From NCBI GenBank assembly GCA_041664925.1, contig JBAYJV010000002.1, positions 200,302 through 264,301 of the forward strand: DNA of 64,000 bases. The letters run 5' to 3'. Each line of letters opens with the position of its first letter. The first letter of the stretch is position 1. Below are positions 1 to 64,000 of this stretch, one piece after another. A program made the position numbers and the translations under genes. This stretch comes from Minisyncoccota bacterium (GTDB lineage: Bacteria > Patescibacteriota > Minisyncoccia > JBAYJV01). Below the pieces are notes generated by a model. The model was not told the DNA's origin. It did no database searches and was given only the letters and a program-made list of their open reading frames with translations.

Positions 1-51
1 TTCAATATTGTAATACTTAACTCAATATTTTTCAAGACCTAGTGTTTAATT

Positions 52-1410
52 TTAAAATCCCTTTAGTTTGTCTACTTTTTCATGATCACGAATTTTCGTT
101 AATGCTTTTGCTTCAATTTGACGAATACGCTCTCTGGTCACTCCAAAAACCTGGCCAACTTCTTCAAGAGTATGAGTAATGTTGTCGCTTAAACCAAAAC
201 GCATTTCAAGAATTTTTTTCTCTCTATCTGAAAGGTCGGCAATGATTTCATAAATATGTTCCTTAAGCATTTTTCGCGCCATCAACTCAGAAGGGGAGAG
301 TTCCTTTTTATTTTCAACAAATTCTTCAAGAGTCGTATTGTCTTCTTCGTCGCCAACTGGAGTTTCAAGAGAAACTGTATCTTGAGAAATTTTCATGATA
401 TGGCGGATTTTTCTAAGTTCAAGACCCATTTCAGCCGAAACTTCTTCAGGCAGAGGATCGCGACCAAGCTCTTGGAGTAATTTTCTCCTAATTTGGGTAT
501 ATTTTGAAATTGTTTCAACCATATGAACTGGAATTCTGATTGTTCTGGCATGATCAGCTAATGATCTTGTAATAGCCTGCCTAATCCACCAAGTCGCATA
601 GGTAGAAAACTTATAGCCTCTTCGATAATCAAATTTTTCAACCGCCTTAATTAAACCAAGCGTTCCTTCTTGAATCAGGTCAAGAAAACTTAAATGAGAA
701 CTTCTTCCTGAATATCTTTTGGCAATTGAAACGACCAATCTAAGATTAGCTCTAATCAGAGATTGCCTTGCTTTTTCATCACCCTGAATAATTCGTTTTG
801 CTAAATCTATTTCTTCTTCTCTATTTAATAAGGGCACTTTGCCAATTTCTCTCAGATAAAGCCGCACCGAATCAACATCGTCTCTCGTTGCCTCAAATTC
901 TTTTCCAGTTTCATCTTCTTCTTCGTCTTTTTTAGATTCTTTTTTGGGTTTTTCATATTCAATCGCTTCCTGACTATCTTGAATTATAATACTTTCGTCG
1001 CGAAGATTATCCATTAATTCTTCAAGTCCATCTAAATCTTGTTCTATTTTTGGGAAGAATCGCAAAATTTCATTAAATGTCACAAAACCGCGCGTTCTTC
1101 CTCGCTTAACTAATTTTTTAATAGATTCTTCTTTAATCTTCTTTTCTTGATCTTTGGATAGTTTTATTTTTTTGGGTTTTATCATTGTCTCTTTTTTAAA
1201 AATCTTTTTCGTCTTATATTTGTGTGCAACCGCAGTAACTCTTAGTTTTGACTGAGGTTTTTCTTTGCCCTTTGTTCTTTTCTTTTTTTGAATCTTTCTT
1301 GCAATTACTTTTTTCTGGTTTGGACGATTTCTCTCGGGCTTCTTTTTAAGTTTACCCTTGAGTTTTTCTAGCATGGTTTTATTCTTCAAAAGTTTTTTGA
1401 AGCTCACCAA
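52..1410 (-). CDS. rpoD: RNA polymerase primary sigma-70 factor
   Basis: Sigma-70 regions 1.2-4 are recognisable: [52 protein letters not shown]-terminal [23 protein letters not shown]-rich N-terminal extension. An alternative start at 1374 would abut the dnaG stop at 1379. Confidence 0.9.
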
Positions 1411-3127
1411 TTAAAGTTTTAATAAGTTTTATATCTCCACTGGCTTCTGCTGATTTAATTTTTTCAATAAGCTCAATTTGATGACCCTTGTTTTCTCCTT
1501 GCTTAATATTGGCTGTGATTTTTTCAACTTCTTTTACGACATCTTCTGAAGATAGCTCGCTAAAAAGTTTATCATAATCCGCCTTCAAAGATAAGTAGCC
1601 TAAAACTTCATCAGCAGCAATCGTTTTCGGATCAGGATTTTTTATAAACTTTTCAAAAGAATTCCTTAGTTTCTCGTTTAAGATTATTTTACCATTAAAA
1701 TCCTTAAATTGCTCTTCCAGAACTTGGGGATATTTTAGGAAAATTGTTACCAAATTTTCTTCAAGAATATCTCGCCTTGTTTTTATTTTCTGATCAAGAA
1801 ATATTTCATCGTCTTTGTCTTTGACTCTAATAATCGTATCTTTAGTTTTTGATAGAGCTTCGTAAAGATATTTTTCTTCTATTTTTAAAATTTCTGCTAA
1901 TTTATTTACCCAATGAGATTGCTCAATTGAATTAGCGATTGCTTTTATTAATGGCAGTATTTCTTTAGCAATTTCTTTTTTACCATTGGGTGTTTCAGAT
2001 GAATTTTTCTTGATAGTTTTATCAATTGTATAAGAAAGAAACTCTTCGCCTCCTTTTACGATTTCACTCCATTTTTTCTGATCTGAAAGAACAATGTCGG
2101 CAGGATCTTTACCGCCTTCGAAGGTAAGAATTTTTATAGAAAATCCCAGAGACAATGCTTTTCTAATTGCTCCGTAGGTTGCGATACTGCCTGCTTCGTC
2201 TTGATCAAAGCAAAGTTTTAATTTATCTGTGTATCGCTTCAATAATACTAGGTGATTTTCATTTAAGGCAGTTCCGCAAGTCGCTAAGGTATTTTTCACG
2301 CCAGCTTGATGAGACATTAGAACATCTAAGTTTCCTTCAACCAGAATTGCAAATTTATTCTGCCTAATTGCTTCTCTGGCATGAGTTAATCCATAAAGGG
2401 TACGGCTTTTATTATAGACCGGCGTGTTTGGCGAGTTAATATATTTTGCCGGCGCCCTATCTCCTTTTTCCGGCTCGGGAAAAATTCGTCCAGAAAAACC
2501 AACGGTATGTCCTGCTAAGTCTTCAATCGGGAACATTACTCGCGACCTGAAACGATCATAACTGGGTTTTTTACTATCTTGATATTCCGATTTTATAATC
2601 AAACCCGACAAAATTATATCTGCCTCTTTAAATCCAATTTTTAAAAGATGGTCCTTGAGTCGTCGCCAATCATTCGGCGCATATCCAAGTTTGAATTCTT
2701 TGATGGTTTTTTGAGTAAGTCCACGTTCTTTTAAATAATTTCGCGCCTCTTTGGCTTCTGTTTCTAAAACTTCCTCAAAAAAATCAGACGCAACTTTGTT
2801 TATTTTTAATAGTTGCTCTCGCTGTGATATTAATTTTGGATCTTCTTTCTGAAGTTTTACTCCTGCTTTTTCGGCAAGCATTCTTAGTGCCTCTTTAAAC
2901 TCCAAATTCTCAATTTCCATAATAAACTTAAAAATGTCTCCACCCTTTGAACATCCAAAACAATGCCAAATTTGTTTTTCAGGCGAGACAACAAAAGACG
3001 GGGTTTTTTCTTTATGAAAAGGACATCTGGCTTTATAATTTACTCCTGCTTTTGTTAATTTTAAATAACCTTGGAGAACATCAACAATATCCAGACGATT
3101 TTTTATTTCCTCAAGAGAAGTTAACAT
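1379..3127 (-). CDS. dnaG: DNA primase
   Basis: Zinc-ribbon [30 protein letters not shown] and TOPRIM motif [13 protein letters not shown]. Lies immediately upstream of rpoD (dnaG-rpoD operon). Confidence 0.9.
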
Positions 3128-3317
3128 TAAAAAATTGAAAGTTTAAAATGAATGGTTCGATGGGTTTAGTAAACTTACCACAAGTAATGAAAATTTTTTT
3201 ATCTTTTATATTTTATTTTTGATTTTTGATATTTGTGGTAGTTGCCCTTATTCTACCAAATTTTGACTCAAAAGCAACAAAAAAAACGCCCCTACTTTCT
3301 AAAAGACCGTAGGAGCG

Positions 3318-4064
3318 TCAACTCGTTAATCTCAAATCATAATGGTACTTATCGTCATCTGCTTCTAGATGACGATTTTGATGTTCTCCTTTCGAAAATT
3401 CAATCATTGCTAAAACTGCAATAGCACCAAGCAAGCTTAGATTACCAGAAATGTTATACTCGCTTACCAATCTACAAATTTCGTTCAGCCTATCAGTGTC
3501 TTCGAGGTCAACAGAAAAATCACCTATATGTTGAAGTTGATGATCGCCCTCAACAAATTCAAGTAAGCCAGAATTTGCAATATCAACTAAAAGACCGGTA
3601 TTTCCAGTTTCTCTATATCTATCAATGCGCCTGAAAATTTCTTTCATTCTCTTATACTGAGGTTTTCCAGGAGCGCCTAAAAGACCATACCTTAAACCTC
3701 CAATAATAAGGTAAATTCTCATCAGTCTTTCAAAGTCTGTAGACCAGTAAAACTCACCAATAGTTGAAGATTTGTCATTTAAATACCACAAATAACGCTT
3801 CATTAATGATTCAAACTCTGGAGACCATTGGGTTCTCGCTAAGTAGTCAAGCGATTTGTACTGTGTAATATCGTTAACATTTTCCGCCAAACGCATTCTT
3901 ATCCACTGACGAACCTCTTCGCCTTGCATTGGGCATATAGTGAAAGAATGAATTCCTTCATCGTTAGTGTCTTTTGGAATCGATTTTCCATTTCTTGACC
4001 AATACTTAAGAATGATTGCGATAACGACGATAAAGAGCGTTTCAAAGAACATATTCACCGTCAC
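3318..4064 (-). CDS. Hypothetical protein with N-terminal TM helix
   Basis: 248-aa ORF with one N-terminal hydrophobic helix and no recognisable motifs. Rho-independent terminator downstream at 3280-3312 on the minus strand. Confidence 0.4.
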   Translation of the reverse strand: MTVNMFFETLFIVVIAIILKYWSRNGKSIPKDTNDEGIHSFTICPMQGEEVRQWIRMRLAENVNDITQYKSLDYLARTQWSPEFESLMKRYLWYLNDKSSTIGEFYWSTDFERLMRIYLIIGGLRYGLLGAPGKPQYKRMKEIFRRIDRYRETGNTGLLVDIANSGLLEFVEGDHQLQHIGDFSVDLEDTDRLNEICRLVSEYNISGNLSLLGAIAVLAMIEFSKGEHQNRHLEADDDKYHYDLRLTS

Positions 4065-4200
4065 CTCCTTTTTTTAAAGAACTCTATTTTTAATCTACTC
4101 AAAAAAAAAATTAAATCAATTTGAAAAACTGTTGATAAGTTGTTCCTTTTATCTCTTTGATTAGCATCCAAGTTAAGTTAGGATAGGTTAAGAAATAAAT

Positions 4201-4923
4201 ATGAAAAACAATTTTTTTAATAAATTATATTTTTTCTTAACGAGAAAAAGAAAATCAAAGATTAGCGGTAAAATTATTGTTTTTGAAGGTATTGATGGCT
4301 CTGGCAAGGAAACTCAATTTAAGTTATTCATTGAATTGTTAAGAAAACTTCGCGTCCCTTTTAAAACTTTTGACTTTCCCCAATACCAAAAAACTATTGG
4401 CGGAAAAATTTTGCGCTTTGTTCTTGATGGAAAATTTTGCAACCCCAGTGATATTCCTATTAAGCTTTTCTCTTTTTTCTATGCCCTTGATAGAAAAACA
4501 GTTGCCAATGAAATTCGCAAAGCAAGCAGGCAAAACTATGTTGTTGCCCTGAATCGCTATACGACCTCAAACAAAGGTCACCAAACTTGGAAATTTAAAA
4601 CATTAGAAGAACAAGAAGAATACCTCGCTTGGCTTGAAAAACTTGAACACGATGATTTAGGTATTCCTCAAGAAGATATTGTGGTTTTTTTTGATTTAAA
4701 TATTGAGAATGCTCTTATGCTTATTAACAAAAGGCAGCGGGGGACTGATAAAGTTGAAACAGATGTTGATTACTTAACTAATTCCCTTGAAATGTACAGA
4801 AAATTAGCGCAAAAATATTCTCATTGGATTACTATAAAATGCGAAGGTGAAAATGGCGTTCTTTTGCTACCCGAAACAATTCATAAAAAAACCGTTGATA
4901 CAATTATAGAAAGATTAAAATAA
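4201..4923 (+). CDS. tmk: Thymidylate kinase (divergent)
   Basis: P-loop IVFEGIDGSGKETQ and LNRYTTSNKGHQ (DRY/YQG-like LID region). Confidence 0.7.
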   Translation: MKNNFFNKLYFFLTRKRKSKISGKIIVFEGIDGSGKETQFKLFIELLRKLRVPFKTFDFPQYQKTIGGKILRFVLDGKFCNPSDIPIKLFSFFYALDRKTVANEIRKASRQNYVVALNRYTTSNKGHQTWKFKTLEEQEEYLAWLEKLEHDDLGIPQEDIVVFFDLNIENALMLINKRQRGTDKVETDVDYLTNSLEMYRKLAQKYSHWITIKCEGENGVLLLPETIHKKTVDTIIERLK

Positions 4924-5019
4924 ACATAAATAGGTTTCTTGAACAAATTCTTAATTTCGGGTATCATTGTGGTAATGTTTATATTGCTACTAATAACTTT
5001 GACTATTTAAAGAGGCACT

Positions 5020-6855
5020 ATGACAAATGAAAGAAAAACCGAAATAATCACAAGAGAACACTTTTCTAAATTTTTGGATTCTGTTTATATTGAAGAACAA
5101 CGCTCAGATAATCCAAAAATTGATAAGTTATTAAAAACAGCCTCAAAAAAAGGCGGTGGAAAAGGTTATCCTGAGTTTATTATTAGCTATAAAACTAATC
5201 CTAATTTATTGATTGTTGTTGAATGTAAGGCAGATGTAATAAAACACGAAAGTAAAGATCGTGATAAATATTCAGAGTTTGCAGTTGATGGTGCCTTACT
5301 TTACGCTTCCTATCTATCTAAAGATTTTGATGTTTTAGCAATCGCAGTTAGTGGAGAAACAAAACAATCATTAAGAGTTTCTCATTTTTTGCATTTAAAG
5401 GATGAGAAAAAAGCAACTCCAATTTTCGGAGATAAATTTTTATCCGTTGATGATTATTTGAACGGATATTTAAAAAGTCCTGAAAAATTTAGACAAGATT
5501 ATAATTCGCTTTTAGATTTTACAAAACAACTTAACGAAAAACTACATACTTATAAAATTCTTGAAAGCCAAAGAAGTTTGCTTATTAGCTCAATTTTGAT
5601 TGCTTTAGAAAATACCGCCTTCAAAAGGTCTTATGCTTCGCATAAAAAACCAGAAAATCTTGCTGTTTCACTTATTCAAACAGTTTCCGATGAATTAGAA
5701 AGTGCAAATATTACAGGAAAAAAACTTGAAAATCTAAACACTCAATTTAGTTTTATTAAAACAGATACTTCTTTGTCAAAAAAAGAAAATGTTTTGAAAG
5801 AAATTATTGACGAGATCGATGAAAACATAAATGCTTTTATTAAAACTCATAAATACTTTGATGTTTTAGGTCAGCTTTATATTGAATTTTTGAGATATGC
5901 AAACAGCGACAAAGGTTTGGGAATTGTTTTAACGCCTCCACATATTACAGAACTTTTTGCTGATTTAGCACAAGTCAATAAAAACTCTATTGCTTATGAT
6001 AATTGTACTGGAACAGGTGGGTTTTTGATTAGTGCGATGAAAAAAATGGTTGCAGATGCAAAAGGCGATGAAACAAAAATTAAAGAAATTAAAGCAAAGC
6101 AGCTTATCGGAACAGAGTATCAATCGCATATTTTCGCTTTAGCAGTTTCAAATATGTATATCCACCAAGACGGAAAAACAAATATCATAAATGGCAGTTG
6201 TTTTGACGAAGAAGTTATTGAAGAGGTAAAAGCAAAAAAGCCGACAGTTGGATTTTTAAATCCGCCTTACAAGTCAAACAAAAAAACGGATACCGACGAA
6301 TTAGAATTTATTTTGAATAATTTAGAGTGTTTAGTTGACGGCGGAACTTGCGTTGCGATTGTCCCAATGCAAAGTGTTTTAGCGATAAGTGGCAAAGTTT
6401 TAGAATTAAAAAAGAAACTTCTTGAAAAACACACTCTACAAGCGGTTTTATCGATGCCAGATGAATTATTTCTTAATTCAAAAGTCGGTGTTGTTTCTTG
6501 TGTCATAGTTTTTACAGCACACAGACCGCACCCAAATCACAAAGAAACATACTTTGGTTATTACAAAGATGACGGTTTTGTTAAAAGAAAAAACAAGGGA
6601 AGAATTGACGCTTATGGTAAGTGGCAAGAAATAAAAGAGAAATGGCTTGCAAATTTTGAAAACAGAAAAAATGAAGCTGGATTTAGTGTTAATCAAATAA
6701 TTACTGCCGATATGGAATGGGCAGCGGAAGCCTACATGGAAACAGATTATTCAAATTTAAAAGATGAAAACTTTGAAGACACTATTTTAAACTATGTAAC
6801 CTTTTTGCATAGCAATAAACTTTTAGATAAAAATCAGGACTATGGCAATGAATAA
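5020..6855 (+). CDS. Type IIB (BcgI-like) restriction-modification subunit A: N-terminal PD-(D/E)xK endonuclease fused to N6-adenine DNA methyltransferase
   Basis: N-terminal nuclease core LLIVVECKAD. MTase motif I DNCTGTGGFL and motif IV NPPY (FLNPPYKS). No helicase domain. 14-bp overlap with the downstream specificity gene. Confidence 0.7.
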   Translation: MTNERKTEIITREHFSKFLDSVYIEEQRSDNPKIDKLLKTASKKGGGKGYPEFIISYKTNPNLLIVVECKADVIKHESKDRDKYSEFAVDGALLYASYLSKDFDVLAIAVSGETKQSLRVSHFLHLKDEKKATPIFGDKFLSVDDYLNGYLKSPEKFRQDYNSLLDFTKQLNEKLHTYKILESQRSLLISSILIALENTAFKRSYASHKKPENLAVSLIQTVSDELESANITGKKLENLNTQFSFIKTDTSLSKKENVLKEIIDEIDENINAFIKTHKYFDVLGQLYIEFLRYANSDKGLGIVLTPPHITELFADLAQVNKNSIAYDNCTGTGGFLISAMKKMVADAKGDETKIKEIKAKQLIGTEYQSHIFALAVSNMYIHQDGKTNIINGSCFDEEVIEEVKAKKPTVGFLNPPYKSNKKTDTDELEFILNNLECLVDGGTCVAIVPMQSVLAISGKVLELKKKLLEKHTLQAVLSMPDELFLNSKVGVVSCVIVFTAHRPHPNHKETYFGYYKDDGFVKRKNKGRIDAYGKWQEIKEKWLANFENRKNEAGFSVNQIITADMEWAAEAYMETDYSNLKDENFEDTILNYVTFLHSNKLLDKNQDYGNE

Positions 6856-7843
6856 ATTAGTACAAGTATCGGATTTATTTAATGTCATTTATGGCGTTAA
6901 TTTAGAGTTGGTAAATTTAACTCAATGTAAAAATACAGATAAAAATGCTGTACCTTTTGTTTCTCGTACAGAAAATAATAATGGTGTTTCTGCCTACGTT
7001 GAAATAGAATTAGACGTCGAACTAAATCCAGCACATACACTATCCGTTGCAGGTGGAGGATCTGTTTTGTCAACTTTTTATCAAGCATTTCCTTATTACA
7101 GTGGTCGTGATTTATATGTACTTATCCCCAAAGGAAAAATGAGCGTTATAGAAATGCTTTTTTATGCAAAATGTATCAGCGCAAACAAATATAAATATAA
7201 CTATGGAAGACAAGCAAATAAAACACTAAAAAATATCTTAATTCCATCTCAAATCCCTGAAGAATTAAAAAACAAACTCACCGCTTATTATAAAGAATTA
7301 GAAAAAAGCATTTCTCAAAAACCTTTAGTAGATAAAAAAATCAAACTTGAAATTGATAAATGGGAAAGTTTTATTATTGGAAAATTATTTAAAGTTACAT
7401 TAGGTTCTCATATTCATAGTCTTGAAATTGAAGAAATAGTTGCAGAAAAAAGTAATAAAAATATATCTTATGTTACTAGAACAGCAACAAACAACGGAGT
7501 TGAATTGTTTGTAGAAAATAATGTTTCGATAGAAGAAAAAATCAATTTAGCAAATTGTATTACAGTTGGCGCAGAAGGTTTTAAAGCTTTTTTTCAGCCT
7601 TTAAATTTTATCAACGGAAATAAGATAAGCATAATTAGACATTACAAATTGAATAAATATGTAGCTCTATTTATCAGCACTTTACTAAATTTAGAAATAG
7701 AAAAAAAATTCAATTATGGCAGAGGCGCAACAAAAGAAAGAATAAGCCAATTAAAAATAAAATTACCAGTAAAAAATGGAAATCCTGATTTTGAGTATAT
7801 GGAAAACTATATTAAGTCCTTGTCTTATTCTTCAAGTTTATAA
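6842..7843 (+). CDS. Restriction-modification specificity subunit (BcgIB/HsdS-like, two TRDs)
   Basis: Two repeated target-recognition halves, each ending in a YGRQANK / YGRGATKERISQL-type conserved region. Translationally coupled to the upstream RM gene. Confidence 0.65.
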   Translation: MAMNKLVQVSDLFNVIYGVNLELVNLTQCKNTDKNAVPFVSRTENNNGVSAYVEIELDVELNPAHTLSVAGGGSVLSTFYQAFPYYSGRDLYVLIPKGKMSVIEMLFYAKCISANKYKYNYGRQANKTLKNILIPSQIPEELKNKLTAYYKELEKSISQKPLVDKKIKLEIDKWESFIIGKLFKVTLGSHIHSLEIEEIVAEKSNKNISYVTRTATNNGVELFVENNVSIEEKINLANCITVGAEGFKAFFQPLNFINGNKISIIRHYKLNKYVALFISTLLNLEIEKKFNYGRGATKERISQLKIKLPVKNGNPDFEYMENYIKSLSYSSSL

Positions 7844-7875
7844 TTTAAAATCTAAAATTTAAAGTAAAAATTTTC

Positions 7876-8940
7876 ATGAAAATTTTTTCCGGCATTCAAC
7901 CAACTGGCAAACTTCATATCGGCAATTATTTTGGCGCAATTCAAAACATGGTTAAACTTCAGGAGGAGAATGAGGCAATTTTTTCTATTGTTGATTTGCA
8001 CGCCATCACGGTTGATTATGATCCCAAAGATTTTCAATCTCGCATCAACGATACGATTTTAGATTTTTTGGCTTGCGGTATTGATCCTCAAAAATCAATT
8101 ATATTTATCCAATCGCAAATAAAAGAGCACTCTGAACTTGCTTGGCTTTTAGATACTGTTGCTTCCGTTGGCGAACTCCAGCGCATGACTCAGTTTAAAG
8201 ATAAATCTCAGAAAGAAGCCATCTCTAATATGAAAACATTCAGTAAAGAAGAATCAGAAAAAATTATCAAGCATCTTCCTGATGTGCATCCAATAGTTAA
8301 AACCAGCCTTCGAGAAGCTATCATTAGCGCAGGATTATTTAATTATCCCGTTCTTATGGCTGCAGACATTCTCTTATACGACACAGAAGCTGTTCCAGTT
8401 GGAGACGACCAAAAACAGCACTTGGAATTAACTCAAAACATCATTCGCCGTTTCAATAATAAATTCGGCGAGACATTCAAAAACATCAAACCGCTCATTC
8501 CACAAGAAGGCGCTCGAATCATGAGTCTCAAAGATCCATCTAAAAAAATGAGTAAGTCCGAACCCGATGGTTGTCTTTTTATTACCGACGCTCCCGAAGA
8601 AATTGAAAGAAAAATTAAATCGGCTGTTACTGACACCGAAAGAACTGTTAGTTTTGATCCGGAAAAAAGACCGGCGCTTGCCAATCTTTTAATGATTTAT
8701 GCTTTGTCTGAAAATAAACCAATTAAAAATATTGACTTAAATCAATTTGATGGCCACGCATCGTTCAAAAAAGCGCTTACCGAAAGTCTTATAAAAACAT
8801 TTGAACCGATTAGGAGGAAGCGAGAAGAATTAGAAAAACAACCAGAATACATAAAAGAAATTTTAGAAGAGGGGAGAGTAAAGGCGCAAGCCATTGCCAG
8901 TAAAAAAATCGAACAAGTTAAAGGGGTAATGGGATTATAA
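7876..8940 (+). CDS. trpS: Tryptophan--tRNA ligase
   Basis: Class I aaRS motifs: HIGN (PTGKLHIGNYFG) and KMSKS. Confidence 0.9.
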   Translation: MKIFSGIQPTGKLHIGNYFGAIQNMVKLQEENEAIFSIVDLHAITVDYDPKDFQSRINDTILDFLACGIDPQKSIIFIQSQIKEHSELAWLLDTVASVGELQRMTQFKDKSQKEAISNMKTFSKEESEKIIKHLPDVHPIVKTSLREAIISAGLFNYPVLMAADILLYDTEAVPVGDDQKQHLELTQNIIRRFNNKFGETFKNIKPLIPQEGARIMSLKDPSKKMSKSEPDGCLFITDAPEEIERKIKSAVTDTERTVSFDPEKRPALANLLMIYALSENKPIKNIDLNQFDGHASFKKALTESLIKTFEPIRRKREELEKQPEYIKEILEEGRVKAQAIASKKIEQVKGVMGL

Positions 8941-8985
8941 CTTTAAACCATAAACAATAGACATTAAACTTTAAACTTAAAAACT

Positions 8986-9222
8986 ATGCCAGAAAAAAAT
9001 GAACGAGGCAGGGATAGTTTCATGGAAGAAATAGATATTCCTTCCTTTCAGGATTTTTTAACAGAACAAGGAATTTCTCCAGAAGATGAAAAAATTCCGC
9101 TCTTAAGAAAAATCTGGAATGTAGCGATTACCGCTGCTTGTGATTATTTTGGAAATCAAGAAGGAACTGATTATGGCGCTTCTGAAGCTTTATTAGTCCC
9201 CGATTCGGAAAAAGACGATTAA
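8986..9222 (+). CDS. Hypothetical acidic small protein
   Basis: 78-aa ORF with no motifs. Confidence 0.3.
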   Translation: MPEKNERGRDSFMEEIDIPSFQDFLTEQGISPEDEKIPLLRKIWNVAITAACDYFGNQEGTDYGASEALLVPDSEKDD

Positions 9223-9339
9223 TAAAATGAAAAACCTGTAGATATCTAACATCCCTCGTCGCTGACATAGATAAAGCGCTGATTTTGCCCAAAAGATTGA
9301 CCGTAGATGTCCGACATCTACAACTGAAATTTTAATTAT

Positions 9340-9630
9340 ATGTCTATCGAAAAAGAACCAAGACAAGAAAAAACTTTTAAAGAAATTGAGCAAGAAATGC
9401 ATGAGCAAGGTTATCTTTACGCAGGAATTGAATCACTCACAATCACCCGATTAGATGAAAAAGATAGTCGATTTAAAGCTTTTCCATCTCAGACAAGAGA
9501 ACAGATCATAGAAAAACATTCTAGTGATGGCAGACTTGAAGTTGAACTAATTGATATTCCTAATCGAATTCCAGGACCACAAGACCAAGAAGCTGTCTGG
9601 GTCTTTGTCAAAGAAAAAGAAAAAAATTAA
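9340..9630 (+). CDS. Hypothetical protein
   Basis: 96-aa ORF preceded by GTCCGAC-core palindrome at 9303-9321. Confidence 0.35.
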   Translation: MSIEKEPRQEKTFKEIEQEMHEQGYLYAGIESLTITRLDEKDSRFKAFPSQTREQIIEKHSSDGRLEVELIDIPNRIPGPQDQEAVWVFVKEKEKN

Positions 9631-9670
9631 TTATTCTATATTCAAAATTCTAAATTCCTTATTGTAAATA

Positions 9671-10360
9671 ATGACTAACAAAGATTATTCTAAAAATATA
9701 TATTTAAGCCTCACAGGAGAAACCACGAAAGACTGGCAATCCAAAATCAATGAAATTAATGCTTTAGGATTAGATACGGTTGCGCTTTTTCTTGAGGTTT
9801 ATGAAAAATCGGAACGAACAAAAATTTATGAAGCGCTTGAAAAGAGCTCCATCAAAAACATTCCCTTAGTTCACATCAGGAGTGACATGACAAAAGATGA
9901 GTTGAAATATCTTTGTGAAAAATATAACTATCCTTGTCTCACAATCCACGAAAAATTTTTTAATCGGTTGCCTGATTGGAGTGGATACCATCAATATTTA
10001 TACCTAGAAATGGATTATGACAATAGTGTCTCAAAGCAAGTCGATGTTGATAAAATTGGTGGTTTTTGCATTGATTTATCTCATTTTAAAACTGCGGAAG
10101 AAAAATGGACTAAAGAATTTGAATATATTATCGCCAATAAAAATAAAAAAAATCTTTTCAAATGCAACCATCTCAACGGTTATTCATATTCTAAAAATAG
10201 AGACATGCACATCATATCTTCTTTTGACGAATTTGAATATCTAAAAACCTTGCCTGATTTTGTTTTTGGAGATATTGTCGCATTGGAAGTTTATAATTCT
10301 ATTAGCGACCAAATTATGTATAAAAAATATATTGTAAATTTGTTGAAAGGAGAATGTTAA
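9671..10360 (+). CDS. Hypothetical protein
   Basis: 229-aa ORF with coding-like composition and no recognised family. Confidence 0.4.
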   Translation: MTNKDYSKNIYLSLTGETTKDWQSKINEINALGLDTVALFLEVYEKSERTKIYEALEKSSIKNIPLVHIRSDMTKDELKYLCEKYNYPCLTIHEKFFNRLPDWSGYHQYLYLEMDYDNSVSKQVDVDKIGGFCIDLSHFKTAEEKWTKEFEYIIANKNKKNLFKCNHLNGYSYSKNRDMHIISSFDEFEYLKTLPDFVFGDIVALEVYNSISDQIMYKKYIVNLLKGEC

Positions 10361-10379
10361 ATTTTCCTATATCACATCT

Positions 10380-11324
10380 ATGAAGATTATTTTTATCGGT
10401 ACCGGAAAATTTGGATCAATCGTTTTAAGCAAGCTTTTAAAGTCAAAATACAAGCCCGATATTGTCGTTTGCGCTTACGATAAGCCCGTCGGCCGCTCTC
10501 AAGAGCTTTGCGCTTGCGAAACCAAACAAGTCGCTACCGAAAACAAAATTGAAGTTCTTGAATTGGACACAGTTAAAGAAGAAAAAAACATAAAAAAGAT
10601 TGTTTCCTTGAAATCAGATCTAATTATTGTTGCCGATACAAATTTCATTTTACCCAAGGAAGTTCTCGATCTTCCCAAGCACGGCTGCTTAAACATTCAT
10701 CCTTCGCTTCTTCCTCAATATCGCGGTCCATCTCCAATTCAATCTGTTATTTTTTGGGGAAAAACCGAAACAGGCGTAACGATTATAAAAATGGATGAAC
10801 GCATTGATCACGGTCCGATTGTTGCCAAACAAAAAGTATCAGTTATTGAAGGAGAAACTTTTGAAGGATTAAGAAATAAATTAGCAGAAGCAGGCGCAGA
10901 CTTGCTGGTAAAGACTTTGCCTGATTGGGTTTCTGGAAAAATCAATCCCCTTATTCAAATTGATGAAGATGCCATTTATACGAAAAAATTTGAAAAAGAA
11001 GATGGCAGAATAGATTGGAAAAACACCGCTGATTATATTGAAAGACTTGTTCGCGCTTTAAATCCTTGGCCCGGCACCTACACATTCTTTAATCGCAAAG
11101 AAGAAATAAAGCGCCTCAAGATTTTAAAAGCAAAAGCCACTGACCTTGAAGCAAAAAGCTTTGAAGAAGGAAAACTTACAGAAACTCAAGAAAAAAAACC
11201 AGCAATTCTTTGCAGTCAAGGAATTCTTTTACTGGAAGAAGTTCAGGTAGAAGGAAAAAATAAAATGACCGGTGAAGAATTTCTCAATGGTTATCATGGA
11301 CTTATCGGTATAAAATTCGAATAA
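10380..11324 (+). CDS. fmt: Methionyl-tRNA formyltransferase
   Basis: MKIIFIGTGKFG N-terminus; formyltransferase motif HPSLLPQYRGPSPIQ; C-terminal Fmt domain. Confidence 0.9.
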   Translation: MKIIFIGTGKFGSIVLSKLLKSKYKPDIVVCAYDKPVGRSQELCACETKQVATENKIEVLELDTVKEEKNIKKIVSLKSDLIIVADTNFILPKEVLDLPKHGCLNIHPSLLPQYRGPSPIQSVIFWGKTETGVTIIKMDERIDHGPIVAKQKVSVIEGETFEGLRNKLAEAGADLLVKTLPDWVSGKINPLIQIDEDAIYTKKFEKEDGRIDWKNTADYIERLVRALNPWPGTYTFFNRKEEIKRLKILKAKATDLEAKSFEEGKLTETQEKKPAILCSQGILLLEEVQVEGKNKMTGEEFLNGYHGLIGIKFE

Positions 11325-11383
11325 AAATACAGGAAGACTGTCAGTAATGACAGTCTTTTGTTTTAATTAAAAGAGGGAGGAGA

Positions 11384-11824
11384 CTACACTCCTCCCTTCT
11401 TGTCCTCGCCTTCTTCGGCGGAACACGGCACCTTGTATCGCACCATCTTCCGGATTCCTACAAATAGAAGGATGGCGACAATCACGAACACTAGCCACCA
11501 GAATCCCTGCCAAAGCCATGGAAAGAACCATGACAGGCTTCCAGGGTCGCCAGCTCCCTGCGCCCTTACCATTGACCCAGAAAGCGCAGGAAGAATGACA
11601 AACACGACCAGTGCTTCAAGCGCCGAGAGAGCTGCCACCGTGAACCACTTTTCGTCTCTCGACATCGGCTTCTTCTTGAAGATCTTTCCAATTCTCTCGT
11701 CAATAACCTCTTTGCTACCCTTGAGAATGTCGACTTTTTCGGTCTTCCTCGGTAGTCTTCTGCCCCGCAGAAGATAGCCGATAAAAAGTCCGACTCCAAA
11801 AACGAGAAGAATTACCCAGATCAT
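11384..11824 (-). CDS. Hypothetical membrane protein (high-GC, likely horizontally acquired)
   Basis: 146 aa with three predicted TM segments. About 50% GC against a window background of about 35%. Hairpin terminator at 11375-11396. Confidence 0.45.
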   Translation of the reverse strand: MIWVILLVFGVGLFIGYLLRGRRLPRKTEKVDILKGSKEVIDERIGKIFKKKPMSRDEKWFTVAALSALEALVVFVILPALSGSMVRAQGAGDPGSLSWFFPWLWQGFWWLVFVIVAILLFVGIRKMVRYKVPCSAEEGEDKKGGV

Positions 11825-11942
11825 TCCGCCTCCTTCCTTTGAGTGTTTGAATGTGAGAAACCTAACTTCCTCTTCACTATCTATTATACCACAAACTTAT
11901 TAAAAAATCAATACTTTATACCTTGGCACAAGTTATTTTGTA

Positions 11943-11976
11943 TAAAAAAAGAAGGTTCGCTTGCTGGCGAACCTTC
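11943..11976 (-). terminator. Intrinsic terminator (minus strand)
   Basis: 10-bp perfect stem GAAGGTTCGC/GCGAACCTTC, 6-nt loop, T7 run on the minus strand. Confidence 0.6.
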
Positions 11977-11994
11977 ATCTCATACGTTCCTGGG

Positions 11995-12240
11995 TCAAGT
12001 AGATATTGTCACTTCGACCAGCTCCACCGCTCCCTCAGGAAGGAGATCTTCGAGTCGCTTGACTTGAGCGCACTCGTAGGGCGTTCCTTCGCAGGGATCT
12101 TCGGAACTGAATCTCGCTCGACCTTCGCTTCTTTCGACAGGTTTCGGGCACCCCTGTCTGTGAGCACTCAGATGAGAGAAAGAAACTCCTCGATGCTTGC
12201 TTCGCGACACGTCTTTTCCTCCTTTGCGTTTTGGGTCCAT
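11995..12240 (-). CDS. Hypothetical basic small protein (high-GC); could alternatively be part of a non-coding transcript
   Basis: 81-aa ORF inside a minus-strand unit of about 400 nt, bounded by promoter rc(TTGACT-N16-TACAAT) at 12350-12377 and terminator 11943-11976. No SD. Confidence 0.3.
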   Translation of the reverse strand: MDPKRKGGKDVSRSKHRGVSFSHLSAHRQGCPKPVERSEGRARFSSEDPCEGTPYECAQVKRLEDLLPEGAVELVEVTIST

Positions 12241-12349
12241 GATTGGACCGCTAATGCTGGAGAGGAAAGGAGGTTTTTAAAGTACAATTTTAACTTTGTC
12301 CTCTCCAACATTAGAGATCTAATATTTGTTTAGAAAGTGCTTTTCACAT

Positions 12350-12377
12350 TACAATTCCATTGTAGCATATATTATAT
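12350..12377 (-). promoter_or_regulatory. Minus-strand promoter of the high-GC transcript
   Basis: rc TTGACT-N16-TACAAT. Confidence 0.45.
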
Positions 12378-12413
12378 CAAAAGTCAAGAAAAACAGTAGT
12401 TATTTGAAAAATA
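12376..12413 (-). terminator. Intrinsic terminator after ftsQ-like gene (bidirectional hairpin)
   Basis: AACAGTAGTTAT-TTGAAAA-ATAACTACTGTT flanked by T-runs on both strands. Confidence 0.55.
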
Positions 12414-12442
12414 ACTACTGTTTTTATAATTTATAATTGAAA

Positions 12443-13237
12443 TTATCGCTTGATGTAGGCCTTATTTTTTATTCGAAGATCAATGTATTCAATGCGATCA
12501 GTTAGCAAAATCTTTTTTTCTAAAATCAATACATTAAAAACACGGAATTGATTAGTAACATCAACTTTCGGATCAAAATAGAGCTTCCATCCATTGGTTA
12601 ATTGCATAATAAAATCGTAGTTCTGATTTATGATCGTTATATTTTCAATAACAAGTTCAGGTATTTTTTTGAGCTCTTCTTGCAAAGAAAGCAAACCCGA
12701 AACAAGATTTGTGTCACCGACAGTTCCTCCAAGTCCAAGCCCAAGGGAAGCTGTATCAGTAACTTCTATAATGAAAGGGCCTTTGCTTTCTGGGGATTTA
12801 CGAAAAAGATAACCATTGCTATCAAAATAGAAACAACTATTTTCAGGATTATTATTGCACCAGATACCTGCTTTTTGCCGCTCTTTGATAGTCATTACGA
12901 AATTACCAAATGGGTTTTCTTTCCAATTGGGTTTAATTTGAATATTTTCAATTTCTAAAAAATGTTTTTTGAAAACCTTTTCCAGATAATTTGATTTTAT
13001 AAGAGCGATAAAGAAATTGTCTTGACGAAAGAAAAACCATTTTTTTTGAAATTCAATTTGAATAAGTTGATTTAAGGACTTAGTATCAACCATTTGCGCG
13101 CCATCTATTTTCCAGTGGGAAATTTTTAAATACGGATTAAAAAAAAGAAGGAAAATACTTCCACCAAAAATAATACAAAACAAAATAATTTTCAGCAAGA
13201 AATATTTTCTCATCTTTAATACAAAGTGATTTTTCAA
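12443..13237 (-). CDS. ftsQ: Cell division protein FtsQ/DivIB-like (POTRA)
   Basis: N-terminal TM, POTRA-like region, C-terminal YIDLRIKNKAYIK. Confidence 0.6.
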   Translation of the reverse strand: MKNHFVLKMRKYFLLKIILFCIIFGGSIFLLFFNPYLKISHWKIDGAQMVDTKSLNQLIQIEFQKKWFFFRQDNFFIALIKSNYLEKVFKKHFLEIENIQIKPNWKENPFGNFVMTIKERQKAGIWCNNNPENSCFYFDSNGYLFRKSPESKGPFIIEVTDTASLGLGLGGTVGDTNLVSGLLSLQEELKKIPELVIENITIINQNYDFIMQLTNGWKLYFDPKVDVTNQFRVFNVLILEKKILLTDRIEYIDLRIKNKAYIKR

Positions 13238-13239
13238 AA

Positions 13240-14541
13240 TTATTCAGTACCAAAATCTGTTGGCATTTCTTCTAAATTGATTTTGACGGTTTTTGTTTTT
13301 CCTTTTGATAAAATCTTAAGAGTTATTTGGCTGCCAACTTTTTGATTAAATACTGCTTTGGAAAGAGTATAGGTTTCGTCTATTTTTTTACCATTAAATT
13401 CAAGAATAATGTCGTTTTCCAAGAGACCAGCTTTGTCAGCTGGACTTCCCGGCATCACCGCCAATTGAGTTTGAGTATCGCCTCTGACTATTAATGCGCC
13501 ATAATCAACAGAAAGTTTGTTTTCTTGTTGGATAGTTTTGTCAATCAAAACATATCTAACCCCTAAATATGGATAAACGATCTTTCCTGTTTTTATCATC
13601 GTCTCGACATTGTTTTTGGCCACATTAATTGGAATAGCAAATCCGATATTTTCTGCTCCGATGGCCATAGCAGTATTTACGCCAATAACTTCACCGTAAA
13701 TATTTAGCAAAGGTCCGCCAGAATTTCCACGATTAATAGCAGCATCAGTCTGAATAACTTGATCTAATGTTTCAGAACTAGCTCCCGTAGAGGCGTCGAG
13801 CTTCCTTTTAAGTCCAGAGATAACTCCAACATTAACAGAGTTACTAAATTCTCCGAGAGCATTGCCAATCGTAATCGCAGTTTGACCAATTTCAATTTTA
13901 TCAGAATCACCAAACTTTAGAGGTTTAAGCTTCAGTCCTTTTACGCGAATAAATGCTAAATCCTGAACAGGGTCTAGAAATATAATCTTGGCATCATATT
14001 TTTTACCATCATTGGTAACAGCCGTATAATCAGCGTTCTTGTCTGAGACAACATGTCGATTTGTCAAAATCAAGCCGTCAGTTCCTACAACAAAACCAGT
14101 TCCTCCGCCGATTTCAACTTTACCAGATTCATCTTGAGAAAGATTGAGATCAAGTGGCCCAAAAAATCCTTCGAATGGAGTTCCCTTGAAGAAATCTTGA
14201 AGAGGAGTGTTAGTATAGTCTTCCAATTTAGGAAGATCCTTGCTGACTACAATACTAACAACAGAAGGACTCGTGTCATTTATAATTTTTACAATTTGAT
14301 TTTGATAATCAACGGCTCTGCTTTCAATACCTTGGTCTGAGTTTTTGCTTTCTAATTGATTTTCGTTTCCTGAAATTGTTCCTTGGGAGATTTTATTTCC
14401 GTTAATTTTAACGAATATCTTAAAAGCTGCGAATCCAGAAACAAAACCAATAATTACAGATACAACAAGAGAGATAATAATGACGCTAATAAATGTGTGT
14501 TTGTGAAAAAATGTTTTTTCTAATTTTGATTTGTTAATCAT
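13240..14541 (-). CDS. htrA: HtrA/DegP-family serine protease with PDZ domain
   Basis: Trypsin-like catalytic motifs LTNRHVV, D, GNSGGPLLN; C-terminal PDZ; N-terminal TM. Confidence 0.85.
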   Translation of the reverse strand: MINKSKLEKTFFHKHTFISVIIISLVVSVIIGFVSGFAAFKIFVKINGNKISQGTISGNENQLESKNSDQGIESRAVDYQNQIVKIINDTSPSVVSIVVSKDLPKLEDYTNTPLQDFFKGTPFEGFFGPLDLNLSQDESGKVEIGGGTGFVVGTDGLILTNRHVVSDKNADYTAVTNDGKKYDAKIIFLDPVQDLAFIRVKGLKLKPLKFGDSDKIEIGQTAITIGNALGEFSNSVNVGVISGLKRKLDASTGASSETLDQVIQTDAAINRGNSGGPLLNIYGEVIGVNTAMAIGAENIGFAIPINVAKNNVETMIKTGKIVYPYLGVRYVLIDKTIQQENKLSVDYGALIVRGDTQTQLAVMPGSPADKAGLLENDIILEFNGKKIDETYTLSKAVFNQKVGSQITLKILSKGKTKTVKINLEEMPTDFGTE

Positions 14542-14564
14542 AGTTTAAAAAAAACACAAATTCA

Positions 14565-15368
14565 TTAGTGTAGAATTTCATAGGTCAAATAAACACTCAC
14601 ATTTACATTATTGGTGCCCGGCTGTATTGTGGGCGCAATGGAAGACATTTCTTCTTTCATTCCTCCGCCAATTCCATAATCATAGTAAGGTTGAGGAGTA
14701 TTTCCAGATTCAGAAAAATTAATAACATCCCCAAGACTTATGCCCAGCTGTCGAGCAAGAACCTTGGCTTTTTCTTGAGCATTTTTAATTGCTAAACCTC
14801 TTGCCTCAGAACGAGCCTTAACTTCATCGTCTATAATAAAGCTTAATCCGCCTATTTGGTTTGCTCCCAAGTCTGTGGCTTTTTGAATAGCAGTGCTGAT
14901 TTTGGAAAAATCTCTAATTTTTGCCTGAAGATTCTGGCTAACTTCATAACCAGTTAAAGTTGATTTTCCGCTCTGCGGATTGTAATCGTATTTCGGATAA
15001 ATTGAATAATTAGTGGTTTTAAAATCTTTTTCTTTAATACCAATTTCTTTAAGAGTGGAAATAATTTGATTCATAACTTTAGAACTTTCGTCTTGGGCTT
15101 GGGCAATATTTTTTGAATCTTTAGCGACGCCTAAACTTATAAGAGCAACGTCTGGTTTGATGTCAGTTTCGGCTTCGCCAGTCACTACTATCGTGTCCCT
15201 TAATTGCTGATTAGTAACACGACCATTGCTTTGAATTTGAGAAATTTTATAGGCAACTGATGCACCTATATATACTAGGACAAAAACAATGAGAACAGCG
15301 ATTAAGTTCATTGCAATTTTGCTTTTCTTTATAATGTCTAACATAGGTTTAAAATTACTAATTAACAT
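14565..15368 (-). CDS. SIMPL-domain (DUF541) periplasmic protein
   Basis: N-terminal TM; K-rich SIMPL-like repeats; C-terminal PGTNNVNVSVYLTYEI. Confidence 0.65.
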   Translation of the reverse strand: MLISNFKPMLDIIKKSKIAMNLIAVLIVFVLVYIGASVAYKISQIQSNGRVTNQQLRDTIVVTGEAETDIKPDVALISLGVAKDSKNIAQAQDESSKVMNQIISTLKEIGIKEKDFKTTNYSIYPKYDYNPQSGKSTLTGYEVSQNLQAKIRDFSKISTAIQKATDLGANQIGGLSFIIDDEVKARSEARGLAIKNAQEKAKVLARQLGISLGDVINFSESGNTPQPYYDYGIGGGMKEEMSSIAPTIQPGTNNVNVSVYLTYEILH

Positions 15369-15686
15369 ATATATTATTTATTACGAAATTTTTGTGTGAT
15401 TGTAACATATTATATCATAAAAATTATTAAGATTAAAAGTTCTTTTATGGTCATCAATTAAAATAAGAAAACTGCCGCGAATTGGGCATTATCCCCAAAA
15501 ACCCTTGACTTGGTTATTGGCCTATGGTAACCTAGGTTCCACTAAGAAAAAAGTGGTTTTTTTATAAAGAATGAAGGAAGTTCTCTTTAGTTGAGGTTCA
15601 TTCTTAAAAAGTAACTTACTACCATTAGTATTAACCGACAACTTAATAGCTTAAAGAAACTGCTGACAGTAAGAATAAAATCAAGA

Positions 15687-16667
15687 ATGGCAGCGGTTGT
15701 TTTATTTTCTTTCGTTTTTTGTCTTATTAGTGGTATTATCGTTAGTCAGGCGAGCAAATTTTCTACCCAAAAACTTGCATCTCAAGGGCTAAATTATGCC
15801 AAAGTGTCAAAAATTCTGACAGGCCAGGGAGGTAACGACGAAAACGCAACATCGACAGAGCAAGATGGTATTTTAACTATTTGGGATAATAGCCTCTTAG
15901 GATACAGTATTCCTTCTATAGCTCCAGATATGGTTATGAATCGAAAAGAAATTGTTGAATATACTGTTAAGACAGGAGATACCCTCTCAACGATCGCGGA
16001 TGAGTACGGAGTTTCTTTGAACACTCTTCTTTGGACAAACAAATTGACAGCCAAGTCATCAATCAAACCAGGCCAAACAATAGAGATTTTGCCAATATCA
16101 GGGACAAAGCATACGGTTAAAAGTGGAGAAAATATTTCTTTGATTGCTAAAAAATATAACGTCTCTGCGGAAAACATTATTGAATTTAATGATTTACCAG
16201 CCGATGCTTTTATAAGTATTGGCGACGAATTGGTTATTCCCGGAGGAACGCCTCCCGTGGTCGCCCCGCCAAAGAAAACATATTACGCAAGCTATGTTTC
16301 AACTGATAATAAAATATCTGCAGGATATTTCATTTATCCAACCTCAGGTCGTAATTGGGGAGTCCTTCATAATGTTAATGCTGTTGATATTGCTAATAGT
16401 TGCAGAACTCCGATATATGCTGCTGCTGCCGGAACAATTATTATCGCCGATAGTGTTGGCTGGAACAGTGGTTATGGAAATTATGTAAAAATTCACCATC
16501 CAAACGGAGTCGAAACTCTCTATGGTCATTTTAGCGAGATTGTTGTTTCTATAGACGATAAAGTTGAGCAGGGCGATTTAATTGGTTACATGGGAACAAC
16601 TGGTCATTCAACAGGATGTCATCTTCATTTTGAAGTCAGGGGAGCGAAGAATCCTTTTGTAAGATAA
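15687..16667 (+). CDS. LysM-domain M23 family peptidoglycan endopeptidase
   Basis: Two LysM repeats (YTVKTGDTLSTIADEYGVS; HTVKSGENISLIAKKYNVS). M23 active-site HxH GHSTGCHLHFEVR. Confidence 0.85.
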   Translation: MAAVVLFSFVFCLISGIIVSQASKFSTQKLASQGLNYAKVSKILTGQGGNDENATSTEQDGILTIWDNSLLGYSIPSIAPDMVMNRKEIVEYTVKTGDTLSTIADEYGVSLNTLLWTNKLTAKSSIKPGQTIEILPISGTKHTVKSGENISLIAKKYNVSAENIIEFNDLPADAFISIGDELVIPGGTPPVVAPPKKTYYASYVSTDNKISAGYFIYPTSGRNWGVLHNVNAVDIANSCRTPIYAAAAGTIIIADSVGWNSGYGNYVKIHHPNGVETLYGHFSEIVVSIDDKVEQGDLIGYMGTTGHSTGCHLHFEVRGAKNPFVR

Positions 16668-16701
16668 GCTTCAAATTTTCAATTATCAATATATGTTGAT
16701 A

Positions 16702-16724
16702 AAACGGCTAAGCCGTTTTTTTTA
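16702..16724 (+). terminator. Intrinsic terminator after LysM-M23 gene
   Basis: AACGGCTAAGCCGTT + T8. Confidence 0.6.
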
Positions 16725-16830
16725 TTCACTAGTTTGTAGTTTTCTAATGTAGAGTGTTTTTTGTACTTAATATGTTTTAAAAAATTAAGATGCATGGTAA
16801 AATGGCGGTAAAGAAAGAGAGGTGAAAAAA

Positions 16831-16989
16831 ATGAAATTAACAAATAAACAAATTACCGCTGTCATCGCTATTATTATTGGTATTTTAGTTCTAATTTTCC
16901 CCAATTTTCTTAATGCTCTTGTTGCTCTGTTTTTAATAGCTTACGGAATTATCAGTTTAATACCATCAAAGAAAAAGGCTAAAAAATAA
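16831..16989 (+). CDS. Small membrane protein (52 aa)
   Basis: SD GAGAGGTG 8 nt upstream; two hydrophobic helices; K-rich C-terminus. Below the ORF-track length cutoff. Confidence 0.4.
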   Translation: MKLTNKQITAVIAIIIGILVLIFPNFLNALVALFLIAYGIISLIPSKKKAKK

Positions 16990-17028
16990 TCATCAAAAAA
17001 AGGAGCTTCTGTAGGAGCTCTTTTTTAA

Positions 17029-17057
17029 TTGACAAAAAGGATAGTCAATATTAATAT
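17029..17057 (+). promoter_or_regulatory. Sigma-70-type promoter of the small-TM-protein array
   Basis: TTGACA-N17-TAATAT. Confidence 0.5.
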
Positions 17058-17105
17058 AATAGAATTGGTTCTTTTAAATAAACTCTTACAAGGTAAGGGA
17101 GGAGT

Positions 17106-17334
17106 GATGACATTGGTCCGACGAATCAAACAGAGCCCAAATACCTCAGCAGCGTGTTTAGTTTTTGGTGTATTTGTTCTCACTCTCGGAGTCGAATATT
17201 TTGTGACAACTAGAGATGTTTTGTCAATATCAATATCAATATCAATACCTTTAACCATTTGCTGTATTCTTGATTTGTTTTGTGATTCTATTGAATCACA
17301 AAGAATAAAGAGAGACAAAAGGAGTGTGCTATGA
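17106..17334 (+). CDS. Small two-TM protein, divergent paralog 1 of a tandem array
   Basis: SD GGGAGGAGTG before ATG; two hydrophobic helices; C-terminus CDSIESQRIK resembles CESHRAKLK of the downstream paralogs. Contains an (TCAATA)4 microsatellite. Confidence 0.4.
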
Positions 17335-17552
17335 AGATTAAGCGCTGGTTTGTAAAAAAAGTTATTGAGAATAAGCTTGTGTCTACGCTGTGTCTTATTC
17401 TCGCCATTATTCTGCTTTCTGTTGATATCTATTATACTTTGTTACTTTTTAGGCTGACATGGTTTATACTTTTAATGGCGTTCATCTCTGGTTTCCTTTT
17501 GTGGTTCGATGCAAAATGTGAATCGCATCGCGCAAAGCTAAAATTAGATTAA
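17331..17552 (+). CDS. Small two-TM protein, paralog 2
   Basis: 73 aa, two TM helices, C-terminus CESHRAKLKLD. The 3' 45 nt are identical to the next gene. Confidence 0.55.
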   Translation: MKIKRWFVKKVIENKLVSTLCLILAIILLSVDIYYTLLLFRLTWFILLMAFISGFLLWFDAKCESHRAKLKLD

Positions 17553-17563
17553 AAGGAGAAAAT

Positions 17564-17791
17564 ATGAATAAGAAAATCTGTCGACAGTTTGTGAAAAGAA
17601 TTGTTGAAAGCGAATTTATGTTTATTACATGTATAGGAATCTCCTTTAGCTTGCTGGCTGTTGATGTATTCTACGCCTTATTGGTCCGTAAAATAACACT
17701 CCTTGCGGCGATTATAATGTTAATTGGTTGTCTTCTTATAGTTTTTGGCGGAACGTGTGAATCGCATCGCGCAAAGCTAAAATTAGATTAA
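17564..17791 (+). CDS. Small two-TM protein, paralog 3
   Basis: 75 aa, SD AAGGAG, identical C-terminus CESHRAKLKLD. Confidence 0.55.
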   Translation: MNKKICRQFVKRIVESEFMFITCIGISFSLLAVDVFYALLVRKITLLAAIIMLIGCLLIVFGGTCESHRAKLKLD

Positions 17792-17802
17792 AAGGAGGAA
17801 AA

Positions 17803-18027
17803 ATGGATGAGGAAGTAATGGGTGTTATCAGTTCAGCAATCGCTGGATTTGGAGAACAAGCCAACATTGCCTCAAATGTAGCACGCGACAAGATAGCAGT
17901 AAAGATTATCGAGGAACTAGAAGATCATGGTTTCTTAATTGTTCCCGCTGCTTCATCTGGTTCTTTCCTGCGCAAAAGAGAAAAACCACCCGATTCTTTC
18001 GTTCGAGACCCTTCGGATATAGGATAG
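17803..18027 (+). CDS. Hypothetical small soluble protein
   Basis: SD AAGGAGG; 74 aa; terminator at 18033-18063. Confidence 0.45.
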   Translation: MDEEVMGVISSAIAGFGEQANIASNVARDKIAVKIIEELEDHGFLIVPAASSGSFLRKREKPPDSFVRDPSDIG

Positions 18028-18032
18028 TACAA

Positions 18033-18063
18033 AGCCGAGCATAAGCTGCTCGGCTCTTTTTTC
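18033..18063 (+). terminator. Intrinsic terminator ending the small-protein array
   Basis: AGCCGAGC-ATAAGCT-GCTCGGCT + T6. Confidence 0.6.
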
Positions 18064-18106
18064 TAATTTCATCTCTGAGTAAAACGAAGAGAAATGAAAT
18101 TAAGAA

Positions 18107-18152
18107 TCCGCCGAAGCCCTGTCTGCGGCAGGCAGGTTACGCGTAGGCGGAT
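18107..18152. repeat. REP-like palindromic element (CCTGYCTGCGGCAGGCAGG core), copy a
   Basis: ATCCGCCGAAGCCCTGTCTGCGGCAGGCAGGTTACGCGTAGGCGGAT, about 90% identical to the copy at 21218-21264 including the upstream GAAATGAAATTAAGA. Confidence 0.55.
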
Positions 18153-18176
18153 AATTTTCTACCATCACTTTGTACT

Positions 18177-19799
18177 TTAAACTTTTAACTTTAAATTTTT
18201 AGTCATATATGTTCCTTCCAGTTTATATCCCAACTTTTTATAATATTCTCTCACTCCAATTCCCGAAATTACTGCAATTTTTTTAGCACCAAATTCTTCT
18301 TTTGAAATCCTTTCCGCTTCAATCATAAGTTTCTTGCCAAGTCCTTTGTGCTGAGAGGCTTGTTTTGTTTTATTATTAAGGGCAACAACATTGCCATGGG
18401 TATGAAGCTCTCTGATAATTGTGGCACCGGTTAATTCTTCTATAAAATGTTTTTTGGATTGTAAGAATTGAGAAGGAATCCGTAGGCGAAGTAGGGCATA
18501 GAGGTGTTTTCTTTTTTTATCTTCAAAACTTAAGAAGATCTCTTTACCGCTAGAAGCATCATATTCTCGTCTAACCAATTCAATATTTTTATCATAAATT
18601 TCTTCACGGATTTCACGGCAACGAATACATTGGCAAGAAATGGATTGTCTTTTCATTTCCCTGGCAATATCTTGCCTCAAGTTTGAAACCTCAGATCCAG
18701 CGACAATGTCCTGAAGCGGAATATCGCGAATCACTCTGGTAATCCGAACGTAAGGAGGAATAATTTTTTTAATCCTGATAATTAAATCGATTAATTTTTT
18801 GCTAGTATATGGTTTATATTTACCAGCTTTCCATAATTTATATAAAGGCGCAGTTTTTAAAACCGATGTCGGATAGATTTTAAGCCAATCTGGTTGAAAT
18901 CTTTCATTAAAAAATAATATTTTAAACATCTGTTCATCTTTTTTCGTGCTTGATCCCGGCAAATCTAGCATTATATGATAGTTAACTTTAAATCCTGAAT
19001 CTTTTAAAAGCTTAGTCGCATCAATAATTTCCTCGATGCCATGTCCTCGTTTATTATATTTCAAAACATCATCGTAAACTGACTCAACTCCCAGTTCAAC
19101 TCTCGTTACGCCTAAACGACGCAATCTCATAATCTCTTTTTCATTTATATAGTCTGGCCTGGTCTCAATCGTTAAACCGACAATTCTGTGCTTTGCTGTT
19201 TCATTAATCTTCTGAACTGTTTTTAAATTTTGAATTTTTAACTTTAATTTTTCATTTTTCACTTTAAACTTTTCATTTGTTCCGTTCGCTCCCTCAAAGC
19301 ACCTTTTAATGAAATAGTTTTGGTAATTTTTTGTATAATACGACCATGTTCCGCCTAAAATAATTAATTCAATTTTATCGGCATTATGGCCTTGTGCCTC
19401 CAAGCTTTCAATGCGACGCTTTACCTGTAAATACGGATCAAATTTAAGCGTAAGTGCTCTGGCTGCAGCTGGTTCATTTTTTAAATAACTTTTCGGCATG
19501 CCAATTTCTTTCGGACAAAAAATGCATTTTCCCGGACATTCGTAGGGCTTGGTCAAAACTGTCACCGAAACAATGCCTGATAAACTTCTGATGGGGGCAG
19601 CGCGTAAAAGTTTCTCAAAATATTTATCAAGCGAATCTGTCCTTTTTTTATAATTTTCTCGGTAATATTTAAGAATGCTTGAATTTTTGGGAAAATCGTT
19701 ATTTTTAAATTTTAAAACCGCCTCGCGCTTTAATTCAAAAACCTGCCTAGTTGTCGTAGGTTTTAATTTTATGATTTGTTTGGTAAGATAAGAAAGCAC
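18177..19799 (-). CDS. Elp3-like radical SAM / GNAT acetyltransferase (putative tRNA modification enzyme)
   Basis: Radical-SAM Cys motif YECPGKCIFCP. C-terminal GNAT acetyl-CoA motif QHKGLGKKLM. Length of 540 aa typical of Elp3. Confidence 0.65.
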   Translation of the reverse strand: MLSYLTKQIIKLKPTTTRQVFELKREAVLKFKNNDFPKNSSILKYYRENYKKRTDSLDKYFEKLLRAAPIRSLSGIVSVTVLTKPYECPGKCIFCPKEIGMPKSYLKNEPAAARALTLKFDPYLQVKRRIESLEAQGHNADKIELIILGGTWSYYTKNYQNYFIKRCFEGANGTNEKFKVKNEKLKLKIQNLKTVQKINETAKHRIVGLTIETRPDYINEKEIMRLRRLGVTRVELGVESVYDDVLKYNKRGHGIEEIIDATKLLKDSGFKVNYHIMLDLPGSSTKKDEQMFKILFFNERFQPDWLKIYPTSVLKTAPLYKLWKAGKYKPYTSKKLIDLIIRIKKIIPPYVRITRVIRDIPLQDIVAGSEVSNLRQDIAREMKRQSISCQCIRCREIREEIYDKNIELVRREYDASSGKEIFLSFEDKKRKHLYALLRLRIPSQFLQSKKHFIEELTGATIIRELHTHGNVVALNNKTKQASQHKGLGKKLMIEAERISKEEFGAKKIAVISGIGVREYYKKLGYKLEGTYMTKNLKLKV

Positions 19800-19803
19800 T
19801 ATA

Positions 19804-19929
19804 ATAAATCCGAAGCACGAAATTAGAAATACGAAACAAATTCAAATGTTTAAAATCCTAAATTAAAAATTGTTTTAAATTTTTAAAATTAGAATTTAGA
19901 TATTGTTTCGAATTTCGATATTCGAATTT
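19804..19929. mobile_element. MITE-like element, family 1 copy A
   Basis: Terminal inverted repeats ATAAATCCGAAGCACGAAATTAGAAATACGAAACAA / TTGTTTCGAATTTCGATATTCGAATTT with an AT-rich core. Confidence 0.5.
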
Positions 19930-19937
19930 TTCAAGAA

Positions 19938-20609
19938 ATGAATATAGAAACTGCAAAAAATATTTTAAACGATAACAAAAATACTTGGAACAATATTGCC
20001 GAGAAATTTGAATTGACCCGCCATCGTGTTTGGGATTTGGAACCTTTGGCAGATTATGCAAAATCCGGTATGAAAACTTTGGACTTAGGTTGCGGCAATG
20101 GCCGGCTTTATGAAATCCTTAAAAATAAAGAAATTGAATATACTGGTGTTGATATTTCAGAAAATCTAATTAATATTGCTAGGGCAAAATATCCAAAAAT
20201 TGAATTTTTAGTTGGTGATGGAATAGAATTGCCGTTCAGAGATTATTCATTTGATATTGTTTATTCAGTCGCTGTTTTTCATCATCTTCCGTCCAAAACA
20301 CTGAGAGTTCAATTTTTAAAAGAGGTAAAACGAGTTTTAAAAAAAGACGGTAAAATAATTTTGATTGTCTGGAATCTCTGGCAAAGAAAATATTTTAAAT
20401 TACTTGTCAAATCTAGTTTATTAAAAGTTTTACACAAAAGCAAGCTTGACTGGGGCGATTTATATATCCCATGGCAAAACCAATACCAAAGATATCACCA
20501 TGCCTTCACAAAAAAAGAATTAAAAAAACTTTTTATTAAAGCAGGACTTAGCATCGAAAAATCCAAATCTCAAAAAAGAAATATATTAATTATTGGAAAA
20601 AATATATAA
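19938..20609 (+). CDS. Class I SAM-dependent methyltransferase
   Basis: Motif I LDLGCGNGRL, motif II-like VDIS, DIVYS. Confidence 0.8.
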   Translation: MNIETAKNILNDNKNTWNNIAEKFELTRHRVWDLEPLADYAKSGMKTLDLGCGNGRLYEILKNKEIEYTGVDISENLINIARAKYPKIEFLVGDGIELPFRDYSFDIVYSVAVFHHLPSKTLRVQFLKEVKRVLKKDGKIILIVWNLWQRKYFKLLVKSSLLKVLHKSKLDWGDLYIPWQNQYQRYHHAFTKKELKKLFIKAGLSIEKSKSQKRNILIIGKNI

Positions 20610-20648
20610 GCTATTGACAAAAGGTAAAAAAATAATATAATAGATACT

Positions 20649-20801
20649 AGAGACTGAGGATGGCTTGAGACGTCAAACCAACAATCCTCATTTCTATTGC
20701 ATTATCTAGTCGCGGTTCTCTTTGCGGAGAGAATCATTGGCAAAAGGACGCTTTTGTCGGATTAACAACGGCAGCGAGTGCGCTCGCTGCCTTTTCTTTT
20801 T
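20649..20801 (+). ncRNA. Candidate small structured RNA, unknown family
   Basis: Promoter TTGACA(20614)-N16-TATAAT(20636-20641), GC-rich multi-hairpin body, intrinsic terminator GGCAGCGAGTGCGCTCGCTGCC+T-run (20770-20801). No credible ORF. Confidence 0.4.
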
Positions 20802-20877
20802 CAAAAAAAACGATCTCAAAAGACTGTTAAATCATAATAGGTATTGACAAAAAATTATTATATGCTATAGTGGATAT

Positions 20878-21178
20878 TGGAGGCTGGAGGAAGGACTTAA
20901 GACGTTGAGTCAGCGGTCTTCCTCCCTGCCTTTTCAAGAAAGATGTTCTCTTGTGAGAGTACACAGCGGTTTGTTGGACTGCTAGTGTGGCTACGGGTAG
21001 TTTGTGGTATCGGCTGCACGATAATAGGCCTTGCAGTCTGGCAGTACTGCGTAGTTTAGGTGCTCTCTGTCGAGAGAACAGAGAAACTGGCACAGAGCCA
21101 GTTCGCGTGTCCTGCAGGGGGCATACCTCTGCTGATGACTGCAGGGGGGTTGACGTCGAGTCAGCCCCTCTTTTTTTA
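20878..21178 (+). ncRNA. Candidate structured RNA of about 300 nt, unknown family
   Basis: Promoter TTGACA(20844)-N16-TATAGT; about 55% GC with many hairpins; terminator 21144-21177. Overlapping ORFs on both strands look spurious. Confidence 0.4.
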
Positions 21179-21217
21179 ATTTCGTCGCTGAATATAGTGA
21201 AGCGAAACGAAATTAAA

Positions 21218-21264
21218 ACCCGCTGAAGCCCTGCCTGCGGCAGGCAGGTTACGCGTAGGCGGGT
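21218..21264. repeat. REP-like palindromic element, copy b
   Basis: ACCCGCTGAAGCCCTGCCTGCGGCAGGCAGGTTACGCGTAGGCGGGT. Confidence 0.55.
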
Positions 21265-21485
21265 ATTTTTGTTTTTTTTAAACCGTAAAGATTATTCTAA
21301 GTTTTTCCTACAAAACCTTACGAAGTCGGACTTCGTAATCATTGACAAAAATGCAGAACATAGTAGGATTATAGAGTTCTTTGATAAAATAAAAAGTAGT
21401 CCCGCACCAGAGCACAGCACGGTGCGGGATTTAAGGGTTTGCAAGACTCGTAAACTCGTCAACAACCCCTAAAGGAGGACATAAA

Positions 21486-22034
21486 ATGCTCGGACGGATT
21501 GTAAAGTTTCCCGATGACTTTGAAATCTTGCCAAAATTTAAGAACGGGAATCTTCCAAGATTAATCGCAAGTTCTCTTCCTTATTATGTTCGTTTATTGG
21601 CAAGAATTTTTCCTGAAGAATGGCGATATCAAAAAATTGAAGTTGACGGACATGTCTTCCATTTAGCTTTCGATACTAAGTGGGAAATTCATTCCGAACC
21701 AGAACATTCGCCGTCTGCTGAATCAATGGCTGAATATCATGCCAGAGTTGATGGTGTTCCTGGTTTCTTGCTAGGATCGTTAGGTTGCAACAGCCATACA
21801 TCGAATCATTGGCACAAACTTGGAGGAGAGCATTACTTTCTTATTGCTGGCAAAGGCGAAGTTTGTTGCGTAAACCGTCCTCAGAAACTTACTGTTCCTG
21901 GAAGAAGCCAGGCTTATGTCGGCACCGCAGGAGGACCTAAAGGATTTCATCCAGTTCTTACAACTGATCAGTCACTCTTGGTTGTCATTCTAATGGAGCA
22001 AGGTCTTGATCGAAGTGATCATCATTATTTATAG
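21486..22034 (+). CDS. Hypothetical protein (possible cupin-like fold)
   Basis: SD AAGGAGG; GEHYFLIAGKGEV resembles a cupin beta-strand motif. Confidence 0.4.
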   Translation: MLGRIVKFPDDFEILPKFKNGNLPRLIASSLPYYVRLLARIFPEEWRYQKIEVDGHVFHLAFDTKWEIHSEPEHSPSAESMAEYHARVDGVPGFLLGSLGCNSHTSNHWHKLGGEHYFLIAGKGEVCCVNRPQKLTVPGRSQAYVGTAGGPKGFHPVLTTDQSLLVVILMEQGLDRSDHHYL

Positions 22035-22103
22035 AACTATTGACACAGGAAAAAGAAATGATAGTCTGTGATTAGTTCTGGTTAAAAGTCTAAGGAGGGC
22101 TAT

Positions 22104-22367
22104 ATGTCGAAACTAGTACTCGTAAAAGTTGTGGATCTCACTTCTCAAAAAGGACATTCGTTCACAAGACAATACCTTGCTGAAATATCCGACGGTAAAA
22201 GCTTAGTAGAATTACGAGAGCAAATTCAAACTGCCCTAGAAGATGAACTTCCTGGTAAAAATATTTACGTTGAGATATGGTGCTCAGATCGCATTTCTGA
22301 GGCTATTGATAAAATTGATGGCATTAAGGTCTCTCAAGAAATCGAAATCACTATTGAAGATAGATAA
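22104..22367 (+). CDS. Hypothetical small protein
   Basis: SD AAGGAGGG; promoter TTGACA at 22040; terminator 22375-22401. Confidence 0.4.
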   Translation: MSKLVLVKVVDLTSQKGHSFTRQYLAEISDGKSLVELREQIQTALEDELPGKNIYVEIWCSDRISEAIDKIDGIKVSQEIEITIEDR

Positions 22368-22526
22368 GTTAATAAGGCGCCCGCAAGGCGCCTCTTTTTT
22401 CTTGATTTAAAACTTTCATAATGTAAACTTAAAGAATAAAATCAGAAATAAAAAACGATAGAATATCTAAAATTTTTAATTTTACATTGTAATTTTTCAC
22501 TTTTCATTTTGAACTTTTAACTTTAC

Positions 22527-24056
22527 ATGGAATATAGTAATGTCTTTTTAAATTCCGAAGTCCATCCCAATAAATCAAAGCGTGTTAAATTGATTGAAAC
22601 TCATATTTCGAAGGTTTATTTGACGGATAAGTTTGTTTATAAAACTAAAAAACCAGTAGATTTTGGTTTTTGCAATTTTAGAGCACTTAAAAAAAGAAAA
22701 TTTTATTGTGAAGAAGAAATCCGGTTGAACAAAAGATTATGTCCAGAATTATATTTAGGAATTGTTCCTTTATACGAAATACAAGGCACGAAATACGAAA
22801 TAATCGATTATGCCGTAAAAATGAAACGGCTTCCAGAAAAAAATCTTCTCGCAAATTCCTTAAATATTTTAAACGAAAATCGCGTTAAAAAGTTAGCACA
22901 AATTATTGCAAAATTTCACAAAAATAATATTGAAGCGCCTTTTAATATTAAAGTTAATTCTTTTAAAAATGTCAAGCGCAACTGGCAAGAAAATTTTGAG
23001 CAGACAAAGTTATTTATTAATTCAACAATTAATCAGAAACAATTTGATTTCATTAGAAAAAGAGTTGAAAGTTTTATATTAAACAAAAAAGACCTCTTTC
23101 AAAAAAGAATTGCTAATCACAAAATCCGCGAAGGGCACGGAGATCTTCATACTGGCAATATCTTTTTTTACAAAAATAATTTCTATATTTTTGATGCTAT
23201 CGAATTTAATGAAAGGTTTCGTTTTGAAGATATAACCTCAGATCTTGCCTTCATTTTAATGGATTTGGAATTCCATAATTATTCGGATTTGAGCAGAATT
23301 ATTTTGAACAAATATTTATCCTTAACAAAAGACAAAGAATTGCTCTTGTTGATCAATTTTTATAAATGCTATCGTGCTTATGTTAGAGGAAAAATTTTAA
23401 GTTTTCAGACTAAAAACCAAAATCTTTCTTTAAATCAAAGAAAAAAAATTAAAATCACTGCGAAAAAATATTTTGCCTTGGCGCACGACTACGCAACTCA
23501 AGTTTTCCCCAAACCAATATTTTTAATTATGTGCGGCTTCACCGGATCCGGAAAAACCCATCTTTCCCAATTATTAAATCAAAGACTTGGCTTAAAGATG
23601 ATTCAGTCTGATGTTGTATTAAAAAAATCAGTCGGACTTGAGCCTCAAACCCGCAAATATCTAAAATTTGAACAGGGAATTTTCAGTCAAAAATCAAGAG
23701 ATAAAAATTATCTCCGCATGGTAAATTTGGCTGAAAAAAATCTCAAACAAAATCAGGGTGTTGTTTTAGATGCCAGTTTTATTTATAGGCGTTGGCGCAA
23801 TTTGGCAGAAATGATGGCAGAAAACCTTAATATTCCTTACTTAATTGTTCACTGCCAAGTACCGAAAAATATTATTTCAGAAAGATTAAAAACTCGCGCA
23901 AAAAATGATCTTGTGTCTGATGGAAGGCCTTATATTTATGAAAACCAAAAAAAGGTTTTTGAAAATTTTACTAAAAAAGAAAAAGTGCTTAGAATAGATA
24001 CTACAGAAAATTTCGATAAAATTCTTAGAAAAATTTTAACAGTTATAAAAATTTAA
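22527..24056 (+). CDS. Bifunctional protein: aminoglycoside-phosphotransferase-like kinase domain fused to P-loop NTPase
   Basis: N-terminal APH/protein-kinase-like region (HGDLHTGNIFF, D-I-E). C-terminal Walker A CGFTGSGKTHLS. Confidence 0.6.
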   Translation: MEYSNVFLNSEVHPNKSKRVKLIETHISKVYLTDKFVYKTKKPVDFGFCNFRALKKRKFYCEEEIRLNKRLCPELYLGIVPLYEIQGTKYEIIDYAVKMKRLPEKNLLANSLNILNENRVKKLAQIIAKFHKNNIEAPFNIKVNSFKNVKRNWQENFEQTKLFINSTINQKQFDFIRKRVESFILNKKDLFQKRIANHKIREGHGDLHTGNIFFYKNNFYIFDAIEFNERFRFEDITSDLAFILMDLEFHNYSDLSRIILNKYLSLTKDKELLLLINFYKCYRAYVRGKILSFQTKNQNLSLNQRKKIKITAKKYFALAHDYATQVFPKPIFLIMCGFTGSGKTHLSQLLNQRLGLKMIQSDVVLKKSVGLEPQTRKYLKFEQGIFSQKSRDKNYLRMVNLAEKNLKQNQGVVLDASFIYRRWRNLAEMMAENLNIPYLIVHCQVPKNIISERLKTRAKNDLVSDGRPYIYENQKKVFENFTKKEKVLRIDTTENFDKILRKILTVIKI

Positions 24057-24073
24057 TTTATTAGTATAAACCT

Positions 24074-25330
24074 ATGCAAAAATATATTGTCAAAGATATA
24101 AAACTAGCAAGTCAGGGTGAAAAAAATGCTCTTTGGGCAAAAAGTCAAATGCAAGCGCTTATGGCAGTTAAAAAACGTTTTGAAAAAGAAAAACCTTTCA
24201 AAAACATAAGCATTGGAATGGCGCTCCATATTACCAAGGAAACCGCTATGCTTGTTGAAACTCTGATCGCTGGTGGCGCAAAAGTCGCTATTGCATCTTG
24301 TAATCCATTAAGTACTCAAGATGATATTGCTGCCTATTTAGCAAAAAAAGGCGTAGCCGTTTTTGGTTATAAAGGCGAAACAACCAAAGAATATTATACC
24401 TATATTGAAAATGTCATAAAAACTACGCCTGATTTAACTATTGATGATGGTTGCGACTTGGTGTCAATAATTCATTCAGAACATAAAGCATTGCTCAAAA
24501 ATATTATCGGTGGCACAGAAGAGACAACAACTGGCGTTATCCGTCTTCGCGCCATGGAAAAAGATCAGGCGCTTAAATATCCGGTAATTGCAGTTAATGA
24601 TAATTTAACAAAACATTTGTTTGATAATTATTATGGAACAGGCCAGTCAACCTTTGATGGAATTTTGCGTGCATCCAATATTTTATTTGCTGGAAAAATT
24701 GTTGTCGTTGTGGGTTACGGCGATTGCGGCAGAGGAGTGGCGCTTCGAGCAAAAGGATTAGGATCACAAGTCATTGTGACTGAAATTAATCCTTTGCGAG
24801 CGCTTCAAGCTCGTTTTGATGGTTATGAAGTTATGGCTTTTGAAGATGCCGCTAAAATCGGTGATGTCTTTATTACGGTTACCGGTAATAAACATGTTAT
24901 CCGCAAAGAGCATTTTCCTTTAATGAAAGATGGCGCTGTCCTGGCAAATTCTGGTCATTTTAATGTTGAAATTGATTTGGGGTCACTTCAGAAAATCGCT
25001 AAAAGTGTAAAAAGAATTAGACCGTCTTTGGAAGAATATACGCTTAAAAATAACAAAAAAATCTATGTTGCTGCTGAGGGACGATTAGTTAATCTCGCCG
25101 CCGCTGAAGGTCATCCTTCAACCGTAATGAGTTTATCTTTTTGTGGACAAGCGTTGGCTGCCGAATATTTAGTAAAAAATAAAGGCAAACTCAAAAGCCA
25201 AGTCTACGTTCTTCCAAAAGACATAGATCAAAAAATTGCCAAACTCCAACTAGATGTTATGGGAATTGAAATCGATAAACTGACGCCCGAACAAAAGAAA
25301 TATCTTAATGATTGGCAACAAGGAACTTGA
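24074..25330 (+). CDS. ahcY: Adenosylhomocysteinase
   Basis: Conserved SAHH core and NAD-binding VVVGYGDCGRGVA. Confidence 0.9.
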   Translation: MQKYIVKDIKLASQGEKNALWAKSQMQALMAVKKRFEKEKPFKNISIGMALHITKETAMLVETLIAGGAKVAIASCNPLSTQDDIAAYLAKKGVAVFGYKGETTKEYYTYIENVIKTTPDLTIDDGCDLVSIIHSEHKALLKNIIGGTEETTTGVIRLRAMEKDQALKYPVIAVNDNLTKHLFDNYYGTGQSTFDGILRASNILFAGKIVVVVGYGDCGRGVALRAKGLGSQVIVTEINPLRALQARFDGYEVMAFEDAAKIGDVFITVTGNKHVIRKEHFPLMKDGAVLANSGHFNVEIDLGSLQKIAKSVKRIRPSLEEYTLKNNKKIYVAAEGRLVNLAAAEGHPSTVMSLSFCGQALAAEYLVKNKGKLKSQVYVLPKDIDQKIAKLQLDVMGIEIDKLTPEQKKYLNDWQQGT

Positions 25331-25455
25331 TTAGAAACTCTTAATGAATTTTGTGAATTTAGAGTTTCTATCACCCCGCACCGTGCTTTGCTCTGGTGCG
25401 GGGTAAAAGCTTTGAATTTTGAATTTTGAATTTTAAACTTTAAATTTATCTTACA

Positions 25456-25806
25456 TTGCTTTTTAAAAAACCCAAAAACGACGATGCGACTGTTTGGACT
25501 ACTCATGTAATTGAAAAGATGATCTATTATGGTTTATCAGAAAATAAAGTTAGAAATGTTTTGTGGCGCCCAGCGCGGACCGAAGAGGGGATTGCTCCAG
25601 ATACAATTGCTGTCATGCAGCCATATGGCTCATCAAAAAAACCAAAAGAAATTTGGGTAATGTATCAAAACTTCACGCATCAAAACAAAAAAAAGCGCTG
25701 TATTATTAGCGCTTGGCGTTATCCAGCGGTCAGCCCCAAAGGAAAAGAAATTTATATTCCCAACGATGTTCAAGAACTTTTGGCAAAAATCAGACAAAAC
25801 TCTTGA
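25456..25806 (+). CDS. Hypothetical protein
   Basis: 116-aa ORF with no SD; the start is uncertain. Confidence 0.3.
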   Translation: MLFKKPKNDDATVWTTHVIEKMIYYGLSENKVRNVLWRPARTEEGIAPDTIAVMQPYGSSKKPKEIWVMYQNFTHQNKKKRCIISAWRYPAVSPKGKEIYIPNDVQELLAKIRQNS

Positions 25807-25836
25807 CAAATAATTAAAAAGGAGTATAATGGAATA

Positions 25837-26110
25837 AATATCTGATAATGTGATATGATAGAAGTATAGAGGGCAAAAGAGGTCTCAGTCCCGTTTTCCT
25901 TGGCAGACAATGCTTTTCGCAGTAAAAATGACGGGGTGGCAGCGGTACGTAACGCGCCTCTTGCATGGTCCAAAAGACCCGTTGTCTGTCTAGCTCTCTC
26001 AAGAAGAAAGCCACTCGTTGGGTCGTCAGCGAGCGTAGGTTAGTGGATAGGGAAAAAGTAAAGAAAGCCCGATTCCGCGAAGCCAGGTACGACAACCCTG
26101 GCTTTTTTTA
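25837..26110 (+). ncRNA. Candidate structured RNA of about 270 nt, unknown family
   Basis: Promoter TTGACA(25803)-N16-TATAAT(25825); GC-rich; terminator GCCAGG...CCTGGC+T7 (26082-26109); no ORF. Confidence 0.35.
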
Positions 26111-26154
26111 TTACTTGTGGTGAGCTTGCCTGTGGTGAGTTTATCGAATCCATC

Positions 26155-26177
26155 GCCTGCCTGCCGGTAGGCAGGAA
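26155..26177. repeat. REP-like core palindrome, copy c
   Basis: GCCTGCCTGCCGGTAGGCAGG. Confidence 0.4.
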
Positions 26178-26245
26178 CCATTGACAAAAAATAATTGTTT
26201 GATAGTATATAAGGGCTTATCCATAGTGAAAGAATAAGGAGGAAA

Positions 26246-26557
26246 ATGTCTGAAGTAACAGGGATAGTAGCCGTTCTTTTTGAGCGATTTGCTGGTAAGG
26301 GTTTTGCTCCACTGTTTAGCGTTACAATTGAAGCTCCTTTAGGAACTAATGCCTTTGGGATCAAGCAAAAGTTTGAAGCTGATCATTCTAAGTTCATTGG
26401 AATTATTTCACTTGACGCAGTTGATCAAAAGAAACTTAGAATCTTTTGCCTGATTGACGGTGTTGATTTGGTAGATGAAGCATGTGAAGCATTATTGGCA
26501 ACAATAAATTTTTTAAGAACCAATCCTCTGACAGATAAATATCCCGAAGAAGGATAA
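26246..26557 (+). CDS. Hypothetical protein
   Basis: SD AAGGAGG; promoter TTGACA at 26185; terminator 26566-26597. Confidence 0.45.
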   Translation: MSEVTGIVAVLFERFAGKGFAPLFSVTIEAPLGTNAFGIKQKFEADHSKFIGIISLDAVDQKKLRIFCLIDGVDLVDEACEALLATINFLRTNPLTDKYPEEG

Positions 26558-26635
26558 GAACAATTCCCCCGACAATAAAATTGTCGGGGATTTTTTCTAA
26601 TTTGACAACAATCTTAGAAGAGTTAAAATGATAGT

Positions 26636-26778
26636 GGCGAGGGGTGCGAGCCTCACGCCACGGAGCCTCAGTGTTCTGTGGCCGGCGAGAGTGGAGACTT
26701 GCCGGCCAGAATTGAATGTCCGATTAGAATCGGACTATAGAGGCGGCTAACTAAAAATTAGCCGCCGTTTTTTTTGTT
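26636..26778 (+). ncRNA. Candidate small RNA of about 140 nt
   Basis: Promoter TTGACA(26602)-N16-TAAAAT(26624); three hairpins; terminator GGCGGCTAACTAAAAATTAGCCGCC+T8. Only a 41-codon ORF with no SD. Confidence 0.35.
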
Positions 26779-26842
26779 GACATTTATTAATTTTTCTTTA
26801 AACTGAAAATGCATGAAAAGATATGAGTAAAGTTCTTTAAAA

Positions 26843-26900
26843 AATCCTTCGACTTCACTCAGGACAAATTCCTTCGACAAGAGCCCGCCTACGCTCTTCG
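26843..26900. repeat. Degenerate MITE family 2 core fragment
   Basis: ATCCTTCGACTTCACTCAGGACAAATTCCTTCGACAAG matches the family-2 core. Confidence 0.35.
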
Positions 26901-26977
26901 TAAACTTAGAGCTATGGCGGGGCGTAAGATTTTGTAAGTTTCGCTACGCTCACCAACAAATTCTAACGGAGGCAAAG

Positions 26978-28192
26978 ATGAACAGATTCGTATCGCAAAG
27001 GGCAAAGTACCTAAAAAGATCAGCAATTCGAGAATTACTCAAACTAACAGAGGAACCGGGCATTATCTCTTTTGCAGGAGGATTGCCTGATCCAGAGACT
27101 TTTCCTAACGAGAAACTTGCTGATATAGCATTTCGCCTGCTTAGAGAAAAATCTTCGAGAGTCCTTCAATACGGAACTACCGAAGGCAGTAATACCTTGC
27201 GCAATGCCTGCGTTTTATGGCTAGCGTCTCAGGGTATCCATATTACCAGAGATCAAATCCTCATAACCGCATCGTCTCAGCAAGGACTAGATCTTTTGTC
27301 TAAGGCTTTTTTGGATCCGGATGATGTTGTTTTTGTTGATTTGCCGACATATATAGGCGCACTTCAGGCATTTGGTCTTTTTCAAGCTCATATAGTTGGA
27401 ATTCCTATGGAAAAAGATGGCATGAATCTAACAATTCTAGAATCCAGAATTGTAGAAGCAAAAAGATCTGGAAAGCGCACTAAGGGAATTTATGTCGTAC
27501 CTGATTTCCAAAATCCAAGTGGCATTACGATGAGTTTAGAAAAGAGAACTCAACTGCTTGAAATTGCTAGAACCCACGACTTGCTCGTCTTTGAAGATAA
27601 TCCTTATGGAGAGCTTCGCTTCACGGGTGAATCAATTCCTTCAATTCGTTCTTTTGATGTTGATGGCCGAGTCATAATGCTTCTTTCTTTCTCAAAAATT
27701 TTGGCTGCTGGTCTAAGATTAGGTATCCTTATTGCCGATGGCGAACTAATGGAAACGCTAGTTCGCGTAAAACAACCGACAGATCTTTGCACTTCAAGAT
27801 ACATCCAACACTTAGCAGCAGGCTATCTTAATAGCGGTGAAATGGATGGTCATCTTTCGTTAATTCGCAGATGTTATGGTGAAAAATGCGAAGCGATGGT
27901 TGCTGCCCTTAAGGCACATATGCCCAAAAGCAGAGACATAAAATGGACTGAGCCTGAAGGCGGACTCTTCCTTTTCCTGACACTGCCGGAAAGAATTGAC
28001 GCCGAAGCAATGCTTGAAAGAGCAGTTGCCAGAAAAGTTGCCTATGTTCCAGGATATTTCTTTTATCCTGACGGAAGCGGAAGAAACACCGCAAGACTTT
28101 CTTTCTCAGTTAACACTTTAGAAGAAATACATGAAGGCATTGGAAGACTTGCGGAAGTTGTCGAAGCGGAAATTGCCAATCAAAAACTTTAA
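26978..28192 (+). CDS. PLP-dependent aminotransferase (class I/II fold-type I)
   Basis: PLP-lysine motif SFSKILAAGLRLG; N-terminal aminotransferase motifs. Confidence 0.8.
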   Translation: MNRFVSQRAKYLKRSAIRELLKLTEEPGIISFAGGLPDPETFPNEKLADIAFRLLREKSSRVLQYGTTEGSNTLRNACVLWLASQGIHITRDQILITASSQQGLDLLSKAFLDPDDVVFVDLPTYIGALQAFGLFQAHIVGIPMEKDGMNLTILESRIVEAKRSGKRTKGIYVVPDFQNPSGITMSLEKRTQLLEIARTHDLLVFEDNPYGELRFTGESIPSIRSFDVDGRVIMLLSFSKILAAGLRLGILIADGELMETLVRVKQPTDLCTSRYIQHLAAGYLNSGEMDGHLSLIRRCYGEKCEAMVAALKAHMPKSRDIKWTEPEGGLFLFLTLPERIDAEAMLERAVARKVAYVPGYFFYPDGSGRNTARLSFSVNTLEEIHEGIGRLAEVVEAEIANQKL

Positions 28193-28416
28193 CAACCTAC
28201 AACAGAAAGCATTAGTTTTCTAAGATAAAACATGCCTCGAGAATTGTTCCCGAGGCATTTTTAATTTACAAGATACAAAATACGCAATATATAACACAAA
28301 TATTGACTTTTAATATTTTTATGATTCAATAGAAGTAGTACTTTAAAATATTATATAGTTATCTGTTCTGCACTCTAGAATTCAATAAAACACAGAAACT
28401 TGCTTTGCTCAATGCT

Positions 28417-28465
28417 GTCCTCCTTCGCCAAGCCTGCCTGACGGCAGTCAGGGCTACGGAAGGAC
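28417..28465. repeat. REP-like element variant (CCTTCGCC...GCCTGCCTG...CAGGGCTACGGAAGG), copy d
   Basis: GTCCTCCTTCGCCAAGCCTGCCTGACGGCAGTCAGGGCTACGGAAGGAC, in the 5' leader of the Cas4-like gene. Confidence 0.5.
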
Positions 28466-28520
28466 ATAAGAGCTTCTAATCCTCACTTCGTTCAGTGAGA
28501 ATCTCTAATGGAGGTGAAAA

Positions 28521-29588
28521 GTGTTTACAATCACACCGTCGCAAGTAAGAAATTTTTTGATGTGTCCTTATTTGTACAAACTTTCAAGAGAAGAAAGGCC
28601 AAGAATCTTAGTGCCGACTTCTCCAAAAGCTGTTCTAGGAGAAGCGCTCCATGATGCTGTTAACCGTTTTCTTTACCAAATTCTCAACGACAATCCCCGG
28701 ATGAAAAAGCTTAGGCAGAAACGACTGGCTGAAGGAAAAAATGATAGGTACTTTTATCTTACTTCTTCTGGATTCCTTAAATTCTGCGCTGGATTGATTA
28801 TTGCTTCACTAGAAGGAGAGTCTTCTACTTCTCATCTTGTGAGAAATAAAAGACCAATTCGTTGGCCAGAAGATGCAAGTCCAAAACAAATTGAAGAACT
28901 CAAAGAAAGACTCTTGCTTACAGGGCTTGCAATGGCAAGAGATTATTACATTGCCAACCAAGAAAAACCAGCACCATTCCTTCGCGAACAACCATTGAGA
29001 GCAAGTATTCGTCAAGAAGTCGGTTCTGGAGTAGTACTTTCAGGAAGAATTGATCAAGCTAGAAAAAACAGTTTTGATAGAGTCTATATTATTGATCTTA
29101 AATTCGGATTTGATGGATTTGAATGGCAACTTTCTAAAGCTACAGATGAAGCAACAAGAAAAACAATAGTACTAACCCAGCTTGAAACTGACCCTCAGAT
29201 AATCGCATATTGGATACTTTACGAGAAAAAATACGGTACACCGCCTCATAGAGTTGGATTCTATTACCTCCAAAGTGGCCAATATTATTTCGTTGAGTGT
29301 ACTGCCGGACAGATTGATAACTTCTTTGAGATTATTCGTTCAATCTTGATTTCAGGAGAAAAAGAGAACTTCCCGCCACTTGGAATGTATCATGGATCTT
29401 GTCGCTACTGCGCGTATTCAGGAGCATGTAAGCATTATCAACAAGCAAAAGCAAGAAAAGTTTTTACAATTGAGGAAGCCGAAGAATGTCTACCTCAGTC
29501 AGAGTCTCTAATGAGACAGTTGGAAAATGAATTGAAAGAGATTAATTATGAAGAACAAAGACTAAAACTAACTAGACAGACCCGATAG
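28521..29588 (+). CDS. PD-(D/E)xK nuclease with C-terminal Fe-S Cys cluster (Cas4/AddB-nuclease-like), standalone
   Basis: N-terminal ITPSQVRNFLMCPYLYK; motif RVYIIDLKFG; C-terminal CRYCAYSGACKH cysteine cluster. Confidence 0.6.
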   Translation: MFTITPSQVRNFLMCPYLYKLSREERPRILVPTSPKAVLGEALHDAVNRFLYQILNDNPRMKKLRQKRLAEGKNDRYFYLTSSGFLKFCAGLIIASLEGESSTSHLVRNKRPIRWPEDASPKQIEELKERLLLTGLAMARDYYIANQEKPAPFLREQPLRASIRQEVGSGVVLSGRIDQARKNSFDRVYIIDLKFGFDGFEWQLSKATDEATRKTIVLTQLETDPQIIAYWILYEKKYGTPPHRVGFYYLQSGQYYFVECTAGQIDNFFEIIRSILISGEKENFPPLGMYHGSCRYCAYSGACKHYQQAKARKVFTIEEAEECLPQSESLMRQLENELKEINYEEQRLKLTRQTR

Positions 29589-29607
29589 CAAATCGGGTCT
29601 TTTTTTA

Positions 29608-29672
29608 TTGATTGCGTTTTCGAATCCTTCGACAAGCTCAGGATAAATTCCATAAGAAAATACGCAATCAAT
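29608..29672. repeat. MITE family 2-related element with variant termini
   Basis: TTGATTGCGTTTT ... AAAATACGCAATCAA inverted ends around core ATCCTTCGACAAGCTCAGGATAAATTCCATAAG. Confidence 0.4.
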
Positions 29673-29802
29673 AACCCGTCCGGAGCCCTGCCGCTAATTC
29701 ATAATTTCTTTAGGCCTTTATAATTAAAATTACTTCAACGAAATGGGTAGCAAAGAATGGCGCAGGAGGGTAATTAATTATATATTTGAATAAATTCTGA
29801 AC

Positions 29803-31041
29803 TTGTGTTATAAATTAATATATATGTCAAATTTCGATTTTAAAATTTTAAAAACATCGAGGAAATCTCTTGCCAGAAGAGGCGTTATTGTAACTCCGCA
29901 TGGTGAAATTGAAACACCAGCTTTTGTGCCTGTTGCCACTCAAGCTGCTCTTAAGGGATTGAGTCCTGACGAATTAAAATCATTAGAAGTTCAAATTATT
30001 TTTGCCAATACTTATCATCTTTTTTTAAGACCCGGCGAAAGTATTGTTAAAAAAATGGGTGGGTTGCATAAGTTTATGAATTGGAACGGTCCGATTATTA
30101 CCGACTCGGGCGGATTTCAGGTTTTCTCCTTAGGAGCTGGACTTGAAGAAGGAGTGGGAAAAATTGCCTCAATTTTTCCAGAAGAAAAGTTAAACAAAAT
30201 ATCAAATTACAAATTTCAAATTTCAAATAAATCTCAGATTCTAAATTCTAAATTCAAAATTCAAAATTCCAATAATAAGAATAGAATAAAGATTACTGAA
30301 GATGGCGTTGAATTCAGATCGCATATTGATGGCCAAAAAATTCTTTTAACCCCCGAGAAATCAATTCAGATTCAAAGAGACTTGGGCGCTGATTTCATTT
30401 TAGCTTTTGATGAATGTACCTCGCCGCTCGCTGACTATGAATACACCAAGAGCTCAATGGAGCGTACTCATCGCTGGGCGACTCGATCTTTGAATGCATT
30501 CAAAATTCCAAATTCTAAATTCAAAATTCAGCAAAGAATATATGGCATTGTTCAGGGTGGAGCATATAGAGATTTAAGAGAAGAATCGGCCAAATTCATT
30601 GGTAAGATGGATTTTTTTGGAATAGCCATTGGCGGATCGTTGGGAAAATCAAAAAAAGATATGCATAACATCCTTGATTGGACCGTGCCTTTGCTTCCTG
30701 AAAAAAAACCTCGACACCTTTTGGGGATTGGCGGAATTGAAGATATTTTAGAAGGAGTAAAAAGGGGAGTGGATACATTTGATTGTGTCGAGCCAACAAG
30801 AATCGCCAGAAATGGAAATCTTTTAACAAAAAAAGGGCGATTAAATATTCTAAATGCCCGTTATCGTACCGATAAAAATCCCATTGAAAAGGGTTGCCAA
30901 TGCTATACTTGCCAAAACCATTCTCGCGCTTATTTAAGGCATCTCTTTTGGGCGAAAGAAATGCTGGGGCCACGGCTTGCGACTATTCACAATTTGCATT
31001 TTATGATGAAATTAATGAAAGAGATCCGAGAAAATATTTAA
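29803..31041 (+). CDS. tgt: tRNA-guanine transglycosylase (queuine tRNA-ribosyltransferase) with low-complexity insertions
   Basis: DSGGFQVFSLG, LAFDECTSP, zinc site CQCYTCQNHSRAYLRHL. About 50-aa K/N/F-rich insertion after the FSLG motif. Likely true start at 29824. Confidence 0.85.
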   Translation: MCYKLIYMSNFDFKILKTSRKSLARRGVIVTPHGEIETPAFVPVATQAALKGLSPDELKSLEVQIIFANTYHLFLRPGESIVKKMGGLHKFMNWNGPIITDSGGFQVFSLGAGLEEGVGKIASIFPEEKLNKISNYKFQISNKSQILNSKFKIQNSNNKNRIKITEDGVEFRSHIDGQKILLTPEKSIQIQRDLGADFILAFDECTSPLADYEYTKSSMERTHRWATRSLNAFKIPNSKFKIQQRIYGIVQGGAYRDLREESAKFIGKMDFFGIAIGGSLGKSKKDMHNILDWTVPLLPEKKPRHLLGIGGIEDILEGVKRGVDTFDCVEPTRIARNGNLLTKKGRLNILNARYRTDKNPIEKGCQCYTCQNHSRAYLRHLFWAKEMLGPRLATIHNLHFMMKLMKEIRENI

Positions 31042-31085
31042 ACGAAGAATTAAATCGGAGGCTCAGTCTCCGATTTTTGATACAA

Positions 31086-31116
31086 ATTAAAAAAGTCCGC
31101 CACACTGGACGGACTT
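31086..31116 (-). terminator. Intrinsic terminator (duplicated cassette copy 1)
   Basis: AGTCCGCCACACTGGACGGACT with T-run on the minus strand; near-identical to 32213-32246. Confidence 0.5.
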
Positions 31117-31126
31117 TCGTTCAAAT

Positions 31127-31759
31127 CTATGGATTCTTGCTAAACACAGAAGGATCAACAATCTGCCCTACTTGTCCTCCGATAAATTCCTTCAGCAACG
31201 CTTCGCGTTCTCTTGTCTGAGTATAAGTCATGACAGAAATAAGACCTTTCAATCCTTTAATCAATCGCTCTGCCTGTTCTGCTCTGTTTTGTGTAACTTC
31301 TAGATTTCTTCTTAGTTCAGAATTTTCTCTTTTGATTTCATCGATCTTTTCCCCGCTTCTTTCAAGATCCAGATAAACTCCATTCAGCCTGTTTATTGCT
31401 TCATCATAGAGATTTCGATGAACATGCGTCTTGTAAATATCGTCAAGAACTTCTGCTACGGCCACTTGCAAAACAAATTCTTCGGGTATGTTGTCCTTCA
31501 GTTTCTGACAGATATTGATCACCAAAATTTTTCCCCATCCATCAAAGCGCTCAATTAACTCACCATGATCAATATTATCAATAAGATCATAGTGTCTAAG
31601 CAACGCATACGCTAACTTAACAGCCTTAAAAACAATCGCTTTTGAACACTTGGCTTCTTCTGCGATTTTTTCAAGAACACCTTCGGCAAAACTGCCATAC
31701 CTTAAAACTCGCCTTTTCTTGGTAGCTACGGTTGCACTACCGTCAGTAGACTCTCTCAT
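31127..31759 (-). CDS. Hypothetical coiled-coil protein
   Basis: SD AAGGAGG; promoter rc(TTGACA-N17-TAGGAT) at 31790-31830; terminator 31086-31116. The same promoter and terminator flank the 32248 gene. Confidence 0.45.
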   Translation of the reverse strand: MRESTDGSATVATKKRRVLRYGSFAEGVLEKIAEEAKCSKAIVFKAVKLAYALLRHYDLIDNIDHGELIERFDGWGKILVINICQKLKDNIPEEFVLQVAVAEVLDDIYKTHVHRNLYDEAINRLNGVYLDLERSGEKIDEIKRENSELRRNLEVTQNRAEQAERLIKGLKGLISVMTYTQTREREALLKEFIGGQVGQIVDPSVFSKNP

Positions 31760-31932
31760 TTTGTTCCTCCTTTGGAACTTTTGAGAACTACTAAAATCCT
31801 ATTACATTCATCTGTATTTGTCAACAATTTATCCGAGATATGTGGGAGGCTGAGCCTCCCACATATTTCTTTTCTTTGCTTTTTTTAATAGAAAGAAAAA
31901 AGTCTGCTTGTTTTTTTTAAGCAGACTTTTAT

Positions 31933-32148
31933 TTATTTCGTAAAATGTTCCCATGCACTTTTAGATCCAAGAACGATTGTTATGGCAATACCCCCAACAG
32001 CTATAGCTACTGGTATGGTTTCAAAAGGAAACCCATCATAATGTACGAAAGCTTCCACGAGCCGATAGATAAGCCAAGAAATTGCAGCTCCCCCAAGAAC
32101 AGTAACTAAGATTATACAACCTATCGCCCTTAGATAGTTAAAGAACAT
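31933..32148 (-). CDS. Small two-TM membrane protein
   Basis: SD AAGGAGG; promoter on minus strand at 32183-32212; terminator 31880-31930. Confidence 0.4.
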   Translation of the reverse strand: MFFNYLRAIGCIILVTVLGGAAISWLIYRLVEAFVHYDGFPFETIPVAIAVGGIAITIVLGSKSAWEHFTK

Positions 32149-32212
32149 TTCTGCCTCCTTTGGCTTGACAATAATTTTATCATACTATTTTAAACTTATT
32201 TGTCAATAATTA

Positions 32213-32246
32213 ATTAAAAAAGTCCGCCACGCTGGACGGACCTTCG
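32213..32246 (-). terminator. Intrinsic terminator (duplicated cassette copy 2)
   Basis: AAAAAGTCCGCCACGCTGGACGGACCTTCGTT; same sequence as copy 1 with two substitutions. Confidence 0.5.
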
Positions 32247-32247
32247 T

Positions 32248-32529
32248 TTATTCCATTGTTCTTAAAAGAGCTTTAAACTCATCAATTGTCATGCTGACGC
32301 TTAAGAAAACACGCTCATCCGACTCAATTGGCCCAGGAGGAAGCGTAATGTAAACTATCTTAACTTCGACAGTCGAGCTATTATCTTTTATAGAAGCGCT
32401 AATACGGATAATTGCATCGCTTAAGTTAAGAATATTAACTTCAAGTTTACAAATTTCGGCTAATATTAGTCTTCGCCCATTTTCTCTAAACTCCTTGTTT
32501 TTCCTTCCTTCGAGTAGATCGATTTTCAT
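32248..32529 (-). CDS. Hypothetical small protein
   Basis: SD AAGGAG; duplicated promoter/terminator cassette. Confidence 0.4.
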   Translation of the reverse strand: MKIDLLEGRKNKEFRENGRRLILAEICKLEVNILNLSDAIIRISASIKDNSSTVEVKIVYITLPPGPIESDERVFLSVSMTIDEFKALLRTME

Positions 32530-32609
32530 TTTTCTCCTTTTGTTTTAAGAACTATAAATATCCTATTATATTCATCCCTCTCTGTCAATAAAACAACTCA
32601 GCAATTACA

Positions 32610-32665
32610 CCCTCCTTCGCCCGCCTGCCTGCCGGTAGGCAGGGCTTACCGGAGCTTCGGAAGGG
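32610..32665. repeat. REP-like element variant, copy e
   Basis: CCCTCCTTCGCCCGCCTGCCTGCCGGTAGGCAGGGCTTACCGGAGCTTCGGAAGGG, paralogous to copy d. Confidence 0.5.
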
Positions 32666-32871
32666 CAAGCAACGAAACAATAATAAAAAGTAATAAATTC
32701 AAATTACCCCGCACCGGGGCGTCCTGTAGCAAAACAAGTTCGCTACAGGATTCTGAATTTTGTTTCTCCTCGCAAGCTCGAAGGCAAAATTCGAATTATC
32801 CACAATTGACTCTTGTAAAAATTTCGCTAGGCTGAGAATAGTACCTAAAAAAACGAGCTAAAGGAGGAAAA

Positions 32872-33459
32872 ATGTCCGCAACAGATCCTCAGTTAGAAGT
32901 TATTACTGGCTGCATGTTTTCTGGTAAAACTGAAGAGTTAATTCGTAGACTTGAACGAGTCCGAATCGCTCACGGAGAAATTCTTCTTTTTAAACCAACT
33001 ATCGATGATCGTTATAGTACTACTTCGGTAATGACTCACTATGGCCGAGAATTTCCTGCTCATCTCCTTGCTCCTGGGGAAGAGACAATGGAAAATTTGG
33101 AACGAATTGTTGGTCATGATGCAATCGAAAAAGCTGCTGTTATTGCTTTTGATGAAGGAAATTTCTTCTCTGAGCTCCTTCCTCAACTTTGCCAAGAACT
33201 TGTTGATCTTGGAAAAAGAGTAATTGTAAGTGGCCTTGATTTAACTTTCGCCGCAGAACCATTCGGTCCCATGCCAACATTAATGGCTCTTGCCGAAAAA
33301 GTAGACAAGCTTGTTGCTGTTTGCGTGAAATGTGGCGGTGAAGCTACAAGATCACAAAGACTTGTAGATGGAAAACCTGCACCGTCAAACGGTGAAGTGA
33401 TTAAGGTTGGAGGATTGGGTTCATACGAAGCTCGTTGTAGATTGTGTCATGAGGTATGA
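32872..33459 (+). CDS. tdk: Thymidine kinase
   Basis: P-loop GCMFSGKTEEL; zinc ribbon CVKCGG...CRLCH; SD AAGGAGG. Confidence 0.9.
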   Translation: MSATDPQLEVITGCMFSGKTEELIRRLERVRIAHGEILLFKPTIDDRYSTTSVMTHYGREFPAHLLAPGEETMENLERIVGHDAIEKAAVIAFDEGNFFSELLPQLCQELVDLGKRVIVSGLDLTFAAEPFGPMPTLMALAEKVDKLVAVCVKCGGEATRSQRLVDGKPAPSNGEVIKVGGLGSYEARCRLCHEV

Positions 33460-33469
33460 TACTAATCTA

Positions 33470-33498
33470 GAGGATGTCAGAAAGCATCCTCTTTTTTT
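33470..33498 (+). terminator. Intrinsic terminator after tdk
   Basis: GAGGATG-TCAGAAAG-CATCCTC + T7. Confidence 0.65.
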
Positions 33499-33605
33499 AT
33501 TTACCTGCTGTTGAAAACTCGAGTACCATTAAAACCAATATCTGGTATAATAGTTATAGGAGGCATAAGCCATCATAGTTTTCGTTTTTCAAACGAAATA
33601 TAGCA

Positions 33606-34862
33606 ATGATTATTAAAAATTTTACAAAACTTGCTTCAACGCCAGAGAGAAAAATCGCTCTCGATGTTGCCAATGCCGGCATTGAGGCTATTACCCCTGA
33701 TAAGGTTATAAAAGAAAATATTCGCTTGGACAAAAGCGTTCTAACTATAAAAAATAAAAGTTTTGATTTAAAGGAAATAAAAAATATTTATGTAATTGGC
33801 GTTGGAAAAGCAGCGTTTGAAACTGGATCAGCCCTTGAAAAAGTTTTAGGCGATAAAATCACTGAAGGCATTTTACTTGATATCAATAAAGGAAAACTCA
33901 AGCATCTTGAATCTTTCGTTGGTACCCACCCCTTACCGTCAGAAGAAAATATCAGGGTTTCAAAAAAAATTGTTAAGCTGGTTGAAAAAGCAACAAAGGA
34001 TGATTTGATAATTGCCTTAATTTCTGGAGGAGCTTCTGCGTTGTTTTGCCTGCCTCAAAAAGCTTCTGTTCAACGCATGGCATCGCTAACAAATCGCCTT
34101 TTGCGATCTGGGGCCGATATTTATGAAGTTAATACTGTCAGAAAACATTTATCCCAAGTTAAGGGAGGGGGATTAGCAAAATTCGCTTATCCAGCAAAAG
34201 TAGTAAGTTTAATTTTTTCTGATGTTCCCGGCGACGATCTTTCATTTATTGCTTCTGGTCCGACTGTCAAAGATGAAACTACAAAAATTGATGCTCAAAG
34301 AATTATAAAAAAATACGATATTAGAACTAATTCTAAGCTCTTTGAGACTCCAAAAGATAAAAAATACTTTGAAAATGTTACTAATATATTATTGCTTTCT
34401 GGAAGATACGCTATTGAAGCAATGCAAAAGAGATGTCAAGAACTGAAAGTACCTTGCACAGTTTATTCCTATGCTTTAAGAGGTGAGGCAAAAATTGTTG
34501 GTCGCAAGCTTTTACAAAGATTGCCAAAATCAGGAATTATGGTCGCCTCAGGAGAAACAACGGTTAAGGTTGAAGGGAAAGGAAAGGGAGGAAGAAATGA
34601 AGAATTGGTTTTGGGCGCTTTGCCTTATTTAGAAAAAACTGTTTTTATCTCATTGGCCTCTGATGGTTTGGATAATAGTGAAGCGGCAGGAGCAATCGGC
34701 GATGAAGATTCTTTGAAAAAATCTCAGGTAAAAAATTTAAATTGGCGGGAATATATAGACAATAATGATTCGTTTCACTTCTTTAAAAAACTGGATGATT
34801 TAATTATTACTGGTCCAACAGGAACAAATGTGTCCGATTTAATCGTGATATACAAAAAGTAA
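33606..34862 (+). CDS. Glycerate kinase (MOFRL/GckA family)
   Basis: VIGVGKAA N-terminal domain and C-terminal MOFRL region ending GPTGTNVSDL. Confidence 0.7.
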   Translation: MIIKNFTKLASTPERKIALDVANAGIEAITPDKVIKENIRLDKSVLTIKNKSFDLKEIKNIYVIGVGKAAFETGSALEKVLGDKITEGILLDINKGKLKHLESFVGTHPLPSEENIRVSKKIVKLVEKATKDDLIIALISGGASALFCLPQKASVQRMASLTNRLLRSGADIYEVNTVRKHLSQVKGGGLAKFAYPAKVVSLIFSDVPGDDLSFIASGPTVKDETTKIDAQRIIKKYDIRTNSKLFETPKDKKYFENVTNILLLSGRYAIEAMQKRCQELKVPCTVYSYALRGEAKIVGRKLLQRLPKSGIMVASGETTVKVEGKGKGGRNEELVLGALPYLEKTVFISLASDGLDNSEAAGAIGDEDSLKKSQVKNLNWREYIDNNDSFHFFKKLDDLIITGPTGTNVSDLIVIYKK

Positions 34863-34874
34863 ATACAAATTAGC

Positions 34875-35034
34875 ATAAATCCGAAATCCAAAGTACGAAA
34901 TTCGAAACAATATTTAAGTCCAAAATTATAAATTCAAAATAGTTTAGATCATTAATATTAGAATTTTGAATTCCTGTCTGCCGACAGGCAGGTGTTTCGA
35001 ATTTCGTGCTTCGAATTTCGAGTTTGTCTAAAAT
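34875..35034. mobile_element. MITE-like element, family 1 copy B
   Basis: Same termini (ATAAATCCGAAATCCAAAGTACGAAATTCGAAACAA / GTGTTTCGAATTTCGTGCTTCGAATTTCG). Carries a nested REP-like palindrome CCTGTCTGCCGACAGGCAGG. Confidence 0.5.
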
Positions 35035-35069
35035 TTTCACTTTCACTTTAAACTTTTAATTTTATAAAC

Positions 35070-37535
35070 ATGGAGGAAAAAAAAGACAAGTTTCTTATCT
35101 GGTTCAAAGATCTTTCGATTGAAGATACGCCTTTGGTTGGTGGAAAGAACGCTGCCTTGGGAGAAATGTATGGAAGCTTAACTAAGTTAGGAATTAATAT
35201 CCCTAATGGTTTTGCCTTAACTTCAAAAGCTTATTGGCATTTTCTTAATTCAAGCGGCATTAAAACTGAGATTGAAAATGTTTTGACGGGATTAGATCAT
35301 AACGACATTCCTGATCTTCAAAGAAGGGGAGAGAAAATCAGACAGATTATTTTGGATGCAGAACTTCCACAAGATCTTAAGGATATTATTAAAGAAGCTT
35401 ATCTTGAATTATCAAGTAGTGGCGGAAAAGATGTTGCCGTTAGATCATCAGCAACAGCCGAGGATCTTCCCACGGCTTCATTTGCTGGTCAGCAAGAAAC
35501 ATTTTTAAATATTAGAGGGGTTGAAGCAGTAGTCTACGCCACTAAGAGATGCATTGCTTCTTTATTCACTAATCGAGCAATTTCTTATAGGGCTGATCAA
35601 GGATTTTCTCAAACCTCAGTGGCTTTGAGCGTTGGTGTTCAAAAAATGATTCGTTCAGACAAGGGCGCATCGGGCGTTAATTTCACTATTGATCCTGAAA
35701 CGGGACTCAAAAATATAATTTACATAACAAGCACTTGGGGTCTTGGAGAGACAATTGTTCAAGGACGAGTTGAAGGAGATCAGTTTTATGTTTTCAAAGA
35801 CGGCCTAAAGAAAGGGTTCCGCGCTATTGTTTCTAAAAAAATGGGGTCAAAGGAAAGAAAATTAGTTTATGATGAAGGAGGAGGAAAGCATACAAAAGAA
35901 GTTTCGGTAGAAAAATCAGATCGAGAAAAATTTACGCTTTCAGATGACGAAATTATCCAACTCGCAAAATGGTCATTAATGATTGAGGAGCACTTTACCA
36001 AGCACGCCAAAGAAGAACGACCGATGGATATTGAATGGGCAAAAGATGGTATTACTGGAGAAATTTTTATTGTTCAGGCTCGTCCCGAAACTGTTCAATC
36101 ACAAAAAAGTATAAATAGTTTTTCAAATTATTATTTCCCGATACAACCACCAAAGAAAGATTTGATTGTTACGGGAGATGCTATTGGTAGTAAAATTACC
36201 AGCGGCAGTCCTCGTATTATTAAAGGCATTGAGGGAATCAATCAGTTCCGAAAAGGAGAAATTTTAGTTACCGAAATGACCGATCCAGATTGGGAACCAA
36301 TTATGAAAGAGGCGGCAGCGATCATTACTAATAAAGGTGGCCGCACTTCTCATGCAGCGATTGTTTCTCGCGAACTTGGTATTCCGGCCGTTGTCGGCAC
36401 AGGAAATGCTACAGAATTAATCAAAGATGGATCGACAATTACCGTTGATTGTTCGAGTCCTGATATCGGAAAAATCTATAAAGGAAAACACGAATTCAGC
36501 GAACAAAAATATGAGCTTAAAAAAATCCCAAAAACAGAAACTAAGCTTATGCTGAATATTGGCTCGCCAGATCAAGCTTTGATTTATCATTCATTGCCGG
36601 TTCAAGGTGTCGGCTTGGCGCGAGAAGAATTTATTATTGCTTCAGAAATAAAAATTCACCCAATGGCATTAATTCAGTATGAAAAAATTAAGTCTGAAGC
36701 CAAAAGCACGAAATCGGATATAAATAAGGAATACAAGACCAATAAATCAACCCTCAAAAAAATCATTAAAGAGATTGATGAATTGACAAAAGATTACAGC
36801 GATAAGAAAGAATATTATATCAATAAACTTGCATCAGGGGTTGCAAAAATCGGAGTTGCCTTTTGGCCAAGACCAGTAATTGTAAGATTTTCCGACTTCA
36901 AAACTAACGAATATCGTACCCTGATTGGCGGAGAAATTTTTGAACCAGCTGAAGAAAATCCTATGATTGGCTGGCGTGGCGCTTCAAGATACTATTCTCC
37001 AAACTTTGAAGAAGCATTTGGCCTAGAAGTAAAAGCGATTAAAAGAGTTCGCGAAGAAATTGGACTAGATAATGTCAATGTTATGGTGCCATTTTGCCGC
37101 ACACCTGAAGAAGGAAATAAAGTGGTTAAGCTTATTGAGAAATACGGACTTGAAAGAAAAAATCTTAAGGTTTATGTAATGTGCGAAATACCTTCAAATG
37201 TTATTCAAGCTTACGAATTTCTTGAAATATTTGATGGATTTTCTATCGGTTCAAACGATTTAGCGCAATTAACTCTTGGTATTGATCGAGATAATGCAAC
37301 TCTTTCTGGGATTGCTAATGAGAATAATGATTCAGTTAAAGAATTGGTTCGCATTGCTATTTCTGTTGCCAGAGAACAAAAGAAATATTCTGGTATTTGC
37401 GGTCAAGCGCCGAGCGATTTTCCAGACTTTGCTGAATTCCTGGTAAAAAACAAAATTGAATCCATCTCTCTTAATCCCGATACGGTAGTGCCTTTGATTG
37501 AAAAAGTCGCAAAGTGGGAAAAGAAATACTATTAG
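35070..37535 (+). CDS. ppsA: Phosphoenolpyruvate synthase (pyruvate, water dikinase)
   Basis: ATP-grasp N-domain; phosphohistidine motif GGRTSHAAIVSRELGIPAVVG; C-terminal PEP-utilising TIM barrel. Confidence 0.9.
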   Translation: MEEKKDKFLIWFKDLSIEDTPLVGGKNAALGEMYGSLTKLGINIPNGFALTSKAYWHFLNSSGIKTEIENVLTGLDHNDIPDLQRRGEKIRQIILDAELPQDLKDIIKEAYLELSSSGGKDVAVRSSATAEDLPTASFAGQQETFLNIRGVEAVVYATKRCIASLFTNRAISYRADQGFSQTSVALSVGVQKMIRSDKGASGVNFTIDPETGLKNIIYITSTWGLGETIVQGRVEGDQFYVFKDGLKKGFRAIVSKKMGSKERKLVYDEGGGKHTKEVSVEKSDREKFTLSDDEIIQLAKWSLMIEEHFTKHAKEERPMDIEWAKDGITGEIFIVQARPETVQSQKSINSFSNYYFPIQPPKKDLIVTGDAIGSKITSGSPRIIKGIEGINQFRKGEILVTEMTDPDWEPIMKEAAAIITNKGGRTSHAAIVSRELGIPAVVGTGNATELIKDGSTITVDCSSPDIGKIYKGKHEFSEQKYELKKIPKTETKLMLNIGSPDQALIYHSLPVQGVGLAREEFIIASEIKIHPMALIQYEKIKSEAKSTKSDINKEYKTNKSTLKKIIKEIDELTKDYSDKKEYYINKLASGVAKIGVAFWPRPVIVRFSDFKTNEYRTLIGGEIFEPAEENPMIGWRGASRYYSPNFEEAFGLEVKAIKRVREEIGLDNVNVMVPFCRTPEEGNKVVKLIEKYGLERKNLKVYVMCEIPSNVIQAYEFLEIFDGFSIGSNDLAQLTLGIDRDNATLSGIANENNDSVKELVRIAISVAREQKKYSGICGQAPSDFPDFAEFLVKNKIESISLNPDTVVPLIEKVAKWEKKYY

Positions 37536-37586
37536 GCAATATTCAATTATCAACTATCAATTTTCGACCAATGGTAATATTTACTG

Positions 37587-37685
37587 AGGTCCGACTTCAA
37601 TAAATTCGAATGTCATTTTGAGTAGCTTGATTGATTCAATAAACTCACAACAAGCAAGCTCACTATAAATTCTGCGAAGAATCCT
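37587..37685. repeat. Partial MITE family 2 copy (left half)
   Basis: GGTCCGACTTCAATAAATTCGAATGTCATTTTGAG...ATAAACTCAC...CTCACTATAAATTCTGCGAAGAATCCT abuts the ATG of 37686. Confidence 0.45.
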
Positions 37686-38213
37686 ATGAGAAAAATAAGT
37701 ATAAAAAATATAATTCTTACCGTAGTAGTTTGTTTGCTGTTTTTTGTTGTAATTATAATCATGGCAAGTCGCCCGGGGTCAAGAAGTCGCGCTCGTGATA
37801 GTCGAAGGGTTTCTGATGTTCGTCAGATTGAATTGGCGCTTGAACTCTATTATGCCGCCCATCTCCAATATCCAGAAGTATCGACCTCAGGCCTTGCGAC
37901 CCTTGCTACCGAAGGATTTCTTAATATGAGCGGTTTTCCAACAGATCCGACAACTAGAAATCCTTATTGCTATGCCGTTGGGAAAGACCTAGCTCTTGAT
38001 CAGGGACAATATTATCACGTTGGTGCTAGACTTGAAAACAAAGACAGCGATATGCTGACTCAAGATGCAGATAATAATACTCAAAACTCAGCCAATATAA
38101 TTTGGAATTGGAATCAAAGTCCAGATTGTGGGACAAATCCGGCAAATTCAAATTTTAACGGAACAGACTCAAAAAAATCACCAATTTATGATCGTGGAGT
38201 GTTTCCAAAATAA
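37686..38213 (+). CDS. Type IV pilin/pseudopilin-like protein
   Basis: N-terminal hydrophobic helix followed by ARDSRRVSDVRQIELALELYY, the pilin alpha1 signature. Confidence 0.4.
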   Translation: MRKISIKNIILTVVVCLLFFVVIIIMASRPGSRSRARDSRRVSDVRQIELALELYYAAHLQYPEVSTSGLATLATEGFLNMSGFPTDPTTRNPYCYAVGKDLALDQGQYYHVGARLENKDSDMLTQDADNNTQNSANIIWNWNQSPDCGTNPANSNFNGTDSKKSPIYDRGVFPK

Positions 38214-38232
38214 TAATTTACCAATTTAAAAT

Positions 38233-39129
38233 ATGGAAGAAGTAAAAATTTATAAACTACCAGTAACAATTGACCTGATGAAGTCTGCTTGGAAAGATTA
38301 CAAAAAAAACTGGCGAAAATTGGTACCCATTTCAGTTTTAGTTGTTATATTGGGGTATCTTTTTAATTTTCTTGATTTTTATTTTGTCCAAAATCTCATC
38401 CCTGTAGCTACTTACATTATTCAAGCAATTTTTTGGATTATTTCCAGTTTCCTTATGACTCTTGGCGCAGTTGTTTTTATTAGGGTTTTGTCGGGCAAAA
38501 AGGAAAGTATTGAAAAAATTATAAAGAAAGATTTTTCATTAATAGCGCTTTTGTTTTTAATGAAAATTGCCATGAATTTTATTATTGCCGGATCTTTTAT
38601 TCCTTTAGTTATTCCTGGTATTATCTTAGTAATTGCTTTTTCGTTTTTTTCCTTTATTGTTATTCTAGAAAGAAAAAATTGGATAGAAGGATTACTCAGA
38701 AGCAGCGACATGACAAAAGGCTTCAGGTGGGAAATATTTGGCAGATATTTTATGTTCTTTTTGTGGATGCTCTTATTTAGTTTGCCGTTCTTTATACTGT
38801 CAGATTTCTTTTCCGCAATGTTTGGTGTTCCTGAAATAAGAACTATCGCGCCTATTATCATTACTTCTTTGACATTTCCTTTTTCTATAGGATTTACTCT
38901 AAAGATGTACGATGAATTCAGCAAGATAAAACCAAAGAATCAGTTCAAGCCATCTCAAAAAGGAAAGAATTGGTATACTTTTTTCTTGATTTGGGGAGTT
39001 GTACTTTTTTTGATTGTTGCTGTTGGAAGATTTACTTATCCGAATAAAAAAATTTTTGATGAAAATTTTCTAAGAGAAAAATTTAATATTGAATTTAGCG
39101 AACCAATTGATAATATAAAATCTATTTAA
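38233..39129 (+). CDS. Polytopic membrane protein, unknown function
   Basis: At least six hydrophobic segments. Confidence 0.45.
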   Translation: MEEVKIYKLPVTIDLMKSAWKDYKKNWRKLVPISVLVVILGYLFNFLDFYFVQNLIPVATYIIQAIFWIISSFLMTLGAVVFIRVLSGKKESIEKIIKKDFSLIALLFLMKIAMNFIIAGSFIPLVIPGIILVIAFSFFSFIVILERKNWIEGLLRSSDMTKGFRWEIFGRYFMFFLWMLLFSLPFFILSDFFSAMFGVPEIRTIAPIIITSLTFPFSIGFTLKMYDEFSKIKPKNQFKPSQKGKNWYTFFLIWGVVLFLIVAVGRFTYPNKKIFDENFLREKFNIEFSEPIDNIKSI

Positions 39130-39147
39130 TCGTATTGTTAGCAAAAA

Positions 39148-39675
39148 ATGAAAAAGGTTTTACTTATTGTTTCAAAAGAAGATTTTAGGGACGAAGAATA
39201 TTTCCAAACAAAGGAAGTTCTGGAAGACGAAGGTCTTTTTGTAGAAACCGCTAGCAACGCACCTAATACAGCTTTTGGAGTTAGCGGGGGAGAAGCTAGG
39301 ATAGATATTGATTTAAGTGAAGTAGAAGCAAAAAATTTTGACGCTGTTGTTTTTATCGGAGGACCTGGCGCGTTAAAACACCTCGACAATGAAACATCTT
39401 ATAAAATTGCCACCGATGTTATTGATTTGGGGAATATCTTAGCAGCTATTTGTATTGCTCCTGTTATTTTGGCAAAAGCAGGGGTTCTCAAGGAAAAGCG
39501 CGCAACGGTTTGGTCGTCAGAAATGGATAAATCCGCCGTCAAAATCATTGAAAAATGCGGCGCTATTTTTGTTGACGAAGAAATTGTCGAAGATGGAAAT
39601 GTTATTACCGCAAACGGTCCAGAGGCTTCTCAAGAATTTGGATCAGTGATTGTAGAAAAATTAGTTCAAATATGA
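39148..39675 (+). CDS. DJ-1/PfpI family protein
   Basis: Class I glutamine-amidotransferase-like fold with nucleophile elbow AAICIAP. Confidence 0.75.
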   Translation: MKKVLLIVSKEDFRDEEYFQTKEVLEDEGLFVETASNAPNTAFGVSGGEARIDIDLSEVEAKNFDAVVFIGGPGALKHLDNETSYKIATDVIDLGNILAAICIAPVILAKAGVLKEKRATVWSSEMDKSAVKIIEKCGAIFVDEEIVEDGNVITANGPEASQEFGSVIVEKLVQI

Positions 39676-40874
39676 AAATAAAAGATATAAGAGTTAGTAT
39701 TATAAAAAATTCTCGCAATGAAGATGCGCTTGAAGTTGAGTTATTAAATGATTCAGGATTATCGGTTATCGCCTCTGTTCCTCAAGGAGCAAGTACTGGA
39801 GAAAGAGAAGCGATATCTTTGTCAGCAGAAAATGCCATTGAAAAAATCAATGGTATTGTTGTTCCCGAGATCAAGGAAAAATCATTTGAGTCACAAGACG
39901 AGTTTGATGATCTTTTGTGTGAATTAGATGGCACAAATAACAAATCACGACTGGGAGCAAATGCTACCCTAGTTTTGTCTTTGGCATTTGCAAGATTGTT
40001 GGCAAAATTTAATAATCAGGAACTTTATGAATATATCGCAGAAATAACTCACTCAAAACCAAGTCTGCCAGCTTTTTATGCAAATATAATTGAAGGCGGA
40101 AAACATGCAAAAAATAATCTTGATTGGCAGGAATATTTAATTGTTGTCAAAGATTCGTCTGCGGAAAATCAATTAAAAATAGCAAAAGATGTTTTTGAAA
40201 ATATTGGAAATAAAGTAAAAACGCTATCCGACAGTATATCTTTTAGCGATGAAGGCGCTTATGATTTAAATTTTGAAAATAACACGGCTCCACTTGAATT
40301 AATTAATTCATCGATTAAAGAACTTGACCTCGAAGGTAAGGTAATGCTAGCCTTAGATGTTGCAGCCGATAGTTTCTATAAAAACAATGAATATACAATT
40401 GACGGAAGTCCGACTTCCGTCAATTCATTGACAAATATATATAATGATGTTGTAAATAAATATCCAGTTGTTTCGATTGAAGATCCATATGAAGAGAATG
40501 ACTTTGAACATTATGCGACATTAAATACTGTTTTAAATGATAAAAACATATTCATAGTTGGAGACGATCTGACTACAACAAATACGGTCTATATAGAAAA
40601 AGCTGTTTTAATGAACTCAATTAGCGGGATCATTATTAAACCAAACCAGATTGGCACATTAACAGAAACATTAGAAGCAATAAAAATTGCCAAGGAAAAT
40701 AATTTAAAAATCATTGTGTCTCACAGATCAGGAGAAACAGAAGATAGTTTCATTGCGGATCTTGCTTATGGTATCGGCGCTTACGGGCTCAAGGCAGGAG
40801 CGCCATCGCCAAAGGAAAGACTGGCAAAATATGATCGTATTATAGAAATAGATAAAATTCAGTATAATTTATAA
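39672..40874 (+). CDS. eno: Enolase (divergent)
   Basis: Signature IVSHRSGETEDSFIADLA and N-terminal SASTGEREA. Confidence 0.8.
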   Translation: MKIKDIRVSIIKNSRNEDALEVELLNDSGLSVIASVPQGASTGEREAISLSAENAIEKINGIVVPEIKEKSFESQDEFDDLLCELDGTNNKSRLGANATLVLSLAFARLLAKFNNQELYEYIAEITHSKPSLPAFYANIIEGGKHAKNNLDWQEYLIVVKDSSAENQLKIAKDVFENIGNKVKTLSDSISFSDEGAYDLNFENNTAPLELINSSIKELDLEGKVMLALDVAADSFYKNNEYTIDGSPTSVNSLTNIYNDVVNKYPVVSIEDPYEENDFEHYATLNTVLNDKNIFIVGDDLTTTNTVYIEKAVLMNSISGIIIKPNQIGTLTETLEAIKIAKENNLKIIVSHRSGETEDSFIADLAYGIGAYGLKAGAPSPKERLAKYDRIIEIDKIQYNL

Positions 40875-40876
40875 AA

Positions 40877-41809
40877 ATGATACCCATAATTATTCCGCCC
40901 AAAGAAAACGATGACAGCGAAAATGATCTCCAGGATCTTTGGGCTTCTAAATCTAAAAATATCAACGAATCCATAAAAATAAAAAATTCGTTTGTCAGTA
41001 TTATTATTTTTTTAGTAATACTTTTTTCATTTGTGTCTAAATTTAACATGCCTTTTATTTACATCGTTATAATCGTTCTTGTTTTTGGAATTCTTATTTC
41101 GATTAAGCAAATTAACCAATATGAAAGAGGAGTTAGGTTCACATTAGGAAAATACAGCGGTCTTATGAACCCCGGTTGGCGCCTGGTTATTCCGATTTTT
41201 CAGTCATATCAAAAAGTTGATATTCGAGTTAAGGCCGTTGATGTTCCAGATCAAGAAACAATTACTAAAGACAATATTTCGACAAAAGTCAATGCTGTAA
41301 TTTATTATCGTGTTTCTTCAGCCGAAAAAGTTATTTTGGAAGTTCAAGATTTTCGCTACGCTGTTTCGCAACTAGCTCAGACAACTATGAGAAATGCCGT
41401 CGGTGAAGTTGAGCTCGACGAGCTTTTATCGCAACGGGAAAAAGTCGCTGAAAAAATTAGAGCTGTCGTTGATAAAGCAACAGAACCTTGGGGAATAGAA
41501 GTTGATTCCGTTGAATTAAAAGATATTGTTTTGCCTGAGGAAATGAAACGCGTTATCGGTAAACAAGCTGAAGCTGAGAGAGAAAAAAGATCTGTTATTA
41601 TTAGAGCAGAGGGAGAAGTTGTCGCTGCCAAAAATATGGCTATAGCAGCAGATACTCTTTCTAGCTCAGCTGGCGGTCTACATTTAAGAACATTGGCAAC
41701 AATTAATGACGTGAGCTCAGATCAATCCAATACAATTATATTTGCTATTCCACTTGAAATTCTAAAGGCCTTTTCTGGATTCAATGCTAACGAAAAAGAC
41801 AAAAAGTGA
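40877..41809 (+). CDS. SPFH/band-7 (stomatin/HflKC-like) membrane protein
   Basis: N-terminal TM then SPFH domain IKQINQYERGVRFTLGKY...VDIRV. Confidence 0.8.
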   Translation: MIPIIIPPKENDDSENDLQDLWASKSKNINESIKIKNSFVSIIIFLVILFSFVSKFNMPFIYIVIIVLVFGILISIKQINQYERGVRFTLGKYSGLMNPGWRLVIPIFQSYQKVDIRVKAVDVPDQETITKDNISTKVNAVIYYRVSSAEKVILEVQDFRYAVSQLAQTTMRNAVGEVELDELLSQREKVAEKIRAVVDKATEPWGIEVDSVELKDIVLPEEMKRVIGKQAEAEREKRSVIIRAEGEVVAAKNMAIAADTLSSSAGGLHLRTLATINDVSSDQSNTIIFAIPLEILKAFSGFNANEKDKK

Positions 41810-41892
41810 TCAGCTACTAGAAAAAGTGATTGTTTTAGATAGAATAAGATTGGAATAAAATAATACATCCTAAAAAAACAATAATCAGTTCT

Positions 41893-42594
41893 ATGAAAGC
41901 CATAATTCTCGCTGCGGGAAGAGGGGTAAGAATGAGACCATATACTCATTTAACCCCAAAACCGCTTTTAAAAATAAACGGGAAACGCATTATTGATCAT
42001 ACCTTAAGTATTCTTCCTCAAGAAGTAGATGAGATTATTATTGTTGTTGGGCATAGAAAATGGCGAATTAAAAAGTATTTAGGAAACTCTTATAAGGGAA
42101 AAAAAATTACCTACATCTCGCAAAAAGACAAGAAAGGCACTGCTCATGCTCTCTATCTTTGCAAGCCTTATTTAAGAAAAAAAGAGAAGTTTTTGATAGT
42201 TTTTGGCGATGATATTTATACAGAAAAAGATCTCAAAAGGTGTATCCAATATCCATTATCTATTTTGGCAGCTGAAGTTGAAAATCCTAGCGCTTTTGGA
42301 GTATTAAAGTTTAATAAAGATCGCCACCTCGAAGAAATTATTGAAAAACCCAAAGATAATCCTCCGAGCAATTTAGTTGTTTGCGGTGTTTTTGTTCTTA
42401 GTCATAAAATTTTCAAATACAGAATGCAGGCAATCGATAATAAAGAATTTGGCTTGCCCCAAACTATTATGAAAATGGCGAAAAAACATCCGATTAAAAT
42501 AATCAAAGCTTCTTTTTGGTTGCCCATTGGCTATCCAAAAGATTTAAAAAAAGCTAAAGAAGTTATGTTCGCCAACAATAATAATATTTCCTGA
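41893..42594 (+). CDS. Sugar-phosphate nucleotidyltransferase
   Basis: MKAIILAAGRGVRMRP...KPLL G-rich NTP-binding motif. Confidence 0.8.
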   Translation: MKAIILAAGRGVRMRPYTHLTPKPLLKINGKRIIDHTLSILPQEVDEIIIVVGHRKWRIKKYLGNSYKGKKITYISQKDKKGTAHALYLCKPYLRKKEKFLIVFGDDIYTEKDLKRCIQYPLSILAAEVENPSAFGVLKFNKDRHLEEIIEKPKDNPPSNLVVCGVFVLSHKIFKYRMQAIDNKEFGLPQTIMKMAKKHPIKIIKASFWLPIGYPKDLKKAKEVMFANNNNIS

Positions 42595-42630
42595 TTGTTT
42601 TATAAAAAAACTAACAAAGGAGGGGCAACC

Positions 42631-43401
42631 ATGCAATCTGTTGATGAGCAAAAACCAAAAAAGTCCTTTAACATTCTATATGCTTTGCCTGATTTCTTTA
42701 CAGTTCTTCGTATTCCTATTGGCATTGCCATAGCGTTTGTTGGAATATTTTTCGGAAGAAACGGCGTCACAATCGCTTATTGGCTTTTACTCGGCGGTTG
42801 GACAACTGACATTCTTGATGGCAATATTGCGCGCAAAATTGGTAAGAAAAAAACCTGGATAGGTGAACATGATATTCTTTTTGACAGTATCATGCTCCTT
42901 GGTGTGATTTTCTATCTTGGATATGTTGGTTTTATGTCTGTTTTATTAACCGTTGTCTCATTCGTGTTGCTGCTCTTTGTTAACGTTTACCCAAATACTC
43001 GTCATCAAACAAAGTTTTTCGTAGAGTCGCTAATTACCTGTACAACCTTGCCATTTCTTTTTTATCTTTCGCTAAATCCTTTGATAATTGCCGTCACAAT
43101 AGCGTGGGCAACGCTCAACCTCCTTTACGACATAGATCGGGCTATGGTCTTGGGAAAAAAGTGGCAAGACATTTTGGTTAATGTTGGCAAAACACTTAAG
43201 TCCTATTCTTTAAAAACCAATCTCACTTGGTCAATATTGGTTATTGGCATAGGAATCGGAACTGCAATACTCTTATTCAATAACAAAATTCCCTTTTTGT
43301 TCGGAGGAATTATTAAGGGCCTTGCTGTAGTTATGATTTTAATAGCTCTATGGGCTCTGTGGCTTGGCAGAAGAAATCTTCCTAAAAAACCAGAAGAGTA
43401 G
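42631..43401 (+). CDS. CDP-alcohol phosphatidyltransferase family membrane protein
   Basis: Motif DILDGNIARKIGKKKTWIGEHDILFD (D-G-x2-A-R...G-x3-D-x3-D). SD AAAGGAGGGG before ATG at 42631; the ORF track starts upstream at 42595. Confidence 0.65.
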   Translation: MQSVDEQKPKKSFNILYALPDFFTVLRIPIGIAIAFVGIFFGRNGVTIAYWLLLGGWTTDILDGNIARKIGKKKTWIGEHDILFDSIMLLGVIFYLGYVGFMSVLLTVVSFVLLLFVNVYPNTRHQTKFFVESLITCTTLPFLFYLSLNPLIIAVTIAWATLNLLYDIDRAMVLGKKWQDILVNVGKTLKSYSLKTNLTWSILVIGIGIGTAILLFNNKIPFLFGGIIKGLAVVMILIALWALWLGRRNLPKKPEE

Positions 43402-43524
43402 TTTCGCAACTACTCTTCATTTTTAAACAAACATTGAATGATTTTTAGATTCATAGCTTGACATTTATTTTGTAATGATATATGATGTGTTTAGTTCTTG
43501 TTACTACTAAAAGAGGAGGAAGAA

Positions 43525-43908
43525 ATGACCACTAGGTCAAGATCAATGGAAGTTTATCCGAGTGTTCAAAGAATATATCAAGAACACCTTCCGGACAATG
43601 TGACCGCTGTCCAAACAGCCGTAGCTCGAGTACGAAAAGAATTTGAGGGTGGTCAAAAACTCAAGCGTCTTGAAGTCATAATTGGTTTAAGTTTGAGTGA
43701 TTTAGACAGGATCTGGGGTCGATCATATCGTCTCTATATGGATCCTACTGGCGCAGGACAACACCGCTTATATGGATGCCATAGTAATACGATTATGACG
43801 ATTCATTTCATTAACGAAGATAAATTGCAAGTGTTAAAAGAATACAGAAGAAGCATTAAAGAGGAGAGAGAGAATAGAAAAAGACAGGAAGCTGATAATA
43901 GGCTTTGA
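43525..43908 (+). CDS. Hypothetical protein (first gene of accessory island)
   Basis: SD AGAGGAGGAAG; promoter TTGACA-N17-TATGAT at 43458-43486; terminator 43916-43946. Confidence 0.4.
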   Translation: MTTRSRSMEVYPSVQRIYQEHLPDNVTAVQTAVARVRKEFEGGQKLKRLEVIIGLSLSDLDRIWGRSYRLYMDPTGAGQHRLYGCHSNTIMTIHFINEDKLQVLKEYRRSIKEERENRKRQEADNRL

Positions 43909-43973
43909 TTACCCAGCGCCGCCCAAGAAAAAGGGCGGCTTTTTTCTTGACATTAAGCATAAATTAGAGATAA

Positions 43974-44008
43974 CATGGAAATAGAGCAGAGTTTTAAAAA
44001 TTTCCATG
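43974..44008 (+). promoter_or_regulatory. Candidate operator: 9-bp perfect inverted repeat overlapping the GIY-YIG start codon
   Basis: CATGGAAAT-N17-ATTTCCATG; the right arm contains the ATG at 44006. Promoter TTGACA at 43947. Confidence 0.45.
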
Positions 44009-44395
44009 AAAACAAATCCTTCGGTCTTTCTCACTTGGCAGGGTTATTACGATTACGACATAGAAAATGTTGAAAAGTATGTTTTAAAGGAACCTCGTCT
44101 TCCTGGCGTTTATAAAATTGCCGAACTTCAAGAGTTTAGCAGTTTAACGCCATTTTTTATCGGAAAAACCGACGATCTCTATAAAACATTAATGCGCCAT
44201 CTTGGTGATCTTGAAACCAACACTTGCCTTAAAAAGGAGATGAAAGATAAAATTTGTTGTTTTAAGTTTTCTGCCTTAATGAATGAAAAAGAGCAAAACG
44301 ATGTTTTGTTCACAATGTTTGAACATTATCATCCTATCTGTAATAACAAAGACGATATTCCTCCGGCTGACCTAGTTGAAATCAATTTTCAATAA
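44006..44395 (+). CDS. GIY-YIG nuclease-family small protein
   Basis: GVYKI...(12 aa)...FIGKT then R (MRHL) and E (GDLE), the GIY-YIG core. Stop overlaps the next start (TAATGA). Confidence 0.5.
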   Translation: MKTNPSVFLTWQGYYDYDIENVEKYVLKEPRLPGVYKIAELQEFSSLTPFFIGKTDDLYKTLMRHLGDLETNTCLKKEMKDKICCFKFSALMNEKEQNDVLFTMFEHYHPICNNKDDIPPADLVEINFQ

Positions 44396-44634
44396 TGAGA
44401 AAAATAACTCCAAGAGAATATGCTGTTTTCAGCTTCATTAAACAATTTTTAGACGACTACGAAAAAAGTCCCACCAGGCGGGAAATCGGAGAAGCTTTTT
44501 CTATAACAACTCAAGGCGCAGATTATTTTGTTCACCGGCTTATACAGAGAGGTGTTGTTTCACTCAGATCAGATAGTGTTCGAAATATCCGTCCAACTGA
44601 AAAATCATTGGGACGCCAACCTCATCTCTGGTAA
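44395..44634 (+). CDS. LexA-like winged-helix DNA-binding protein (DBD only, no peptidase domain)
   Basis: ITPREYAVFSFIKQFLDDYEKSPTRREIGEAFSI...HRLIQRGVV matches the LexA N-terminal DNA-binding domain. Confidence 0.55.
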   Translation: MRKITPREYAVFSFIKQFLDDYEKSPTRREIGEAFSITTQGADYFVHRLIQRGVVSLRSDSVRNIRPTEKSLGRQPHLW

Positions 44635-44763
44635 TTAATAAATAAGGATTAATATATTCTGATAATAAACGGTATTGTCAGTTTTTTGTTCTCTAAAATT
44701 TGACAAATAATAGTCCATGTGATAAGCTCAAGAAAGTTCTCATAAAAAATACAAGGAGGTAAA

Positions 44764-45423
44764 ATGCCTGAACCAGCTGGTCAGAAAGAAAAAGTCCTAG
44801 TGTTTATCGATGCTGCTAACTTAAGCGCGGCCCAGAACAAAATAGGATTATCAATTAACTTTAGGGCTTTCTCAGATGTTTTGAGAGGTGACGGAGAGTT
44901 TATCGAGAAAGGGTTACGTTTTTACGAGCAAGATGCAATCGGTAAGCAAGGTTTTTTTTCAGCACTCAGAGTGCACGGCTATACTATTATCCCAACGAAA
45001 GAAAGTAATGTTGATGATGCAATTCTAAGAGATATACATTCAATGGCTGCCTTGGCTGACAGAATTGTTCTGGTCAGCGGCGATGAAGATTTTACTGACG
45101 CACTGCTCATGGCTGGAGTTGGAAAAAAAATTCAAGTTTTTTCCATTTCAACGATGGTAGCAGCAAGATTTAGAAACAAACCGTTTGAGTATATCGATCT
45201 CGCTGATTTAGTTGATCAGATTATTGATAAAACAAAGACTAATGAAAGATCTCGAAGAATATATCTCGATCCTTCAGGTCAAACCCTTGAAATTGTTCTT
45301 GGAGATAACAGCACAATCACAATCACTCCAAATCAGAGAAGTGCCAGCGTCCGGATTACTGGGAGCATTCTTTACAAACGCATGCCAGACTGCTTATATA
45401 TCACGGTTAAAGATATAAATTAA
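44764..45423 (+). CDS. NYN-domain (LabA-like, PIN-fold) ribonuclease-family protein
   Basis: VLVFIDAANL ... IVLVSGDEDF NYN signature; SD AAGGAGG; terminator 45463-45495. Confidence 0.7.
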   Translation: MPEPAGQKEKVLVFIDAANLSAAQNKIGLSINFRAFSDVLRGDGEFIEKGLRFYEQDAIGKQGFFSALRVHGYTIIPTKESNVDDAILRDIHSMAALADRIVLVSGDEDFTDALLMAGVGKKIQVFSISTMVAARFRNKPFEYIDLADLVDQIIDKTKTNERSRRIYLDPSGQTLEIVLGDNSTITITPNQRSASVRITGSILYKRMPDCLYITVKDIN

Positions 45424-45535
45424 TTTAGAAATAGTTCAGCTTAAAACTGCCAGTTTAAGATAGTGTCCGCCCAAGAAAAGCGGACACTTTTTTTAATTGT
45501 TTTTGACATTTTGACCCAAAAAGTCAGTAAAACTA

Positions 45536-45601
45536 TTGACTTTTTTACTAAGGTATGCTATACTGATAATAAGTACAAGTGACTGGGGTTGTCCCAGTCA
45601 C
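45536..45601 (+). promoter_or_regulatory. Consensus promoter plus 9-bp perfect inverted repeat in the 5'UTR of the high-GC orphan
   Basis: TTGACT-N17-TATACT (45536-45564), then GTGACTGGG-GTTGT-CCCAGTCAC (45579-45601). Confidence 0.55.
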
Positions 45602-45629
45602 AATAAAACCAAATAGGAGGAAAGAAACG

Positions 45630-46514
45630 ATGTGTCCGATTAATGCCGATGGAATCAAGGTCGTTGCTCCTGCTTCTCCCGTAAGGGACCCGCGAACGAA
45701 CAAGGCAGTTGCAGTTGAGGTCGTCACGAAGGGTGAGTTTGAACGCTTCAATATGCCCAACTATTTCAGGGTGGGAGAAAGCGGCTCGATCACCTTCGGG
45801 TTCGGTCACTTCAACCAGGAAGGAATCGGCCGTGATCATCAGTTCAAGATCGTGGTCGAGAAGCCTCGGGAGACCGTCGACAAACTCAATCAGATGGTAA
45901 GCGACTGGTTCCGCCTCCGAAGCCTGGCGAGAACTTCGTCAGGTGACGAGAGAGAGGAAGCACGAACAGCGTTCAATGAGCTCAAGTCACGATTCCTAGG
46001 AATCATCGGGCAGCCAGCAATGGCGAAGCTCGCAACGCCCAATCTCCTGATTCTCAGTCCTCTCGAATCAGGAACAGAGGTCTTCGCGTCGATTGTGGTC
46101 TACACGACTTTCGAAAGCGATGACAAGATCGTGGATCCGATGGACGAGGGCGTACTTCTTCATGGGAGGTTCGGAGAGAATGGTCATGTGATCGCAGTTC
46201 TGATCACAACCGACCGCACCATCCCCTTCACAACTCCCAATGGATACACGTGGAAGGTTCCTGTGGATGTCCCCAACGGAGTTCCCACGGTGGAAGCGAC
46301 CTTCCCGCCGGATGCCGGTCACGAAGCGCCCGCTACCAGCGATGGCAGCGAGAGCGCCAGCGACCACGCACGAGAGGAGGTTCCTTTCCTCGAAGAGAAA
46401 GACCGTCATCATCGTAGTGGCAGAAAGCTCGCTGCGGTCGGCGCCACTGGAAGAGGCAAGGGAACCAAGAGGGGGTTGCATCCTGCCGATGTAGGAGCAG
46501 AAGACGACGGATAG
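45630..46514 (+). CDS. High-GC orphan protein, likely horizontally acquired
   Basis: SD AGGAGG before ATG at 45630; about 55% GC; own promoter 45536-45564 and terminator 46523-46560; disordered charged C-terminal tail. Confidence 0.55.
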   Translation: MCPINADGIKVVAPASPVRDPRTNKAVAVEVVTKGEFERFNMPNYFRVGESGSITFGFGHFNQEGIGRDHQFKIVVEKPRETVDKLNQMVSDWFRLRSLARTSSGDEREEARTAFNELKSRFLGIIGQPAMAKLATPNLLILSPLESGTEVFASIVVYTTFESDDKIVDPMDEGVLLHGRFGENGHVIAVLITTDRTIPFTTPNGYTWKVPVDVPNGVPTVEATFPPDAGHEAPATSDGSESASDHAREEVPFLEEKDRHHRSGRKLAAVGATGRGKGTKRGLHPADVGAEDDG

Positions 46515-46522
46515 TCGTCTCT

Positions 46523-46560
46523 CGAGCCCAGCTGAAAGAGTAGCTGGGCTCATTTTTTTT
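46523..46560 (+). terminator. Intrinsic terminator after the high-GC orphan
   Basis: GAGCCCAGCT-GAAAGAGT-AGCTGGGCTC + T8. Confidence 0.7.
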
Positions 46561-46596
46561 ATCCTCCTCTTTTAAAAAAGAAAAATATGCTTTAAA

Positions 46597-47649
46597 ATGA
46601 ATAGTTATATGGTTAAATTCTTGAAATCTATTAAAGATTATTATCGCCTTCATCGAAAAAATATTTTAATTATATTTTTTTCTTCTGTTTTAGGAACAAT
46701 TCTTTTTGTTTCTGTTTTTTTGTATGTTGATTATAGGGATTTGGTAAGAGATATTCTTAATTTTTCTTGGTGGAAATTTCTAGTATTTTTTACCATATCA
46801 ATCTTTGCTTTTATTGCCGTGACTTATCGTTGGGCTTTGATTGTTAAAGCTTATGGTTTTAAAATTTCGTTTTGGCGTCTTTTTCGTTATCGTCTCGCTG
46901 GTTTTACTTTTTCATATATGACACCTCTTAACGAATTTGGCGGAGCGCCTTTCAGAGCATATTTGCTTGCCCGTGAAAATATTCCTTTCAACTCTGGTCT
47001 TTTAACGATTATTCTTGAAAATTTCGTCGAAGTTTTTACTCAGTCATTCGTTGTAACCTTCTTTATTGCTATTTTCTTATCAAGCCTCGGATTATCAACT
47101 AAGGCTTTGTGGCTGTTGGTTATAGCTATTATTGTTTTTATTGCCTTCGTTGTTTTTGTTTATTTCAGACTTAGAAAAGGTAGTCCTATTATTACGCCGC
47201 TATTGAAGTTTTTAAAATTGAAAAAACTTTATAAAAAAACCATTGAGCCAGAACAGTATTTTCTAGAATTTTTTACCAAGCACAAAAAAGTATTTTTTAA
47301 AACCATCGGCGCATCGCTTCTCGTTTTTGTTATAACCGTGGGTGAAATTTGGTTTTTGCTTTATTTGATGGGATTAAATTTGGGATTATTCAATACGTTT
47401 TTTGCCAAAATTATTTTAAATCTTGCTAATACTATTCCTGTGCCAGCAGCGCTTGGAGTTTCTGAATGGGCGCAAACCGGATTTTTCGAAACTATTTTAC
47501 ACAACAAATCGGCCGGATTAACATTTAGTATGATTTTCAGAGCAAAAAATATATTTTATTCACTTATAGGTTTCGTTTTTCTTGTACATCTATGGCAAAA
47601 AAGAGTAAAATTAGATAAGAAGCTAAAGAGTTTATTTGGGGTTAAATAA
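46597..47649 (+). CDS. Flippase-like polytopic membrane protein (UPF0104/LPG-synthase TM-region family)
   Basis: Eight predicted TM segments; conserved R-rich loop FRYRLAGFTFSYMTP. Confidence 0.55.
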   Translation: MNSYMVKFLKSIKDYYRLHRKNILIIFFSSVLGTILFVSVFLYVDYRDLVRDILNFSWWKFLVFFTISIFAFIAVTYRWALIVKAYGFKISFWRLFRYRLAGFTFSYMTPLNEFGGAPFRAYLLARENIPFNSGLLTIILENFVEVFTQSFVVTFFIAIFLSSLGLSTKALWLLVIAIIVFIAFVVFVYFRLRKGSPIITPLLKFLKLKKLYKKTIEPEQYFLEFFTKHKKVFFKTIGASLLVFVITVGEIWFLLYLMGLNLGLFNTFFAKIILNLANTIPVPAALGVSEWAQTGFFETILHNKSAGLTFSMIFRAKNIFYSLIGFVFLVHLWQKRVKLDKKLKSLFGVK

Positions 47650-47681
47650 CAATCTTGCGATTTGTCTAAATTAAAAAAATC

Positions 47682-48128
47682 ATGTCGAAATTACCAGAAA
47701 AATTCTTACGAAGCCTTAAAACAGCCATAAAAGGAATTGTTCGTGTTTATAAATCTGAGCTTAGTTTTCGAATTCAGTTTTGGTTTGGCATTATTGTGAT
47801 GACTCAGATTTTTTACTGGCCGATTGGGGAAATAAAGCGCCTTATTTTGTTTCTTCTTATTTTTCTTATTTGGGTCTTAGAGATCCTTAATACTACTTTT
47901 GAAAAGCTTTTTGATGAGATTGAAAAACGCTACCACGAAAGAATAGGTTATTTAAAAGACATCTTGGCTGGTGGAGTTTTAATCATGACTATCGGATCAA
48001 TATTGATTGGTTTGCTTGTTTTTTGGCCATATATTATTGATGTGGCATTGTTCTCTATCGTAGAATCAATTTTGATTATTATTTTTCTTTATTTAGCAAG
48101 AGAAGTAAAAAAGATTATAAAAAAATAA
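47682..48128 (+). CDS. dgkA: Diacylglycerol/undecaprenol kinase family
   Basis: EILNTTFEKLFDEI ... IGYLKDILAGGVL matches DgkA conserved helices. Confidence 0.7.
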   Translation: MSKLPEKFLRSLKTAIKGIVRVYKSELSFRIQFWFGIIVMTQIFYWPIGEIKRLILFLLIFLIWVLEILNTTFEKLFDEIEKRYHERIGYLKDILAGGVLIMTIGSILIGLLVFWPYIIDVALFSIVESILIIIFLYLAREVKKIIKK

Positions 48129-48188
48129 TTTTCCGTAATTTAGAAATAAAAAAACGCCTAATAGCGTTTTTTGTTTATGGTCTAAAGT

Positions 48189-48746
48189 TTATAATCCCAA
48201 CCGATCCTTTATTTCCATCATCGCCTCAACACTTAATTTTACTAATTCCTCTACCGATAATCCGATTAGTTCTTGCGATCGAGAAATGATTTCTCGATTA
48301 ACGCCTTTGGCGAAAGCCGGTTCTTTAAATTTCTTAAGCACAGATGATATTTTTACGCCTGAAAGTTTTTCGGGATTTACTAGGGCACAAGCCGTAATTA
48401 GACCAGTCAATTCTTCTGCACAAAAAAGTGTTTTTTCCATTAAAGTTTCTAACGGCAATCCCAAGGTATGGTTATGAACTTTAATAGCTCTGATAATTTC
48501 TGGATCATATCCTTCTTTCTCTAAAATTTCTGCCGCTTTTTGGGCATGCTGTTCGGGATGATCCTTTGTAATTTCCCAATCCATATCGTGTAATAAACCA
48601 GCCAACATCCATTTTTCCAGATTTTTTTCTTCGCCAAAATGCTGACACAATTTTTTCATAACCGCTTCGACGGCCAAGGCATGACGAAACAAATTTTCAT
48701 TCTTTATGTATTGTCTAAGAATATCTAAGGCTTGATTACGAGACAT
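48189..48746 (-). CDS. HD-domain phosphohydrolase
   Basis: H...HD motif (AGLLHDMDWE). Confidence 0.7.
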   Translation of the reverse strand: MSRNQALDILRQYIKNENLFRHALAVEAVMKKLCQHFGEEKNLEKWMLAGLLHDMDWEITKDHPEQHAQKAAEILEKEGYDPEIIRAIKVHNHTLGLPLETLMEKTLFCAEELTGLITACALVNPEKLSGVKISSVLKKFKEPAFAKGVNREIISRSQELIGLSVEELVKLSVEAMMEIKDRLGL

Positions 48747-48858
48747 AAATATATAATTTAGAATTAAGATTTATGAATTAAGAATTAAGGATAACATTTT
48801 AGATTAATTCCCGCAATAAAAAAACCGCCAAGTTATTCTTGGCGGCAAGAACACAAAA

Positions 48859-49116
48859 CTACTGTCGTCTAGCTGGATTCCTAATACTAAGTCGCTTAGC
48901 AGCTGTTTTTGCTTTCTTAAGCATATCTTCAAGTTCTTCTATTCTTCCAAGTAAAAATGGCTTAAATTTTACCTCATTGAGCTGGGTTTCAATGTCAAAA
49001 TGCGCCGCTGGATAGTATTGAAGATCAGGCTCAACTTCAAGCAACTCCTGGACTAGTCCAATCTCTTCAGGATATCCTTCGCAATTTACAAAAATCCTAC
49101 CCTTTGCGATTTTCAT
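48859..49116 (-). CDS. Hypothetical small protein
   Basis: SD AAGGAGG upstream of the internal Met (MKIAKGRIF); the longer 133-aa ORF is probably over-extended. Confidence 0.35.
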   Translation of the reverse strand: MKIAKGRIFVNCEGYPEEIGLVQELLEVEPDLQYYPAAHFDIETQLNEVKFKPFLLGRIEELEDMLKKAKTAAKRLSIRNPARRQ

Positions 49117-49210
49117 TCTTCCTCCTTTTGCCTTTAAAGAACATTTCTCATGTACCTTTATCTTATATCTATTATGAACGAATGTCAAATTATATACTAT
49201 ATAATATAGA

Positions 49211-49244
49211 ATGCGAAATACGAAGTGCGAAATACGAAATACGC
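49211..49244. repeat. Solo arm of MITE family 1 (GCGAAATACGAAGTGCGAAATACGAAATACGC)
   Basis: CGAAATACGAA repeats match the family-1 TIR. Confidence 0.35.
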
Positions 49245-49287
49245 ATATTGATTTTGTCACGCTTTGGGTTAAAATGATTCTACTACA

Positions 49288-50451
49288 ATGAAAGTTTATT
49301 TTGATAATGCTGCGACCACCAAAGTTGATTCAAGGGTTTTTGAGGCAATGAAGCCCTATTTTTCTGATATTTACGGTAACGCTTCAAGTCTTCATGGTTT
49401 TGGCTTGTCGGCAAAACAAGCGCTTGAAGAAGCAAGAGAAGTGATTGCTCGAAAAATTAACGCCAGACATAATGAAATCATTTTTACATCGGGCGCGACC
49501 GAGGCTGATAATTTGGCAATCCGAGGAGTGGCTTATAAAAATAACCACTTAGGCAATCATATCATTACTACAAAAATAGAACATCCGGCCGTATTGGAGA
49601 GTTGTCGTTTTCTTGAAACCCAAGGTTTTAAAATAACATATTTATCAGTTGATCGAGAAGGGTTCGTTAATTTAGAAGAATTAAAGAGGTCGCTTGGCGA
49701 GAAAACTATTTTAGTGTCAATTATTTTTGCTAATAATGAAATTGGAATAATTCAGCCAATAAAAGAAATTGGCAAGATTATAAAAAATTGGAACGAAAAA
49801 CACAATTCTAAAATCATTTTTCATTCAGATGCAGTTCAGGCATTTACCAAAATAGACATCAATGTTAATGATTTGAATCTCGACTTACTCTCAATTTCTT
49901 CTCATAAGATTTATGGCCCCAAAGGGATTGGCGCGCTCTATGTGAAAGAGGGAACAAAGATTGAAAAAATTGCTCATGGCGGTCATCACGAGTATAATTT
50001 AAGACCGGGAACAGAAAATGTGACTAGTGCAGTCGGCTTTGCTAAAGCATTAGAATTATTTAATCCAAAAAACTACGAAGCAGTAAAATCTTTAAGAGCT
50101 TACCTAATTAAAGAAGTATTGAAAAATATTCCTGACTCGTACTTGAATGGACCGCTGGCCGAAAATGTTCTTCCTAATATTGCCAATTTTATTTTTAAGG
50201 GTGCTGAAGGCGAAGCAATAATGCTTTTACTTGATAAAGAAGGCATCGCTGTTTCCACAGGATCAGCTTGCGCATCACACTCGCTTGAACCAAGCTATGT
50301 CCTTTTGGCGCTTGGTGTTCCTAAAGAAGAAGCTCACGGATCTATTCGTGTTTCTCTTGGCCTAGAAAATAAAAAAGAAGAAGTTGATTATACAGTAAAA
50401 GTTTTTAAGAAAGTGATAAAGAGGCTCAGGGATATCAATCCTCTAAGGTAA
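49288..50451 (+). CDS. iscS: Cysteine desulfurase
   Basis: PLP-lysine motif SISSHKIYGPKGIGALYV; active-site Cys loop SGSACASHS. Confidence 0.9.
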   Translation: MKVYFDNAATTKVDSRVFEAMKPYFSDIYGNASSLHGFGLSAKQALEEAREVIARKINARHNEIIFTSGATEADNLAIRGVAYKNNHLGNHIITTKIEHPAVLESCRFLETQGFKITYLSVDREGFVNLEELKRSLGEKTILVSIIFANNEIGIIQPIKEIGKIIKNWNEKHNSKIIFHSDAVQAFTKIDINVNDLNLDLLSISSHKIYGPKGIGALYVKEGTKIEKIAHGGHHEYNLRPGTENVTSAVGFAKALELFNPKNYEAVKSLRAYLIKEVLKNIPDSYLNGPLAENVLPNIANFIFKGAEGEAIMLLLDKEGIAVSTGSACASHSLEPSYVLLALGVPKEEAHGSIRVSLGLENKKEEVDYTVKVFKKVIKRLRDINPLR

Positions 50452-50475
50452 TTTTTAACTTTAAATTTTAAACTT

Positions 50476-50859
50476 TTGTTAATGTACACAAATAAAGTAT
50501 TAGAACATTTCTACGACCCACATAACTATGGTCGTATGAAAAATCCCGACGGTGTCGGTGAAGTTGGCAATCCTTCTTGCGGGGATGTTTTGCGTCTTTA
50601 TATAAAAGTTAAAAATGACAAAATCATAGATATTAAATTTGAAACATTGGGATGCGCCGCCGCGATTGCAGTTTCTTCAATGACTACTGATATGGTTATG
50701 GGAAAGACATTAAACGAAGCCTTAAAAATAAAAAAGAAAGATATTGCTGATGAGTTAGGCGGACTTCCTGAAATAAAAATGCATTGTTCAAATTTAGCAG
50801 AAGAAGCATTGAAATTGGCAATTGAAGATTACCAAAAGAAAGTTAAAGATAAAAAATAA
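50476..50859 (+). CDS. iscU: Fe-S cluster assembly scaffold
   Basis: Three conserved Cys (GNPSCGD, GCAAAIAVSS, HCSNLA); probable true start MYTNKV at 50482. Confidence 0.85.
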   Translation: MLMYTNKVLEHFYDPHNYGRMKNPDGVGEVGNPSCGDVLRLYIKVKNDKIIDIKFETLGCAAAIAVSSMTTDMVMGKTLNEALKIKKKDIADELGGLPEIKMHCSNLAEEALKLAIEDYQKKVKDKK

Positions 50860-50872
50860 AATATAAAAAATT

Positions 50873-51058
50873 ATGAAAATTAATATTGACAAAGAAAAGT
50901 GTATCGGTTGCGGGAGTTGCGAATTTAACTGTCCTGATGTTTTTGAAATAAAAGATGGTAAGGCTAATATAAAAGAAAAGGTTGACTTTGAAAAAAACAA
51001 AGATTGCATAGAATCTGCCATTCAAAATTGTCCGGTGGTCGCGATTGAAGAAGAATAA
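50873..51058 (+). CDS. 4Fe-4S ferredoxin (single cluster)
   Basis: CIGCGSCEFNCP ... C-terminal CP motif. Confidence 0.7.
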   Translation: MKINIDKEKCIGCGSCEFNCPDVFEIKDGKANIKEKVDFEKNKDCIESAIQNCPVVAIEEE

Positions 51059-51110
51059 AAATACTTTACAAGTATTTTTGACGGGAGAATAACTTATAAT
51101 ACATGAATTT

Positions 51111-51626
51111 ATGAACATCTATTGCAAGCTTGCTAAGCAAGCGATTGAGAATTATATCAAAAAACAAGAAATTTTAGATGTTCCCCAGAAACTGCCCGCA
51201 GAATTTAATAAGAAAGCGGGCATTTTTGTCACAATTTATAATGGAAAAGAATTACGAGGATGCATTGGAACATATCAGCCAACAAAACAAAACCTAGCAA
51301 AAGAAATTATTGACAACGCCATTTCCGCAGCAACCAATGACTGGCGATTTGGCCCAATTACAAAAGAAGAATTACCTGAACTTTCCTATGAAGTATCTGT
51401 TTTGGAAAAACCTAAACAAATAGAAGATATTGGAAAATTAGATCCAAAGAAGTTTGGCATTATTGTTCAAGGCATTAATACTAGAAAATCAGCCTTGCTT
51501 TTGCCCGATCTTGATGGTCTTGATACTATAGAAAAACAGTTATCGGCTTGCTGCCAAAAAGCTAATATTGACCCCGCGCAAGAGCAAATAGCAATTTTTA
51601 GATTTCAAACAGAAAAATACATATAA
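51111..51626 (+). CDS. AMMECR1-domain protein (AmmeMemoRadiSam system protein A)
   Basis: Conserved LRGCIGTYQP motif. Confidence 0.8.
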   Translation: MNIYCKLAKQAIENYIKKQEILDVPQKLPAEFNKKAGIFVTIYNGKELRGCIGTYQPTKQNLAKEIIDNAISAATNDWRFGPITKEELPELSYEVSVLEKPKQIEDIGKLDPKKFGIIVQGINTRKSALLLPDLDGLDTIEKQLSACCQKANIDPAQEQIAIFRFQTEKYI

Positions 51627-51690
51627 AGATAAAAAGTTAAAAATAAAATATAAAAATCTTTGTATTTTATCTTTCATATTTTATACCGTT

Positions 51691-52713
51691 ATGAAAGAGG
51701 CTATCCTATATAAAAAACTCAAGAATGACCAGGTTCAATGCAACACTTGCAATCATCGTTGTGTTATAAAAGATGGCGATCACGGTGTTTGCGGTGTCAG
51801 AAAAAATGAAAAAGGCAAACTCATTTGTCTTGTTTACGGAAGAACTCCGGCTATCAATATTGATCCCGTAGAAAAGAAACCATTATTTCATTTTTTACCA
51901 GGTTCATCGGTATTATCTTTTGGAACTTTTGGTTGCAATTTTTCCTGTTCATTTTGTCAAAACTGGACCCTCTCTCAACCGCCAAAAGAAAAGTTTTTTT
52001 GGCATGATATTGATCTGGGGAAAAATGCGCTTCCTGCTAAAATTGTTTCTGAAGCAATCAAGCAAGAATGTCAAAGCATTGCTTATACTTACAATGAACC
52101 AACTGTTTTTTTAGAATATGCTTATGAAACTATGAAAATTGCTCGTGATGCAGGCATTAAAAACATTTGGGTTTCAAACGGTTATATGTCTTATGAAACA
52201 TTGGAATTTATTCTTCCTTATCTTGATGCTATTAATATTGATTTAAAGTCATTTTCTGAAAATTTTTATAATAAATTTTGCGGAGCCAAACTGGTTCCTG
52301 TTTTAGAAAATATTAAGAAAATAAAAAAGGCTGGCGTCTGGGTTGAATTAACGACACTTTTAATCCCAAATGAAAATGATTCTGAAAAAGAAATAAAAGA
52401 TATCGCCAATTTTATTTATTCTGAAGTTGGCAAAGAAACTCCTTGGCACATATCAAGGTTTTATCCGGCCTACAAAATGCTTGAGGTAAAACCAACTGAA
52501 TCAAAAACGATTGAAAAAGCGATTAAAATTGGCAAAGAAATTGGACTCAAGTATGTTTATGTTGGAAATCTTCCTGGATCTGCTTTTGAAAATACGCCCT
52601 GTCCTCACTGCCAAAAAGTCGTCATTGAAAGACTTGGTTATATCGTTCGCAGATTGGATAGAGATGGTATTTGCCCTTATTGCAAGACAAAAATTGATTT
52701 AATTTTGAAATGA
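51691..52713 (+). CDS. AmmeMemoRadiSam system radical SAM enzyme
   Basis: CxxxCxxC (GCNFSCSFCQNW); C-terminal Cys pair CPHC...CPYC. Confidence 0.8.
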   Translation: MKEAILYKKLKNDQVQCNTCNHRCVIKDGDHGVCGVRKNEKGKLICLVYGRTPAINIDPVEKKPLFHFLPGSSVLSFGTFGCNFSCSFCQNWTLSQPPKEKFFWHDIDLGKNALPAKIVSEAIKQECQSIAYTYNEPTVFLEYAYETMKIARDAGIKNIWVSNGYMSYETLEFILPYLDAINIDLKSFSENFYNKFCGAKLVPVLENIKKIKKAGVWVELTTLLIPNENDSEKEIKDIANFIYSEVGKETPWHISRFYPAYKMLEVKPTESKTIEKAIKIGKEIGLKYVYVGNLPGSAFENTPCPHCQKVVIERLGYIVRRLDRDGICPYCKTKIDLILK

Positions 52714-52734
52714 TTTACAATTGCACTACAAACT

Positions 52735-53544
52735 ATGATTAAATTTGCAGCAATTTGCCCACACCCCCCAATAATCATTCCAACTATTGGCAAGTCTCAA
52801 ACCTCAAAAGCTCAAGCCACGGTTGAGGCAATGAGAAAATTGACAATCAATTTAAAGCGTATCAGGAAAACTGATAAAGTTCTTGTAATTTCCCCCCATC
52901 TGCCAATAACTTGGGATGCGTTTACTCTTTATTATGAAGACCCTTATGAAGAAACATTAAAGGGGAATTTTGGTGATTTTGGCGATCCGGATATTTCTTT
53001 TGAATTTCAAGGAGATAAAAAAACCGTCGAAGATTTGAAAATTCTTGGTGGCCCGATTTTTCCCATTATTGGTACAACGATTCGTTATCTTGATCATGGA
53101 ACTCTTGTGCCCCTTTATTATCTTTGGAGTAAAGGAGAGCATAAAACGCCACTTATTCCAATGTCATTTTGTTCGCTCCCGCTCAAAGATCATTATCGTT
53201 TTGGTCAATTTCTAGGCGAATATTTGAAACAAGATAAAAATACTTGGACTATTGTTGCTTCTGCTGATCTTTCACATAGATTGGCAAGTTTTGCTCCTGA
53301 AGGATATAGTCCTAGGGCTCAAGAATTTGATAAACTGCTCGTTGAATATATTGAAAAAAAAGATATTAAAAAGCTTTTAAATATGGATCCTGAATTAATT
53401 TCTGAGGCAGCGGAGTGCGGATTGCGTTCGATTGTTATTCTTTTGGGAATCGTCTCAACTTTCAATTGGAAAGCGAAAATTCTTTCCTACGAAGCGCCGT
53501 TTGGAGTAGGATATCTTGTTTCCGAACTAAAGCTCGGAAATTAA
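52735..53544 (+). CDS. MEMO1-family protein (AmmeMemoRadiSam system protein B)
   Basis: ICPHPP N-terminus; DLSHR metal-binding motif typical of the Memo/extradiol-dioxygenase-like fold. Confidence 0.75.
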   Translation: MIKFAAICPHPPIIIPTIGKSQTSKAQATVEAMRKLTINLKRIRKTDKVLVISPHLPITWDAFTLYYEDPYEETLKGNFGDFGDPDISFEFQGDKKTVEDLKILGGPIFPIIGTTIRYLDHGTLVPLYYLWSKGEHKTPLIPMSFCSLPLKDHYRFGQFLGEYLKQDKNTWTIVASADLSHRLASFAPEGYSPRAQEFDKLLVEYIEKKDIKKLLNMDPELISEAAECGLRSIVILLGIVSTFNWKAKILSYEAPFGVGYLVSELKLGN

Positions 53545-53600
53545 TTTTTCCGCCCTAGGCGGACCAGCCTTGGGCTGGCAATTATCAACATAATTAATGT

Positions 53601-53730
53601 TATTGAAGTCGGACTTCAATAATTTTTTATTGTCATTCTGAGTCCTTCGATTTTTTCAGGATAAACTCCGTGAAGAATCTCAGAAAATACACGAGATCCT
53701 TCCCTCGCCTACGGCGGGTCAGGATGACAG
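53601..53730. mobile_element. MITE-like element, family 2 copy 1
   Basis: Palindrome TTGAAGTCGGACTTCAA, then TIR TTATTGTCATTCTGAG ... GGTCAGGATGACAG. Conserved core AGGATAAACTCCGTGAAGAATCTCAGAAAATACACGAGATCCTTC. Confidence 0.55.
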
Positions 53731-53745
53731 ATTGTACCAAAACCA

Positions 53746-53945
53746 TTGACTTTTAATAATAACTATGATATGATGACTAAAGTTGAATTAGTTCTTTAAA
53801 ATATTTTTGTTGGCAGCACACTGTGGCCTGTAGGCTGGACTTCAAAGTCCTCAGGCCCAGTCTGCTGTCAACAAAGAGAAGGACAAAAAACCTCAACGCC
53901 TTCCGCCTCAACAAGTCGAGGTCAACGTGACAGCAGGAGGACAAT
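53746..53945 (+). promoter_or_regulatory. Promoter (TTGACT-N17-TATGAT) plus conserved structured 5' leader, paralog 1
   Basis: Leader stem TTGTTGGCAGCAC...GTCTGCTGTCAACAA. Conserved AGAAGGACAAAAAACCTCAAC and GTGACAGCAGGAGGA abutting the SD. Confidence 0.5.
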
Positions 53946-54656
53946 ATGTCCAAGACGAAGCAGGTAGTACGGTTCTCGGTGAAAAGAATCAATGCAGAAA
54001 AAAACATATTTTGGAAAGGTATTATTAAGTTTATACATTCAGGCCGTGGGAATCGTTGTGAATTGATTGTAATCAATGATCCTCCGCTGCCACATCTTGA
54101 TGTTACTTACATGGAAGAACGCAATGTGGTCCTACAGAGAATCATTCGGAATTTCCCGGCCGAACTTGTAAAAGACACTCTGGAATACCCATATTCGCCA
54201 ACATCCGTTATGTATGGCGACTTGAGGGTTAAAATCGATTTCACTGGATTGATCGAAGTTATTGGTTCTCTTCTAGATAGCATGATGGGGCCAGAATACG
54301 AGATAGCTTTCCTCAATTATGGAGAAGAATATGCCGACGGCAAAACTATCGACGAAACCCTTAGGCAAAAACTTCGTCGCCGAAGTTATCGGCTTTGCCA
54401 TTTGACTGCAGTTGGAGACCATAATGCATGGAAACATGAAATTTCCAGTATGGGACTAACGCCGGAAGAGGCGGCAGAAAGGATAGGAGTAAACATCGAG
54501 GGACTTGTTAGTAATAATGTCTATTTGGTTTATGTGCCAATTGGAAACTTAGACAAAGTTCTTATCGGACTCGATGAATGGGCAGCACAGAGAGGAATTT
54601 CACGTTTTAGGATTCAAGACGAACTTGTTCTTGTTGAAACAACTAAGAAAGATTAG
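53946..54656 (+). CDS. Hypothetical protein (leader-bearing paralog 1)
   Basis: SD AGGAGG; 165-nt structured leader; terminator 54668-54697; N-terminal VVRFSVKRI. Confidence 0.5.
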   Translation: MSKTKQVVRFSVKRINAEKNIFWKGIIKFIHSGRGNRCELIVINDPPLPHLDVTYMEERNVVLQRIIRNFPAELVKDTLEYPYSPTSVMYGDLRVKIDFTGLIEVIGSLLDSMMGPEYEIAFLNYGEEYADGKTIDETLRQKLRRRSYRLCHLTAVGDHNAWKHEISSMGLTPEEAAERIGVNIEGLVSNNVYLVYVPIGNLDKVLIGLDEWAAQRGISRFRIQDELVLVETTKKD

Positions 54657-54734
54657 TTCTAAGCTGAGTCCGCAGATGTAGTTCTGCGGACTTTTTTTAT
54701 TTAGTGTAGATGTCGGACACCTACACCAAATAAT

Positions 54735-54915
54735 TTGACTTTTAATAAATTTAGTATTAGGATAATGAAAGAATCGTTCTTTAAAAATTTTGTTGACAGC
54801 GCCGTGAAATTAATTTTTTGACTTTATGGCGCTGTCAACAAAGCAAGGGTAAAAAAACCTTCATCACCCTTCACCCCAGCAAGCCGGGGTTGTCGTGACA
54901 GCGAAGGAGAAGTAA
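54735..54915 (+). promoter_or_regulatory. Promoter (TTGACT-N16/17-TAGGAT) plus homologous 5' leader, paralog 2
   Basis: Leader stem TTGTTGACAGCGCC...GGCGCTGTCAACAA. Conserved AAGGGTAAAAAAACCTTCATC and GTGACAGCGAAGGAGA. Confidence 0.5.
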
Positions 54916-55707
54916 ATGGCAAAAAAGGTCGGCAGGGATCCAGGAAGAACGGTAACTCAGAAAGTAAGGTTTCGTGTGTCAATTCTTACTAGGCCGACAC
55001 AATCTGATCCAATTCCCATTGAATGGGATGGTCAAGTTATCATTAAAAAATCTTGTGGAACACATTGTATATCAATTACCCTAGAACCAAATCCTAGCGA
55101 AATTGTTATGAAACTGGTCGCTGCAAGATTAAACCTGCTTGGCCATCTTCTTACTTCTAATTTTGAAGTCAAAAAACACGAACAAGAGTCATATTACATA
55201 ACAGGCACGTTTTATTTATCTACAAGTTTTAGGTTTTTTATTGATGCTTGTTATAGAACTTTCTGTGAAGAAATTCCTCAAACAAATAAATGGCCACATC
55301 ATTGGCTTGACTGGAACCCTCGCAATCTAAGCGTCGAGGAATTGCTTAGAAATGGATTGCCCCTCGCCAAAGATATCGAAGAAACATATCGCAAAGTAAC
55401 TTATGTTCTCTGCTTAAAAAGCTACATACAGGACAGCGCTGCTCCTCATCGCACAATTTCAAGACGGTGGAATCTTAATGCTCAGAACGATCAAGAATTG
55501 CAAGATGACCTTGGAAATGCTTTTGGAGTAAGAATAAAAAGTTATTGTAAAAGCGATGGAATAGCCTATTGTGGAGTCGAAATCCTTCCGGGAGATCCAA
55601 TGAGAATTATTCCTGAATTTTCCGGTTGGGCGTTAAGCGCAGGTTGGGATTGGGATAAGCTCCTTAAGGACAAAGAATTGATCCTTTGGAGAGTTGATCA
55701 AGAATAA
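54916..55707 (+). CDS. Hypothetical protein (leader-bearing paralog 2)
   Basis: SD AAGGAG; homologous 145-nt leader; N-terminal KVRFRVSIL; terminator 55721-55753. Confidence 0.5.
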   Translation: MAKKVGRDPGRTVTQKVRFRVSILTRPTQSDPIPIEWDGQVIIKKSCGTHCISITLEPNPSEIVMKLVAARLNLLGHLLTSNFEVKKHEQESYYITGTFYLSTSFRFFIDACYRTFCEEIPQTNKWPHHWLDWNPRNLSVEELLRNGLPLAKDIEETYRKVTYVLCLKSYIQDSAAPHRTISRRWNLNAQNDQELQDDLGNAFGVRIKSYCKSDGIAYCGVEILPGDPMRIIPEFSGWALSAGWDWDKLLKDKELILWRVDQE

Positions 55708-55766
55708 TCTTTAAACGTTACCCCGTACATAAGTTATGTGCGGGGATTTTTTTGTTTTAATCATAA

Positions 55767-55934
55767 ATTGACAGAAGTCCGACTTCTGTCAATTTTTATT
55801 GTCATTCTGACCCTGTACTGTATGGTACAGAGGAAGAATCTCAGAGAATACACAGGATCCTTCGTTGGTTCAATGGATTCGATAGGCTCACCACAGGCAA
55901 GTTCACCACAAGTCACACTCAGGATGACAATAAA
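55767..55934. mobile_element. MITE-like element, family 2 copy 2
   Basis: Palindrome TTGACAGAAGTCCGACTTCTGTCAA, TIR TTATTGTCATTCTGACC ... CTCAGGATGACAATAAA, core GAAGAATCTCAGAGAATACACAGGATCCTTC. Confidence 0.55.
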
Positions 55935-56124
55935 TATTTGTGTAGGTGTCCGACATCTACACAAAAATGGAAAAACCCCGCACCACATTAGGTGCGAGGT
56001 CCTCATGAAACTAATAACTCATTTTTTTAATAAAAAACTCGTTAAAGTTTCATGTGACTTGACAAACAGGTAAAATAGGAATAGAATGTTGCTAGATTAT
56101 TAATTTGACATTTTTGATACTTAT

Positions 56125-57912
56125 ATGAAGAAAATTATCACTTTTTTAAGTCTAATTGCGATTCTAGCAGGCGTCTTTTTGACAGTTGAAGCGATTAGGG
56201 GAACTATTACTACTCCTCAAAATCAAATCAACGAAGAAAGCGCTTATTCGGTTACAAGAAAAGATATCGCCCAAAAAATCACCCTAAGCGGTGAAGTCAA
56301 AGAAAGTGAAAGCCAGGCGAGCGATCAATCTTTTGATATTGCGGGAAAAATTGAAGATATCTTTGTTAAAGAAGGTGATGTTGTAAAAAAGAATGATGTT
56401 TTGGCAACTATTTCAGCCAACTCGACTCTTCTTGAAAAAGAAAGAGAATTGGCAAGAATAGCAGTTCAGCAAGCTCAAGCCAATCTTAATAAAGCCATTG
56501 CCACTCCCAGCACACAAGAAATTAAGTATTGGGATCAATCAGTTGTTGACGAAGCCAAAAATTATTTTAATCAAACTCGCGCCAATGGCGATGCAAAGAT
56601 TGCTCAAGCTCAAAATCAAGTTAATTCAATTCAAGATGAATTAAATCTTGTTAATAATACAATTGCAGGTGCTGGTCAAAATTATTCGAGCGATTCGACA
56701 TCGTTGAAATCATCAATTCAAGGAAGCTTGATTGCTAATTATTTCGTTTTAGATAAAGCCATGTGGGCTCATGATAGAATTCAGAAAATATATTTCCCAA
56801 ACAATGATCAAATTGGCCTTAGGGTAAGAGAAAAACAAACCGATGCTTTTGATAAATATTATGTAGCAAAATGGTATATGGACAATCAAATCTCAAAGAA
56901 TTTTCCAGCTCCAGATTGGGCAATCACTGACTGTTTAGAATACACAAAACAGGCTTTGGAAAAATTGTCTATCGCTTATCAAACAACCAACGAAGCTTTT
57001 AATGATGCTTTTTATGCCCCAAGATTGTTAGCAGAAGACAGAGACACTATTGATAATGCCCGAAGAGACATTACTAAAAGTTTAGCGTCAATCACAAATT
57101 CACAAGAACAATGGACTAATAGAAATGGTGTCTCCTTAGATAATTCTTCTAAAAGCGATCTTATTCAAAGAAAAACAGCTCTGGAAAATTCTCTTAGAGA
57201 TGCCACAAATAATTTAAATCAAGTTAAATCTCAGGCCCAAGAAGCGCTAAACAAAGCCGATGCGAATCTCAAGGATTCTTATATTAGAGCGTTAAAAACT
57301 AAGACTATCAATAATCCAAAAAATACAGCATCTCTTGAAACAATCTTAAAACAAGCTCAAGAAAAATATAATCAACTTTTATCAGAAAAGACTTCAACTA
57401 TTAAACTTTATGCTAATATTGACGGTATCGTGTCTGATGTTTTGACTACTAAAGGAACATGGATTCAGGCAAAATCTCCAATTATAAAAATAGGCCAAAA
57501 AGGCGGATTGACCATAGAATCCGATTTGCAAGATAAGGATGTCAATCTTTCCGATGAAGTTTCTATCAGTTCTGAAAAGTATGAAGGCATCACATGGAAG
57601 GGGATTGTGATAAATATTACTGATGGAAAAGCGACAATTAGTTTTTCTGATTGCATTAATGATGATGCCGTTTGTTCCAATAAATTGTCTTCTGGAGATG
57701 TTGTTAGTCTTGAAATAAAAATAAAGGAAAAGAAAAATGCCGTTGTGGTTCCAAAAAATTATATTATTGAAAAAGAAGGTAAATCCTTTGTTCAAACAAA
57801 ATTAGACAAAGAAATCGTTTTAAGAGAAATAAGAACAGGGATTGTTAATGGAGAATATATTGAAGCTCTTGAAGGTGTTAGTGAAGGAGATATAATTTAT
57901 CTTCAAAAATAA
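56125..57912 (+). CDS. HlyD-family membrane-fusion (periplasmic adaptor) protein, orphan
   Basis: N-terminal TM, long coiled-coil Q/N/A-rich middle, C-terminal beta-barrel/lipoyl-like VVPKNYII...GEYIEALEGVSEGDII. Confidence 0.6.
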   Translation: MKKIITFLSLIAILAGVFLTVEAIRGTITTPQNQINEESAYSVTRKDIAQKITLSGEVKESESQASDQSFDIAGKIEDIFVKEGDVVKKNDVLATISANSTLLEKERELARIAVQQAQANLNKAIATPSTQEIKYWDQSVVDEAKNYFNQTRANGDAKIAQAQNQVNSIQDELNLVNNTIAGAGQNYSSDSTSLKSSIQGSLIANYFVLDKAMWAHDRIQKIYFPNNDQIGLRVREKQTDAFDKYYVAKWYMDNQISKNFPAPDWAITDCLEYTKQALEKLSIAYQTTNEAFNDAFYAPRLLAEDRDTIDNARRDITKSLASITNSQEQWTNRNGVSLDNSSKSDLIQRKTALENSLRDATNNLNQVKSQAQEALNKADANLKDSYIRALKTKTINNPKNTASLETILKQAQEKYNQLLSEKTSTIKLYANIDGIVSDVLTTKGTWIQAKSPIIKIGQKGGLTIESDLQDKDVNLSDEVSISSEKYEGITWKGIVINITDGKATISFSDCINDDAVCSNKLSSGDVVSLEIKIKEKKNAVVVPKNYIIEKEGKSFVQTKLDKEIVLREIRTGIVNGEYIEALEGVSEGDIIYLQK

Positions 57913-57989
57913 ATAAAATTATTTATTAATAACTTGAAAAAATCCTGTCTCCTGTAGGCAGGATTTTTGTTTGTGTCTTGATTTAGTGT

Positions 57990-58451
57990 TTGAGAAAATT
58001 ATATAATATAGTTATGAATCCAGAAATTACAATTAAAGATGTTTCCAAGGATCGAGTGATTTGCGTTCAAGGTGAAGTTTTTTCGGAATCAAAAGCGATG
58101 AATCTGGTTAATCAGATTTTGGTTTGGCTGATCGAAAAAGGCTTGGCGATTTCTGATCTGCCAGTTGTTGTTGTCAATAAGGATAGGAGTTTTGAAGTCG
58201 GTGTTCCCATAAAAGAAGCTCGTATTCAAGAAACAAAAGAATATAAAATCAAGCAATTAGAAGCTCATCGCATGGGTTCTTTTTTTCACAGAGAGACAGA
58301 AAAGCCGTTATCGTTGTCTGAAGATTTTCTTAAAAAACAATTGCAATATGAAGGTTTCCAAATTCTCGAACCACATCGCTATGTCTTGCATCCCAACCCT
58401 GAAAAACCAGAAATACCTTTAGTGGAAATACAGATACCGATACATAAGTAA
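57990..58451 (+). CDS. Hypothetical protein (possible GyrI-like effector-binding domain)
   Basis: Weak resemblance to the GyrI-like fold; probable true start MNPEITIKD at 58014. Confidence 0.35.
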   Translation: MRKLYNIVMNPEITIKDVSKDRVICVQGEVFSESKAMNLVNQILVWLIEKGLAISDLPVVVVNKDRSFEVGVPIKEARIQETKEYKIKQLEAHRMGSFFHRETEKPLSLSEDFLKKQLQYEGFQILEPHRYVLHPNPEKPEIPLVEIQIPIHK

Positions 58452-58541
58452 TGCAAATTAAAAATTTAAAGTGAAAAATGAAAAATGATTGAAGCTGCAA
58501 GAGCAGCTCTTTTTAATTGACAAAGATAGCTCTATGCTGTA

Positions 58542-59032
58542 AAATGTTAGAGCTTAGAAATGAATGGTCTTCTCCGGCTTTGCTGGTGAGGAAAGTCCGA
58601 ACACCGCCAATTTTGTCTTTGAGTGATAGCGAAAAGAAACAAAATTGAGCGTCTCGCCATAGTTCCGGTTCACCGGAACGTAGGCGGACACCCGCCTTTG
58701 TCTTACAGACTTCGGCGAGGTCTCGATTCTGTATCTTCGCTGCGCTTCAGACAGAATTGGAAATGGACAGTGGCTAACGGCCACCGCCCCGGCTTGCCGG
58801 GGTAGGGAAAGTACCACAGAAACAATACATCCGCCCTCGGGTGGATAGGTGAAAAGTGAGGTTTAATAAATCTCTCGACACATAAGTGATTATGCGTTGC
58901 GGCAAACCCTGTCCGGTGCAACCCCGGTATAACCGGGGGCTTGATTCATAGTAATGTGAATCAGAGGCTCTGTCGCAAGACAGGCTCTAGATAAATGACC
59001 AATAAACAGAATTCGGCTTATCATTTTTGAGC
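58542..59032 (+). ncRNA. rnpB: RNase P RNA (bacterial, with lineage-specific insertions)
   Basis: P4 strands GAGGAAAGTCCG (58587-58598) and ACAGAATTCGGCTTA (59006-59020). P1 pairing GCTTAGAAATGA / TCATTTTTGAGC. Promoter TTGACA-N17-TAAAAT at 58507-58535. Confidence 0.8.
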
Positions 59033-59077
59033 AAAATAACAAAAAGATCTCGCAAAACCTGCGGGATTTTTTTGCAT

Positions 59078-59219
59078 CGTCATTCTGGCGTCACGACAAA
59101 ATCAAAGAGAAAAGAGTTCTATGTTTGCATGTCATTCTGAATGGTTCGATAAACTCACTATAAATTCCATGAAGAATCTCGAGATCCTTCGGTCGCCTAA
59201 GGCGACCTCAGAATGACAT
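59078..59219. mobile_element. MITE-like element, family 2 copy 3 (with extra partial left end)
   Basis: Perfect TIR ATGTCATTCTGA ... TCAGAATGACAT (59129-59219), core ATAAACTCACTATAAATTCCATGAAGAATCTCGAGATCCTTCGG, and an additional CGTCATTCTGG at 59078. Confidence 0.55.
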
Positions 59220-59369
59220 AGAAAAGATCTATGCTGATATTAGACAAAATATTATTTGACAAAAAATAAATAATACTATAAGATACAATCAGTTCCTTAA
59301 AAAAGGAGCACTTAGCCCAGCGCCCGGCCGGCTAAAAATAGGTGGGGCAAGAATACTAAGGAGGTTGGC

Positions 59370-60371
59370 ATGACAGCCAACGAGAGAAAAGGGGAAAGAA
59401 AAAGGTGGCAAGAGGATCGAGAAAAGTATTGGCCTCTTGATAGGTATGAAAGTTTTACATCTTGGGATGATGTTTTAGAGAATTTTGACCCAAACAAAAT
59501 AGGCATGGAAGCAGCTATGGGCATTCTCCATGGAATGGCTCGCTTGCCTATATTGCCTGATCGATTTGGACCCAATATTGAAGCATCCTTTAGAAGACTA
59601 GCTTTCTATCTCCATTGTGCTGAATACGGAGGAGAAGGATTATCTGCAATCCATGGCGGATTCGTTCCAGAATACTATTTAAGATCCATGGCTTATGATC
59701 GTCTTGTCTCTTCACCAAGCATTATGCTTCACAATGATTTGTTGAGATACAGTACTAGTCCTAGTCCGCTTATAGGAGAAAATCTTGAGATTTACAAGGA
59801 TTTTGTTGAGCTTCTACACTTGACTCTTGATTTCTTTTCAAGACCAGGAAACCGACCTGTAAAACCGAAACACAAGAAAGATATTGCTTCTTTCTTTCGA
59901 GAAGTTCTTGGTTTGGATCTTGAACATAGCAATCTCCGACAAGAACTTAGAATATCTTCTGCTGAGCTCGATAAAAATGCCACAGAAATCAGAGAAAAAG
60001 CGATTAAGGCAACGGTTAATTGCCGTCTCTACGAGTTAATTGTAGAGAAAAAGCTTTTTGAAGCGCTAGATTCTTTGCTTCAATCGGCTTTCCGAGAAGA
60101 AGAGATGGGATTTTCTCAAAACGCTATAAGTTTCATAATGGCCATTCCTCCTGAGAAAAGAAAAGAATTTGCAAGTATGCTTTCTAAGATTAAAATCGAA
60201 GTTGATTCTGCCTCAAGTGCTTGGCTTGCACTCTGGGCAATGAAGAATGCACCAGAAGAGGAGACTCATCGTCATCACAGACAAATGACCATAGAAGATG
60301 GTTCTCCAAGTTTCCGTCCAGACATAGATACTTCTCGTGAAATTGAAAATACTGGAGGAAGCGATAGTTAA
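59370..60371 (+). CDS. Hypothetical protein
   Basis: SD AAGGAGG; promoter TTGACA at 59256; terminator 60381-60411. Confidence 0.5.
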   Translation: MTANERKGERKRWQEDREKYWPLDRYESFTSWDDVLENFDPNKIGMEAAMGILHGMARLPILPDRFGPNIEASFRRLAFYLHCAEYGGEGLSAIHGGFVPEYYLRSMAYDRLVSSPSIMLHNDLLRYSTSPSPLIGENLEIYKDFVELLHLTLDFFSRPGNRPVKPKHKKDIASFFREVLGLDLEHSNLRQELRISSAELDKNATEIREKAIKATVNCRLYELIVEKKLFEALDSLLQSAFREEEMGFSQNAISFIMAIPPEKRKEFASMLSKIKIEVDSASSAWLALWAMKNAPEEETHRHHRQMTIEDGSPSFRPDIDTSREIENTGGSDS

Positions 60372-60380
60372 GTAATCTTT

Positions 60381-60411
60381 CCCGCACTCAGCGTAGTGCG
60401 GGATTTTTTTG
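60381..60411 (+). terminator. Intrinsic terminator after 59370 gene
   Basis: CCCGCACT-CAGCGT-AGTGCGGG + T7. Confidence 0.65.
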
Positions 60412-60423
60412 TCATCATTACTA

Positions 60424-60452
60424 TTGACAAAGACAGTTTTATGCGGTAAAAT
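60424..60452 (+). promoter_or_regulatory. Promoter of the WbaP-like gene, near-identical to the rnpB promoter
   Basis: TTGACAAAGACAGTTTTATGCGGTAAAAT versus rnpB TTGACAAAGATAGCTCTATGCTGTAAAAT. Confidence 0.5.
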
Positions 60453-60525
60453 AGGGAAGTGTAAAAATGGTTATATAAATGCTAAAATCTTTAGAATGTA
60501 TTGGAAAAAGTTATTAATTTTTTAA

Positions 60526-61917
60526 ATGAAAAGTTCAAATTTTATATATAGCGCACTAAAAATTCCGATTGATTTTGTAATGATTCTTTTGGCAGGCATT
60601 ACTGCTTACTTTTTGCGTTTTGCGCCGATTTTCACAAAAATCAAGCCGATTCTTTTCAATTTAACAATTGAAACCTATTTGCCATATCTTGTTTTTGGAA
60701 CTGTTTTCACCCTTTTGGTTTTTGCTTTTGCCGGTCTATATCAAGCAAAGCCATTGCGCGTTATTGAAGAATTTTTCAGAATTACCGTTGCTACCGCAGC
60801 CTCTCTTTTGGTGATTAACTTTTCCGCCTATTTGAGCCAGATTTTCTTTGAATCTCGTTTTATATTTATTGGTACTTGGATTTTAGGCGTGCTATTTGTC
60901 GTTCTTGGCAGAAGCGGATTGAAATTTACCAGACACCATTTGGCAAAAAAATATAAAATCGGCCTTAACCGAGTCGTAATTATCGGCGACAATGATATTA
61001 CTCAGGAAATTAAAAATTATATAAAGAAAAATCTTGCTTTAGGCTATCAGATCGTCAAAACTTTTAAAAAGGTTGATTTAAAAAAATTAGAAAAAGAAAT
61101 CAATAAAGATAATGTTGATGATTTAATTCTTGCCAATTCTCATCCTTCACGTAAACAGATCATGGAACTTTTTAATCTTTGTTCTCAAAAATCGATCACG
61201 TTTCGTTTCGCCCCAACAAATTTTCAGGCGTTGACTGCAGGGCTTGAAATGGAAACATTAGGAGGATTACCACTGCTTGAAGCAAAAAGAACGCCAATCG
61301 AGGGTTGGCGCAGAGTTACTAAGAGAATTTTCGATCTTATTTTTGGAAGCATTCTTTTAATATTATTAAGTCCATTATTCCTTGTTGTGTCAATGCTTAT
61401 TAAGTGGGATTCTGAAGGGTCAATTTTTGCCCGCATGCCTCATCGTGTTGGCAGGGGAGAGGAAGTTTTTTTCATGTATAAATTCAGGTCAATGATTAAG
61501 AATGCTTATAAACTTAAGGATGAGCTAATGAAATTCAATGAGCGCGAAAATGGCAAGGGACCATTATTTAAAATGAAAAATGATCCAAGAGTGACTAGGA
61601 TAGGGAGATTTTTAAGAAAGTTTAGAATTGATGAATTTCCTCAATTAATTAATGTTGTCAAAGGAGAAATGAGCCTTGTCGGTCCAAGAGCGCATGAAAT
61701 TGAAGAAGTCGCTTTGTACCGCAAAGCCTATAAAGCAGTCTTAGTTATCAAGCCTGGTATTACAGGATTAGCTCAGATTAGCGGATCATCAGACCTTCCT
61801 TTTCATGAAGAAAACAAGCTTGATTTATATTACATTGAGCATTGGTCTTTGTGGCTTGATATAAAAATTTTAATAAAAACTTTTGTCTTCATATTTATTG
61901 ATCGATCAGCGTGCTAA
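60526..61917 (+). CDS. Undecaprenyl-phosphate sugar phosphotransferase (WbaP/bacterial sugar transferase family)
   Basis: Four N-terminal TMs, C-terminal catalytic domain FDLIFGSILL...YKFRSM...DEFPQLINVVKGEMSLVGPR. Confidence 0.85.
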   Translation: MKSSNFIYSALKIPIDFVMILLAGITAYFLRFAPIFTKIKPILFNLTIETYLPYLVFGTVFTLLVFAFAGLYQAKPLRVIEEFFRITVATAASLLVINFSAYLSQIFFESRFIFIGTWILGVLFVVLGRSGLKFTRHHLAKKYKIGLNRVVIIGDNDITQEIKNYIKKNLALGYQIVKTFKKVDLKKLEKEINKDNVDDLILANSHPSRKQIMELFNLCSQKSITFRFAPTNFQALTAGLEMETLGGLPLLEAKRTPIEGWRRVTKRIFDLIFGSILLILLSPLFLVVSMLIKWDSEGSIFARMPHRVGRGEEVFFMYKFRSMIKNAYKLKDELMKFNERENGKGPLFKMKNDPRVTRIGRFLRKFRIDEFPQLINVVKGEMSLVGPRAHEIEEVALYRKAYKAVLVIKPGITGLAQISGSSDLPFHEENKLDLYYIEHWSLWLDIKILIKTFVFIFIDRSAC

Positions 61918-61999
61918 TCGAAGTCCCTAATAAGTAGACAAAAAAAGAAAAATGAGTAAGCTATAAAGTGAACTCATTTTTTGTTTTCATATTATATAA

Positions 62000-63115
62000 A
62001 TGAAAGTCGCTTTGTTTCATGATTATTTAGTCCAATATGGAGGCGCTGAGCGTGTATTGGAAAAGCTTATGGAGCTTTATCCAAGCGCGCCCATTTATAC
62101 TCTTTTATATGATCCTGATTCTTTAGCGCCGGATTTTCAGAAATTACTTCAAAAAAGAAAGATTATAACTTCGTCGCTTCAAAGATTTCCTTTTTCCAAA
62201 AAACGCCATAGGCTTTATCCGCTTTTTATGCCTTATATGGTGGAGCAGTTTGATTTTTCAGAGTTTGATATAGTCATCTCAGATACGACCGGTTTTGGAA
62301 AAGGATTGATTCTAAAACCGCAGACGCTTCATGTTTGTTATTGCCACACTCCGCTCAGGTATGCTTGGGATGATTCTCAAAGATACATTAAAGAATACCG
62401 ACATTTTTTTCTCCTGCGACCGTTTGTTAGATTGGGTGTTCATTATTTAAGAATTTGGGATAGGCAGGCAGCCCAGAGAGTTGATTTGTTTTTAACCAAC
62501 TCTGAATTTGTTAGAAAGCGCATTCAGAAATATTACAGAAGAGATGCTAAGGTTATATACCCACCCGTTGAAACTGAAAAGTTAGCGCCATCAAAAAAAA
62601 TCAAAAACTACTATTTGTTAGTAAATAGACTATTGCCTTATAAAAAAACAGAAATCGCCATTAAAGCTTTTAATGAACTTGGATTGCCTTTAATTATTAT
62701 CGGAAGAGGACCAGAACTGAGAGCTCTTAAAAAAAGCGCGAAAAAAAATATTATGTTTTTGGGGAATATTTACGGCGATAATTTGAAAAAAATATATTCC
62801 AGTTGCAAGGCGTTTATTTTCCCCCAAGAAGAAGATTTTGGTATTGCTCCGGTTGAAGTTATGGCTTCCGGCAGACCGGTAATTGCTTATAAGGGTGGTG
62901 GCGCTCTTGAAACGATTAAAGATAGAGTCAATGGTATCTTTTTTAAAGATCAGACTTCAGAAAGCTTGGTGGGAGCCATAAGAAAATTTGAAAAAATGAC
63001 ATTTTCCTGGCAAGATATTATAAAATCAGTAAAAAGATTTGACGAATCAGTTTTTAAAAAAGAAGTGAAAAAATTCGTAAAAGAAGAATGGAAAAAATTT
63101 ATTAAACAGTGGTAA
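62000..63115 (+). CDS. GT4-family glycosyltransferase
   Basis: EDFGIAPVEVMASGRPVIAY (E-x7-E motif region). Confidence 0.8.
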   Translation: MKVALFHDYLVQYGGAERVLEKLMELYPSAPIYTLLYDPDSLAPDFQKLLQKRKIITSSLQRFPFSKKRHRLYPLFMPYMVEQFDFSEFDIVISDTTGFGKGLILKPQTLHVCYCHTPLRYAWDDSQRYIKEYRHFFLLRPFVRLGVHYLRIWDRQAAQRVDLFLTNSEFVRKRIQKYYRRDAKVIYPPVETEKLAPSKKIKNYYLLVNRLLPYKKTEIAIKAFNELGLPLIIIGRGPELRALKKSAKKNIMFLGNIYGDNLKKIYSSCKAFIFPQEEDFGIAPVEVMASGRPVIAYKGGGALETIKDRVNGIFFKDQTSESLVGAIRKFEKMTFSWQDIIKSVKRFDESVFKKEVKKFVKEEWKKFIKQW

Positions 63116-63726
63116 TCATGGAACTAAAAGAAATTTTTAAAATTATTCAAAAAGAGTGGAAATTAATTTGTGGCATTGTTTTTGCATTATTAATTTTGGC
63201 TGTTTTGGTTTTGGCAACACAAAAAGAAAGATACGAAGTAAATTTTTCTCTTTTAATTTCCCAATCGCAAACCCAAAAAACAAGTGAATTTAAATATGAT
63301 ACTTACTATGCACTTGAAGCAAAAGATAAAATAGGAGATTATGTTGTCGCTTTTTTGAAATCTCCGGAAAACGTCAGTGCTATCCTTGAAAAAGCCCAGT
63401 TTAAATATTCAAAACTTAGGATTTATGATTTGCGAACATTTTTCAGGCCATATAAGGCATCGGCTCAAAGCATTGGTGTAATTTTTTATTTGAAAAATCC
63501 CGAATTTGCAAAAAACATCACAAACGGTTTGCTGGAAATAGTGAATAGTAACTTAGAAAAAACTTATATCCCCAAAGAAGATGATACAAGATTTGAAATA
63601 AAATCAACCAATCCATTAGTTTCTCTTCAAAAAACAAGAACGGTTTTAACGCTTATAATTGTTCTTGTGGTTGGTTCATTATTTTCAATTCTTATCGCTC
63701 TCTTTAAAAATTATCTTTCTTTATAG
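63109..63726 (+). CDS. Possible polysaccharide chain-length determinant (Wzz-like) protein
   Basis: TM helices at both termini flank a soluble domain; adjacent to sugar transferase and GT4. Confidence 0.35.
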   Translation: MVIMELKEIFKIIQKEWKLICGIVFALLILAVLVLATQKERYEVNFSLLISQSQTQKTSEFKYDTYYALEAKDKIGDYVVAFLKSPENVSAILEKAQFKYSKLRIYDLRTFFRPYKASAQSIGVIFYLKNPEFAKNITNGLLEIVNSNLEKTYIPKEDDTRFEIKSTNPLVSLQKTRTVLTLIIVLVVGSLFSILIALFKNYLSL

Positions 63727-63810
63727 AACAAGGTTTGTACTTTAAAAATCTTGACAAAGAAGAAATATAGATTATAATTATGACAGTTCTTCAAAAGTCA
63801 AGGAGGAATA

Positions 63811-64000
63811 ATGTCCTTTGAAAAGGGCCAAAAAACCACAGAAGCAGAAATCAAAAAGGCCGGATTTAAACTAAGACAAGGTTCCATGATTAAAATCTTC
63901 ACAAGAAAAACAGGAAAGAAAATCAAAGACGAAGATTCTGGAAATATGGTACCTGAAGTAGAAATGATTATGTATAGCACACGTAGTCAAAGAATCTTTC
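63811..64000 (+). CDS. Hypothetical protein (5' partial in window)
   Basis: SD AAGGAGG; promoter TTGACA-N16-TATAAT at 63745-63775; runs off the window end. Confidence 0.3.
   Translation, partial: MSFEKGQKTTEAEIKKAGFKLRQGSMIKIFTRKTGKKIKDEDSGNMVPEVEMIMYSTRSQRIF

What the first reader, a model, noticed from the sequence alone, without database searches (positions are those of the whole stretch)
53601..59219. MITE-like repeat family 2 (TIR TGTCATTCTGA) with a conserved GAAGTCSGACTTC palindrome at its left end; at least 4 full or partial copies
Copies lie at 53601-53730, 55767-55934, 59078-59219 and partial 37587-37685. Divergent relatives lie at 29608-29672 and 26843-26900. They share terminal inverted repeats (TTATTGTCATTCTGAG...CTCAGGATGACAA), a conserved internal core (GAAGAATCTCAGARAATACACRRGATCCTTC), and sit in intergenic regions directly flanking hypothetical genes and rnpB. 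The 37587 copy ends exactly at a start codon and may provide that gene's 5'UTR.
Basis: seen in the sequence. Interest (0 to 1): 0.55.

Follow-up and report, generated by a model that had tools for sequence, protein, structure and literature searches.

The report
Paired hairpin repeats, not true MITEs
The "MITE-like" repeats are real, but each is an inverted pair of a small tagged DNA hairpin of the REP type, seen here in about 17 bacterial phyla, and they lack the insertion scars of a transposon, so this is a new variant of a known kind of repeat.

Summary
There are three complete copies (53631-53729, 55800-55929, 59130-59218), one copy at 37611-37685, a remnant at 59078-59097, and two loose relatives. 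The source is a Candidatus Paceibacterota (CPR) genome.

The MITE reading holds only in part. The "terminal inverted repeats" are the outer arms of two inverted hairpin units of the form TGTC-ATTCT-GA-[variable stem-loop]-GA-AGAAT-CTC. In 120 loci from about 17 phyla, the right-hand unit pairs with itself far more often than with the left arm (63 of 84; 16.8 expected). 111 complete elements show no target-site duplication, and no transposase recurs nearby. The 37611 copy is a complete single unit, conserved in a sister genome.

The GAAGTCSGACTTC palindrome is a separate repeat family. It also occurs alone, and it persists where the element is absent. Sister genomes show presence/absence differences: site B is empty in three lineages.

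The closest known kinds are the CGTC/TGTC-tagged REPs (Neisseria dRS3/NTS, Rickettsia RPE) and the Ssn-related motifs cut by small GIY-YIG single-strand DNA nucleases. In Pedobacter, the same unit brackets such a gene. The published SRM search pattern does not match, and no nuclease gene lies in this window.

Verdict: a new variant of a known kind, of moderate interest.

The parts
53631..53729 (+). Hairpin-unit dimer 1, with the tags on the outside. Left unit 53631-53681 (TGTC ATTCT GA ... GA AGAAT CTC), spacer 53682-53692 (AGAAAATACAC), right unit 53693-53729 (the complement of TGTC ATCCT GA ... GA AGGAT CTC).
   Evidence: RNA fold -33.9 kcal/mol, z -3.5. In one search the right unit folds as a local DNA hairpin (z -2.0).
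55800..55929 (+). Hairpin-unit dimer 2. Left unit 55800-55842, spacer 55843-55853 (AGAGAATACAC), right unit 55854-55929. The right unit carries a GGCTCACCACAGGCAAGTTCACCAC insert.
   Evidence: left unit z -2.6. The whole block 55762-55975 is absent from the orthologous site in L124/L125, L128 and L132.
59130..59218 (+). Hairpin-unit dimer 3, with perfect outer arms TGTCATTCTGA/TCAGAATGACA and no spacer. It lies downstream of the RNase P RNA terminator.
   Evidence: (z -6.5).
59078..59097 (+). Remnant of an older unit (CGTCATTCTGGCGTCACGAC) that abuts the RNase P terminator T-run. Orthologous remnants or units occur at the same junction in L124/L125, L127 and L132.
37611..37685 (+). Single complete unit (monomer): TGTC ATTTT GA ... 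GA AGAAT CCT. It lies directly before the ATG of a type IV pilin-like gene (37686-38213).
   Evidence: The orthologous, better preserved copy is in L137/L138.
53600..53622 (.). Perfect palindrome TTATTGAAGTCGGACTTCAATAA followed by a T-run. It belongs to a separate repeat family. It is conserved at this site in L124/L125 (without the dimer) and L128; L132 carries the TTACG-stem variant there.
55765..55795 (.). Perfect palindrome AAATTGACAGAAGTCCGACTTCTGTCAATTT followed by a T-run, on the left of dimer 2.
   Evidence: (terminator-like).
55940..55962 (.). Palindrome GTGTAGGTGTCCGACATCTACAC on the right of dimer 2.
37581..37603 (.). Degenerate GTCCGAC palindrome upstream of the monomer. The copy in L137 is perfect.
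54704..54726 (.). Solitary palindrome GTGTAGATGTCGGACACCTACAC, 9 nt upstream of a TTGACT -35 box.
21318..21338 (.). Solitary palindrome TTACGAAGTCGGACTTCGTAA, 3 nt upstream of a TTGACA box.
40397..40425 (.). Solitary palindrome AATTGACGGAAGTCCGACTTCCGTCAATT, inside the mechanical ORF 39672-40874.
9303..9321 (.). Solitary palindrome GTAGATGTCCGACATCTAC upstream of ORF 9340-9630.
29605..29674 (+). Relative with different outer arms (TTATTGATTGCGT/ACGCAATCAATAA) and a shared interior module. It starts directly after a terminator T-run.
   Evidence: D3; z -5.0.
26843..26900 (+). Weak relative that shares only the module TCCTTCGAC..CTCAGGACAAATTCC.

Best explanation
**What the elements are.** They are REP-type repeats, not classical MITEs. 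The basic unit is a tagged hairpin:
- a 5' TGTC (or CGTC) tag;
- a 5-bp closing stem that starts A-T, T-A (ATTCT/AGAAT, with variants such as ATCCT/AGGAT);
- a symmetric GA/GA internal loop;
- a variable apical stem-loop or insert;
- a short unpaired tail (CTC or CCT).

Two units in inverted orientation with the tags outward, an 'HH dimer', give the apparent TIR element. One unit alone gives the 37611 copy. Together with a second, independent palindrome family (core GTCSGAC), they form BIME-like mosaics. These mosaics sit just behind terminator T-runs and ahead of the next promoter.

**What is shown.**
- The unit architecture.
- Covariation within a unit.
- The absence of TSDs and of a linked transposase.
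- Presence/absence differences and changes of element interior between sister genomes.
- A distribution across about 17 bacterial phyla.
- The same unit bracketing a small single-domain GIY-YIG gene in Pedobacter.

**What is inferred.** The units probably act as single-stranded DNA hairpins recognised by a small GIY-YIG single-strand nuclease of the Ssn type, as shown for Neisseria NTS/dRS3. That nuclease would nick beside the tag. The repeats would then spread or turn over by nicking, recombination or gene conversion rather than by cut-and-paste transposition. A secondary local effect on transcripts is possible, for instance the monomer hairpin abutting the pilin-like start codon. No such nuclease has been identified in this genome.
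For: **Copies and arms.**

**Distribution.** The hits come from Chloroflexota, Bacillota, Nitrospirota, Ignavibacteriota, Bacteroidota, Verrucomicrobiota, Planctomycetota, Desulfobacterota, Acidobacteriota, Campylobacterota, Omnitrophota, Proteobacteria, Melainabacteria, Patescibacteria, Elusimicrobiota, Zixibacteria and Oligoflexales.

**Covariation within a unit.** 63 of 84 right halves are self-complementary, through 9 different triplet pairs. The permutation mean is 16.8, sd 3.2, maximum 27. Of the 51 right halves whose terminal triplet does not match the left arm, 41 are self-complementary.

**Variable apical hairpins.** Sequences differ but hairpins are kept, with GA/GA or GNA/GNA loops. 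36% of 119 unique segments have z below -2.

**No TSD.** No direct repeat of 2-9 bp beyond the control in 111 elements.

**No linked gene.** The largest neighbouring-gene clusters are ABC ATPases and two-component proteins.

**Sister genomes.** Site B is empty in L124/L125, L128 and L132. Site A is empty in L124/L125 and is filled with different interiors in L127 and L128. Site C carries remnants in all of them.

**Monomer.** It is conserved in L137/L138.

**Literature.**
- PMC3733652 describes CGTC REPs. The tag is often TGTC, the stem starts with A and T, there is an unpaired tail, most are HH dimers, and they 'seem lacking a dedicated transposase'. Neisseria dRS3 and Rickettsia RPE-4/-6 are members.
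- PMC11893778 gives NTS as CGTCATTCCCGCGMAVGCGGGAATCYRG. It is cut as ssDNA by SsnA, a small GIY-YIG protein, and ssn genes are flanked by such repeats.

**Pedobacter frigidisoli (L089).** A GIY-YIG gene of about 100 aa (PF01541, E 4e-17) has CTCAGAATGACA about 37 nt before its ATG and TGTCATTCTGAG 13 nt after its stop. The gene-plus-units module is tandemly duplicated.
Against: - No GIY-YIG, HUH or other candidate enzyme was found in the 64-kb window or in about 150 kb of sister loci, apart from a 72-aa GIY-YIG ORF inside rnpB in L130. The Pfam overview of window ORFs showed only 25 of 84 families, so a transposase in the window is not strictly excluded.
- The small GIY-YIG genes examined in CPR genomes are single-copy and are not flanked by TGTC units.
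- The published SRM search pattern matches none of these units.
- I could not verify that the Pedobacter protein belongs to the SsnA subfamily (cd10448).
- In this window, the halves that carry the 30-nt AT-rich insert do not fold as stable local hairpins (z about 0). The stable predicted fold uses the long-range arm pairing.
- The left-hand units in the 120 loci were fixed by the search pattern, so only the right halves bear on covariation.
- Only six or so copies lie in the window. The genome-wide copy number is unknown.
Confidence: 0.62

Rival explanations
1. Classical MITE. On this reading the element is a deletion derivative of an insertion sequence with 11-15 bp TIRs (TTATTGTCATTCTGA). 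A DDE transposase encoded elsewhere in the genome moves it in trans by cut-and-paste.
For: - It has inverted termini that begin TG...CA and a size of 89-130 bp.
- It is multi-copy and intergenic.
- It shows a presence/absence difference at site B.
Against: - No TSD at any length or offset in 111 elements.
- No transposase recurs in 120 loci.
- No match in 72,556 plasmids or 50,697 phage records.
- Half-units occur alone (37611; L011, L092, L101, L103, L106).
- Covariation supports the half-unit rather than arm-to-arm pairing.
- Near-identical termini in about 17 phyla would be unusual for a transposase-specific TIR.
Confidence: 0.1
2. Functional cis-acting structure kept by selection. On this reading the hairpins act in the transcript or the DNA as terminators, insulators, mRNA 3'-end protectors or translation modulators. 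Their repetition would reflect function more than mobility.
For: - Copies sit at orthologous positions in relatives (site A, site C and the PPDK-pilin spacer).
- The elements start 0-4 nt after terminator T-runs.
- The palindromes score as terminator-like hairpins.
- The monomer's purine-rich 3' arm abuts a start codon.
- REPs are widely thought to act in RNA (PMC3733652).
Against: - Interiors differ completely between orthologous sites, and some sites are empty.
- Dimers 1-3 lie downstream of likely terminators, so they may be little transcribed.
- There is no Rfam match.
- Both orientations are present in every dimer.

This reading is not exclusive of the best explanation.
Confidence: 0.18
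3. REPIN-type element. On this reading the REP doublets are mobilised by a RAYT or IS200-like HUH tyrosine transposase acting on single-stranded hairpins.
For: - The doublet architecture is the same: two inverted hairpins with a spacer.
- There is no TSD.
- The elements are extragenic.
- The analogy is drawn in PMC3733652 and PMC11893778.
Against: - The tag is TGTC/CGTC, not GTAG.
- CGTC REPs are reported never to flank RAYT genes.
- No recurrent neighbouring gene in 120 loci.
- No HUH gene was noticed in the window, although that list was truncated.
Confidence: 0.08

Closest known systems
CGTC/TGTC-tagged REPs (Di Nocera, De Gregorio and Rocco 2013, PMC3733652), including Neisseria dRS3 and Rickettsia RPE-4/-6
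   Same: - A 5' CGTC tag that is often TGTC.
- A stem that starts with complementary A and T.
- A short unpaired tail.
- Mostly dimers with the tags outside, and conserved spacers in such dimers.
- Extragenic location, mostly downstream of genes.
- No dedicated transposase.

A canonical unit (TGTCATTCCTGCGAAGGCAGGAATCC) occurs in sister locus L127.
   Different: - The stem is 5 bp plus a tandem GA/GA loop plus a variable extension, not 8-9 contiguous pairs with a 4-5 nt loop.
- The tail is CTC or CCT rather than CCA.
- In this window, apical inserts of about 30 nt replace the loop.
- The host range seen here (about 17 phyla, including CPR) is far wider than the 5 phyla reported.
NTS / Ssn-related motifs with the SsnA GIY-YIG single-strand DNA nuclease (Chenal et al. 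2025, PMC11893778)
   Same: - The HGTC-AT...AT-C framework of a tagged hairpin repeat.
- The same TGTCATTCTGA unit brackets a small single-domain GIY-YIG gene in Pedobacter frigidisoli, like NTS-ssnA-NTS.
   Different: - The published SRM search pattern does not match these units.
- No ssn-like gene was found in this window or the sister loci.
- Membership of the Pedobacter protein in the SsnA subfamily is unverified.
- Cleavage has not been tested.
REPINs with RAYT transposases, and E. coli BIMEs
   Same: - Inverted doublets of imperfect palindromes.
- Mosaics of several palindrome types.
- No TSD.
- Turnover between strains.
   Different: - There is no GTAG tag.
- No RAYT gene is associated.
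- The sequence is conserved across phyla rather than being species-specific.
Bacterial MITEs (Correia/NEMIS, RUP, Coxiella QMITE1/2; PMC5896051)
   Same: - Short, non-coding and palindromic.
- Intergenic.
- Can provide or abut expression signals.
   Different: - MITEs have a TSD (2-11 bp in the QMITEs) and transposase-derived TIRs.
- Here no TSD is found, and the arms belong to hairpin units.

Membership tests
MITE | Terminal inverted repeats | tested here: met
   11-20 nt arms in the three complete copies. They are better explained as the arms of two hairpin units.
MITE | Target-site duplication flanking the element | tested here: not met
   No direct repeats of 2-9 bp at offsets 0-5 beyond the shuffled control in 111 elements. 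None is visible at window sites A-C.
MITE | Cognate autonomous IS or transposase with the same ends | tested here: inconclusive
   None is linked in 120 loci. There is no plasmid or phage match. The whole source genome could not be scanned, and the Pfam list for the window was truncated.
MITE | Presence/absence polymorphism between related genomes | tested here: met
   Site B is filled only in the window. Site A is empty in L124/L125.
CGTC/TGTC-tagged REP | Unpaired CGTC (or TGTC/CCTC) tag at one end | tested here: met
   TGTC in all four window units and CGTC in the 59078 remnant. T precedes GTCAT in 82% of 111 elements.
CGTC/TGTC-tagged REP | Stem that begins with complementary A and T in positions 1-2 | tested here: met
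   ATTCT/AGAAT, ATCCT/AGGAT and seven other covarying forms.
CGTC/TGTC-tagged REP | Stem of 8-9 bp with a loop of 4-5 nt | tested here: not met
   The stem is 5 bp plus GA/GA plus a variable extension. The simplest form (L127, L128: ATTCT-GA-GC-GAA-GC-GA-AGAAT) has 7 Watson-Crick pairs and 2 G.A pairs with a 3-nt loop.
CGTC/TGTC-tagged REP | Short unpaired tail (consensus CCA) | tested here: inconclusive
   The tail is CTC in the dimers and CCT or CCC in the monomer. It is a tail, but a different sequence.
CGTC/TGTC-tagged REP | Mostly dimers with the tags outside (HH) | tested here: met
   Three of the four window copies, and 111 of 141 instances in other phyla, have an inverted right end with the tag outside.
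CGTC/TGTC-tagged REP | High copy number across the genome | not testable with these tools
   Only the 64-kb window and flanks of up to 10 kb are available.
Ssn-related motif (SRM/NTS) | Matches HGTCWYN(0-2)YYVSBRHN(0-5)WNVSBRGN(0-2)RNCYNB | tested here: not met
   0 matches in the window and 0 in L124, L127, L128, L132, L137, L089 and L011. The NTS control matches.
Ssn-related motif (SRM/NTS) | A small single-domain GIY-YIG (ssn) gene flanked by the repeats | tested here: inconclusive
   Met for the same unit in Pedobacter frigidisoli L089. Not found in the window or in sister loci. The CPR GIY-YIG genes examined are not flanked by these units.
Ssn-related motif (SRM/NTS) | Strand-specific cleavage of the hairpin as ssDNA | not testable with these tools
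   This needs an enzyme assay.
REPIN/RAYT | GTAG tag and an associated RAYT gene | tested here: not met
   The tag is TGTC, and no recurrent neighbouring gene exists. The GTCSGAC palindromes of type GTGTAG... contain GTAG only as part of the paired stem.
Any Rfam RNA family | Covariance-model match | tested here: not met
   No hit at the gathering threshold in the window. Only RNase P appears at E of 1 or less in 53000-60000.

The most novel reading that the evidence does not exclude
The TGTC-ATTCT-GA...GA-AGAAT-CTC hairpin may be the most widely distributed member of the CGTC/NTS repeat superfamily, present in at least about 17 phyla. It would be a single-strand DNA substrate for a branch of small GIY-YIG (Ssn-like) nucleases that the published SRM definition misses. 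In a DNA-scavenging CPR episymbiont with a tiny gene set, these repeats would then mark where incoming or replicating single-stranded DNA is nicked. That would link them to natural transformation and recombination, and it would narrow the search for the long-missing enzyme that propagates CGTC REPs.
Probability: 0.25. Interest if true: 0.6.

Novelty: new variant of a known kind. Interest (0 to 1): 0.4.

Why it matters
CGTC-type REPs have lacked an identified mobilising enzyme since they were described in 2013. The 2025 Ssn work gave them a partner nuclease, but it defined the motif narrowly.

This locus shows a variant that the published pattern misses. The variant is interrupted by GA/GA loops and tolerates inserts. 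Near-identical termini recur across most bacterial phyla, including a small-genome CPR lineage, and the variant brackets a GIY-YIG gene in Pedobacter.

If the link holds, it broadens the Ssn-repeat system. It also offers a small genome in which to look for the enzyme.

There is a practical point as well. These repeats produce spurious small ORFs and break assemblies: two independent contigs end at window position 53549, just before the first palindrome.

Tried and rejected
- **Literature searches on sequence strings** (GTCATTCTGAG, GAAGAATCTC and peptide read-throughs) returned only vector, bla and primer hits. 'Miniature inverted-repeat' plus 'Candidate Phyla Radiation' gave nothing relevant.
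- **BLAST of a canonical element** against plasmids and phages gave one chance hit and none, respectively.
- **Rfam** gave no family for the elements. I considered hammerhead or other ribozyme readings because of the CUGA...GAAG motif and rejected them for lack of any model hit.
- **TSD search** at every length and offset was negative.
- **Gene-neighbourhood clustering** of 2,560 ORFs from 120 loci found only ABC ATPases, two-component proteins and HD-GYP proteins recurring.
- **Composite search** for palindrome plus T-run plus element in the metagenome collection gave 4 hits. Two are the same site A in the L128 lineage (one of them the L128 contig itself) and two are chance. The composite is therefore lineage-restricted, and the single metagenome scan is now spent.
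- **A loose regular expression for units** in the window was no better than shuffles (25 hits against about 18), so it was not used.
- **The SRM search pattern** gave no hits.
- **Looking for TGTC units beside CPR GIY-YIG genes** was negative.
- **The Pfam overview of window ORFs** through an alignment id lists only 25 of 84 families, so it cannot exclude a transposase.
- **L121-L123** are 100% identical to the window and give no polymorphism.

Full report
**1. The observation**

The window has 35.7% G+C. It comes from a Candidatus Paceibacterota (CPR) genome: the HlyD-like protein at 56125-57912 is 100% identical to a protein that NCBI assigns to that group.

The exact 11-mer TGTCATTCTGA occurs at 53631, 55800 and 59130. 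Each has an inverted partner 78-119 nt downstream. Allowing one mismatch gives 9 matches against 1.61 expected.

All three complete copies contain GAAGAATCTC ... GAKATCCTTC, and two share the spacer AGARAATACAC. A fourth copy at 37611-37685 ends GAAGAATCCT directly before the ATG at 37686. A remnant, CGTCATTCTGG, lies at 59078.

The stretch at 29605-29674 shares an interior module but has different arms. The stretch at 26843-26900 shares only the module.

**2. The palindrome is a separate element**

RNGTCSGACNY occurs 9 times against 0.38 expected. It precedes three of the four copies by 8-13 nt. It is missing from the 59130 copy. It also stands alone at 9312, 21328, 40411 and 54715, and a further copy flanks dimer 2 on the right at 55951.

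Across the window and sister loci there are four recurring stem types, all perfect palindromes of 19-33 bp around a C or G centre: TTATTG-, TTACG-, TTGAC[AG]G- and GTGTAG-. In sister genomes L124/L125 the palindrome is present at site A without the element.

Those next to elements are followed by TTTTT(T)A and score as terminator-like hairpins. Three solitary ones lie 3-9 nt upstream of a TTGACA or TTGACT box.

**3. Sister genomes**

Homologues of the HlyD-like protein (87, 86, 84 and 54% identity) led to syntenic contigs L124/L125, L127, L132 and L128-L131.

- **Site A** (LigB to the first paralogue). The element follows palindrome-TTTTTTA in the window, in L127 (a different palindrome and a simple interior, TGTCATTCTGAGCGTAGCGAAGAATCTC...) and in L128 (another interior). 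It is truncated in L132 and absent in L124/L125.
- **Site B** (second paralogue to the HlyD-like gene). The window carries a block of about 215 bp, consisting of palindrome, dimer and palindrome. The block is missing from L124/L125, L132 and the more distant L128. L127 has a different palindrome plus canonical CGTC-type hairpins there.
- **Site C** (after the RNase P terminator). Every lineage has a unit or remnant at the same junction, with different content downstream.
- **The 37611 copy.** It is present, and better preserved, at the orthologous PPDK-to-pilin spacer in L137/L138.

The family therefore turns over, by gain, loss and exchange of interiors, while some positions persist.

**4. 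Distribution**

My estimate of chance matches for 20 specified bases is about 34. The hits span about 17 phyla, including isolates of Chryseobacterium, Pedobacter, Hymenobacter, Helicobacter and Campylobacter. Most hits show the full architecture, with an inverted right end. Nothing comparable is present in the plasmid or phage collections.

**5. Anatomy**

- *Flanks.* In 111 complete elements the flanks carry T before GTCAT (82%) and A after ATGAC (81%). There is no direct repeat of 2-9 bp at any offset beyond a shuffled control.
- *Variable segment.* The stretch between GTCATTCTGA and GAAGAATCTC varies in sequence but is often a hairpin. 36% of 119 unique segments have z below -2. Nested short stems are separated by GA/GA or GNA/GNA loops, and CGNAG pentamer runs include GCGAAGC.
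- *The decisive test.* The right half reads A-NNN-TTC ... TCA-N'N'N'-TGAC. Its two triplets are complementary to each other in 63 of 84 cases, through nine different triplet pairs. The permutation mean is 16.8, sd 3.2, maximum 27 in 5000. The terminal triplet matches the left arm exactly in only 33 of 84. Of the 51 that do not match, 41 are self-complementary.

The selected structure is therefore the half-unit, TGTC-AYNNT-GA-[variable]-GA-ANNRT-CTC. The 'TIR' follows from two inverted units. Single units occur alone in other phyla and here at 37611.

Caveats:
- The left halves were fixed by the search pattern.
- In this window, the halves that carry a 30-nt AT-rich insert do not fold stably on their own (z about 0). 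The compact halves do (z -2 to -3).
- Whole dimers fold as four-way junctions using the arm pairing (z -3.5, -1.3 and -6.5).

**6. No linked enzyme**

Clustering 2,560 ORFs from the 120 loci gave no recurrent neighbour beyond ABC ATPases, two-component proteins and HD-GYP proteins. The window encodes housekeeping functions such as sigma-70, DnaG, enolase, TGT and PPDK. That Pfam overview was truncated.

**7. Comparison with known families**

Di Nocera et al. 2013 (PMC3733652) describe CGTC-tagged REPs:
- the tag is often TGTC;
- the stem starts with A and T;
- there is an unpaired tail;
- most are dimers with the tags outside;
- they were found in 5 phyla;
- they are equated with Neisseria dRS3 and Rickettsia RPE-4/-6;
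- they 'seem lacking a dedicated transposase'.

The present unit shares the tag, the A-T start, a tail and the dimer form. It differs in having a 5-bp stem, a GA/GA loop and a variable extension in place of an 8-9 bp stem with a 4-5 nt loop.

Chenal et al. 2025 (PMC11893778) show that NTS (CGTCATTCCCGCGMAVGCGGGAATCYRG) is cut as ssDNA by SsnA, a small single-domain GIY-YIG nuclease. They also show that ssn genes are typically flanked by such motifs, and that the system lowers transformation in Neisseria. Their degenerate SRM search pattern matches none of the present units.

A profile search for small GIY-YIG proteins over all fetched loci found three:
- **L089 (Pedobacter frigidisoli).** The gene of about 100 aa (PF01541, E 4e-17) has CTCAGAATGACA about 37 nt before its ATG and TGTCATTCTGAG 13 nt after its stop. 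The gene-plus-units module is duplicated in tandem, and the second copy carries a stop codon.
- **L011.** The gene is flanked by ATCCTGAA...TTCAGGAT-type hairpins.
- **L130.** A 72-aa ORF sits inside the rnpB 5' region.

No GIY-YIG gene lies in the window. Two common CPR GIY-YIG genes were examined, one beside dprA and one between ruvB and ruvC. Both are single-copy and not flanked by TGTC units. The link to an Ssn-type nuclease is therefore shown for the repeat type but not for this genome.

**8. Mechanism**

*Shown:*
- a tagged hairpin unit under structural selection;
- dimers and monomers;
- no TSD;
- no cis-encoded enzyme;
- turnover between sister genomes;
- placement 0-4 nt after terminator T-runs in five cases.

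*Inferred:* the units act as ssDNA hairpins for a trans-acting nuclease, most likely of the GIY-YIG Ssn type. They would spread or be reshuffled by nicking and recombination rather than by cut-and-paste.

A local RNA effect is possible for the monomer. Its purine-rich 3' arm abuts the start codon of a type IV pilin-like gene. It was not tested.

**9. Verdict**

The repeats are real and non-random, but they are not classical MITEs. They are a new, extended variant of the CGTC/TGTC REP (NTS/SRM-like) family, arranged with a second palindrome family in BIME-like mosaics. I rate interest as moderate. The wide phyletic range, the mismatch with the published SRM definition and the Pedobacter GIY-YIG association are the points worth following up.

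Noticed in passing
window 53791-53948 and 54776-54918; also L124 3232-3399 and 4247-4390, L127 5342-5500 and 6352-6495, L128 6329-6507 and 7477-7646, L132 2822-2968: There is a structured 5' leader before two paralogous hypothetical genes. Its layout is GTTCTTTAAAA..TTTGTTGRYAGC[hairpin]GCTGTCAACAAAG, then two further hairpins, then CGTGACAGC plus a Shine-Dalgarno sequence. RNAalifold on 9 sequences gives 38 pairs, 13 of them with compensatory double changes. The 5' UUCUUU pairs with the Shine-Dalgarno region. There is no Rfam hit. It may be a new cis-regulatory RNA.
   Followed up: partly
window about 58553-59027: RNase P RNA scores 91.9 bits, below the Rfam gathering score of 100, and is reported only from 58716. 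The GAGGAAAGTCCGAACAC element lies upstream at about 58590, behind a TTGACA-17-TAAAAT promoter at 58517-58545. An insertion of about 130 nt follows it. L124/L132 have 22 nt there, and L127 has a different insertion of about 150 nt.
   Followed up: partly
L130 4896-5114: A 72-aa GIY-YIG ORF (PF01541, E 4e-8) sits inside the 5' region of the RNase P RNA gene of the 54%-identity sister lineage. It lies between ...gtcgccccgcactttc and gaaagtgcggggaggaaagtccgaac, like a homing-type insertion.
   Followed up: partly
window 21318-21338, 40397-40425, 54704-54726, 9303-9321: Solitary GTCSGAC palindromes lie 3-9 nt upstream of strong -35 boxes. At 9303 the palindrome lies between a TTGACC box and the start codon. 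The 40397 copy is inside the mechanical ORF 39672-40874. An operator or insulator role was not tested.
   Followed up: partly
window 18098-18158 and 21210-21270; L124 5171-5390; L137 about 2835-2880: Another GC-rich repeat...CCGCYGAAGCCCTGYCTGCGGCAGGCAGGTTACGCGTAGGCGG..., recurs in the window and in sister intergenic regions. It was not analysed.
   Followed up: no
window 17480-17575 and 17719-17814: Two 96-nt stretches 239 nt apart share GTGAATCGCATCGCGCAAAGCTAAAATTAGATTAAAAGGAG upstream of an ATG (76% identity overall). This could be a duplicated leader or a small-gene pair (family D4).
   Followed up: no
window 19801, 22772, 34879, 49211; 9626, 30238, 30498; 18152, 19205, 22477, 25411: AT-rich short-period intergenic repeats of the types ACGAAAT/CCGAAAT, ATTCTAAATTC and TTTTAACTTTAAA recur in many spacers, including in sister loci (families D1, D2, D5-D7, D11).
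   Followed up: no
L040 3513-3977 (Pedobacter nototheniae); L075 2128-2925 (Helicobacter marmotae); L089 1800-3700: In some genomes the same units form tandem arrays (a 135-bp period in L040) or dense clusters. Many elements carry a doubled left end, GTCATTCTGA..N6-12..TGTCATTCTGA, or a dimer nested inside another (L087). This suggests insertion into, or slippage at, existing hairpins.
   Followed up: partly
L122 and L123 position 1 = window 53549: Two independent assemblies of the same population end their contigs at the same base, just before the site A palindrome and dimer. This is probably an assembly break caused by the repeats.
   Followed up: no
L142 1399-1790; L152 1450-1775: Small single-copy GIY-YIG genes of CPR bacteria sit beside dprA and serS, or between ruvB and yebC/ruvC. 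In L142 the ORF is bracketed by the inverted repeat CCCCCTCTTT / AAAGAGGGGG.
   Followed up: partly
L132 2587-2965 compared with window 53545-54915: L132 has a single paralogue where the window has two. The junction runs from a truncated TGTC unit (TTGTCATTCT) straight into the GTGTAATGTCGGACATCTACGC palindrome that precedes the second paralogue. This fits a deletion or recombination between repeat modules.
   Followed up: partly

Follow-up and report, generated by a model that had tools for sequence, protein, structure and literature searches.

Riboswitches are among the described systems closest to the leader RNA reported here. The purine riboswitch is built on a three-way-junction aptamer. 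In riboswitches it is atypical for the competitor strand to be transcribed before the aptamer and to form the more stable helix. In the mRNAs of type I toxins such as hok and tisB, translation depends on 5' processing and refolding. Integrons offer a comparison at the level of DNA, where attC sites with the box order R''(RYYYAAC)...R'(GTTRRRY) lie 3' of promoterless ORFs and an integron integrase is found nearby. Few descriptions of regulatory RNAs seem to exist for the Patescibacteria (candidate phyla radiation). A full-text literature search returned no native structured regulatory RNAs reported for this group and no description of the motif presented here, and a 2024 perspective mentions riboswitches only as possible engineering tools.

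The window (the whole 64,000-nucleotide stretch of DNA that was analysed) contains two complete units, at 53746-54656 and 54735-55707, each consisting of a promoter, a ~170-nt leader, a coding sequence (CDS), and a terminator. The leaders of the two units are homologous (Table 1). The leader is an undescribed, very rare, and narrowly distributed regulatory RNA of a known general kind, and it is most likely a two-state translational control element. We favor, with slightly better than even confidence, a model in which each unit is an independently transcribed gene and its ~170-nt 5' UTR serves as a conserved, lineage-restricted cis-regulatory RNA that would set translation through a choice between two states.

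Table 1. Features of the two units, their leaders, and the surrounding repeats, in window coordinates.
Feature	Position	Strand	Remarks
MITE-like repeat, copy A	53605-53735	.	TIRs TTTTATTGTCATTCTGA...TCAGGATGACA; left bound of island; repeat families D2, D3, I3, I4
Promoter, unit 1	53746-53774	+	TTGACT, 17 nt, TATGAT; TG before -10; consensus scan, 10/12 matches
Leader 1 (subtype 1a), whole structured 5' UTR	53779-53945	+	covariance-model match, 169.8 bits, E 3.9e-35
Invariant 5' element GTTCTTTAAAA (RNA: GUUCUUUAAAA), leader 1	53791-53801	+	G13-T19 invariant in nine-leader alignment A3
P1 lower stem, 5' strand TTTTTGTTGGCAGCA, leader 1	53804-53818	+	pairs with 53863-53876
P1 apical hairpin, leader 1	53820-53861	+	MFE and constrained folds; compensatory pairs at alignment columns 45-55/85-95
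Switch strand TGCTGTCAACAAAG (3' strand of lower P1), leader 1	53863-53876	+	core GCTGTCA, 53864-53870
P2 hairpin ACAAAAAACCTCAACG, leader 1	53878-53903	+	GAAGG/CCTTC stem, 16-nt A-rich loop
P3 hairpin (CCTC...GAGG), leader 1	53906-53921	+	length and sequence variable
Downstream element TGACAGC, leader 1	53928-53934	+	3' strand of alt-P1, directly 5' of SD
SD AGGAGG, unit 1	53935-53940	+	A53935 is the eighth pair of alt-P1
CDS 1	53946-54656	+	236 aa; orphan family, subtype 1a; N-terminal half hypervariable
Intrinsic terminator, unit 1	54666-54693	+	11-bp stem, then T run
Palindromic spacer element GTGTAGATGTCGGACACCTACAC	54700-54729	.	inverted repeat I1, 30 nt, 93% complementary; inverted copy at 55937-55966
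Promoter, unit 2	54735-54763	+	TTGACT, 17 nt, TAGGAT; consensus scan; kept in all subtype-2 copies
Leader 2 (subtype 2)	54767-54915	+	covariance-model match, 146.5 bits
GTTCTTTAAAA, leader 2	54776-54786	+	
P1 5' strand, leader 2	54788-54803	+	
P1 apex, leader 2	54804-54827	+	
Switch strand, leader 2	54828-54843	+	core 54831-54837
P2, leader 2	54845-54871	+	
P3, leader 2	54874-54889	+	
Downstream element, leader 2	54896-54902	+	
SD GAAGGAG, leader 2	54903-54909	+	
CDS 2	54916-55707	+	263 aa; subtype 2; NCBI hypothetical protein WC242_04215, Candidatus Paceibacterota
Intrinsic terminator, unit 2	55721-55745	+	11-bp stem, then T run
MITE-like repeat, copy B	55774-55940	.	right bound of island; repeat families D2, D3, I5; TIR matches

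Promoter-like sites are found at the same position 5' of every leader copy. This positional conservation is the better argument for the promoters than the consensus scan, which supports both of them weakly because the total of such sites in the region (8) is not above the number expected in shuffles (6.3). The TTGACTTTTAATAA promoter that the first-pass annotation described as shared is present in both units of the window, but this exact form is specific to this genome, and subtype-1 units elsewhere use CTTGCATTTTTAAAA. From the promoter-like sites alone, we infer that transcription of unit 1 starts near 53780 and that leader and gene are co-transcribed. Intrinsic-terminator-like hairpins number 9 in the region vs 1.9 expected, and one lies 3' of each CDS. 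The same annotation placed both units between MITEs, and MITE-like repeats do bracket the island. They are short and non-coding, have terminal inverted repeats (TIRs) of 20-23 nt, and occur as two copies in the window; the TIR pattern occurs 3 times vs 0.09 expected.

Both leaders fold better than any of 200 shuffles (z-scores of -5.35 for leader 1 and -5.17 for leader 2), and they share 76% mean column identity over ~265 aligned columns. The GUUCUUU of the invariant 5' element is kept in 10 of the 11 copies that cover it in the 12-copy alignment (A6). Copy L027 differs, and L016 is truncated at its 5' end and was not counted. The candidate pairing partners tested for this element gave inconsistent results. 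Next comes a long stem, P1, whose lower 3' strand we call the switch strand. The GCTGTCAACAAAG segment of the switch strand is identical in 11 of 12 copies and reads GCUGUUGACCAAG in L027. Its core, GCTGTCA, has two alternative partners, the P1 5' strand and the downstream element next to the SD, and these two segments are predicted to compete for it. Between the switch strand and the downstream element lie hairpins P2, with an A-rich loop that contains CCU, and P3. The GGACAATATGTCC sequence (53939-53951) is able to form a small hairpin over the AUG, as seen in folds of the 3' part. The long stem noticed at first reading is present in both leaders, and so are the two conserved blocks: AGRAAGGRYAAAAAACCTYMAY is the P2 5' strand plus loop, and GTGACAGCRRAGGAG is the downstream element plus SD.

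Evidence that the leader is maintained as an RNA structure comes from compensatory changes. Across the 12 copies, P1, P2, and P3 comprise 32 pairs, 15 of which show double changes, and 93.6% of 357 cells are paired. None of 500 shuffles reached these values, and slid controls were 38-56% paired. In P2, four of the five pairs have double compensatory changes, and the copies carry five different stem sequences. The P3 hairpin is kept in at least eight different sequences. Furthermore, the P1 5' strand varies by G.U-compatible transitions opposite an almost invariant 3' strand. These changes would leave A.C mismatches on the complementary strand, and this wobble pattern therefore argues for pairing of the sense-strand RNA. 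Every copy also has a promoter-like site on its 5' side and an SD and AUG on its 3' side. These results bear out the proposal of a conserved, structured RNA that acts in cis. The first-pass annotation would have given up this proposal had there been neither further copies nor covariation in the stem, or had a known Rfam family offered a trivial explanation; further copies and covariation were both found, and no Rfam family accounts for the leaders.

The pairing of the switch strand with the downstream element (alt-P1) is conserved as well. Alt-P1 is an 8-bp helix in which 95 of 96 cells are paired (99%), against 16-69% in slid controls, and three of its pairs covary. Alt-P1 and the lower half of P1 are mutually exclusive, and alt-P1 reaches to the first SD base. 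Alignment columns 96-102 pair either with columns 38-44 (P1) or with columns 181-187 (alt-P1). The independent events behind this two-state pattern are few: one change between subtype 1 and subtype 2, two pairs in the L027 lineage, and wobbles in the L026 lineage, where two G.U pairs keep the helix. Pair 95-189 is CG five times, UA five times, and UG once. In L027, pairs 101-182 and 102-181 change together (GCUGUUG/CAACAGC). Since G102 has no partner in P1 of L027, the 102-181 change is compensatory only for alt-P1.

Which of the two states is more stable? In 10 of 11 leaders it is P1, by 5-21 kcal/mol, and alt-P1 may therefore need help to form. The alternative state is the MFE in one natural leader (L009:1066-1265), and when the 3' part is folded by itself, 7 of 11 leaders give alt-P1/P2/P3. 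Imposing alt-P1 carries a cost of 0 to 21 kcal/mol (MFE) or 0.5 to 17 kcal/mol (ensemble energy). The cost is so limited because the P1 apex survives, being retained in both predicted conformers (MFE and constrained folds). In silico, SD accessibility with alt-P1 is lower in subtypes 1a and 1b and higher in subtype 2. These opposite effects mean that a uniform ON/OFF logic is not demonstrated, and an assignment of ON and OFF states from SD accessibility was dropped as contradictory between subtypes. Of the earlier suggestion that GCTGTCA/TGACAGC complementarity sequesters the SD, the pairing is thus backed by covariation, but the sequestration is clear in silico only for subtype 1. The leader has no U-run terminator, so control does not occur by transcription attenuation.

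Other pairings and signals in the leader were considered. As in SD-sequestering H-type pseudoknots (preQ1-II/SAM-II-like), where a loop pairs with the SD, the P2-loop sequences CCUC, CCUUC, and UUCUUC are complementary to the SD, with shuffle fractions of 0.016-0.043 in four comparisons and 0.22-0.39 in two, and the cross-subtype matrix of this pairing is not diagonal. For an RNA thermometer (fourU/ROSE-like), in which a weak, meltable helix between the SD and a U-rich stretch is conserved in all members, the pairing to consider is that of the 5' UUCUUU with the SD. It reaches -3 to -7 kcal/mol in subtypes 1a and 2 and +0.2 in subtype 1b, with no covariation. Both the P2-loop:SD pseudoknot and the 5'-GUUCUUU:SD pairing have weak energies and show no subtype specificity. 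A 5'-terminal hairpin, AAAGAA/UUCUUU, exists in some copies only. An upstream ORF in P1 (UUG UUG ...) was rejected, as it lacks an SD and its stop position is not conserved. Also rejected was a possible promoter inside the unit 2 leader, at the P1 apex (TTGACT at 54816), which lacks a -10 and is not conserved in L003. The Rfam scan that had been suggested as a check gave no match at gathering thresholds in the whole window (Rfam 15, 4227 covariance models). At E<=10, the leaders within 53500-56100 were overlapped only by chance-level matches (microRNA precursors and others) of 14-21 bits, compared to gathering thresholds of 40-111. The best Rfam match in 53500-56100 was trpB (25 bits), which lies outside the leaders.

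The proteins encoded downstream belong to one orphan family, which has six cluster representatives among 1.84 billion. CDS 1 has two relatives among 5.8e9 proteins, and CDS 2 has five cluster relatives at 63-100% identity. Searches of the unit proteins against Pfam, PADLOC, PHROGs, and NCBIfam gave no match or noise only, and PDB sequence profiles gave no match. Their AlphaFold models are of low confidence (pLDDT 49.9 and 62.5) and had no Foldseek match in PDB or BFVD at E<=0.001. At first reading the two proteins were taken to share only a V(V)RF(S/R)V motif and to be divergent cargo. They are instead colinear, remote paralogs with significant full-length profile-profile similarity (hhalign of subtype 1a vs 2: probability 96%, E 4e-9, 216 columns). 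A third subtype found elsewhere, 1b, is a paralog of the same family (1a vs 1b: probability 86%, E 4.9e-6, 135 columns). The duplication involved whole units.

Judged by sequence comparison, evolution is much faster in the proteins than in the leader. Between unit 1 of the window and that of the related contig L003, the leader is 91% identical and the CDS 59% identical in nucleotides. Between paralogous units the values are 56-66% for the leader and 33-43% for the CDS. Flanking housekeeping genes are 85-89% identical; the leader is thus conserved about like a housekeeping gene while the protein downstream diversifies rapidly. The divergence of CDS 1 from its L003 ortholog is uneven: the N-terminal half is 25-45% identical, the C-terminal half 85-93%. 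Within a genome, leader similarity could partly reflect gene conversion between units (promoter region).

The 12 distinct leader copies come from about nine metagenome/MAG contigs, and all occupy one syntenic locus in Candidatus Paceibacterota: AMMECR1, radical SAM, Memo, one or two units, and an HlyD-like gene. Every copy lies between Memo and the HlyD-like gene, 5' of the one protein family. The source metagenomes are JGI 3300029286, 3300063078, and 3300072015 and ENA ERZ27250602 and ERZ27315763. What varies among relatives is the content of the locus, which can be 1a+2, 1b+2, 1a+1b, or 2 alone. The host of both units in the window is an uncultured ultrasmall bacterium of this group. In the 64-kb window, the covariance model finds exactly the two copies, and the next sense-strand match has 20 bits. 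An exact-pattern scan of 185,579 species-representative genomes gave only two chance matches, inside coding regions, and a viral-contig scan gave only four chance matches. One candidate from the metagenome pattern scan, L019, was rejected as a chance match. The leader was not found at other loci or before other gene families in the window, in ~116 kb of related loci, or in the metagenome and genome pattern scans. Recurrence in many lineages before functionally coherent (metabolic or transport) genes, as expected of a metabolite riboswitch, was not seen; the motif is confined to one locus, one Paceibacterota clade, and one orphan family.

How might the leader control its gene? In the model that we favor, the switch strand would pair in state A with the P1 5' strand, and the downstream element and SD would be unconstrained by that helix. 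In state B, the switch strand would pair with the downstream element, and the P1 apex, still intact, would be stacked on a three-way junction of alt-P1, P2, and P3, with alt-P1 ending on the first SD base. The choice between these states may govern how translation of a tightly controlled, fast-evolving protein is initiated, and possibly how stable its mRNA is. Since a single orphan family is the only partner of the motif, a lineage-specific factor is a more likely effector than a universal metabolite. Autogenous control by the encoded protein, or processing of the long P1 duplex, would be candidates. The two units would have arisen by duplication of a whole promoter-leader-gene-terminator unit, and selection on the RNA fold would have kept the leaders alike while the coding regions diverged.

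It is unlikely, but well worth weighing, that the leader is a static 5' UTR in which P1/P2/P3 act as an mRNA-stabilising or RNase-target structure (e.g., a site for RNase III or a protective fold at the 5' end) and do not switch. The complementarity of the downstream element would then be a by-product of internal duplication of the P1 5' strand, which the element resembles in sequence. No other element comes near the stability of P1 (-29 to -46 kcal/mol for its hairpin alone), which is the MFE state in 10 of 11 leaders, and the inconsistent effect of alt-P1 on SD accessibility between subtypes fits a static structure too. However, alt-P1 has stayed paired while both of its strands changed, one of the changes being compensatory only for alt-P1, the downstream element matches the switch strand in conservation amid otherwise variable sequence, and one leader has the alternative state as its MFE. 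A small-molecule riboswitch, in which the alt-P1/P2/P3 junction is a metabolite or ion aptamer and the P1 5' strand is the competing strand of the expression platform, is distinctly improbable. Against it stand a competitor strand that precedes the aptamer in transcription and has the more stable pairing, which is atypical for riboswitches, a very narrow range (one locus in one clade, about nine contigs, and no true matches to an exact-match pattern in 185,579 genomes), an orphan, fast-evolving, non-metabolic-looking family as its sole partner, and no aptamer match in Rfam. In its favor are the mutually exclusive helices, the three-way junction by the SD with conserved junction and loop nucleotides (ACAAAG, A-rich P2 loop), and a ddG (0.5-17 kcal/mol, ensemble energies) that is partly within reach of ligand binding.

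Could the repeats act in DNA instead? The inverted repeat and repeated TGACAGC boxes could be operator sites for a transcription factor, as could the AAAGAA-N3-TTCTTT and TTGACAGC...GCTGTCAA palindromes, or they could be attC-like recombination sites delimiting exchangeable cassettes at a hypervariable locus. A role in DNA would suit the varying locus content and the N-terminal half of CDS 1, which looks replaced between conserved leader and C-terminal blocks. Such DNA-level roles are very unlikely, given that pairing is kept through G.U wobbles on the sense strand only, that P2 and P3 covary though they are not palindromic repeats of a box, and that the order GTTG...CAAC is opposite to that of attC. 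In addition, a Pfam scan of neighbor proteins between 45.6 and 63.7 kb found no integrase, recombinase, or transcription factor family among those scanned. The first-pass annotation had also raised a mobile promoter-leader cassette that spreads to unrelated genes, and this we find barely credible. MITE-like repeats flank the island, and units 1 and 2 of this genome resemble each other in the -35 region, but every copy sits at the same chromosomal locus before homologous proteins, and none was found elsewhere in the window, in ~116 kb of related loci, or in the metagenome and genome pattern scans. Another proposal is a long shot: a self-contained RNA-protein module of a new kind, in which the protein would recognize the hairpins of its own leader and the P1/alt-P1 switch would be a sensor that releases or silences a conflict effector (in phage defence or in dealings with the host) at a hypervariable hotspot that MITEs bracket in an ultrasmall episymbiont. 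The hypervariable N-terminal domain would serve in target recognition. A possible fold for the protein of such a module is a double beta-alpha-beta-beta-alpha-beta (ferredoxin-like) arrangement.

The leader is of interest as a compact regulatory RNA whose two competing folds are backed by covariation. Its conservation beside a diversifying protein offers a handle on post-transcriptional control in reduced genomes and on the role of the orphan family. Its narrow distribution limits its general importance.

Compared to known systems, the locus resembles integron cassettes carrying attC in that one or two gene units occupy a fixed site, each with a conserved imperfect palindrome. In contrast to attC, the palindrome lies 5' of the ORF within a promoter-bearing, transcribed leader, and its boxes run in the reverse order. 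Its cargo consists of paralogous genes, the wobble pattern of conservation speaks for RNA, and the neighbors scanned include no Pfam-recognisable integrase. Translational riboswitches, such as the purine riboswitch, and attenuator-type leaders with mutually exclusive helices have several traits in common with the leader. In a structured 5' UTR, the 3' strand of a closing helix adjoins the SD, two hairpins meet in a three-way junction, competition for a strand yields two exclusive folds, and covariation supports the stems. They differ in that the competitor strand of the leader lies upstream and in the stronger helix, that the leader has no Rfam match and is limited to one locus and one clade, and that its genes are orphan and fast-evolving and not metabolic or transport genes. 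Autogenous operators (ribosomal-protein leaders, the phage T4 gene 32/RegA type, and the MS2 coat-protein operator) likewise go with one protein family only and have a structure adjoining the ribosome-binding site. As in these, the subtype of the leader travels with the subtype of the protein (1a, 1b, 2), but simple co-inheritance explains this equally well. The unit proteins have no recognised RNA-binding domain, and binding of the product to its leader would be hypothetical here. RNase III-processed leaders (E. coli pnp) and type I toxin mRNAs (hok, tisB) share a long, near-perfect 5' hairpin with the leader. They differ in that the units here come with neither an antisense RNA nor a small toxic ORF, and the proteins have ~240 aa and are not short hydrophobic peptides. 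Following the logic of pnp, hok, and tisB, loss of the 5' strand of P1 would release the switch strand for refolding beside the SD.

Two complete expression units, each with a promoter, a leader, an SD and ATG, a CDS, and a terminator-like hairpin, are present at 53746-54656 (unit 1) and 54735-55707 (unit 2), as the first-pass annotation had proposed. Leaders and proteins alike fall into three subtypes (1a, 1b, and 2), of which unit 1 represents 1a and unit 2 represents 2. The untranslated leaders span ~170 nt (leader 1) and ~150 nt (leader 2) ahead of the SD and ATG, and the encoded proteins have 236 and 263 aa. The upstream regions of the two units show 76% mean column identity when aligned; BLASTP of protein 1 against protein 2 gave no significant match. 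Both leaders fold far better than dinucleotide-shuffled sequences (z = -5.35 and -5.17). With a covariance model of the leader (R1), exactly two sense-strand copies were detected across the 64 kb of the window, at 169.8 and 146.5 bits; no other score there exceeded 20 bits, save the antisense image of the palindromic leader hairpin P1. Unit 1 has the subtype-2 promoter sequence in its -35 region (ACCAAAACCATTGACTTTTAATAA; 53736-53759 versus 54725-54748), and subtype-1 units of other genomes carry CTTGCATTTTTAAAA instead. Local conversion between the units may explain this match.

Features of the two-unit island and its flanks
Feature	Position	Description
Promoter, unit 1	53746-53774	sigma-70-like; TTGACT, 17 nt, TATGAT
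Promoter, unit 2	54735-54763	sigma-70-like; TTGACT, 17 nt, TAGGAT
Intrinsic-terminator-like hairpin, unit 1	54666-54693	
Intrinsic-terminator-like hairpin, unit 2	55721-55745	
MITE-like repeats	53605-53735, 55774-55940	terminal inverted repeats TTTTATTGTCATTCTGA...TCAGGATGACAATAAA
Short palindromic elements	54700-54729, 55937-55966; also 53605-53617, 55774-55786	GTGTAGATGTCGGACACCTACAC and GAAGTCGGACTTC
Terminator-like hairpin, minus strand	55971-56004	strong; 14 bp, then T run

The island is flanked by MITE-like repeats, also as first described, and these are the only two copies in the window. Related GTCATTCTGAGCGTAGCGAAGAATC-type repeats occur at the matching intergenic position of a relative's contig (L003, about 5170-5250). 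A short palindromic element parts the two units, and such palindromes between and around units recur at corresponding places in L003, L004, and L009. No minus-strand gene is near the minus-strand hairpin, which follows the right-hand MITE copy and precedes the promoter of an HlyD-like gene.

The source is a Candidatus Paceibacterota MAG, according to the NCBI name of an identical protein. Among 5.8 billion sequences, two cluster relatives were found for protein 1 and five for protein 2, and a family profile search of 1.84 billion sequences gave six representatives. Fetching the contigs of protein relatives, together with one exact-pattern scan of a metagenome collection, yielded ~9 distinct contigs: that of the window, L003, L004, L009, L016, L017, L026, L027, and one JGI contig without DNA. 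R1 also recovered the leaders of L026 (78 bits) and L027 (46 bits), the two most divergent, which had escaped the exact pattern. Units lie downstream of Memo in all contigs long enough to show neighbours, and the full order, where a contig reaches, is AMMECR1, radical SAM, Memo, one or two units, and usually a ~595-aa HlyD-like gene. In the window, NifS, NifU, and then the AMMECR1, radical SAM, and Memo trio occupy 49288-53544; syntenic loci have a ferredoxin gene between NifU and AMMECR1, and the matching window ORF has 61 aa. Downstream (56125-58451), a 595-aa protein resembles HlyD/membrane-fusion proteins and carries a long insertion in its middle part; a 153-aa protein there gave a weak GyrI-like match below threshold (17.3 bits, cutoff 26).

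The structure claimed for the leaders was borne out by RNAalifold on nine leaders and by pair counting on a model-fitted alignment of 12 copies, which support three helices. In P1, 23 consensus pairs form a long hairpin; P2 combines a stem of 5-6 bp with an A-rich 15-16-nt loop containing CCU; and the P3 hairpin varies in both length and sequence. Together, 93.6% of their cells are paired, and both sides have changed in 15 of 32 pairs. Sliding the partners reduced pairing to 38-56%, and none of 500 shuffles, which do not preserve phylogeny, matched the observed values. Sequence diversity within the helices is therefore the stronger argument: five P2 stems (GAAGG/CCUUC, AAGGGU/ACCCUU, GGGAAG/CUUCUC, GAGA/UCUC, and GAGGG/CCCUC) and at least eight P3 sequences occur among the copies. 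The lower P1 3' strand (GCUGUCAACAAAG) is almost invariant, and its 5' strand has changed through transitions that still allow G.U pairing (UUGGUAGUGCUAU, UUGAUAGCAA, and others). Such drift is what sense-strand RNA pairing, rather than a DNA palindrome, would predict. An invariant GUUCUUUAAAA element has no consistent pairing partner.

The proposed GCTGTCA/TGACAGC complementarity is present in all 12 copies: the core of the P1 3' strand (the switch strand) pairs with a 7-nt element immediately before the SD, and the first SD base takes part in an eighth pair of this helix, alt-P1 (CG in five, UA in five, and UG in one). Because they use the same nucleotides, alt-P1 and lower P1 are mutually exclusive. 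In L027, GCUGUUG faces CAACAGC, that is, two adjacent compensatory changes, and one of them, G102-C181, is compensatory for alt-P1 only since G102 is unpaired in the L027 P1. The L026 element, UGGCAGU, keeps pairing via two G.U pairs. Counted alone, alt-P1 is 99% paired (slid controls, 16-69%) with three covarying pairs; only about three independent evolutionary events support it. Of 11 leaders, 7 have an alt-P1/P2/P3 three-way junction as the MFE structure when their 3' part is folded by itself. The alternative state of the full leader retains the P1 apex and costs 0 to 21 kcal/mol by MFE or 0.5 to 17 kcal/mol by ensemble energy; it is the MFE in L009:1066-1265.

How might the leader act? The leader is conserved and structured, and one of its strands has two mutually exclusive partners, with one of the pairings ending on the SD; this favors the cis-regulatory RNA reading made originally. 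Translation initiation, and perhaps stability, would be controlled by the balance between the P1 state and the alt-P1 three-way junction; a U-run terminator is absent from the leader. Predicted folds of subtypes 1a and 1b allow alt-P1 to reach into the SD by 3 bp, and 1a has an additional small hairpin over the AUG. The computed probability that the SD is unpaired falls in these subtypes from 0.33-0.99 to 0.08-0.77 in the alternative state, which thus looks like OFF. In subtype 2, however, the calculation is reversed in direction, and interchangeable pyrimidine blocks (P2 3' strand, P2 loop, and P3 5' strand) are also predicted to be able to pair with the SD, so ON and OFF are not assigned with confidence. 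The leader was found exclusively with one protein family. Given that the motif occurs in a single clade and before a single orphan family, a lineage-specific effector seems likelier than a universal metabolite. The encoded product itself is a candidate; alternatively, processing of the long P1 duplex could release the switch strand, the situation represented by folds of the 3' part.

The "divergent cargo" of the first-pass annotation does not hold, as the proteins form one orphan family. The subtypes are colinear, and profile-profile comparison gave 96% probability for 1a versus 2 (E 4e-9, 216 columns) and 86% for 1a versus 1b (E 4.9e-6), indicating that units were duplicated whole. Islands contain 1a+2 (window, L003), 1b+2 (L009), 1a+1b (L017), or 2 alone (L004). 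The L026 island instead carries a gene with a PKD domain, a truncated gene (182 aa) resembling subtype 2, and an 80-aa ORF whose match to EAD2, an effector-associated domain, falls below threshold (E 0.096). No family member matched Pfam, PADLOC, PHROGs, NCBIfam, or PDB sequences. AlphaFold models of low to moderate confidence (pLDDT 49.9 and 62.5) look like two alpha/beta halves from their secondary-structure order, and Foldseek against PDB and BFVD returned nothing significant. The leader AUG at L027:983, in an A-rich run (CCAAAGAAAACG), is shifted by one base from the frame of the long ORF P0011, an offset identical in three assemblies (L027 708-1739, L028, and L029); the 5' end of this leader is extended by ~100 nt and contains four GGTTCTY repeats as well as a MITE-like fragment (about 740-830).

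Between the window and L003, DNA identity is 85-89% for the flanking Memo, radical SAM, and HlyD-like genes, 91% for leader 1, and 85-93% for the C-terminal half of CDS 1. The N-terminal half (about 53950-54300 versus L003 5500-5860) is 25-45% identical and effectively unalignable, which suggests domain replacement or extreme diversification. Between paralogous units, identity is 56-66% for leaders, 33-43% for CDS DNA, and 13-22% for proteins. By these sequence comparisons, the leader is about as conserved as a housekeeping gene and the cargo is diversifying quickly.

A static stabilising structure is possible, as P1 is thermodynamically dominant, but it leaves the covariation of alt-P1 unexplained. 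The architecture is likewise compatible with a metabolite riboswitch, for which the distribution and gene association would be atypical. Several observations speak against a DNA-level operator or recombination site: conservation is of the wobble type, P2 and P3 covary without being palindromic, the scanned neighbours include no recombinase or regulator that Pfam recognises, and the box order is opposite to that of attC. The mobile promoter-leader cassette offered earlier as an alternative gains no support from the scans of the window, related loci, metagenomes, and genomes, in which no copy was found at other loci or before other gene families. Exact-pattern scans of genome and viral collections gave chance matches only, within unrelated coding regions.

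The leader belongs to no Rfam family, the check called for at the outset, and a full-text literature search found no description of the motif. It can be described as a structured two-state 5' leader. Its working may be likened to that of translational riboswitches or attenuator-type leaders, and similarly to that of autogenous operators. It is unusual in having an upstream competitor strand that forms the stronger helix, in its extremely narrow distribution, and in its hypervariable cargo family.
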